DNA of 64,000 nt from Eledone cirrhosa. Lineage: Eukaryota. The stretch is from NCBI GenBank assembly GCA_964016885.1, contig OZ024766.1, forward strand, positions 2,046,001 through 2,110,000. The letters run 5' to 3'. Numbering within the stretch: the first letter of the stretch is position 1; every line of letters begins with the position of its first letter. Below are positions 1 through 64,000 of this stretch, in pieces. The notes under the pieces were generated by a model. The model was not told where the DNA came from, ran no database searches, and saw nothing but the letters and a program-made list of their open reading frames with translations. Made by a program: the position numbers and the translations under genes.

Positions 1-30429: not shown

Positions 30430-31380
30430 TTCACTCAGCGTAGAAATGAGATGATAGGGACTGGGGTCCATATCATTCCACAGCAAAGTGGTCGTAGAGG
30501 TGCCACGGTAAAAAAGCACCCAGCACTCACTGTAAAGTGGACGTAGAGGTGCCACGGTAAAAAAGCACCCAGCACTCACTGTAAAGTGGACGTAGAGGTG
30601 CCACGGTAAAAAAGCACCCACCACTCACTGTAAAGTGGTCGTGGAGGTGCCACGGCAAAAAAGCACCCAGCACTCACTGTAAAGTGGACGTAGAGGTGCC
30701 ACGGCAAAAAAGCACCCAGCACTCACTGTAAAGTGGACGTGGAGGTGCCACGGCAAAAAAGCACCCAGCCCACATTGTAAAGTGGTCGTGGAGGTGCCAC
30801 GGCAAAAAAGCACCCAGCACTCACTGTAAAGTGGTCGTGGAGGTGCCACGGCAAAAATGCACCCAGCACTCACTGTAAAGTGGACGTGGAGGGGCAACGG
30901 CAAAAAAGCACCCAGCACTCACTGTAAAGTGGACGTAGAGGTGCCACGGCAAAAAAGCATCCAGCACTCACTGTAAAGTGGACGTGGAGGTGCCACGGCA
31001 AAAAAGCACCCAGCCCACATTGTAAAGTGGTCGTGGAGGTGCCACGGCAAAAAAGCACCCAGCACTCACTGTAAAGTGGTCGTGGAGGTGCCACGGCAAA
31101 AATGCACCCAGCACTCACTGTAAAGTGGACGTGGAGGTGCCACGGCAAAAAAGCACCCAGCCCACATTGTAAAGTGGTCGTGGAGGTGCCACGGCAAAAA
31201 TGCACCCAGCACTCACTGTAAAGTGGTCGTGGAGGTGCCACGGCAAAAATGCACCCAGCACTCACTGTAAATGAGGTTGGTGTTAGGAAGGGCATCCAGC
31301 TGTAGAAATCAAGCCAGAATCAGTTCCCGTCCCACCCTTGCAAGCAGGGAAAAGCGGACGTAAAATGATGATGATGATGA
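30430..31380 (+). mobile_element. SINE family 1, headless, with internal 49-bp array (~16 units)
   Basis: Unit CAGCACTCACTGTAAAGTGGWCGTGGAGGTGCCACGGCAAAAAAGCACC; intact RTE tail. Confidence 0.88.
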
Positions 31381-31394
31381 AATATATATATATA

Positions 31395-31810
31395 TGGAGG
31401 AGGTTATAGTTCACTTGAAGCATTGTGTAATGAGGTATAAACGTTTGAATATGTGTAATAAGGCCAAAACAATGCAGGTATGGACAAAGAAAAAAGAATG
31501 CAATAGTAAAAGATATTGTTGAGAATTTGTCTTTCACCTTGAATTTATTTAAATGTCCTTAATTTTCGAGATAATATCTCTTCTTCGGAGGGAAGTAAAG
31601 GTCTCAAACTGGATTGGCTAGAGATTTAAGACGCTGGTTTGAGACCTTTACTTCCCTCCGAAGAAGAGATATTATCTCGAAAATTAAGGACATTTAAATA
31701 AATTCAAGGTGAAAGACAAATTCTCAACAATATCTTTTACTATTGCATTCTTTTTTCTATGTCCATACCTGCATTGTTTTGGCCTTATTACACATATTCA
31801 AACGTTTATA
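31395..31810. mobile_element. Family E fold-back element (~175-bp inverted arms) with an HHR motif in each arm
   Basis: Arms 31436-31610 and 31637-31810; HHR CCT-CCGAAGA-A-GAGAT att ATCTC-GAA AATT A-AGG at 31655-31689 (+) and 31557-31591 (-); homologous to PLE termini at 60759-60976 and 62277-62447. Confidence 0.82.
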
Positions 31811-31830
31811 TATATATATATATATATTAT

Positions 31831-32033
31831 AAAGTGAGGTTTTTTTTTACAAAATGAAAAATAACCGAGGTGTCCTACACGAGTGGAAGTATAAGAAAAG
31901 AAGATGAAATCGAAAATGGAACTGGAGTCTTTTTTTTTTTAAATATATATTTATTTGGTTCCTTTAACGGTTTCGCAGTTCTTCTGCTTTTCAAAAGTAG
32001 AATTGAGATGGAGGGTCTGTGGTTTTTCTCACA
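31831..32033 (-). mobile_element. Family G element, second copy (HHR motif 31961-31998, partly mutated)
   Basis: Homologous to 13229-13443. Confidence 0.7.
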
Positions 32034-32089
32034 CACATATATATCTATATCTATATATATATATGATATCTATATATATATATATGATA

Positions 32090-32210
32090 GTGAAGGCGTG
32101 TGGCTGAGTGGTTAGAGAACTGGATTCGCAATCGTGAGGTCGTGAGTTCGATTCCTGGACCAGTCGATGCGTTATGTCCTTGAGCAAGACACTTTATTTC
32201 ACGTTGCTCC
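32090..32210 (+). mobile_element. tRNA-derived SINE head related to family 1
   Basis: TGGCTGAGTGG A box, GAGTTCGATTCC B box, GTCCTTGAGCAAGACACTT. Confidence 0.75.
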
Positions 32211-32585
32211 TTCTACCTGGAGTTGCGACCGATAGATAGTATTAGCAATTGGAAAGACCAACGGAAACATTGTTTCCTCGGTCCGATTTGACGAAAGTCG
32301 ATCGTTAGGAATATATATAAATTTTAGTACAGCATTAACGAAGCTTTAGAACACGGCCAAGTTAACGAATGCAGAATCGGTCTGTAGCTTTAGCACTCAG
32401 ATGGGGAAAAGAACCCCAGAGTAATAACAATACGTTCAGACAGCTTAGCAAATCAGATATAGCGGTCGGCAGTCCAGCCGCATCACTAGAGCAACGAAAA
32501 TACAGGACCCAGGAAAAGATTTTATACTGACCCGGATAGAATATAAATATATATAAATATATATAAATATATATAAATATATATA

Positions 32586-33106
32586 AATATAAGAAAAATG
32601 GAGTGCTGCGTGGTTGCACATAGGTTACATATGAATAAAATTAGTCCTTCATCAGTGATCTTCCAACCTTCATTGGTATTTCATCGCTTTAAAATTCATA
32701 TTCCTTTGGTTGGTGCGAGCAATAACTAAATAAAGTTATTGGGACAAGTAAAATAGGGTGAAGCTAGCGAGACATGTAAACAAACAAAGATGGTATTGCA
32801 ACGGAAAGATAGGAAGAGACAAGCTTAAGCTTGGTGAAATCATGGACGAGAGATACAGACCATCCGACCTGGGTGAGATGTGAGCGAGAAAAGGATTTCA
32901 CACAGGTCAAACGGGAGGAAGTGAGAGAGGGGGAGAAGCAGATAGTGAGGGAGTGGGAGTGTGAGGAAGAGGCCAGCCAGGAGAGAGAGTGTGACTGGCA
33001 GAGGGGGTGAAAAGAAGGAGAGAGATACAGAGAGAGGGGAAGCAGTAAGAAAGAAACAGACAGGTCGAAGCTGAGGAAAAAATATAAATATAAGAAAAAT
33101 GGAGTG
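32586..33106 (-). mobile_element. Family H element bounded by a ~20-bp direct repeat
   Basis: AATATAAGAAAAATGGAGTG at 32586 and ~33087; partial HHR-like CTGATGAAGGAC at 32644-32655. Confidence 0.5.
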
Positions 33107-33142
<36 letters not shown>

Positions 33143-34304
33143 TGAGCTCATTAAATTACAGGGGTTAAAGTGAGTTTTTTACTCTAGTTGCTTCATTTGA
33201 TATGAATATATATATATATATCAGTGAGATTTTGGTTATCATGTTGAGCTCTGCTGATGATCGAATCCAACCGTGACCATCCCCACTGAAAGTTTTGTGA
33301 AATAGTCTTTTCAAGACTATACAGAGCATTTGTAGTTTTTCCAAATTGAAGGATGAGTATTTAAACTTTATTTTATTCAGAGTTAAGTCTTCATTGATTT
33401 TTCCATGGATTTCACTAAATTCTGTTGAATGAAATCTATTTCTTGATTTATTTTTGATTGAGTTTGAATTATTTTCCCACATTTTACGTTAATTATTTTC
33501 CCATTTTGACGTTAGAGTCACTTATATGTTGTGGAATACTGTTGGCTTCTTGTTCATAATAGTTTATATATTTTCATATATATTTATATGTATGTATGTG
33601 TGTGTGTGCGTGTATGTATGTGCGTGTGTGTGCGTGTGCGTGTGAGATAAGTTCTGAATAAAGAACACACCTTGCTTCATTCATTTAATTTGTGTGAATG
33701 AATATGAAATTTGATCTACTACTACTACTACTACCACTACTACTACTACTACTACTACTATTAACGCCACCACTACAACCACCACCACCACCACTACTAT
33801 TACTACTATTAACGCCACCACCACCACTACCACTAGCACGACCAGCACCACTACCACCACCACCACCACCACTACCACCACCACCAGTACCACTACCACC
33901 ACACCACCATCACTACCACTTCCACCATTACCACCACCACCACCACCACCACTACCACCACCACCACCACCACCAGGAAGGTGTGCCAGTTACCCTATAG
34001 GCTACTTATAGCAGCCAAATCTCCCTCAATGGTTCACAAGACATGACCTTGACTATATTAGATATAGCCACCTTATAAAATGGACTCCTAGATACACCAG
34101 ACAGGATGGGCATAACTGGAACACCTTTTGTTTAGAGATCTGTTGACACAATTAATTCAATATCTTAAAAGTGTTACACCTTTATACAGGTGAGACTGGA
34201 ATGTTTTGGGAAGGTATTATTGCTAGTCGATTCCCCCCCCCCCCCCCACACACACACACACCCACACCCACACACAGATCATCATCATCATCATCATCAT
34301 CGTT

Positions 34305-34428
34305 AAGCTGGAGCAATGTGAAATAAAGTGTCTTGCTCAAGGAAACAACACATCACCCGGTCTGAGAATTGAACTCACAACCTTTTGATTGCAAGGTCAA
34401 TGCTCTAACCACTAAGCCATGTGCCTCC
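34305..34428 (-). mobile_element. SINE family 1 head fragment
   Basis: Sequence similarity to other copies. Confidence 0.85.
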
Positions 34429-34442
34429 TATATATATATATA

Positions 34443-34790
34443 TCATCATCATCATCGTTTAACGTCCATCTTCCACGCTAGCATGGGTTTGGACGGGAGT
34501 TGTCCCACTTGAGGCAAGAGTGGTTGTCCTGCTCGCATAGGACTGTCTGGCGGGTTTTCTACGGCTGGATGCCCTTCCCAACACCAACCACGTTTACAGT
34601 GTGGAACTGGGAGGGTTTTACCGTGTTACCTACACGGCCACATTACAGCGTGGACTGTGTGTTTTTTTTGTCGTGACACCTACACGACCTCATTTGTTTA
34701 GGACTGGATGTTGTGGTACCAACATAACTTTACATTGAAAGAAGTGGTGTGGATGGGGTGGGAGTAGTGGGACGGGGGTCTATTTTTGTT
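34443..34790 (-). mobile_element. Family 2 RTE-tailed element
   Basis: Homologous to 26757-27036. Confidence 0.8.
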
Positions 34791-35348
34791 AGAGGTGCCT
34801 ACTGATATATATAAATATAAATTCAGCGAGAATCGTATTTCAGCTGGTAGAAAAAGCGAAACGAAATGCAAAATCGTAGAAATGCTGGCAAGCGCTCCAA
34901 TAGTTAAGAAAACCAGAGCTAAACAATATGTTAAAACGCCATACAAACTGAAAAAGTGGTCAAGAAGGCATTAACCACCTAAGCCAAAAAACAAATCAAG
35001 CTAAACAGGTCAAACAAAATAAATGATAAAAACAGACCTGGACCCATTGGAATTGATGGTAAAACCCAAATGCAGGGTTTCTATGACACCTAAATCAATA
35101 ATACTGTCTGCTTAAAACTATGAGCTTTTAGCATAAAGATCGAACAAGGAATATCACGTTATCAACAGGTAATTCTGCTCTGTAACCAACTTTGTGAGTG
35201 ACGCAGAACTTTGTAAAAGCACATGTGTAAGTCACAGGGGAAAAAAAACCCAGATTTTGGCAAATGAATTCAGTATGTGTATATCATACAAAAAATTGCA
35301 TAGATAGCACAAATCGAATAAGCACTCAACCGGTGTATATATATACAT

Positions 35349-35757
35349 GGAGGCACATGGCTTAGTGGTTAGAGCATTGGCCTTGCAATCGAAAGGTTGT
35401 GAGTTCAATTATCAGACCGGGTGATGTGTTGTTTCCTTGAGCAAGACACTTTATTTCACATTGCTCCAGTTTACTCAGCTGTAGAAATGAGATGATAGGG
35501 ACTGGGGTCCCTATCCTTCCACTGCAAAGTGGTCGTGGAGGTGCCACGGCAAAAAAAAAGCACCCAGCCCACACTGTAAAGTGGTCATGTAGGTGTCACA
35601 ACAATTAGTACCCAGTACACACTGTAAAGTGGTCATGTAGGTGTCACAACAAAAAACACCCATCCACACTGTAAAATGGTCATGCAGGTGTCACAACAAA
35701 AAGCACCCAGTCCACACTGTAAAGTGGTCATGTAGGTGTCACAACAAAAAGCACCCA
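35349..35757 (+). mobile_element. SINE family 1 head plus ~48-bp array
   Basis: Sequence similarity to other copies. Confidence 0.85.
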
Positions 35758-35759
35758 GA

Positions 35760-36165
35760 GAGATGACCCCTTAGCCTTTGTCAAGGCAGAATTCTAGGAG
35801 AAGGAAAACTCTGAGATAACACCTGCAACCCTGATGGTATCCAATGATGTTGACTTGTTCTTCTTTTTGGTAAATATCATCTTGGTTAAGAGAGTGGGAC
35901 TGGCTTTGTGCAGTGCCTTTGCTCACTATAAAAGCTTCACGGCACAGGCATTGCTTTATATCTGGAGATCTCTCTGCACTTGTCGTCACAAGGTACCATG
36001 GGCCCAGCACTATGTGTCAATAAATGTCACAAGTGTAGTGTTTGTACCAGAGTTTTCAAGTCGCTGGCTGGACTAAAAAGTCACACTCGTTGAGCCCATC
36101 GGTAGGGGTTCTCCTACATGGATATAAAGTAGTGGCCGTACTCGAAAACGAGTTGGCAGCCACCA
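35760..36165 (+). mobile_element. Probable bipartite (internally deleted) RTE-derived element
   Basis: RTE 5'-region-like CTAGGAGAAGGAAAACTCTGA (35794-35814); C2H2-like HKCSVCTRVFKSLAGLKSHTR*AH (36028-36099); 3' hairpin CTCGAAAACGAG. Confidence 0.55.
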
Positions 36166-36369
36166 TGTATAAATGTGAATTGTCAAAGGGTGGGGAGATT
36201 AACAAGTATTTCTACTTGTAAAATACTCTTTGCCCTCAACACATTGAATAGAATTTAAATATTTGAAGTAGTGTATAGAAGTGTATACAGTACACACAAG
36301 TACATCATATATATATATATATACATACATATATGTATATATATATATATTTGTATATATATATATATT

Positions 36370-36422
<53 letters not shown>

Positions 36423-36506
36423 ATATGTATATATATATATATATGTTTATATATGTTCAGAGCAAAGTAGAAACTTTACAAGTAACTTCACACTACACTC
36501 CCTGGA

Positions 36507-36635
<129 letters not shown>

Positions 36636-36804
36636 ATATATATATATGGGTGTGTGTGTTGTATAATATATCATGTTACTGACTATCATCTTACTGTGAC
36701 TTGCATAAGCTGTACTGATGAGATAGAAAGATACTGAAACACCTGTCACTAGGATACTTAACTTTAACCGTTTCCTGATTCATATTTCTAATGAAAGAGA
36801 CTCT

Positions 36805-37105
36805 CATCATCAGCAACATTTTACATCTGGTTTTCCAATCTAGCATGGGTTGGACGTGTCCTTCTCATTACAGCATCTCTGTACTCGCTGTGTTCCTTTG
36901 TCATCTCCTCTGTCATTCTCAGCAATTTGGGATCAGCTCCCACAACCCCTGACTAAGTCATCCTTAGGTCTTCCTCTACTGCAGCTTCCTTCCATTGCGA
37001 TTTCCTGGCGTTTCTTCGCCCAGTTATTATCCTCATTACGCATGTCGAAACCAGGGCAGTCTTCTCTTCTGCACACTACATCTGACTCTTCTTATACCCA
37101 GTTTT
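36805..37105 (-). pseudogene. Degenerate RTE 3' end
   Basis: Minus strand resembles RRGRP..TW and the CCAACCCATGCTAG...(GAT)n tail. Confidence 0.65.
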
Positions 37106-37109
37106 TCTT

Positions 37110-38230
37110 TCACCATAGCCACTGTAGAGAGGAAAAGCGCCTCTCTTTCGTTTTCGAAAGAGGCTGGCAGTTTGATCCTTACTAAGGACCCGGCAGTCAA
37201 CTGGATTTGTCCCATACGCGACAGCAGTTGTAGATAAATAGATAGATTTCTTTATTAGCCACAAGGGCGCACAAGAAAAGGGGACAAAACAAAGACATGC
37301 CGGGGATTTTACATACAGCAGTTGTAGATAGATAGATAGATAGATAGATAGGCAGATATGTTTCTTTATTAGCCACAGAGGCACAAAAGAAGGGGACAAA
37401 TACAAAGGGGGAAATTTACATACAATAAAAACGTCTAAAATACTATCACAAATGCAATTTAAAAATCAATCGATTTTCCCCAATAGGAAGAGGGGGGGGG
37501 GCATTACATATGGGTAACACATGCCCCCGAAAAAAATGTACAACCCTCATCTCCAGGGGTAGAAAGAGTGAGTACCCCTTTCCTCTCTTCCTTTTTTGCC
37601 TCAACCTACAGGCCTATATAGAGAGAAGGCCCATTCACTGGGGGCACCCTCGCCACTTTCACCCACCTTTCATAAAACTATCTGGGGTACAGCACCCCTC
37701 TCTCCACCCCGACTCTGGTATTTGATATAAAAAAGAACCAGTTGTTGGCCGGAGAGAAAGGTGTCTGACCTCAGCCCTTTCAACCTCGTCCACCATACAA
37801 CCCCTTTCGCCATAGCTCTCACACAAAGGAAAACCGCCTCTACTTCGTTTTTGAAGGGCGGGTGACGGTTTGGTCATGACAATGGACTCGGTGGTCAACC
37901 GGATTGGTCCCACCCGCGACAATAGTCGTTCTACATAGCCCCACAGGTCGGTGAGGCCTGGGCATGTGTATGAATGCGTGCGCGATGGTTTCCTCGTCGC
38001 GCACGCATCTTGGACAGATCTTTTTCGAAGGGTCCCTACCCGGGCGCCCGTGTCTGTAGAGCTTGTCTCGAACTGGTAGAGCTCCTCGGTAGCACTGCCA
38101 GACCAGGGACTTTTGGAAGTTGTCCATTGGTCCCGGGCGGAAGGTCCTACCGAACAGGCTGGCCAGTTCGTCCTCCTCTACGCCTAGAGTTTCTCCGAGC
38201 ATGTCGTCGCACTTGCTGCGGTATTTGGGA
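37110..38230 (-). mobile_element. Cluster of Tx1/L1-clade LINE 3' fragments (ORF2 C-terminal zf-RVT-like domain plus 3' UTR) in (GATA)n
   Basis: FQKSLVWQCYRGALPVRDKLYRHG...ICPRCVRDEETIAHAFIH, frameshifted continuation LSRVGPIRLTTESIV; 3' ends GGCTAATAAAGAAA plus (TCTA)n. Confidence 0.82.
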
Positions 38231-38446
38231 TAGAGAGAGCGAGAGGTGGAGAGAGATAGAGGCATGGTGGTGAGAGGAATAGAGGGGGAGGAGATGACAA
38301 AGAGATCAAGGTTGGTCTCTTCAGTACAGCAGGTGTACCACAGAAAATAGGTGACAGGTGTTTGTGGTGTTGTTGTTGTTGTTGGTGTTGACAGTTGTGC
38401 TGTTGATGTAGTTGTTGTTATATATATATGTGTGTGTGTGTGTGTC

Positions 38447-38545
<99 letters not shown>

Positions 38546-38621
38546 ACATATACATATATATATATATATGTGTATATGTATATATGTGTATATGTATGTA
38601 TGTATATATATATGTATATAT

Positions 38622-38815
38622 AACAAAGGAACCAGGTGGACCATAACGCACCAAAGTACTCAATACTTAGGGTAGTAGAGTGGGTAATAGGAACGAGTAG
38701 GACCCCGACGGCTGAGCTCAAGCCGTTTCGACGGCTAATTCGGGACTAAAATTTTAGTCCAGAATTAGCCGTCGAAACGGCTTGAGCTCAGCCGTCGGGG
38801 TCCTACTCGTTCCTA
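38622..38815. mobile_element. Family B fold-back element
   Basis: Arms turn at GGACTAAA-A-TTTTAGTCC. Confidence 0.8.
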
Positions 38816-38840
38816 TATATATATATATATATATATATAT

Positions 38841-39190
38841 CATCATCATCATCATTTCATCATTTCATTTTACGCCCGCTTTTCCCTGCTTGCAAGGGTG
38901 GGACGGGAACTGATCCTGGCTTGATCTCTACAGTTGGATGCCCTTTCTAACACCAACCTCATTTACAGTGAGTGCTGGGTGCTTTTTTGTCGTGGTGCCT
39001 CCACGACTTCTTTACAGTGGTATGATAGGGACCCCAGTCCCTATCATCTCATTTCTACAGCTGAGTAAACTGGAGCAATGTGAAATAAAGTGTCTTGCTC
39101 AAGGAAACAACACATCACCTTGTCTGAGAATTGAATTCAAAACCTTTCGATTGCAAGGCCAATGCTCTAACCACTAAGCCATATGCCTCC
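38841..39190 (-). mobile_element. SINE family 1, full length
   Basis: Head to (GAT)n tail. Confidence 0.9.
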
Positions 39191-39210
39191 ATATATATAT
39201 ATTTATATAT

Positions 39211-39248
<38 letters not shown>

Positions 39249-39324
39249 GCATATATTTATGTGTTAGTGGAGAGAGAGAGAGAGATAAATTAAAAAAAAG
39301 TTATGTCAGCTGTGACACAGGTGA

Positions 39325-39748
39325 CAGGTGTTGTGACACCTACATGACCACTTTACAGTGTGAACTGGGTGTCTTTTGTTGTGACACCTACATGACCACT
39401 TTACAGTGTGGACTGGGTGTCTTTTGTTGTGACACCTACATGACCACTTTACAGTGTGGACTGGGTGTCTTTTGTTGTGACACCTACATGACCACTTTAC
39501 AGTGTGGACTGGGTACCTTTTTACCATGTCTCCTACAGCTTCAGCTTGTACCCATGGGGAGGTCGGGTCTTCTTTATTACTGCGTGACGCCAGAGGTCTC
39601 GGTCCAGTGTCATCGCCTTTGAGAGGTGCAATTGGGTAAGGTCAGCTTTTATCACCTCATCCCAGGTCTTCTTGGGTCTCCCCACTCCAAGGCTTCCATC
39701 GACTTCTAGTGCTCTGCACCTTTTTAGGTACCTGTCATCCTTCATATG
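39325..39748 (-). mobile_element. RTE 3' ORF fragment plus 48-bp array
   Basis: [37 protein letters not shown]...DRDLWRHAV. Confidence 0.8.
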
Positions 39749-39786
39749 ATATATATATACACACACATACATATATATATATATAT

Positions 39787-39834
<48 letters not shown>

Positions 39835-39930
39835 TTATATATATATATATATATACACACACATACATATATATATATACACACATACATATATATATAT
39901 ATATATACACACATACATATATATATATAT

Positions 39931-40003
<73 letters not shown>

Positions 40004-40072
40004 TATATATATATATACACACACATATTTATATATACATATATATACATATATATACATATATATATAGAT

Positions 40073-40181
40073 AACGAAGGAAGTGTGATAAGGAACCAGG
40101 TGGACCATAACGCACCAGAGTACTCAAAATAACCGTCGGAACGGCTTGAGCTCTGCCGTCGGGGTCTTGAACATTTTCCTA
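40073..40181. mobile_element. Family B element, internally deleted
   Basis: Both termini present. Confidence 0.7.
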
Positions 40182-40206
40182 TATATATATATACACATAT
40201 ATATAT

Positions 40207-40281
<75 letters not shown>

Positions 40282-40420
40282 GAAAGAGAAGGGGAGGGGG
40301 AGATGAAGCAGGTGAAATAGAGAGGGGGGGGGGTGCACACTAATAAGTGAACCCTGTCAGGTGTTAAAAGAATGTCTCACCTTTTGTCATCACAGAAGCC
40401 ATGTCATTGTGATGTAAGCC

Positions 40421-41260
40421 ACACACACACTCTCTCCTTCATACACACACACACACTCTCTCTCCTTCATACACACACACACACTCTCTCTCTCCTTCAT
40501 ACATACACACACACTCTCTCCTTCATACACACTCTCTCTCTCCTTCATACACACACACACTCTCTCTCCTTCATACACACACACACACTCTCTCTCCTTC
40601 ATACATACACACACACTCTCTCCTTCATACACACACACTCTCCTTCACACACACTCTCTCTCTCCTTCATACATACACACACACACACACACACTCTCTC
40701 CTTCATACACACACACACTCTCTCCTTCATACACACACACACACACTCTTCTTCATACACACACACACTCTCTCCTTCACACACACACACACTCTCTCTC
40801 CTTCATACATACACACACACACTCTCCTTCACACACACACACACTCTCTCCTTCATACACACACACACACTCTCTCTCCTTCACACACACACACACACAC
40901 ACACTCTCTCCTTCACACACACACACACACTCTCTCTCTCCTTCATACACACACACACACACTCTCTCTCTCCTTCATACACACACACACACACTCTCTC
41001 TCTCCTTCATACACACACACACTCTCTCTCTCCTTCATACACACACACACACACACACTCCTTCACACACACCTCCATATACTTATATATATCTTTCCTT
41101 CTTTTCTACCTCTACTCTCTCTCTAGCTACCTCTCTACCTACCTATTTCTCTCTCTCTACCTCACTATCTACCTCTCCCCCTCTCTCTACCTACCTACCC
41201 CTCTCTCTACCTACCCCTCTCCCTACCTCTCTCTACCCACCACCCCCTCTCTACCACCAC
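40421..41260. repeat. (CT)n-CCTTCAT-(AC)n minisatellite followed by a CT-rich tract
   Basis: Direct inspection. Confidence 0.9.
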
Positions 41261-41355
41261 ACACCTGTCAGTCTACAGACATCAGAATATATAAACAGAT
41301 ATACAATGGACAGGTGTAATGAAGTGTCTACACACACATATATATATATATATAT

Positions 41356-41394
<39 letters not shown>

Positions 41395-41487
41395 TATATA
41401 TATATATAAACATAAACATATATATATATATATATAAGGGCGGTGCCCCAGCATGGCCTCAGCCGGATGGCTGAAACAGGTAAAAGA

Positions 41488-41533
<46 letters not shown>

Positions 41534-41538
41534 CTGTC

Positions 41539-41608
<70 letters not shown>

Positions 41609-41630
41609 GCATATATATATATACACACGC

Positions 41631-41663
<33 letters not shown>

Positions 41664-41840
41664 TATATATATATACTCACACACACACATATATATATAT
41701 ACTCACATATATATATATATACACACACACATATATATATATACACACACATATATATATATATATATACACATATATATATATATACACACACACGTAT
41801 ATATATATATATACACACATATATATATATATATACACAC

Positions 41841-41935
<95 letters not shown>

Positions 41936-42030
41936 TATATATATATACACACCCATTAATACAGTGACATATAAAGAAAAAAAAATCTTTTGAATTCCTA
42001 TTAAGATGGAATTGTACACACACCACATGA

Positions 42031-42087
<57 letters not shown>

Positions 42088-42131
42088 TATACACACAGAC
42101 ACACTTATATACATATATAAGTATATATATA

Positions 42132-42177
<46 letters not shown>

Positions 42178-42307
42178 CATACACATATATATATATACAT
42201 GTATATATATATATATGTGTGTGTGAGTGTGTATATTTATATATGTGTGTGTATATATATATATATATATGTTTATATATATATGTGTGTGTGTATATAT
42301 ATATGTT

Positions 42308-42464
<157 letters not shown>

Positions 42465-42834
42465 CTGCCATAGACTGGCCACCCCAGCACCACATCTCTC
42501 ACACAATAAAAGACATGTCCAACACACCACTTAGCTTTAATGACTGACCTCTCACTGACCCCTAACTGACCTCTACAATATATTTTATGGTCACTAAACC
42601 TTTTTTTTTAGGGGGGGGGGAACTTTCATAAATACTCTTGTTTTTGTCAGGTTAAATGTAAATAACATTGGTGGGGGGGGGTAGAGATGGTGGTGGTGGT
42701 GGGAGGGGGTAGTGGTGGTAGTAGTAGTAGTAGTGGTGGTAGTAGTAGTGGTAGTAGTAGTGGTGGTAGTAGTAGTAGTAGTAGTGGTAGTGGTAGTAGT
42801 AGTAGTGGTAGTGGTAGTGGTGGTAGTAGTAGTG

Positions 42835-42869
<35 letters not shown>

Positions 42870-43564
42870 GGTAGTAGTAGTGGTAGTAGTAGTAGTGGTA
42901 GTAGTAGTAGTGGTAGTAGTAGTAGTAGTAGTAGTAGCAGTAGTGGTGGTAGTAGTAGTAGTGGTAGTAGTGGTAGTAGTAGTAGTGGTGGGATCTCACT
43001 ACTAACGGGGTAGAAAGAGGAGAGCAGGGATTGCCCCCCCCCCGGGGACAGAATAGAGAAGTCCCTTCCCCAGGTGATTGTGGAGCTGGGTGAGTAGAGT
43101 GGTGGCCACCAGAGGTCTCCACTGCAAATTCTTGTTGCTATGGGAGACAAACATAACATACCTATAGGTCTGTAGCTGGGGCGGGGGAGAGGGGGGGACT
43201 GCCACTTGTGGGGAGTGGTTAGGGTGTCTGTTAGGTCACCACCACCACCACAACCACCACCACCACCACCACCACCACCTCCACCACCACCATCATCACC
43301 ACACCATCATCACCACCACCACCACCATCACCACACCATCATCACCACCACCACCACTACCCCCCCAATCGCCATCCCCCCCTGACCCCCCCATCGCCAT
43401 CATCACCACCACCAACACTACACCACCACCACACCATCACCACCACCACCACCACCACCACCATTACCACCGCCACTACCCCCCCCCCATCACTACCACC
43501 ACTACTCCCCCCTGACCACCACCACCATCACCACACACATATATAAATAAATATATATATTATA

Positions 43565-43735
43565 TATGTTTTGTATCTTTAACCGTTGGTCAGTCAATGA
43601 TAAACATTGATTGCCAAATAAATTAACTGTGGAGATATAAAAGATACAGAAGTGAAAACCAACCAAACACTGAGTGTGTTCTGTTGTTATTTCTGGCAAT
43701 ATTATAACAATATGACCCTCCCCAAGTTTAACAAT
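43565..43735 (+). mobile_element. Family I single-arm copy
   Basis: Matches the arms of 11797-12105. Confidence 0.75.
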
Positions 43736-43776
43736 ATATATATATATAGTGTAGGTGTATATATATATATATATAT

Positions 43777-59203: not shown

Positions 59204-60200
59204 ATATGTTGTCTGGTGTACCAGCTGCAATAAGAGACAGTAGAAGGGAGCTCGACTCTGGTATAGAGCACATCAAGTGTCTGTTCAGGTGAGGGTGGAA
59301 TAGCGGTAGATTTGAATTTAAAACGTTTCTGGTTCTTTGAGAAAAGACTCCACATGTACTGCGAATATATACATATATCCTGTTGATAAGCACAGAAGAT
59401 TTGGATATTTCACTCTTTTATTTCTATTCCATTTCGATTCTCTTTATTTTTCAATTCACATTCCACCGTTGCGAAACTTATTTAGGTTTCGAGGTTCAAA
59501 TTCGTCTACAGAACAGGTTTGAATTTTGAAATTTAAATCTGTCCAGGAATCATGGTCGTTGCCAATATAAGCTTGTCTTTATTGACTTGTATCGAGACAG
59601 ACAAATTGTATTCACTTTAATTAGTTTATTTCATTAATAGCTAACTTTGTCTGTTGCAATATAAACACATTTCGTGTTTATCATATATTTTAAATGTATT
59701 TAACTGCTCGGAAGAGCCCCTTCCTGGAGCTTAATTATTGTAAACGACTGAGAGTTTATTCTCAAAATATAATATAACATATATATATATAGGTATGTAT
59801 GTATATATATTTCGGCGAGTAGAAAAAGCGAAACGAAACGCAAATTATATATATATATATATATATATTGGCTTTTTGCTACAATGTTTTCTCTACCTTT
59901 CATTTATATATATACGTGGGAAAGTGAAAAATCGGAGAATAGACCGTTAAAACATGTTTATTTAAAATATCACCTACGTACGCTCTGCTAACACTCTAGC
60001 CCACTAAATATTAACACTTCGAATATTTAATACTGCCGGCACTAGTATCGAGCACCTTTGGCATACGCTACTTGGCAAATAACTATATGTATCACCTATC
60101 CCTCCTTTTTCTCTCTTTCTCGATACGTAAATACTATATATATATAATTTGCGTTTCGTTTCGCTTTTTCTACTCGCCGAAATTATATTTATATATATAT

Positions 60201-60513
60201 AGGAAAAAGTATGACCCCGACGGCTTGAGTTCTGTCAGCCGTCGGGGCCATACTTTTTCCTATTACCCACTCTACTACCCTAAGTATTGAGTACTTTGGT
60301 GCGTTATGGTCCATCTGGTTCCTTACCACACTTCCTTCGTTATATATATATATATATATATAACGAAGGAAAAGTGGTAAGGAAGCAGTCAAGTCAAAGT
60401 GGTAAGGAAGCACCAAAGTACTCAATACTTAGGGTAGTAGAGTGGGTAATAGGAACGAGTAGGACCCCAACGAAACAGCTTGAGCTCAGCCGTCGGGGTC
60501 CTACTCGTTCCTA
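60201..60513. mobile_element. Two family B fold-back elements, tail-to-tail across a (TA)n tract
   Basis: 60201-60341 and 60362-60513 in opposite orientation. Confidence 0.78.
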
Positions 60514-61137
60514 TATATATATGTATATGTATATATACATATAAGAAGAGTGACATAGTTCGCTATACAATAAAGGCTTTATTCACACTGCCGGCAATTG
60601 TTTCTTTGATCTGGCAGGTCTGGAGGTCGCTCTCCAGTACTTTGTTTATAACCAGTCGTTTTAATCAGAGCACACGAAAATCTATATATAGATGTATGTA
60701 TATGTGTATATATATATATATATGTATGTATGTATATGTGTATATATATATGTATGTATGGAGGAAATTGTAGTTTACTTGAAACATTGCGTAGTTAGGT
60801 ATAAATGTTTGGAGTTAGAAGGCCAAGACAATACAGGTATGGATATAGAATATAAATACAAATGCAAAAGATATTGTTGACAAATAGTCTTTTACCTTAA
60901 ACTTATTCGAATATCCTTAATTTTCGAGATAATATCTCTTCTTCGGAGGGAAGTAAAGGGGTTAATCCAGTGTTCTTAATTAGCTTGCCAAGTCATGCTG
61001 ACAGGAAATAGTATAGAAATTCCATTCTATTTCTAATGTCAAAGAGTGAAGGTTAGGTGGATAGAGGGTTGTCTTCCTTTAAAAAGGCGTTTGGGAGAAC
61101 ACGTGACGGTGTAACCATGCGTGTGTGAAAGGACATG

Positions 61138-61468
61138 TCATCGTCATTTACGTCCGCTTTTTCCCTGCTTGCAAGGGTGGGACGGGAACTGATTCTGGCT
61201 TGATTTCTACAGCTGGATGCCCTTCCTAACACCAACCTCATTTACAGTGAGTGCTGGGTGCTTTTTTGCGTGGCACCTCCACGACCACTTTGCAGTGGAA
61301 TGATAGGGACCCCAGTCCCTATCATCTCAGTTCTACAGCTGAGTAAACTGGAGCAATGTGAAATAAAGTGTCTTGCTCAAGGAAACAACACATCACCTGG
61401 TCTGAGAATTGAACTCACAACCTTTCGATTGCAAGGCCAATGCTCTAACCACTAAGCCATGTGCCTCC
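61138..61468 (-). mobile_element. SINE family 1, full length, nested in the PLE 3' region
   Basis: Sequence similarity; lies between the GIY-YIG ORF end and the terminal repeat. Confidence 0.9.
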
Positions 61469-61472
61469 ATGT

Positions 61473-62275
61473 TTATATGTAAATTGTAAATGTGGGGGCT
61501 TTATTGATTGTTGGTTGTGTTTTGTCTATAAGTGCTTCTTTAATTCTAAGATTGCCGAGGTTTCTTTCCTTAGCTTCTATCCTAACTATTATGTTTTTGC
61601 ATTTCACTAGATATTTCTTAAATGAGGAAGCGTTAGTATTGAGGTGTTCTTTTATTCTAATGTGAAGCGGCCTGGTGGTGCTACCCATGTAGAAATTGCT
61701 GCATTTGTCGCACTCTAATCTGCATACGACGTAAGCCTGGTGGCATAGGTCTGTGTCGTCGATGGGGCAGTTGGCTAGACTGCAGCGGTTGTCATGTGTA
61801 GTGGAGTGTCTTTTGGTTAGCTGTCCGCGTAGAGAAGGCCCTGAGCGGGCTAGCTGGATATCTAGTCCCTCTCGTCTGATAGCTCTGCGGATGGCCGTTG
61901 TTGTTTCGTCACTGAAGTGTGGGAGCTTCAGGAAGCAGGTGTTAGTGCCTCGGGTGTGGTGTCCTCTGTTGTTTCTGGCATGGCTCACGGTGGACCTCGG
62001 GTATCCGTTAGGCTTAAGTACTTCCAGGAAGTATGTGGTATGTGCGTCTCGGCCTCTTGCGTTGGTGCATTTGTTCCAGTTACGTGTTAGTTCCTTCTTT
62101 ATGTATCCGAACTTAGCGCTGGCTGCTTTTTTTTATAGAAGCAGGTGTGGATGTCGCCTGCCTCTGTTACCCTGAGCTGGAAGTCTAATAGGGATCCGTG
62201 TATTCCCTGCTGGAGAATGCCATGTATATTTTATCCGCTTCTTCACGGGATGAGTATGTCATCTACATATCGGGT
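61473..62275 (-). pseudogene. PLE RT-thumb/GIY-YIG coding remnant (frameshifted)
   Basis: Motifs as above; a stop and frameshifts follow RYVDDI. Confidence 0.85.
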
Positions 62276-62737
62276 TAGAACACTGGATTAACCCCTTTAC
62301 TTCCCTCCAAAGAGATATCTCGAAAATTAAGGATATTTAAATAAATTTAAGGTAAAAGACTAATTGTCAGCAATATCTTTTGCATTTGTATTTATATTCT
62401 ATGTCCATACCTGCATTGTTTTGGCCTTCTAACTCTAAACGTTTATATATATGTGTGCATGTGTATATATATATACACATACATACATCACCTAGCCACT
62501 GTGTACAAACAGTCTCTTTTTAGTAACAACTAACTATTACTCCTACCACCACTACTACTACTATCACCTGTTCTATAATTAAGTGTCCAGTTAACAATCA
62601 AAGAAATGACCTCAATGAACTTGTCCCCACCACCACCAGCCCACCCCACCCCAACACGTGTCCACTACTGTATATTATACATCTGCCCCACTCAATTCCC
62701 CCCCCCCCTCACCCAACCATATATATATATATATATA

Positions 62738-62900
62738 TAAGAACCAGTAAGACCCCGACAGCTGAGCTCAAGCCGTTTCGACGGAGTCCAGAATTAGCCG
62801 TCGGGGTCTTACTGGTTCTTATTACCCACTCTACTACCTCAAGTATTGAGTACTTTGGTGCGTTATGGTCCACCTGGTTCCTTACCACATTTCCTTCGTT
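62738..62900. mobile_element. Family B fold-back element
   Basis: Both arms share the private variant AAGAACCAGTAAGACCCC / GGGGTCTTACTGGTTCTT. Confidence 0.8.
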
Positions 62901-63097
62901 ATATATATATATATATATACAATATTAAATAAATGGAAACTATATTTAAAACCATATTTATTCTATTATATATATTTCAAGGGTACCAAAACTTTGGCAC
63001 GCCCTCATCAGATAAAGTTAGTTTTATAAATAGTGACATACCCAGGAATCAGACCTTAATGGTTCAAGTTCTGTTTATATATATATGTATGTGTCTG

Positions 63098-63135
<38 letters not shown>

Positions 63136-63370
63136 TTTTAAACACCTCTCCTACCCAAACTTTACTGCTGTTTTCTTCTACATACAGTGTACCTAGATAA
63201 TTACACCTGAAACATGACCCTGTTCTTACCTGGAGTTGTATTTATTAATTGTTCCAACTAGAGACACTTCAACCACCACCAGTCTGAGCAACCAGTTACA
63301 CCAGAAAGAGCTAGAGAATTCTGGCTGGTTTTAACATTAACCCTTAAGCATTCACATTATTTTATATATC

Positions 63371-63658
63371 TGGAGGCACATGGCTTAGTGGTTAGAGCAT
63401 TGGCCTTGCAATCGAAAGGTTGTGAGTTCAATTCTCAGACCGGGTGATGTGTTGTTTCCTTGAGCAAGACACTTTATTCCACTTTGCTCCAGTTTACTCA
63501 GCTGTAGAAATGAGATGATAGGGACTGGGGTCCCTATCATTCCACTGCAATGTGGAATAAAGTGTCTTGCTCAAGGAAACAACACATCACTCGGTCTGAG
63601 AATTGAACTCACAATCTTGATTGCAAGGCCAATGCTCTAACCACTAAGCCATGTGCCT

Positions 63659-63660
<2 letters not shown>
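63371..63660. mobile_element. Palindrome of two SINE family 1 heads
   Basis: 63371-63550 forward, 63547-63660 inverted. Confidence 0.85.
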
Positions 63661-63699
<39 letters not shown>

Positions 63700-63716
63700 C
63701 ACACATATATATCAAG

Positions 63717-63843
63717 TTTAATATAGAAATGTTTTATTCAAAAGAATTCATCTGGAAATATTTCCTGATGATTTCTTTTGAACGAATCAAAACAGTTCTA
63801 GTCCTGTAGAAGCCATTTCTATATTAAATATTTATACTCTGCT
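63717..63843. mobile_element. Family A fold-back element, degenerate HHR
   Basis: TTCAAAAGAATTCATCTGGAAA-TA-TTTCCTGATGATTTCTTTTGAA, then CAGTTCTAGTCCTGTAGAAGCC. Confidence 0.7.
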
Positions 63844-64000
63844 ATGTATTGAGTACCTTACTGTGGTTACAATACATCTCTCATAATATCAAATCTATGA
63901 GATTTCGATATTATATATTTTGAGGAAAATGCCATAACAAAGTATGAGCAACTGGTTATGGCCAGTTTAAATGCTAAAAGGTTAAGTAGTATTTGCAATG

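Follow-up and report, generated by a model that had tools for sequence, protein, structure and literature searches.

Insertions of family E

The window, i. e. the whole stretch of 64,000 nucleotides from Eledone cirrhosa that was analysed here, has a GC content of 38% and is dense in microsatellites and interspersed repeats. The locus at positions 31396-31810 is a palindrome of 415 bp that is flanked by two (TA)n runs. It consists of two terminal repeats (pLTR) of a Penelope-like element (PLE) that lie head-to-head in (TA)n, and only one of them carries a tail of 40 nt. The features of this locus and of a second insertion of the same family, designated E, are as follows:

31383..31395, no strand: left (TA)n target flank
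31396..31435, minus strand: tail of the long-ended arm, 40 nt, with the likely ORF start inside
31436..31606, minus strand: body of the long-ended pLTR arm, hammerhead-like core at 31588-31564
31607..31810, plus strand: tail-less arm including the central loop, hammerhead-like core at 31658-31682
31807..31810, plus strand: TATA common to the element and the (TA)n target at the proximal site, 4 nt
31811..31827, no strand: right (TA)n target flank
60760..62447, minus strand: second insertion, with tail (60760-60799), pLTR, 5'-truncated ORF and inverted tail-less arm (62277-62447)
61473..62132, minus strand: C-terminal portion of the PLE ORF, comprising the post-RT region, the Cys linker and the GIY-YIG endonuclease, by homology to relatives

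In the second insertion, which is split by a SINE at about 61147-61484, the pLTR at 60800-60976 is faced by an inverted and 5'-truncated upstream copy at 62277-62447, and the same arrangement is found at 31436-31810. The 40-nt tail is open from an ATG and overlaps the start of the ORF, as is typical of endonuclease-bearing (EN+) PLEs. The likely start codon of the first insertion is the ATG at 31423, which opens nine codons; within these codons, the tails at 31396 and 60760 show five differences, of which three are synonymous and two are L/F exchanges. The tail-less arm of the first insertion extends further to the 5' side than its tailed partner and thus includes the central loop (31606-31640). 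When this 35-nt loop was compared to the sequence that naturally lies upstream in the copy with the ORF, it matched on the plus strand only (score 32 vs 17), with P=0.0006 for the orientation of the tail-less arm vs 0.56 for the opposite one (5000 shuffles).

Several other repeats are present in the window. A repeat of 250 bp with (TA)n on both sides occurs at 13229-13434 and 31831-32033 (91% identity), the latter directly beyond the short end of the first family E insertion. A SINE-like repeat, presumably a cephalopod SINE with a tRNA-type head, is abundant (61147-61484 and many other sites), and most of its ten heads listed adjoin TA-rich sequence. Further retroelement-like ORF remnants are located at 1787-2548 and 37840-38445, both on the minus strand; the latter shows weak similarity to zf-RVT, with a score that does not reach the curated cut-off.

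Affiliation of the elements

A Pfam scan of the PLE ORF in the window returned no family (0), and the ORF was characterized by its relatives. Among 1.84 billion representatives, 757 relatives were detected at E<=0.001. Seven of them were scanned: all seven have a GIY-YIG domain at the C-terminus (the curated cut-off was reached in three), and six also contain RVT_1. The order of RVT_1 followed by a C-terminal GIY-YIG is the domain order of EN+ PLEs. The ORF in the window corresponds to the C-terminal part of about 210 amino acids of these proteins, and the RT core is missing from this copy, lost by 5' truncation. Judged by the RT and the C-terminal GIY-YIG domain of its relatives, family E is an EN+ Penelope-like element. 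The ORF shares 57% identity with the GIY-YIG protein P0001 of Octopus bimaculoides, its only named relative, and this match would by itself point to a cephalopod origin; only residues 56-267 of the 958 residues of this protein match, and the rest appears to be an unrelated low-complexity protein that was fused by gene prediction.

In the protein encoded in the window, the nuclease is preceded by a Cys linker with the spacing C-x4-C-x7-C, and the relatives are similar. On this linker, the protein may fit the Neptune/Nematis type rather than Poseidon or Hydra; the linker of Neptune and Nematis, however, reads CX2-5CxxC. The Penelope/Poseidon clade, which has no Cys linker, was rejected as a candidate because of this linker. 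The Hydra clade, in which CCHH is absent and the linker reads CxCX5C, was rejected as well: a CxxC lies inside the GIY-YIG core, and the spacing of the linker differs.

A pattern scan, performed with what we take to be the hammerhead core and run with no chance control, identified a hammerhead-like core with stem II in the families E, A, F, F2, G and H (11 of 17 rows). The core of family E carries a C-for-U variant. Among the 150 matches listed out of 810 in an Rfam scan there was no hammerhead; all of them were hits of miRNA models to hairpins and TA repeats that scored below the respective gathering thresholds. For the families B, D, J and I, neither an ORF nor a complete hammerhead core was found within the window. 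Family B appears to be tied to the PLEs by the homology of its tail to that of family A and by its ORF-like tail, D and J are placed among the PLEs only by their architecture, and the assignment of family I is doubtful. The tails of E, B and D are all open from an ATG, and in the tail of B four of the six codons that vary among seven copies differ only synonymously. These open tails with synonymous variation agree with the published organization in which the pLTR plus the tail cover the start of the ORF (PMC8557442, PMC3846280, accessible parts).

Related insertions in the window

In addition to family E, the window contains the following insertions:

11517..11721, minus strand: family B two-armed insertion with a tailed and a tail-less arm
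13632-13798, 38623-38816, 40070-40182, 45241-45361, 51522-51715, 60199-60341, 60364-60514 and 62737-62900: further family B insertions; that at 40070..40182 (minus strand) has a tailed arm cut inside the tail and no sequence common to both arms
11754..12107, minus strand: two-armed insertion of family D with a 4-nt overlap and a tail of 43 nt; another short end of this family lies at 43737
12124..12356, plus strand: family F2 two-armed insertion, 7-nt overlap, hammerhead-like core on the tail-less arm
4890..5091, minus strand: family F insertion with a hammerhead-like core, a tail of about 70 nt and an inverted arm that is very short; another short end of this family lies at 56026
13462..13577, plus strand: family A two-armed insertion, a counter-example to the TA rule discussed below
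63713-63915, 52787-52849 and 2846-2923: further family A copies
32593..32752, minus strand: family J long arm with a 36-nt tail; short end at 4876, 4-nt overlap
27062..27180, minus strand: long arm of family G; the short end of this family, at 55781, has an overlap of 3 nt

Less regular structures were also observed. Family H (51150-51273 and 12403-12482) combines a hammerhead-like core with two ends in (TA)n that are identical, i. e. only one type of end was seen. Family I is a short inverted pair (59811-59845 and 60147-60181) with TA on both sides that encloses about 290 bp; a longer copy is located at 34837-34960, and the family may represent a DNA-transposon-like element rather than a PLE. 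At 27062-27237, the long arm of family G is joined via a common TTTCC to a B body at the inner site of B, and this chimera, possibly the product of a template jump between families, is closed by a tail-less B arm of 20 nt, so that one tailed and one tail-less end are again present. At 60199-60514, two B insertions lie tail to tail around one (TA)n run (60341-60362), and the second of them has a small duplication within its tail. An inverted pair of 40 bp at 53281-53364 faces inward around (TA)6 and ends in TTCCTAT as the short ends of B do; neither another copy nor a hammerhead core was found for it. A fragment of a B tail at 53706-53805 is followed by two copies of a motif resembling the short end of D, each of which runs into TA. 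Finally, single-armed copies of D, G and J (43574-43737, 55717-55781 and 4705-4876) terminate at the inner site, and no tailed partner is evident for them; this suggests that the inner site can prime alone.

Junctions of the short arms

A sequence-only reading of this DNA had stated that the short arm stops at an internal TAT(A) that merges with the (TA)n target, and that this applies to the three unrelated families E, B and A. For family E, this description is correct: both short arms (31810 and 62447) end at TATA with a 4-nt overlap to the target (2/2 ends), and the continuation of the long arm by about 40 bp corresponds to the tails at 31396-31435 and 60760-60799 of 40 nt each. Similarly, all ten short ends of B stop at the same internal TAT with a 3-nt overlap, and the additional 75 bp or so ascribed to the long arm are reflected by tails of 77-78 nt in six of the eight long arms scored; the two other tails scored, which contain indels, have 64 and 85 nt. 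Family A does not obey the rule. Its three short ends differ from each other, with overlaps of 1, 0 and 0 nt and four unmatched nucleotides at one of them, and they run past the internal TATAT rather than stopping there. Moreover, neither of the long arms of A (13575, 63819) ends at the ACTCTG that had been proposed as its terminus: the first is cut by a SINE 3' fragment (match at 13576-13624), and the second continues into sequence homologous to the tails of B and F. A fourth end of A, located at 2846, lies within the tail, at a TAT of 3 nt. The families also proved not to be unrelated, since the tails of A and B are homologous (p=0.0025 vs shuffles); A-B was among 45 pairs tested, of which seven reached p<0.03, and A-F and F-F2 are related as well.

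In the six added families, the overlaps are 4 nt for D (2/2 ends), 4 nt for J, 3 nt for G, 2 and 0 nt for F, 7 nt for F2 and 0 nt for I, the values for G, J and one of F being measured by comparing different insertions. The TA rule thus holds in two of the three original families and also in D, J, G and F2, and the tails range from 36 to 91 nt across the families. The short ends are identical in E, B and D (14/14; overlap of 3-4 nt) and variable in A and F (overlap of 0-2 nt). As an overlap of k nucleotides hides a scatter of k nucleotides, this pattern of uniformity is suggestive only; the outer ends are as uniform as the inner ones.

One arm may have lost its tail once the element had inserted, if slippage or a deletion removed the sequence from the internal TA to the flank. 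Such losses could explain the single cases of J, G and F2 and the mid-tail end of A at 2846, and they are unlikely for B, D and E: the short ends of B lie at one single base, exactly one arm is always affected, and an equal TAT at +24 is never used. As a general explanation we find tail loss scarcely credible. A second possibility is that the short end arose once per family and was inherited, with transcripts that end in (UA)n read-through priming by long pairing, so that the overlap would be the relic of a founder. This would account both for the identical ends within a family and for the enrichment across families, and no copy in the window runs from the pLTR into the ORF, leaving the source RNA unseen. 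However, the ends of A and F vary between copies, and the conserved ORF starts in the tails suggest that the source RNA is a tandem one and extends beyond both sites. Internal starts also occur in vitro on continuous RNA (PMC11167929, accessible part), and we judge the inherited junction to be distinctly unlikely.

Overlap with the target and position of the inner site

The overlap was compared to null models in which the breakpoint may fall at any position of the long arm of the same family up to 20, 40 or 80 nt away from the site, run both with a random phase of the repeat and with its best phase. Nine families with both types of ends were scored; H, K and L, which have one end type only, were excluded, and the doubtful family I was included and counted as a miss. 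In the original families A, B and E, the summed overlap is 8 nt vs 2.7-3.1 nt expected at random phase (p=0.02-0.04), and p is 0.11-0.19 under the best phase. An overlap of at least 3 nt is present in six of the nine families, while 1.0-1.1 are expected at random phase (p~1e-4) and 2.1-2.3 under the best phase (p of 0.005-0.007). For the six added families, the sum of the overlaps is 20 nt vs 6.1-6.4 nt (p of 0.0004-0.002) at random phase and vs 10.6-11.2 nt (p of 0.01-0.025) under the best phase. If the overlaps of F, A and I are all taken as zero, the p value of the holdout sum under the best phase rises to 0.04-0.08. If related families are collapsed, four out of five unrelated ones overlap by at least 3 nt (p of 0.0006-0.009); with A as the representative of the related group, the count is four out of six (p of 0.002-0.05, and 0.03-0.05 under the harshest null). 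Thus, the excess of TA overlap is probably real but modest, and it rests on few independent units.

It had also been proposed that TA microhomology defines the second junction. The enrichment of such microhomology stands and extends to the added families, whereas its defining role is unsupported. Every family with an overlap has other TA runs of at least 3 nt within 40 nt that are not used: equal runs lie at -13 and +31 in E, at +24 in B and at four other positions in D, and the short ends of A lie between an unused TATAT and an unused TATA. Relative to a common CTCT motif, the breakpoints are found at -9..-6 in B, at -11..-10, -7 and -8 in A, at -9..-7 and -8 in F, and at -10..-3 in F2, so that the short ends of these four families would all fit a start lying 7-10 nt upstream of CTCT, with or without TA. 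Both the unused runs and this rule of position across related families indicate that TA microhomology does not define the junction. The strong form of the proposal, in which the internal TAT(A) itself would set the junction by annealing, can draw on E, B, D, J, G and F2, which all stop at TA runs of 3-7 nt; already largely refuted by family A, it is very improbable. Overall, the earlier interpretation is partly supported: the inner site is set primarily by position, and the role of pairing is permissive. RNA folding around the inner site of seven long arms revealed no common structure (unpaired probability of 0.13-0.76).

If position is primary, pairing may play no role at all: two fixed start sites, as in the anole element discussed below, would suffice, and the TA overlap would be incidental to AT-rich ends that adjoin a TA target. 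The long arms are indeed 63-71% AT with the exception of B, the ends of A and one end of F lack an overlap (0-1 nt) and are yet found at the same position as those of B, F and F2, and non-homologous initiation has been found in the accessible part of PMC11167929. On the other hand, null models built from the families' own flanking sequence still show the excess, also for the holdout families, and B has an AT content of just 51% and, within 40 nt, only one TA run besides that at its inner site. We consider the idea that pairing is irrelevant unlikely.

Relation of the two arms

The set of two-armed insertions comprises 16 cases (nine of B, two of E, two of A, and one each of D, F and F2); that of F, with a short arm of less than 20 nt, is the least secure. 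A hand count showed that all of them have exactly one tailed and one tail-less end. The two arms of an insertion resemble each other more than they resemble the equivalent arms elsewhere: in E, 17 alignment columns are split by insertion and none by arm type, and in B there are five mismatches within insertions vs 16.0 after permutation (P=0.0012, all permutations, n=8 insertions). The private variants common to both arms indicate that the arms of one insertion come from the same source.

This common source would also result if one arm were copied from the other by self-priming or fold-back, and the second end were shortened, either by the endonuclease or in the course of end joining where TA overlaps; such proposals have been made for PLEs (PMC3846280, PMC8557442, accessible parts). 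The junctions often lie in hairpin stems, and in seven of the 16 insertions the tail-less arm is nested in or tied with the tailed arm. However, in the remaining nine the tail-less arm holds sequence that is absent from the tailed arm (B13632, B40070, B45241, B51522, B60364, B62737, E31396, A13462 and F2; B51522 and F2 were read by eye, and A13462 is a weak case), and either arm can be the longer one. In B40070, the tailed arm stops inside the tail and has no sequence in common with its partner. The arm extents of B40070, B45241, B51522 and B60199, which contain indels or hairpins, were read from printed sequences. The extra sequence on the tail-less arms argues against fold-back unless later deletions produced it, and we regard fold-back as unlikely. 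Moreover, all nine B centres differ, which indicates that each of them was made anew.

A model for integration

The one-sided extension that had been read from the sequence is well supported, as is the assignment to PLEs, and this asymmetry is already part of the published PLE anatomy. An internal priming event at the second junction is likewise supported as a reading of the ends. The anatomy, the overlap enrichment and the arm patterns are observed in the window, and from them we infer every biochemical step of the following model. Probably, if with limited confidence, the insertions arise by twin priming, in which both nicked strands start synthesis on the RNA, at two fixed sites, and short pairing is permissive. 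They would be 5'-truncated EN+ PLEs in (TA)n, and the element RNA would have two fixed start sites for the RT, one at the outer and one at the inner edge of the tail, by analogy with another PLE in vitro. The GIY-YIG nuclease may cut both strands of (TA)n. One target 3' end would then prime at the outer site and yield the tailed arm, and the other one would prime at the inner site and yield the inverted tail-less arm; both arms would be copied from the same RNA or from RNAs of the same source, as the junction patterns suggest. Each cDNA would stop early, often in the stem of the putative hammerhead, and the two cDNAs would be joined head to head. The ribonucleoprotein may fix the inner site to within a few nucleotides: if the RNA offers 3-7 nt of alternating U/A there, the primer would pair and the ends would be uniform, and without such a run the ends would scatter by a few nucleotides.

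This model is based on the strict pairing of a tailed with a tail-less end, the private variants, the non-nested arms, the unique B centres, the excess of overlap, the ends that are uniform in E, B and D and variable in A and F, and the in vitro properties of a PLE protein (PMC11167929, see below). Against it stand the seven tail-less arms that are contained in their partners, as fold-back would also produce them, and asymmetric deletion of palindrome centres after insertion, which could mimic non-nesting. Moreover, the significance of the overlap weakens under the harshest null (p=0.03-0.05), and the evidence comes from one 64-kb window.

It is tempting to extend the model and to propose that programmed twin priming is the normal mode of PLE integration. 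A protein dimer would load both nicked (TA)n ends on one RNA with two sites 36-91 nt apart, one primer at each, and at least the inner primer would be aligned by telomerase-like pairing of 3-7 nt that has evolved to match the microsatellite target. We regard this extension as possible, though we would sooner doubt it than assert it. If it is true, the microsatellite bias, the one-sided tail and the inverted repeat would all follow from a single step.

Comparison with known systems

The element class and the asymmetry of its ends are in themselves ordinary. The one-sided tail, the inverted pLTR, the (TA)n bias and the mapping of the tail between two RT starts are already known. As far as the accessible parts of PMC8557442 and PMC3846280 go, EN+ PLEs share with the elements described here the head-to-head arrangement with an inverted 5'-truncated pLTR, a tail at one end that contains the ORF start, a hammerhead motif in the pLTR (here a hammerhead-like core in some of the families) and, in clades with a Cys linker, (TA)n targets; they differ in the length of the tail, which is reported as 30-40 nt as compared to 36-91 nt here. 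There, the tail and the palindrome are ascribed to endonuclease resolution or self-priming, and neither a TA overlap nor non-nested arms are reported; PMC3846280 mentions microhomology for 5' junctions and deletions, and 'twin' and 'microhomolog' do not occur in PMC8557442 (0 occurrences). In the open-access texts consulted, neither twin priming nor microhomology with the target was found to have been suggested for the ends of these PLEs. The origin of the inverted repeats, the one-sided tails and the microsatellite bias of PLEs is named as an open question in the accessible part of PMC8557442. The strict pairing of tailed and tail-less ends together with the non-nested arms is the more valuable result of this work, and it favours programmed twin priming over fold-back.

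A biochemical precedent is Poseidon of Anolis carolinensis (PAc). According to the accessible part of PMC11167929, the PAc protein is predicted to dimerise, cleaves and extends both strands of an AT-rich target, and uses two internal RT start sites that bound the genomic tail. The starts are reported there to have no homology to the target and no strand preference, whereas six of the nine families in the window overlap their target by at least 3 nt and each site is used exactly once. Moreover, the window protein has a Cys linker that is absent from Penelope and Poseidon. As the in vitro assay already exists, our claim is directly testable.

In twin or dual priming of L1 (PMC2837659, accessible part), an inverted cDNA is started by the second target strand after annealing within the RNA, and the junction with the target shows microhomology. 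The PLEs studied here share the inverted arm from the same RNA, or from RNAs of the same source, as judged by the private variants, and the junction microhomology, as judged by the excess of overlap. The other traits of the L1 pattern, a variable internal site and arms that usually do not overlap, are not seen: in the window, each family has a fixed site, the two arms overlap as a rule, B40070 is the only non-overlapping case, and the structure is common, with 16 cases in 64 kb. If the patterns hold genome-wide, coordinated two-strand priming would replace fold-back as the explanation for these ends.

Finally, in the telomeric EN-minus PLEs known as Terminons, priming is helped by short pairing between RNA and target just downstream of the hammerhead motif, similar to what is proposed here. 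They have no fused endonuclease and pair with telomeric repeats, and in the accessible part of PMC6431247 such a 3' structure is stated for telomere-associated PLEs only; the elements described here overlap by 3-7 nt with an internal (TA)n. If this holds throughout the genome, PLEs that target microsatellites would use short pairing between primer and template much as their telomerase relatives do.
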